Shown: piece after piece, positions 1-5,854 of the stretch | Numbering within the stretch: the stretch's first letter is position 1 | Layout of the letters: each line of letters begins with the position of its first letter | Source of the DNA: a virus | Lineage: Duplodnaviria; Heunggongvirae; Uroviricota; Caudoviricetes | Length of the DNA: 5,854 nucleotides | Virus record (IMG/VR): IMGVR_UViG_2703718791_000015 | Strand: one strand, 5' to 3' | The notes under the pieces: generated by a model | What the model saw: the letters and a program-made list of their open reading frames with translations, nothing else | What the model was told of the DNA's origin: nothing | Databases searched by the model: none | Translations under genes and position numbers: made by a program

Positions 1-272
1 TAAAGGTTCTCAGTATGTATCGCTGGCCTACGCGCAGCGGCTTAAGGAAGCCGGATTACTGGCATCAACAGGGAGTACTGGCGACTCGTATGACAACGCG
101 ATGGCTGAGAGCATCAATGGTCTTTACAAAGCGGAGGTAATACACCGTAATAGCTGGAAAAACCGGACAGAAGTGGAACTGGCCACACGAACGTGGGTGG
201 ACTGGTATAACAATCGACGATTGCTGGAAAGGCTGGGCCATATTCCTCCGGCAGAAGCAGAAAAAGCTTATT

Positions 273-2608
<2,336 letters not shown>

Positions 2609-2609
2609 G

Positions 2610-2634
2610 AAAAGCCCGGCGTTCGGGCTTTTCT
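2610..2634. terminator. Bidirectional rho-independent terminator between the convergent tail and helicase operons
   Basis: aaaaGCCCGgcgttCGGGCtttt: 5-bp GC stem (2614-2618 / 2624-2628), 5-nt loop, flanked by an A-run on one side and a T-run on the other, so a U-tract follows the hairpin on either strand. Sits between the spike stop (2608) and the glycosyltransferase-like stop (2655). Confidence 0.7.
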
Positions 2635-2654
2635 GTTATGACGGGTTCAATTTT

Positions 2655-3629
2655 TTATCCGTTACCGCGCGACGGTTTCTGCGTGATAAACGTCTCAAGC
2701 ATCTTTTCCGCAATTGCCGACCAGGTGTGACACTGGACCTTTTCAGCATTTTTCACGCGATCAACGCGAGCAATAACCTCATCCCAATCAATCCGCGACT
2801 TGATAACCATATGGTTCACCAAAGCCAGGCGATCTGGCGGAAGGCAATCGGACGGCGTTAATATCAACGCCCCACACATTGCCGCCTCAAGAACAGTTAA
2901 TCCAAGGCTTTCGGGATGCGTAACGATAAAAACGTCACTCTTACGCAATTCAGCTGCAAATTCGGTTGCTGGTACCGGCGTCCGTCTGTATGGAGTTACC
3001 GAAATATTCCCCGGATCAATGGTAACCAATCCGTCATCGGTCAACGTTCTGGCCTCATACGGAACAGTCAGACGCTGAAGGTTCATAAGGATACTTAAGG
3101 AGTGATCAAACCCACTAACATCAAATGCAGCGTGGTCTACAAAAATACGCAGAACATCGTCTGTTTTGGTTTCCAGATGGAACAGCTCCTGATTCGCTGC
3201 CCATCCAACATGTTTGTTAAAGCGATTATGACGCTCTAACCTGCCGGGATTATCCAGGTACCGCCAGGTATCATCGCGGACAGTAAAAGTAATATCAACT
3301 GGTGCTGAATCCAGCATAGAACCGTCGTATACCTGAGCTACCCATCCAGTGAATCGACGACGCAGTTGCACACCTATTTCCCTGGGCACCGTAGTAAAAT
3401 ACCGCAATCCTGGCGCTAAAATGGCTTTCGCAGAACACGAGAGCGCAGCGGTCAACACAGCTTCAACATAATCCTCCGGGCTTTCGACGCCGGGAGAATA
3501 TGGACGATGGTATTGCAATGTTACCCCAGCCTCACTAAAGGCGCAGGCCAGGTTGTAAGCCCACATTTCCGTATATGTTTTCACATCACTGATAGCTTCA
3601 AATTTTCGCCCAATGATCAGGATGTTCAT
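2655..3629 (-). CDS. GT-B fold glycosyltransferase-like protein (GT4-type E-x7-E motif); substrate unknown
   Basis: 324-aa ORF with SD AAGGAG 5 nt before the ATG (ATG = revcomp of 3627-3629); its start overlaps the upstream stop as ATGA. C-terminal SDVFIVTHPESLGLTVLEAAMCGALILTPSD matches the canonical GT4 motif (compare ESFGLVLLEAMAAGTPVIA); N-terminus MNILIIGRKF is a typical GT-B start. The call is by motif only. Confidence 0.6.
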   Translation of the reverse strand: MNILIIGRKFEAISDVKTYTEMWAYNLACAFSEAGVTLQYHRPYSPGVESPEDYVEAVLTAALSCSAKAILAPGLRYFTTVPREIGVQLRRRFTGWVAQVYDGSMLDSAPVDITFTVRDDTWRYLDNPGRLERHNRFNKHVGWAANQELFHLETKTDDVLRIFVDHAAFDVSGFDHSLSILMNLQRLTVPYEARTLTDDGLVTIDPGNISVTPYRRTPVPATEFAAELRKSDVFIVTHPESLGLTVLEAAMCGALILTPSDCLPPDRLALVNHMVIKSRIDWDEVIARVDRVKNAEKVQCHTWSAIAEKMLETFITQKPSRGNG

Positions 3630-3928
3630 TGCGTCTCCTTTTCCCTGACTAAAAGCTCATCCAGCTTGCTTTTATGTTTGAGCACATAGCCACATATTTT
3701 TCCTTTGGAGCTAATTTGCGGAATGGAATAATATTCCGAAAATACTAATTCAGCCTTTTCTAAGACAAGTGAAACACCATAGCGCGCAACATGTCTGTCG
3801 ATCATTTTTGCATCTCTGAGATTACCTTTAATTGATAGCCAGTCGTTGAGGTACATATGGTTGCGATTGGCTTTTTTCAGCATGTCGCTCAACCAATTTT
3901 TATTACGCTTAGTTAGTTTCCGTTGCAT
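3626..3928 (-). CDS. Small basic protein of unknown function, translationally coupled to the helicase (possibly the counterpart of P1 dbn by position; not verified)
   Basis: 100 aa starting MQRKLTKRNKNW..., rich in Lys/Arg. ATG (revcomp of 3926-3928) overlaps the helicase TGA stop (3928-3930) as TGATG; SD AGAGGA lies 6 nt upstream. The ORF track starts 1 codon earlier at a TTG. Confidence 0.65.
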   Translation of the reverse strand: MQRKLTKRNKNWLSDMLKKANRNHMYLNDWLSIKGNLRDAKMIDRHVARYGVSLVLEKAELVFSEYYSIPQISSKGKICGYVLKHKSKLDELLVREKETQ

Positions 3929-5292
3929 CAATAATCCTCTTGCCAGTCAGCACCAGCATAGTTATCAAACCGTGAGTATTGGCCGTTAAAAGCCAATCTC
4001 ACCGTGCCAATTGGGCCATTTCGTTGCTTACCGATAATCACCTCGGCAATGCCCTTCATTTCGCTATCCGGGTGATAAACTTCGTCGCGATACAGAAACA
4101 TGATCAGGTCTGCGTCCTGCTCAATTGCTCCTGATTCACGTAAATCTGAATTTACCGGTCGTTTGTCCGCACGCTGTTCAAGTGAACGATTAAGTTGTGA
4201 CAATGCCACCACCGGTACTTGTAATTCCTTCGCCAAAGCCTTCAGTGAGCGAGAAATCTCGGCAATTTCCAGCGTTCGGTTATCTTGCAGCTCGGGGACG
4301 CGCATAAGTTGCAGGTAGTCGATCATAATCATGCTCAAACCACCATTTTCTTTATAAACACGACGAGCGCGGGAACGAAGCTCTGTAGGTGTCAGGGCGC
4401 TTGAGTCATCAATAAAAATATTTTGCTTGTCCAACAGAATCCCCATTGCGCCAGAAACCCGCGCCCAATCCTCGTCGTTAAGTTGCCCTGTTCGAATACG
4501 AGTCTGATCAACGCGTGCAAGAGAAGCCAGTGAGCGCATCATCAGCTGGTGGCTCGGCATCTCAAGGCTAAAAACCAATACGGGCTTATAGTTACGGACT
4601 GCGGCATTTTCGACGAGATTCATCGCAAACGTGGTCTTCCCCATAGATGGGCGGGCGGCGACAATGATGAGATCGGACGGCTGAAGCCCTGCCGTCTTCT
4701 TATTGAGATCGGTAAATCCCGTATCAAGCCCCGTTACACCATCATGTGGTCGCTGAAACAACTCTTCTATGCGAGATACCGTTGCATCGAGAATGCTGGC
4801 GATATCTTTTGGACCACTACCGCTCTTTTGTCGTTTTTCAGCTATTTCAAAAACGCGGCGCTCGGCCATATCCAGCAATTCATTGCTGCCCCTGCCATCC
4901 TGCGCATATCCAGCTTCGGCTATTTCATTTGCGACGGAAATCATTTCACGAACAACCGCGCGTTCACGAACGATATCTGCATAAGCACAAATATTTGCCG
5001 CGCTGGGCGTGTTCTTTGACATCTCCGCAAGGTACGCAAAACCACCGGCGCGTTCTAATTTACCGTTCTGTTCAAGTGCTTCAGCAAGTGTTATCAAATC
5101 AATCGGTTTGCCATGACTTAATAACCTCTCCATCTCACTGAAAATTTCACGATGAGCACTGGTATAAAAATCATCAGCAACTATACGATCTGCAACTTCA
5201 TCCCAGCGGCAGTTATCAAGCATTAAGCCACCAAGTACAGCTTGTTCTGCACTAAGGGAATTTGGCATGGATTCAAGAGGGGATGCAGACAT
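3928..5292 (-). CDS. ban: DnaB-family replicative DNA helicase, phage-encoded paralog (P1 Ban-like)
   Basis: 454 aa from ATG (revcomp of 5290-5292) with SD GGAG 5 nt upstream; the ORF track's 5298 start is an upstream GTG. Walker A (ARPSMGKTTF) and long stretches that are near-identical to E. coli DnaB as I recall it (LQPSDLIIVAARPSMGKTTFAMNLVENAA, LEIAEISRSLKALAKEL, ALSQLNRSLEQRADKRPVNSDLRESG, IIGKQRNGPIGTVRL). A tail-gene and tRNA context means this is not chromosomal dnaB; the ban symbol is a best guess. Confidence 0.93.
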   Translation of the reverse strand: MSASPLESMPNSLSAEQAVLGGLMLDNCRWDEVADRIVADDFYTSAHREIFSEMERLLSHGKPIDLITLAEALEQNGKLERAGGFAYLAEMSKNTPSAANICAYADIVRERAVVREMISVANEIAEAGYAQDGRGSNELLDMAERRVFEIAEKRQKSGSGPKDIASILDATVSRIEELFQRPHDGVTGLDTGFTDLNKKTAGLQPSDLIIVAARPSMGKTTFAMNLVENAAVRNYKPVLVFSLEMPSHQLMMRSLASLARVDQTRIRTGQLNDEDWARVSGAMGILLDKQNIFIDDSSALTPTELRSRARRVYKENGGLSMIMIDYLQLMRVPELQDNRTLEIAEISRSLKALAKELQVPVVALSQLNRSLEQRADKRPVNSDLRESGAIEQDADLIMFLYRDEVYHPDSEMKGIAEVIIGKQRNGPIGTVRLAFNGQYSRFDNYAGADWQEDY

Positions 5293-5578
5293 TAGCACTC
5301 CACCCAGGCGTGCTGAATGTCAGATATAATCGGCATACTCAAATCACTCCTAACGATATGAGTCATCACCAGAAAATCAGGATTAATGCGCCGGACTCTT
5401 CCCGGCTGTCACACCGAATCGCCAGGATGGTGAATCCCTTTACCCGAGAAACAACAAACGGTGGCTTGCACATTCCGGCTACCTGGTTCGTTGCCTGAGC
5501 TAGGGGCAAGGTTCCCCCCTTTTAACGTCACCAGACCGCTAACGACGCATGTGCCAGACGCCGTGTTACAACCAAATA

Positions 5579-5654
5579 TGGTGGCCCCTACCGGACTTGA
5601 ACCGGTGACCGTGCGATTATGAGTCGCCAGCTCTAACCACTGAGCTAAAGGGCC
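5579..5654 (-). tRNA. tRNA with CAU anticodon, most similar to tRNA-Ile2 (lysidine-type, decodes AUA); elongator tRNA-Met not formally excluded
   Basis: 76-nt cloverleaf on the - strand: GGCCCTT-TA-GCTC-AGTGGTTA-GAGC-T-GGCGA-CTCATAA-TCGCA-CGGTC-ACCGG-TTCAAGT-CCGGT-AGGGGCC-A-CCA. 7-bp acceptor stem, 5-bp T stem, T-loop TTCAAGT, encoded CCA, anticodon CAT. Closely resembles E. coli ileX as recalled and is unlike E. coli elongator tRNA-Met. One non-canonical G27:A43 pair. Confidence 0.88.
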
Positions 5655-5657
5655 GGA

Positions 5658-5765
5658 TTACTGTTTCCTGAGTGCTTCTATGACGCCAGCAATACCGCCT
5701 ACAACTATGCCAGCAATGACAACGAGAACAATTGGATGCTTGTCAGCAAAATCCCAGAAGCCCAT
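5658..5765 (-). CDS. Putative small hydrophobic (single transmembrane helix) peptide, 35 aa
   Basis: Not in the ORF track (too short). Minus-strand ATG (revcomp of 5763-5765) to TAA (5658-5660) encodes MGFWDFADKHPIVLVVIAGIVVGGIAGVIEALRKQ. SD AAGGA lies 6 nt upstream, and the ATG overlaps the upstream ORF's TGA as TGATG. The stop is 3 nt from the tRNA 5' end. Confidence 0.45.
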   Translation of the reverse strand: MGFWDFADKHPIVLVVIAGIVVGGIAGVIEALRKQ

Positions 5766-5854
5766 CACTGATCCTTAGAAGCTGTTTTTAATATCGGCCA
5801 TACCAATGTTACAGCTACTGCCACCAATGAACCGCCCCGGAAATCCTGGAGACT
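5765..5854 (-). CDS. 3' end of an unidentified minus-strand gene entering from the right edge (last 29 codons only)
   Basis: Open frame from the window edge to TGA (5765-5767), C-terminus ...SLQDFRGGSLVAVAVTLVWPILKTASKDQ. Its stop overlaps the start of the small peptide ORF. Too short to assign a family. Confidence 0.35.
   Translation of the reverse strand, partial: SLQDFRGGSLVAVAVTLVWPILKTASKDQ

Follow-up and report, generated by a model that had tools for sequence, protein, structure and literature searches.

Neighbors by position: a predicted glycosyltransferase gene, dbn, and a small accessory gene downstream of ban in a P1-like phage-plasmid

In a P1-like phage-plasmid, the helicase gene ban is followed by two genes, one encoding a basic protein of 100 amino acids (aa) and the other the 324-aa protein Dbn. 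We found that the three are neighbors by position and not a functional unit. A first-pass annotation had read them as a functional helicase-coupled cassette, and three observations contradict this. Homologs of Dbn outside P1-like elements never lie beside DnaB, the small gene travels with ban and not with dbn (in Cronobacter, Pantoea, and Salmonella), and Ban is unchanged but for two residues in P1, which lacks the small gene. Probably, two unrelated and nonessential genes have come to lie downstream of ban by chance: dbn, a glycosyltransferase gene belonging to a four-gene module, and a gene for an accessory protein. The locus is in this sense ordinary, with one known gene and one orphan accessory gene. 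A more far-reaching version, which we hold only tentatively, is that Dbn, PmgO, PmgP, and PmgQ form an unrecognized four-enzyme glycosylation pathway of P1-like, lambda-like, P2-like, and jumbo phages that decorates virion proteins or the receptor glycolipid against defense or superinfection, while the 100-aa protein inhibits a component of the host replisome or of a defense system.

Organization of the ban-dbn region

The window, that is, the whole stretch of 5,854 nucleotides (nt) analyzed here, is 98% identical to P1 and P7 by blastn over positions 348 to 5827, and its gene order is collinear with theirs; the exception in both respects is a segment of 288 nt. As in those phages, dbn lies downstream of ban and is convergent with baseplate gene 5. 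P1-like phage-plasmids are common, and this junction between ban and dbn was found in 457 of 5,426 complete Escherichia coli genomes.

All three genes are on the minus strand. The product of ban (3928 to 5292; 454 aa) is a DnaB-type replicative helicase (Pfam DnaB_C, 1e-107; DnaB, 3e-35). Its open reading frame (ORF) as listed reaches an upstream GTG at 5298, and the ATG equivalent to the P1 start is at 5292. At the DNA level it is 98.9% identical to P1 ban, and the encoded proteins differ only by A98S and Y235D. The 100-aa ORF (3626 to 3928) and dbn (2655 to 3629) are chained to ban by overlapping stop and start codons, as had been claimed and as we read directly from the sequence. In the TGATG at 3926 to 3930, the ban stop codon (TGA, 3930 to 3928) shares a base with the ATG of the 100-aa ORF (3928 to 3926), and in the ATGA at 3626 to 3629, the stop codon of that ORF overlaps the dbn start. 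The Shine-Dalgarno sites attributed to each of the three genes are likewise present; those of the two downstream genes, on the minus strand, are AGAGGA at 3935 to 3940 for the 100-aa gene and AAGGAG at 3635 to 3640 for dbn.

The operon had also been said to end at a hairpin terminator. The hairpin itself was recovered by RNA folding between dbn and the convergent gene 5 (2609 to 2635, assigned to neither strand), with a G+C-rich stem of 11 bp and a 76-nt context that folds at -20.3 kcal/mol (z = -3.7). However, a strict scan for terminators with a T-run passed over it, since part of the T-run falls within the stem. We therefore grade it as terminator-like, probably acting in both directions. 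Upstream, a predicted promoter-like site inside ban (TTGAGA-16-GATGAT; 4538 to 4565, minus strand) coincides with "P2dbn" as predicted in the P1 record, although the promoter scan returned fewer such sites than it did in shuffled controls. The equivalent of the other promoter predicted in that record, "P1dbn" (TTGAAC ... TAAATT), maps from the P1 annotation to 4149 to 4181 on the same strand. No C1 operator was found in the whole window with up to four mismatches allowed, so the operator controlling ban lies outside it.

A small accessory gene behind the helicase

The first-pass annotation had offered two origins for the genes downstream of ban, equivalents of P1 dbn and gene 5 or an accessory insertion, and each description fits in part. 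The 324-aa protein is the dbn equivalent, whereas the 100-aa gene is accessory and absent from P1 and P7, as established by blastn and alignment. Break points and alignment place it in the 288-nt segment (3630 to 3917, strand unassigned), which stands in place of 13 nt of P1 and P7 and constitutes a presence/absence polymorphism. The segment is carried by 52 of 438 P1-like plasmids and, with the 100-aa gene, by 80 of the 457 E. coli genomes that have the junction. The ORF was uninterrupted in all 19 copies examined, with seven synonymous and five nonsynonymous variable sites; it is conserved and, judged from sequence variation, under purifying selection. Natural carriers and noncarriers thus provide near-isogenic pairs in which roles in host takeover or antidefense could be sought.

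Homologs with 27 to 46% identity lie directly after DnaB in phage-plasmids of Cronobacter, Pantoea, and Salmonella. In all four P1-like lineages, including that of E. coli, the start of the small gene overlaps the DnaB stop (TGATG or ATGA). Across these lineages the helicases are 76 to 83% identical and the small proteins only 27 to 46%, making the slot after ban a variable one occupied by a fast-evolving family of small proteins. In the elements of Cronobacter, Pantoea, and Salmonella, the small gene comes after ban and dbn is missing; the Salmonella element carries a second paralog of the small gene. Other homologs are found away from helicases, in the early regions of Avunavirus after an RlaP-like nucleotidyltransferase gene and in a temperate-phage contig of 45 kb; neither setting has a helicase gene close by.

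The start of dbn as annotated in P1, ATGCAATGGAA, matches the start of the small gene, ATGCAACGGAA, and the eight extra N-terminal codons of the P1 annotation (MQWNEEKP) look like a remnant of it. The small gene was probably ancestral at the post-ban position in P1-like elements and, where present, would be translationally coupled to ban. Its later loss in the P1/P7 lineage could be explained by a deletion that left only its first 11 nt, now joined to dbn. The gene is an accessory element, and it is dispensable for Ban, since P1 Ban differs by only two residues. With so few substitutions, a comparison of Ban alleles for covariation with the presence of the small gene gave no signal.

The 100-aa protein is indeed basic (pI 9.9; 21 K+R versus 11 D+E) and, in agreement with the earlier statement that it has no recognizable motif, gave no match in Pfam, NCBIfam, or PADLOC. 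It matches phrog_12809 over its full length (E = 1.9e-46; residues 1 to 100), a family with 15 invariant positions across eight diverse members, among them K4, R8, and K10 of the N-terminal helix. All members are annotated as hypothetical. Two of them, Cronobacter phage JK004 gene_34 and Escherichia phage Av-05 Av05_0060, are of the same length, are 34 to 39% identical to the protein described here, and share its invariant N-terminal M-x-x-K-L-x-x-R-N-K. The JK004 gene likewise overlaps the DnaB stop, whereas the Av-05 gene lies in an early region without a helicase nearby. Sensitive blastn searches of phage records with the small-gene DNA returned nothing, and relatives were recovered by protein-level searches only. 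With the single sequence as query, collections of 5.8 and 1.8 billion proteins yielded close copies and almost nothing else, and about 15 more clusters, all of them enterobacterial, came from a profile search. The protein is a mixed alpha/beta member of a tiny, fast-diverging enterobacterial phage family. Two further matches were set aside: a GGDEF-EAL linker (4rnf), the sole match among PDB profiles, was taken as chance (E = 0.72), and an actinobacterial repeat protein (P0081; E = 3e-4) was judged spurious, as it matches only a short hairpin at residues 65 to 92.

The overlap with the DnaB stop, kept in four diverged lineages, together with the basic character of the protein and the invariant K4, R8, and K10, could indicate that ban and the small gene are the true functional pair. 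The small protein would then serve Ban as a loader, adaptor, or modulator, or it would inhibit host DnaB/DnaC and so pass replication to the phage helicase. Known helicase loaders (DnaC, lambda P, DciA, and SPP1 G39P) are also small and are encoded beside, and cotranslated with, a DnaB-family helicase. Unlike them, the 100-aa gene lies downstream and not upstream of the helicase, and its product resembled none of these loaders in sequence or fold, nor any solved fold, and gave no fold match to winged-helix or helix-turn-helix DNA-binding domains. Moreover, P1, P7, and some 82 to 88% of P1-like elements do without the gene while encoding an almost identical Ban, and the Avunavirus and temperate-phage homologs have no helicase as a neighbor. 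Because all four helicase-linked cases are P1-like, the synteny may be mere inheritance. We consider a helicase partner unlikely. An accessory protein that is expressed early and binds to nucleic acid or to a component of the host or the replisome, in the service of host takeover or antidefense, would fit better than an obligatory helicase subunit or loader.

Dbn and its association with PmgO, PmgP, and PmgQ

The 324-aa protein is 96.6% identical over all 324 residues to P1 Dbn (AAQ14048.1; Glt in P7), matches phrog_2518 from residue 1 to 324 (E = 1e-231), and is, on sequence grounds, the equivalent of P1 Dbn. The gene was present in all P1-like phage records examined. In P1 it has the same place between ban and the convergent gene 5, with the same terminator-like hairpin, but there it overlaps the ban stop directly; here the two are separated by the 100-aa gene, and dbn begins at an ATG internal to the P1 annotation, with an AAGGAG site of its own. 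Divergence from P1 is unusually high in the 5' part of the gene, where 21 of the 200 nt at 3348 to 3547 are mismatched.

The suggestion that Dbn is a GT-B-like glycosyltransferase held up. Its AlphaFold model (pLDDT 94.3, pTM 0.90) has the two Rossmann-like domains of the GT-B fold. The GT4 E-x7-E motif that had been pointed out, PESLGLTVLEAAMCGALILTP, is present, with E240 and E248 invariant in 54 homologs down to 29% identity and aligned with the E-x7-E of solved GT4 enzymes, 8xsg and MshA among them. Also invariant in these homologs are D102, W143, A144, D165, H166, D175, H238, S241, and G243. The anticipated Pfam profile, Glycos_transf_1 (PF00534), did match, but at 24.0 bits, below the curated cutoff of 26.4, and only within the C-terminal 85 residues (221 to 307); the orthologue cluster of P1 Dbn has a precomputed match to the same family. 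The fold match, the invariant E-x7-E, and the weak Pfam match together support the prediction that Dbn is a GT4-like GT-B glycosyltransferase, which would retain sugar configuration, as enzymes with this motif typically do. Compared with GT4 enzymes such as sucrose-phosphate synthase (6kih), BshA (6n1x), PimA (2gej), PimB' (3okc), and WaaG (8b5s), Dbn is only 10 to 15% identical and shorter (324 versus 360 to 480 aa). D102, W143-A144, D165-H166, and D175 are specific to its family, and the invariant D165-H166 appears to replace the "GR...KG" diphosphate-binding region of GT4.

Outside P1-like elements, Dbn homologs never adjoin a DnaB helicase; their neighbors are homologs of PmgO, PmgP, and PmgQ. 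Such an arrangement, with Dbn homologs of 36 to 57% identity, was found in the lambda-like contigs L041 and L047, the P2-like contig L042/L043, phage IME392 (L012), and contig L044; in the lambda-like and P2-like prophages and IME392 the identity is 46 to 57%. The 22 phage records that match Dbn all fall within the only 30 with a PmgQ match, and they, like P1 itself, encode the partner families phrog_4603, phrog_2111, and phrog_1962; in this association the P1-like records count as one lineage, and the window ends before the pmg region. PmgQ-like genes without Dbn occur in phiNP, Chuche, Chlobot, and JK004. The cassette PmgO-PmgP-Dbn-PmgQ, of which we found no description in the literature searched, forms an unbroken run of genes in phages of the lambda-like, P2-like, and other kinds, including IME392. 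P1-like genomes carry it in two parts, dbn behind ban and pmgO-pmgP-ppp-pmgQ some 6 kb distant; within the window dbn stands alone of the cassette, with ban and the small gene as neighbors. The neighbors of the cassette in lambda-like and P2-like prophages are packaging and head genes: it either directly precedes the small terminase gene or comes immediately after the portal gene. In P1 the pmg genes are next to tail genes, and a C1 operator and a late promoter belong to the pmgN-Q operon. Distant Dbn homologs in large phage contigs sit among nucleotide-sugar and glycan-modifying genes.

By guilt by association, these patterns suggest that Dbn is tied to PmgO, PmgP, and PmgQ as one part of a conserved four-gene phage glycosylation module. 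The profile of PmgQ matches GT8 enzymes (AgtA, E = 5e-7; glycogenin, about 2e-4), and PmgO and PmgP have weak matches to MptE-like proteins (PF01973) and CstII. In the proposed module, PmgQ would be a glycogenin-like GT8 enzyme with a DxD motif, PmgO a protein weakly similar to CstII/MptE-type (sialyltransferase-like) enzymes, and PmgP one weakly similar to MptE-type enzymes. Dbn would act in the cytoplasm with a nucleotide-sugar supplied by the host, since P1 lacks sugar-activation genes, and may contribute a single sugar to a glycan built or extended jointly by all four enzymes. A glycosyltransferase prediction for dbn was already part of the 2004 annotation of P1; the link to PmgO, PmgP, and PmgQ is new and does not overturn current understanding. 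In a model phage that is a workhorse of E. coli genetics, it would turn four genes labeled "function unknown" or "putative morphogenetic" into one conserved glycosyltransferase module with a testable handle, and it suggests that the "pmg" labels are misleading. Each of the four genes was nonessential in a CRISPRi study of P1 (PMC10695390), and our literature search for functional studies of Dbn or PmgO/P/Q returned only gene lists and CRISPRi essentiality data.

Candidate acceptors

The likeliest acceptor would be a cell-envelope glycolipid, such as the lipopolysaccharide (LPS) core, which is the receptor of P1, or else a protein of the phage or the host. Phage DNA is the least likely of the proposed targets, and it is highly improbable that Dbn glycosylates it as an antirestriction modification. 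In large phages, RecA and helicase genes do occur close to some distant Dbn homologs. However, the T4 DNA glucosyltransferases AGT and BGT gave weaker fold matches to Dbn than ordinary GT4 enzymes did, the same cassette occurs in lambda-like and P2-like prophages, and P1 is not known to have a pathway for hydroxylated or hydroxymethylated bases. Known DNA glycosylation requires such a pathway (PMC13326640), and none was present in the P1 regions examined. Neither of two further GT-B enzymes considered, Actinobacillus AmGGT (8xsg) and the HY126 glycosyltransferase, gave a clue to the acceptor.

One possibility, the LPS idea of the first-pass annotation, is that the LPS core or another envelope glycan is remodeled by Dbn, acting by itself or together with PmgO/P/Q, which would bring about superinfection exclusion or keep progeny off cell debris. 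The position of the cassette beside packaging and head genes in lambda-like and P2-like prophages is consistent with this, sites by the small terminase or after the portal being the usual home of accessory cargo genes, as are the sigma-70 promoters that the P1 record predicts for dbn inside ban. Yet pmgN-Q, given its C1 operator and late promoter, would be off in lysogens, and within one lytic cycle cytoplasmic enzymes cannot remodel LPS already in the outer membrane. Nor did the fold matches single out LPS enzymes, the best ones acting on small molecules or lipids, and no LPS phenotype was reported in the literature searched. It is somewhat doubtful that the module attaches sugars to virion proteins, as happens in mycobacteriophages and chloroviruses, or to a protein of the host: membership in a glycosyltransferase family does not predict the acceptor, the four genes are all dispensable for plaque formation, and no P1 virion glycoprotein was mentioned in the literature searched. 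What speaks for it is that the pmg genes of P1 are in a late-promoter operon adjoining tail genes and that the cassette elsewhere adjoins portal or terminase genes. In addition, Maf flagellin glycosyltransferases contain MptE/DUF115-type domains, and the best solved relatives of PmgQ, AgtA (which acts on Skp1) and glycogenin, make protein-linked glycans.

Window layout and the gene chain after ban

Positions 348-5827 of the window formed two collinear blastn matches to phages P1 and P7, about 98% identical, and the 5,854-nt window is a piece of a P1-like phage-plasmid. An IS3-family (IS629-like) element ends in the first 350 nt (1-350), which hold the 3' end of its transposase gene. The plus strand then carries truncated baseplate gene 24, gene 6, and gene 5, while the minus strand carries tciC, a tRNA gene, ban, an ORF of 100 codons, and an ORF of 324 codons. 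ARAGORN called the tRNA (5579-5654, minus strand, anticodon CAT) tRNA-Met; its equivalent in the P1 record is tRNA-Ile2 (ileX-like), an identity that would require lysidine modification. At about position 348, the transposase gene meets P1 gene 24, the first 168 nt of which are displaced, and the fusion ORF at 273-965 has its start within the insertion sequence. Because baseplate gene 24 is essential, its truncation probably makes this a defective phage. The exact junction between the insertion sequence and gene 24 was found in none of the complete E. coli genomes searched.

The first-pass annotation had described ban and the two ORFs as chained by overlapping stop and start codons, each downstream ORF with its own Shine-Dalgarno site, and the sequence agreed. 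On the minus strand, the stop codon of ban (3928-5292) overlaps the ATG of the small ORF (3626-3928) in TGATG at 3926-3930, and the stop codon of the small ORF overlaps the ATG of the 324-codon ORF (2655-3629) in ATGA at 3626-3629. AGAGGA lies 6 nt upstream of the first of these ATGs and AAGGAG 5 nt upstream of the second. The terminator proposed for the end of the operon held up in part. An 11-bp, G+C-rich hairpin does lie at 2609-2635, between the 324-codon gene and convergent gene 5, and its 76-nt context folds at -20.3 kcal/mol (z = -3.7). A simple terminator scan passed over it because the T-run is partly within the stem, and we therefore label it terminator-like.

Dbn and a four-gene glycosyltransferase-like module

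The 324-aa protein shares 96.6% identity with P1 Dbn and 96.3% with the P7 counterpart, Glt, and it matches family phrog_2518 end to end (E = 1e-231); we identify it as P1 Dbn. All P1-like phage records searched contain dbn, which makes it a conserved gene of these phages rather than an insertion. The question of whether the pair was P1 core or an accessory insertion thus has a divided answer, as the 100-aa gene is accessory and variable, with no counterpart in P1 or P7. In a genome-wide CRISPRi study, dbn was nonessential for P1 to form plaques, as deletion data had already indicated (PMC10695390).

The glycosyltransferase call on Dbn was correct, yet it is already in the P1 annotation ("function unknown, possible glycosyltransferase"); other records list a "glycosyltransferase family 4 protein." From sequence alone, the case is thin. 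The expected Pfam Glycos_transf_1 match covered residues 221-307 only and scored 24.0 bits, under the 26.4-bit cutoff, and an NCBIfam search returned nothing usable. Structure makes a strong case. With 54 homologs as input, AlphaFold gave a model (mean pLDDT, 94.3; pTM, 0.90) whose Foldseek matches reached an E value of 1e-9 and a probability of 1.00, the top ones all being GT4-type GT-B enzymes. The E-x7-E motif read in the first pass was likewise borne out: E240 and E248 were invariant in the 54-homolog alignment, which reaches down to 29% identity, and in a profile alignment they coincided with the E-x7-E of solved GT4 enzymes. Dbn is thus strongly predicted to be a glycosyltransferase with a GT-B, GT4-type fold, which bears out the fold proposed in the first pass.

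Relatives of Dbn at 36 to 57% identity occurred in two lambda-like contigs (L041 and L047), a P2-like contig (L042/L043), the 116-kb phage IME392 (L012), and contig L044. In none of these was a DnaB helicase adjacent, from which we infer that the position of dbn next to ban is particular to P1-like genomes. Instead, each non-P1 relative was flanked by three genes, of phrog_4603, phrog_2111, and phrog_1962. The phrog_1962 neighbor matched P1 PmgQ by tblastn, and a PHROG scan of P1 proteins assigned PmgO to phrog_4603 (E = 4e-74), PmgP to phrog_2111 (E = 3e-132), and PmgQ to phrog_1962 (E = 2e-127). By these matches, P1 pmgO, pmgP, and pmgQ, labeled "putative morphogenetic function," are homologs of the glycosyltransferase-like genes that flank Dbn elsewhere. 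Direct tblastn recovered contiguous PmgO-PmgP-Dbn-PmgQ sets in IME392 and in the lambda-like and P2-like contigs, and a rearranged set in L044. In P1 the set is split, with pmgO-pmgP-ppp-pmgQ at 79.6 to 82.1 kb (pmgO, pmgP, and pmgQ at AF234172.1 79592-82150, or 1793-4351 of the P1 stretch L045, outside the window), dbn at 72.7 to 73.7 kb, and tail genes between; a 95-kb Citrobacter plasmid is split similarly. Among 50,697 phage records searched, all 22 that matched Dbn fell within the 30 that matched PmgQ.

The PmgQ family profile matched GT8 enzymes (AgtA, E = 5e-7; glycogenin, E of about 2e-4), and the family has an invariant D-x-D. PmgO and PmgP gave weak but repeated matches to MptE-like (PF01973) and CstII sialyltransferase motifs. 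Dbn would then be one of four glycosyltransferase-like enzymes in a single pathway with PmgO, PmgP, and PmgQ. All four genes are nonessential in P1. Our literature search found no publication that considers them together or assays what they do, and the module, contiguous in other phages, appears not to have been described previously.

Dbn- and PmgQ-like genes in large phage-like contigs also sit amid other sugar-related genes. In three such metagenome contigs (L003, L005, and L007), distant homologs belong to a larger cluster of sugar genes, adjacent to RecA and a DEAD-box helicase, with cytidylyltransferase/cupin, polysaccharide pyruvyl transferase, GT8, GT47, and methyltransferase genes; this cluster may represent an expanded form of the pathway. 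Part of a 552-aa protein of Stenotrophomonas jumbo phage RAS14 (L013, 4590-6248) matches the C-terminal half of Dbn (residues 130-323) at 26% identity; this protein was found in two 320-kb jumbo phages, with a PmgQ-like protein about 12 kb away.

What the module might glycosylate is less sharply indicated. The fold matches to Dbn point to no particular acceptor: further down the list were WaaG and WaaB, which act on the LPS core, the DNA-modifying T4 alpha- and beta-glucosyltransferases, and the protein glycosyltransferase GtfA. The first of three candidates is an envelope glycolipid, for instance the LPS core. It suits the enzyme families, and the cassette adjoins packaging and head genes, positions that are the usual place of accessory cargo genes. 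However, the pmgN-Q operon of P1, with its C1 operator and late promoter, would be expected to be silent in lysogens. That late-operon context suits the second candidate, a virion or host protein, as do the nearest solved relatives of PmgQ. DNA, the third, is an unlikely acceptor. No hydroxylated base pathway is known in P1. The DNA glucosyltransferases were weaker matches to Dbn, and in known cases DNA glycosylation requires such a pathway (PMC13326640).

A small gene coupled to ban

The small gene (phrog_12809) is absent from P1 and P7, where 13 nt stand in place of the 288 nt at 3630-3917. This segment was carried by 52 of 438 P1-like plasmids and by 80 of 457 complete E. coli genomes having the ban-dbn junction. 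The annotated start of P1 dbn, ATGCAATGGAA, is nearly the same as that of the small gene, ATGCAACGGAA, a likeness suggesting that the 8-codon N-terminal extension annotated on P1 Dbn is what remains of a small gene since deleted. The window departs most from P1 in the 5' portion of dbn, where the 200 nt at 3348-3547 contain 21 mismatches compared with 0 to 8 per 200 nt elsewhere; this peak adjoins the 288-nt segment and points to a recombination tract. In 18 related loci, 9.7% of sites were variable in dbn versus 3.4% in ban. The small ORF behaves as a real gene: it was intact in 19 of 19 copies (7 synonymous and 5 nonsynonymous variable sites) and its product has homologs at 27 to 46% identity. 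The family is tiny and restricted to enterobacterial phages, with 6 representative clusters among 1.8 billion proteins and about 20 by profile search.

In four diverged P1-like lineages, the small gene follows a Ban-type helicase with overlapping stop and start codons: the E. coli lineage of this window, "Candidatus Pantoea alvi" PSNIH6 (helicase, 76% identity; small protein, 46%), Cronobacter phage JK004 (82 to 83% and 34%), and a Salmonella element of about 97 kb (79% and 29%), which has a second paralog 1.8 kb downstream. In none of the three non-E. coli elements does dbn come next, which ties the small gene to ban rather than to dbn. Away from any helicase, it is also found in the early regions of Avunavirus phages after an RlaP-like nucleotidyltransferase and amid small early genes in a 45-kb temperate-phage contig. 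The "helicase-coupled cassette" of the first-pass annotation does not survive as a functional unit. The slot after ban holds two genes, one known and conserved in P1 and the other an accessory orphan.

The 100-aa protein is basic (pI 9.9), and its family shares an invariant N-terminal motif, M-x-x-K-L-x-x-R-N-K. A model from five sequences (pLDDT, 84.7) predicts three helices and three strands plus a helix at the C terminus. Ban of the window differs from P1 Ban by two substitutions even though P1 lacks the small gene, which excludes the small protein as an obligatory subunit or loader of the helicase. The main rival to our preferred reading is that it modulates the replisome, for example by inhibiting host DnaB or DnaC. 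The gene is patchy across related elements, diverges fast beside a slowly evolving helicase, has a paralog in one element, is small, and lies in an early operon, features that are typical of phage host-takeover and anti-defense proteins. From this pattern, we favor such a role, in host takeover or anti-defense. Also apparently undescribed until now is this small, fast-evolving protein family, lost from P1 but kept in translational coupling with ban by several P1-like lineages; like the Dbn/Pmg module, it is modestly interesting and directly testable, and neither is very surprising.

Downstream of ban in the Salmonella (L048/L049, 4001-6526), Cronobacter, and Pantoea elements (L009, 4001-5559; L014, 6001-7603), dbn is replaced by differing small unknown genes. 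This stretch of P1-like elements looks like a variable cargo slot, and in the Salmonella element it extends to a convergent baseplate-hub gene.

What the first reader, a model, noticed from the sequence alone, without database searches (positions are those of the whole stretch)
5658..5765. Unannotated 35-codon hydrophobic ORF immediately upstream of the tRNA
It has a good SD (AAGGA, 6-nt spacer) and is translationally coupled (TGATG) to the gene upstream, which argues it is translated. The product MGFWDFADKHPIVLVVIAGIVVGGIAGVIEALRKQ is essentially one transmembrane helix with charged ends, the architecture of small membrane-active peptides such as type I toxins, holin-like modulators or membrane-protein regulators. 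Its stop is 3 nt from the tRNA 5' end, so tRNA processing and peptide translation would share one transcript.
Basis: seen in the sequence. Interest (0 to 1): 0.5.

Follow-up and report, generated by a model that had tools for sequence, protein, structure and literature searches.

The report
Phage P1 tciC small membrane protein
The 35-codon ORF is the phage P1 gene tciC, annotated since 2004: a real, conserved gene for a one-helix membrane protein of untested function, which belongs to a large family of phage mini-proteins that no curated database describes.

Summary
The sequence observation holds, on the minus strand. ATG is at 5765 and TAA at 5660-5658. AAGGA lies 6 nt upstream, TGATG overlaps the upstream stop, and the stop is 3 nt from a tRNA(CAT).

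"Unannotated" holds only for RefSeq/PGAP. The peptide is identical to P1 TciC (AAQ14046.1) and P7 Upf69.6, and it matches PHROG 23152.

The ORF is coding. The frame, start and architecture persist in D6-like, Enterobacter, Leclercia and Pantoea phage-plasmids at 23-40% identity, with saturated synonymous and low non-synonymous change (p = 1e-8 to 4e-6). A profile search of 1.84 billion proteins found about 100 further 31-46 aa relatives in phage early-gene arrays. They share M-x-F-W-D-F-x-D-K-H-P-W-W-T, a hydrophobic helix and a basic tail.

Predicted topology is N-out/C-in. AlphaFold gives a short helix, a proline break and a membrane-length helix.

TciC is not tied to tciA/tciB: each occurs without the other. 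CRISPRi found it non-essential for P1 lytic growth. I found no support for a type I toxin or a holin.

In this window an IS3-family element truncates tciB, so the upstream coupling partner is a remnant.

Verdict: a known gene of untested function, probably a small partner-binding membrane protein. Aside: a conserved structured RNA, absent from Rfam, follows the tRNA.

The parts
5658..5765 (-). tciC coding sequence: 35 codons plus TAA. A GTG at 5768 is an alternative start.
   Evidence: Searches give the ORF. It is identical to P1 TciC AAQ14046.1 and P7 Upf69.6. It matches phrog_23152 at E=3.4e-27. Homologues and selection.
5772..5776 (-). Shine-Dalgarno AAGGA, 6 nt before the ATG
   Evidence: Read. 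SD-like purine runs are clear in D6, the 92-kb E. coli plasmids and Pantoea, and weak in Enterobacter and Leclercia.
5765..5827 (-). 3' remnant of tciB (DUF3927): the last 20 codons plus TGA at 5767-5765, which overlaps the tciC ATG (TGATG)
   Evidence: Alignment with P1, P7 and plasmid pLR-21-1_3. TciB matches Pfam DUF3927 at E=7e-31. Homology to P1 stops at 5827.
5579..5654 (-). tRNA with CAT anticodon and encoded CCA. It is P1 trnI (tRNA-Ile2). Its 5' end lies 3 nt after the tciC stop.
   Evidence: ARAGORN. Rfam tRNA, 64.7 bits. Annotated tRNA-Ile in P1 and by PGAP.
5828..5854 (+). Terminal inverted repeat (TGAACCGCCCCGGAAATCCTGGAGACT) of an IS3-family element that truncates tciB and removes tciA and the native upstream region
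   Evidence: The mirror repeat of another copy ends at window 347. Window 1-350 matches the IS629 transposase end.

Best explanation
The ORF is phage P1 tciC. It encodes a 35-residue bitopic inner-membrane protein.

In intact P1 it is the third cistron of tciA-tciB-tciC inside the C1-repressed early ban operon. It is translated from its own Shine-Dalgarno and by restart at the TGATG overlap with tciB (inferred).

Inferred architecture: a short acidic/aromatic N-terminal helix (FWDFADK) at the periplasmic interface, a break at His10-Pro11, a transmembrane helix (residues 11-34 in the model), and a basic cytoplasmic end (N-out/C-in).

It is a member of a broad family of 31-46 aa phage early proteins with the same N-terminal motif.

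Most likely mechanism (inferred, not shown): it acts by helix-helix packing with a membrane partner and modulates that partner. The P1 allele carries a G19xxxG23xxxG27 motif suited to such packing. The partner could be a small two-helix protein encoded just upstream (TciB in P1) or a host envelope protein. It is accessory, not needed for plaque formation.

RNase P cleavage at the tRNA 5' end would cut the same transcript 3 nt after the stop codon (inferred).
For: Identity
- It is identical to P1 TciC and P7 Upf69.6, and the exact sequence is on at least 1000 public contigs.
- phrog_23152 full-length match, E=3.4e-27.

Coding
- Homologous ORFs keep the start, frame and architecture in the SJ46-type allele, D6, 92-kb E. 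coli plasmids, Enterobacter, Leclercia and Pantoea phage-plasmids, at 23-74% identity.
- Synonymous sites are saturated while non-synonymous change is low: pS 0.76 against pN 0.20-0.22, with Fisher p = 4e-6, 2e-7 and 1e-8 in three pairs.
- One variant carries an in-frame 8-residue duplication (P0023).
- The antisense ORF is not conserved in D6.

Wider family
- The profile search gave 101 cluster representatives at E<1e-3. Nearly all are 31-46 aa and aligned from residue 1, with a shared motif.
- They lie in phage or prophage early arrays, usually with start/stop overlap to the upstream gene.

Topology and fold
- The N flank has net charge -1 and the C flank +1 to +7 in all eight sequences examined (seven lineages).
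- The summed hydrophobicity energy of the P1 helix is -2.2.
- AlphaFold gives helix 3-9, a break, then helix 11-34, at pLDDT 93.5.

Operon context
- No promoter-like or terminator-like site on either strand in 5200-5854. P1 operon annotation.

Expression and dispensability
- tciB/C transcripts were measured during P1vir infection (bioRxiv 10.64898/2025.12.28.696737).
- CRISPRi efficiency of plating for tciC was 1.3, classed non-essential (PMC10695390).

Possible partner
- A hydrophobic two-helix ORF abuts or overlaps the start in P1 and D6 (TciB). Unrelated two-helix ORFs do the same in the 92-kb E. coli and Enterobacter plasmids.
Against: - There is no direct evidence of translation, membrane insertion or any partner.
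- The P1 and SJ46-type alleles differ by 4 synonymous and 9 non-synonymous changes (ratio about 0.64, not significant). Recent constraint in the P1 lineage is therefore not demonstrated, although all replacements are conservative.
- The upstream two-helix partner is absent in Leclercia, in Pantoea and in most distant contexts.
- About half of one P1-like subgroup has lost tciABC (PMC9603915). RCS47-type phages carry a protease gene in its place.
- In this particular window tciB is truncated and the native promoter region is replaced by an IS, so expression here is uncertain.
Confidence: 0.5

Rival explanations
1. Accessory subunit of a TciA(TerB)-TciB(DUF3927) tellurite/colicin-resistance or cell-division-inhibition module, as the gene name implies. 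On this reading TciC works only together with TciA and TciB.
For: In P1, P7, SJ46 and D6 it directly follows tciA-tciB with overlapping stops and starts. TciA matches Pfam TerB and TciB matches DUF3927.
Against: TciA-TciB pairs in SSU5-like phage-plasmids, lambdoid phages and an Actinobacillus phage end in a hairpin with no tciC-like ORF. TciC-like ORFs occur without tciA/tciB in about 88 E. coli plasmids, in Enterobacter, Leclercia and Pantoea plasmids, and in unrelated phages. No tellurite or colicin phenotype has been tested (PMC6799933 and PMC9603915).
Confidence: 0.15
2. Membrane-damaging toxin (type I-toxin-like or host-shutoff peptide) that depolarises the inner membrane when made.
For: Its size and shape (short polar N-terminus, hydrophobic helix, basic C-terminus) resemble Hok, TisB and Ldr-type peptides. 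The glycine-zipper-like GxxxGxxxG in the P1 allele is a motif seen in pore-forming helices (resemblance from general knowledge).
Against: No promoter-like site on the opposite strand or nearby for an antisense RNA. The gene has a normal Shine-Dalgarno and is translationally coupled inside an operon. The family conserves a specific N-terminal motif rather than only hydrophobicity. The glycine zipper is absent from D6-type and most family members. It is carried stably on hundreds of plasmids.
Confidence: 0.12
3. Regulatory leader peptide. Translation of the ORF, which has two AUA codons and one AGG in P1, would sense decoding capacity and control maturation or expression of the adjacent tRNA-Ile2 (the AUA reader) and of ban.
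For: The stop lies 3-9 nt from the tRNA 5' end in P1, the SJ46 type, D6, the 92-kb E. coli plasmids and Enterobacter. The P1 allele has ATA at codons 20 and 29.
Against: The AUA codons are not conserved. The SJ46 type keeps one; D6 and the 92-kb plasmids have none (sequences). The peptide sequence itself is under selection. Family members in other phages have no tRNA nearby.
Confidence: 0.05
4. Holin, antiholin or lysis-timing modulator.
For: It is a small one-helix membrane protein with two adjacent possible starts (GTG-ATG).
Against: It lies in the early ban operon between tciB and a tRNA, not beside an endolysin. Relatives sit among replication and nucleotide-metabolism genes. Knock-down does not affect plating.
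Confidence: 0.04
5. Not a gene: a chance open frame in the 5' leader of the tRNA.
For: A 35-codon open frame has P of about 0.17 by chance. PGAP does not call it.
Against: The frame, start and motif are conserved at 23-40% identity with saturated synonymous sites. About 100 distant relatives align from residue 1.
Confidence: 0.03

Closest known systems
Phage P1 TciC (AAQ14046.1) / phage P7 Upf69.6 (AAQ07541.1); PHROG phrog_23152
   Same: Identical 35-aa sequence and the same position relative to tciB, trnI and ban. Full-length PHROG match.
   Different: Nothing differs in the protein. In this window the operon is broken by an IS: tciA is absent and tciB is truncated. The published label (tellurite/colicin/cell-division accessory) is a guess from neighbourhood. 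My comparisons do not support an obligate link with tciA/tciB.
Pf3-coat-type small N-out/C-in membrane proteins (YidC-inserted single-span proteins)
   Same: Short acidic N-tail, one hydrophobic helix and a basic C-tail. The same topology is predicted from the positive-inside rule (the comparison itself is from general knowledge).
   Different: No sequence relationship. TciC is not a virion protein. Its insertion pathway is untested.
Bacterial small membrane-protein regulators (MgrB, AcrZ, SgrT, MgtS class)
   Same: 30-50 aa, single helix, act by binding a larger membrane protein. This is the working model proposed here.
   Different: This is a functional class, not a homologous family. No partner of TciC is known. 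TciC is phage-encoded and lies in an early operon.
Type I toxins (Hok, TisB, Ldr, Ibs)
   Same: Size, hydrophobic helix and basic end.
   Different: No antisense RNA locus or promoter was found. TciC is operon-embedded with a Shine-Dalgarno and coupling, and it has a conserved specific N-terminal motif.
TerB-DUF3927 (TciA-TciB) gene pairs of temperate phages and phage-plasmids
   Same: They are neighbours of tciC in P1, P7, SJ46 and D6.
   Different: The pair is widespread without tciC, and tciC-like genes occur without the pair.

Membership tests
P1 TciC / PHROG phrog_23152 | Full-length sequence match to the family profile or reference protein | tested here: met
   phrog_23152 E=3.4e-27, positions 1-35 of 35. 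The exact sequence equals AAQ14046.1 and AAQ07541.1.
P1 TciC / PHROG phrog_23152 | Synteny: downstream of tciB (DUF3927), immediately upstream of trnI and ban | tested here: met
   In the window tciB is only a 20-codon remnant.
Wider TciC-like phage mini-protein family (defined here, uncurated) | 31-46 aa with the N-terminal motif M-x-[FIL]-[WFL]-[DEQ]-F-x-D-[KER]-[HN]-P, then a hydrophobic helix, then R/K | tested here: met
   P1 TciC matches the consensus at M1, F3, W4, D5, F6, A7, D8, K9, H10, P11, L32, R33 and K34. The profile search recovered 101 representatives. No Pfam, NCBIfam or PDB counterpart.
Type I toxin-antitoxin toxin | Small hydrophobic membrane peptide | tested here: met
Type I toxin-antitoxin toxin | Overlapping or adjacent antisense RNA gene with its own promoter | tested here: not met
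   No sigma-70-like promoter on either strand in 5200-5854. This is a consensus scan only, so weak promoters are not excluded.
Type I toxin-antitoxin toxin | Toxicity on over-expression | not testable with these tools
   Needs an induction experiment.
Holin / antiholin | Encoded in a lysis cassette next to an endolysin or spanin | tested here: not met
   Its neighbours are tciB, a tRNA and ban. Family members lie in early arrays.
Ter / TerB-associated resistance module accessory | Consistent co-occurrence with TerB-like and DUF3927 genes | tested here: not met
   Pairs occur without tciC, and tciC-like ORFs occur without the pair.
Ter / TerB-associated resistance module accessory | Contribution to tellurite, colicin or phage resistance | not testable with these tools
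   The papers I could read report no experimental test.

The most novel reading that the evidence does not exclude
TciC-like mini-proteins are a widespread, so far undescribed class of phage early effectors. Their conserved periplasm-facing FWDFxDKHPWW motif would dock onto one conserved envelope component of the host, for example to block superinfection, injection or a membrane-based defence. In P1/D6-type phage-plasmids the gene forms a fixed three-part transcript unit with tRNA-Ile2 and a structured RNA that no database describes.
Probability: 0.2. Interest if true: 0.55.

Novelty: already known. Interest (0 to 1): 0.27.

Why it matters
The gene itself adds nothing new to the P1 map. It has been annotated as tciC since the 2004 genome record.

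Three points are useful.
- PGAP systematically omits it from hundreds of P1-like plasmids.
- Its name implies a link to tellurite/colicin resistance that the comparative data do not support.
- It belongs to a much larger family of about 35-residue phage membrane proteins that has no Pfam or NCBIfam model and no tested member.

P1 is easy to manipulate genetically and tciC is dispensable for plating. That makes it a convenient entry point for finding what this family does.

Tried and rejected
- Pfam, NCBIfam and PADLOC scans of TciC, TciA and TciB: nothing for TciC, and no defence-system match for any of the three. Pfam and NCBIfam scans of the whole family gave only noise.
- PDB sequence search with the family profile: no hit.
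- Literature: searching "tciC" alone returned unrelated acronyms. Peptide or accession strings found nothing. The P1 genome paper is not held in the library.
I solved this by putting a 42-aa homologue first in the alignment.
- AUA-sensing leader idea: rejected because the AUA codons are not conserved.
- Idea that the upstream two-helix ORFs of the 92-kb E. coli and Enterobacter plasmids are diverged DUF3927: no Pfam or PHROG support.
- Looked for a tciC-like ORF after TciB in SSU5-like, lambdoid and Actinobacillus phages: none found; hairpins follow instead.
- Tested whether tRNA adjacency is a family-wide trait: it is not.

Full report
**What the window is**

The window is phage P1-type (Punavirus) DNA. 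Positions 348-5827 are 98-99% identical to P1, P7 and many E. coli P1-like plasmids. It carries the tail/baseplate genes 24, 6 and 5, then dbn and ban on the other strand. After ban come a tRNA and the finding.

Positions 1-347 are the end of an IS629-like element. Its inverted repeat ends at 347. Positions 5828-5854 are the inverted repeat of another IS3-family copy. No complete E. coli genome or PLSDB plasmid in the collections carries these junctions.

**Checking the observation**

All features lie on the minus strand.
- The ORF runs from ATG 5765-5763 to TAA 5660-5658, 35 codons.
- AAGGA is at 5776-5772, followed by a 6-nt spacer.
- The upstream frame ends with TGA at 5767-5765, giving the TGATG overlap.
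- ARAGORN and Rfam both start the tRNA at 5654, 3 nt after the stop.

The open frame alone means little, since P is about 0.17 for 35 open codons and the window has 61 ORFs of at least 30 aa.

**What it is called**

In the P1 GenBank record the ORF is annotated as tciC (AAQ14046.1). [quoted passage not shown] It follows tciA (TerB-like) and tciB and precedes trnI and ban, inside the operon driven from the C1-controlled ban promoters.
- P7 calls it upf69.6.
- The exact sequence is on at least 1000 public contigs and matches PHROG phrog_23152 over its full length.
- PGAP-annotated plasmids omit it. That is probably why it looked unannotated.

**Is it a gene?**

tblastn with the P1 and D6 peptides against plasmids found several lineages.

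| Lineage | Identity / count |
|---|---|
| P1 allele | 154 plasmids |
| SJ46-type allele | 74% identical, about 120 plasmids |
| D6 allele | unannotated in the D6 record |
| E. coli ~92-kb plasmids (D6-like allele) | 42 aa, 88 plasmids |
| Enterobacter, Leclercia, Pantoea versions | identity in the text below |

The start, frame, length (35-42 aa) and architecture are kept. Protein identity to the P1 allele is 31-37% in the D6-like, Enterobacter and Pantoea lineages and 23% in the Leclercia type.

Synonymous sites are saturated while non-synonymous change is low.

| Pair | pS | pN | Fisher p |
|---|---|---|---|
| D6 vs 92-kb plasmid | 0.76 | 0.22 | 4e-6 |
| 92-kb plasmid vs Enterobacter | 0.76 | 0.20 | 2e-7 |
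| D6 vs Enterobacter | 0.90 | 0.28 | 1e-8 |

The two P1-lineage alleles differ by 4 synonymous and 9 conservative non-synonymous changes. That difference is not significant on its own. One variant has an in-frame 8-residue duplication. The antisense ORF is not conserved.

**A wider family**

I searched a profile of 11 close homologues against 1.84 billion cluster representatives. It returned 101 proteins at E<1e-3, nearly all 31-46 aa and aligned from residue 1.

They share M-[TNS]-[FIL]-[WFL]-[DEQ]-F-x-D-[KER]-[HN]-P-[WIVG]-[WL]-T, then a hydrophobic stretch, then A-L-R-[KR].
- No Pfam, NCBIfam or PDB entry covers them.
- phrog_23152 recognises 57 of 103.

The contexts I could read are phage or prophage early-gene arrays. 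Neighbouring genes include RNase T, PNKP, RNA ligase, DnaB, ThyX and YbcO. Examples are Escherichia phage CLB_P3 and a Burkholderia prophage. The start usually overlaps the upstream stop.

**Architecture**
- The N flank carries net charge -1 and the C flank +1 to +7 in all eight sequences examined (seven lineages). The positive-inside rule therefore predicts N-out/C-in.
- The P1 helix (residues 12-29) is strongly hydrophobic and contains G19xxxG23xxxG27.
- AlphaFold with the family alignment gives helix 3-9, a break at His10/Pro11 and helix 11-34, at mean pLDDT 93.5.

**Relation to tciA/tciB and to the tRNA**

TerB-DUF3927 pairs in SSU5-like phage-plasmids, lambdoid phages and an Actinobacillus phage are followed by a hairpin and no tciC-like ORF.

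Conversely, the 92-kb E. coli plasmids lack tciA/tciB yet keep the mini-ORF. The Enterobacter, Leclercia and Pantoea plasmids show no annotated tciA/tciB and no TerB- or DUF3927-like ORF in the stretches I read.

Two of these lineages have an unrelated hydrophobic two-helix ORF just upstream. In the 92-kb plasmids its stop overlaps the start; in Enterobacter its stop abuts the start. No Pfam or PHROG match links these ORFs to DUF3927.

RCS47-type P1 phages replace tciABC with a serine-protease gene. Homology to P1 resumes at window 5663, inside the last codons of tciC.

Within the P1/D6 clade the ORF ends 3-9 nt before the tRNA(CAT). Leclercia has an extra tRNA-like gene in between, and Pantoea has no tRNA downstream. 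Distant family members are not next to tRNAs.

So the name "tci accessory" is not supported, and the tRNA spacing is a clade-level synteny.

**Literature**
- A CRISPRi screen classed tciA, tciB and tciC as non-essential for P1 plating; tciC had efficiency of plating 1.3 (PMC10695390).
- tciABC is one of eight variable regions of P1-like phage-plasmids, and nearly half of one subgroup has lost it (PMC9603915).
- The tci genes are treated as untested morons in D6-like plasmids (PMC6799933).
- tciB/C transcripts change in an hfq mutant (bioRxiv 10.64898/2025.12.28.696737).
- I found no translation, localisation or phenotype data.

**Mechanism**

My best reading is a translated early small inner-membrane protein that acts by binding a membrane partner. 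I give about 0.9 to its being a translated membrane protein and about 0.5 to the whole model.

| Rival | Confidence | Main evidence against |
|---|---|---|
| Obligate TciA/B accessory | 0.15 | TciA-TciB pairs and tciC-like ORFs each occur without the other |
| Membrane toxin | 0.12 | No antisense promoter; operon-embedded; specific conserved motif |
| AUA-sensing leader | 0.05 | AUA codons not conserved |
| Holin-like | 0.04 | Wrong genomic context |
| Chance ORF | 0.03 | Contradicted by selection and by the wider family |

In this window expression is uncertain, because tciB is truncated and the upstream region is an IS.

**Seen in passing: a structured RNA after the tRNA**

The roughly 190 nt after the tRNA (minus strand, about 5576 to 5385) are better conserved than tciC across P1, D6 and the Enterobacter plasmid. 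The element also occurs at 76-80% identity in Stx-converting, cdtI, phiV10-type, Tyrion, Stenotrophomonas and Klebsiella phages, and in 583 plasmids. An exact 19-mer from it occurs in 24 species-representative genomes: 22 Enterobacterales, plus two Bacillota/Oscillospiraceae metagenome bins.

A nine-sequence alignment supports seven helices.
- 95% of cells are paired.
- 11 pairs show compensatory change, against 4.9±1.3 in shuffles and 1-2 in slid controls.

A 32-sequence alignment keeps the covariation. G-U pairs favour the tRNA strand. Rfam 15 has no match. Conservation continues further 3' in many prophages, and no common ORF follows. Its function is unknown.

Noticed in passing
window about 5385-5576, minus strand (between the tRNA and ban): A conserved structured RNA candidate directly after the tRNA. 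It is better conserved than tciC across P1, D6 and Enterobacter plasmids. It is also present, unannotated, in Stx-converting, cdtI, phiV10-type, Tyrion, Stenotrophomonas and Klebsiella phages and in Enterobacterales prophages. Seven helices have strong covariation (11 compensatory pairs against 4.9±1.3 in shuffles). There is no Rfam 15 match. The element extends further 3' in many prophages, and no common downstream ORF follows.
   Followed up: partly
window 1-347 and 5828-5854: The P1 fragment 348-5827 is bracketed by two IS3-family (IS629-like) ends in the same orientation. Gene 24 is cut at the left and tciB at the right, and tciA is absent. Neither junction is in the complete E. coli genomes, phages or plasmids searched.
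   Followed up: partly
window 5658-5790 compared with L014 2480-2608: The P1 and SJ46-type alleles differ at 13 of 108 positions in tciC, against 4 of 164 in tciB and 0 of 76 in the tRNA. This is a sharp local patch of divergence, with chimeric alleles such as P0016. It suggests recombination between alleles or diversifying change.
   Followed up: partly
L010 1408-1641 and L011 2306-2500: In E. coli ~92-kb and Enterobacter phage-plasmids that lack tciA/tciB, the tciC-like ORF is preceded by an unrelated hydrophobic two-helix ORF. Its stop overlaps the start in the E. coli plasmids and abuts it in Enterobacter. This mimics the TciB-TciC arrangement. No Pfam or PHROG family matches these ORFs convincingly.
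   Followed up: partly
L005 1155-2010 (RCS47) compared with window 5663: RCS47-type P1 phages carry a putative serine-protease gene in place of tciABC. Homology to P1 resumes inside the last codons of tciC, so the slot upstream of trnI is an exchangeable cargo site.
   Followed up: partly
window 3626-3931, minus strand: A 101-aa ORF lies between ban and the dbn-like glycosyltransferase gene. It is annotated as a hypothetical protein in plasmid pLR-21-1_3 but is absent from the P1 reference, where ban and dbn abut. This accounts for the two-piece match to P1.
   Followed up: no
L015/L016 5076-5654; L003 2284-2859; L011 3100-3675: In the Pantoea-type contigs a Tad2-like (PF11195) gene lies about 1 kb downstream of the mini-ORF. 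D6-like and Enterobacter plasmids carry a 191-aa ORF at the matching position downstream of the tRNA/RNA element. RefSeq labels one copy of that ORF "MW1434 family type I TA system toxin". I did not test whether these ORFs are homologous to the Tad2-like gene. If they are, the region would be an anti-defence cargo area.
   Followed up: no
window 5579-5654, minus strand: ARAGORN calls the tRNA Met (CAT). P1 annotators and PGAP call it tRNA-Ile2 (89% identical to E. coli ileX), which would read AUA after lysidine modification.
   Followed up: no
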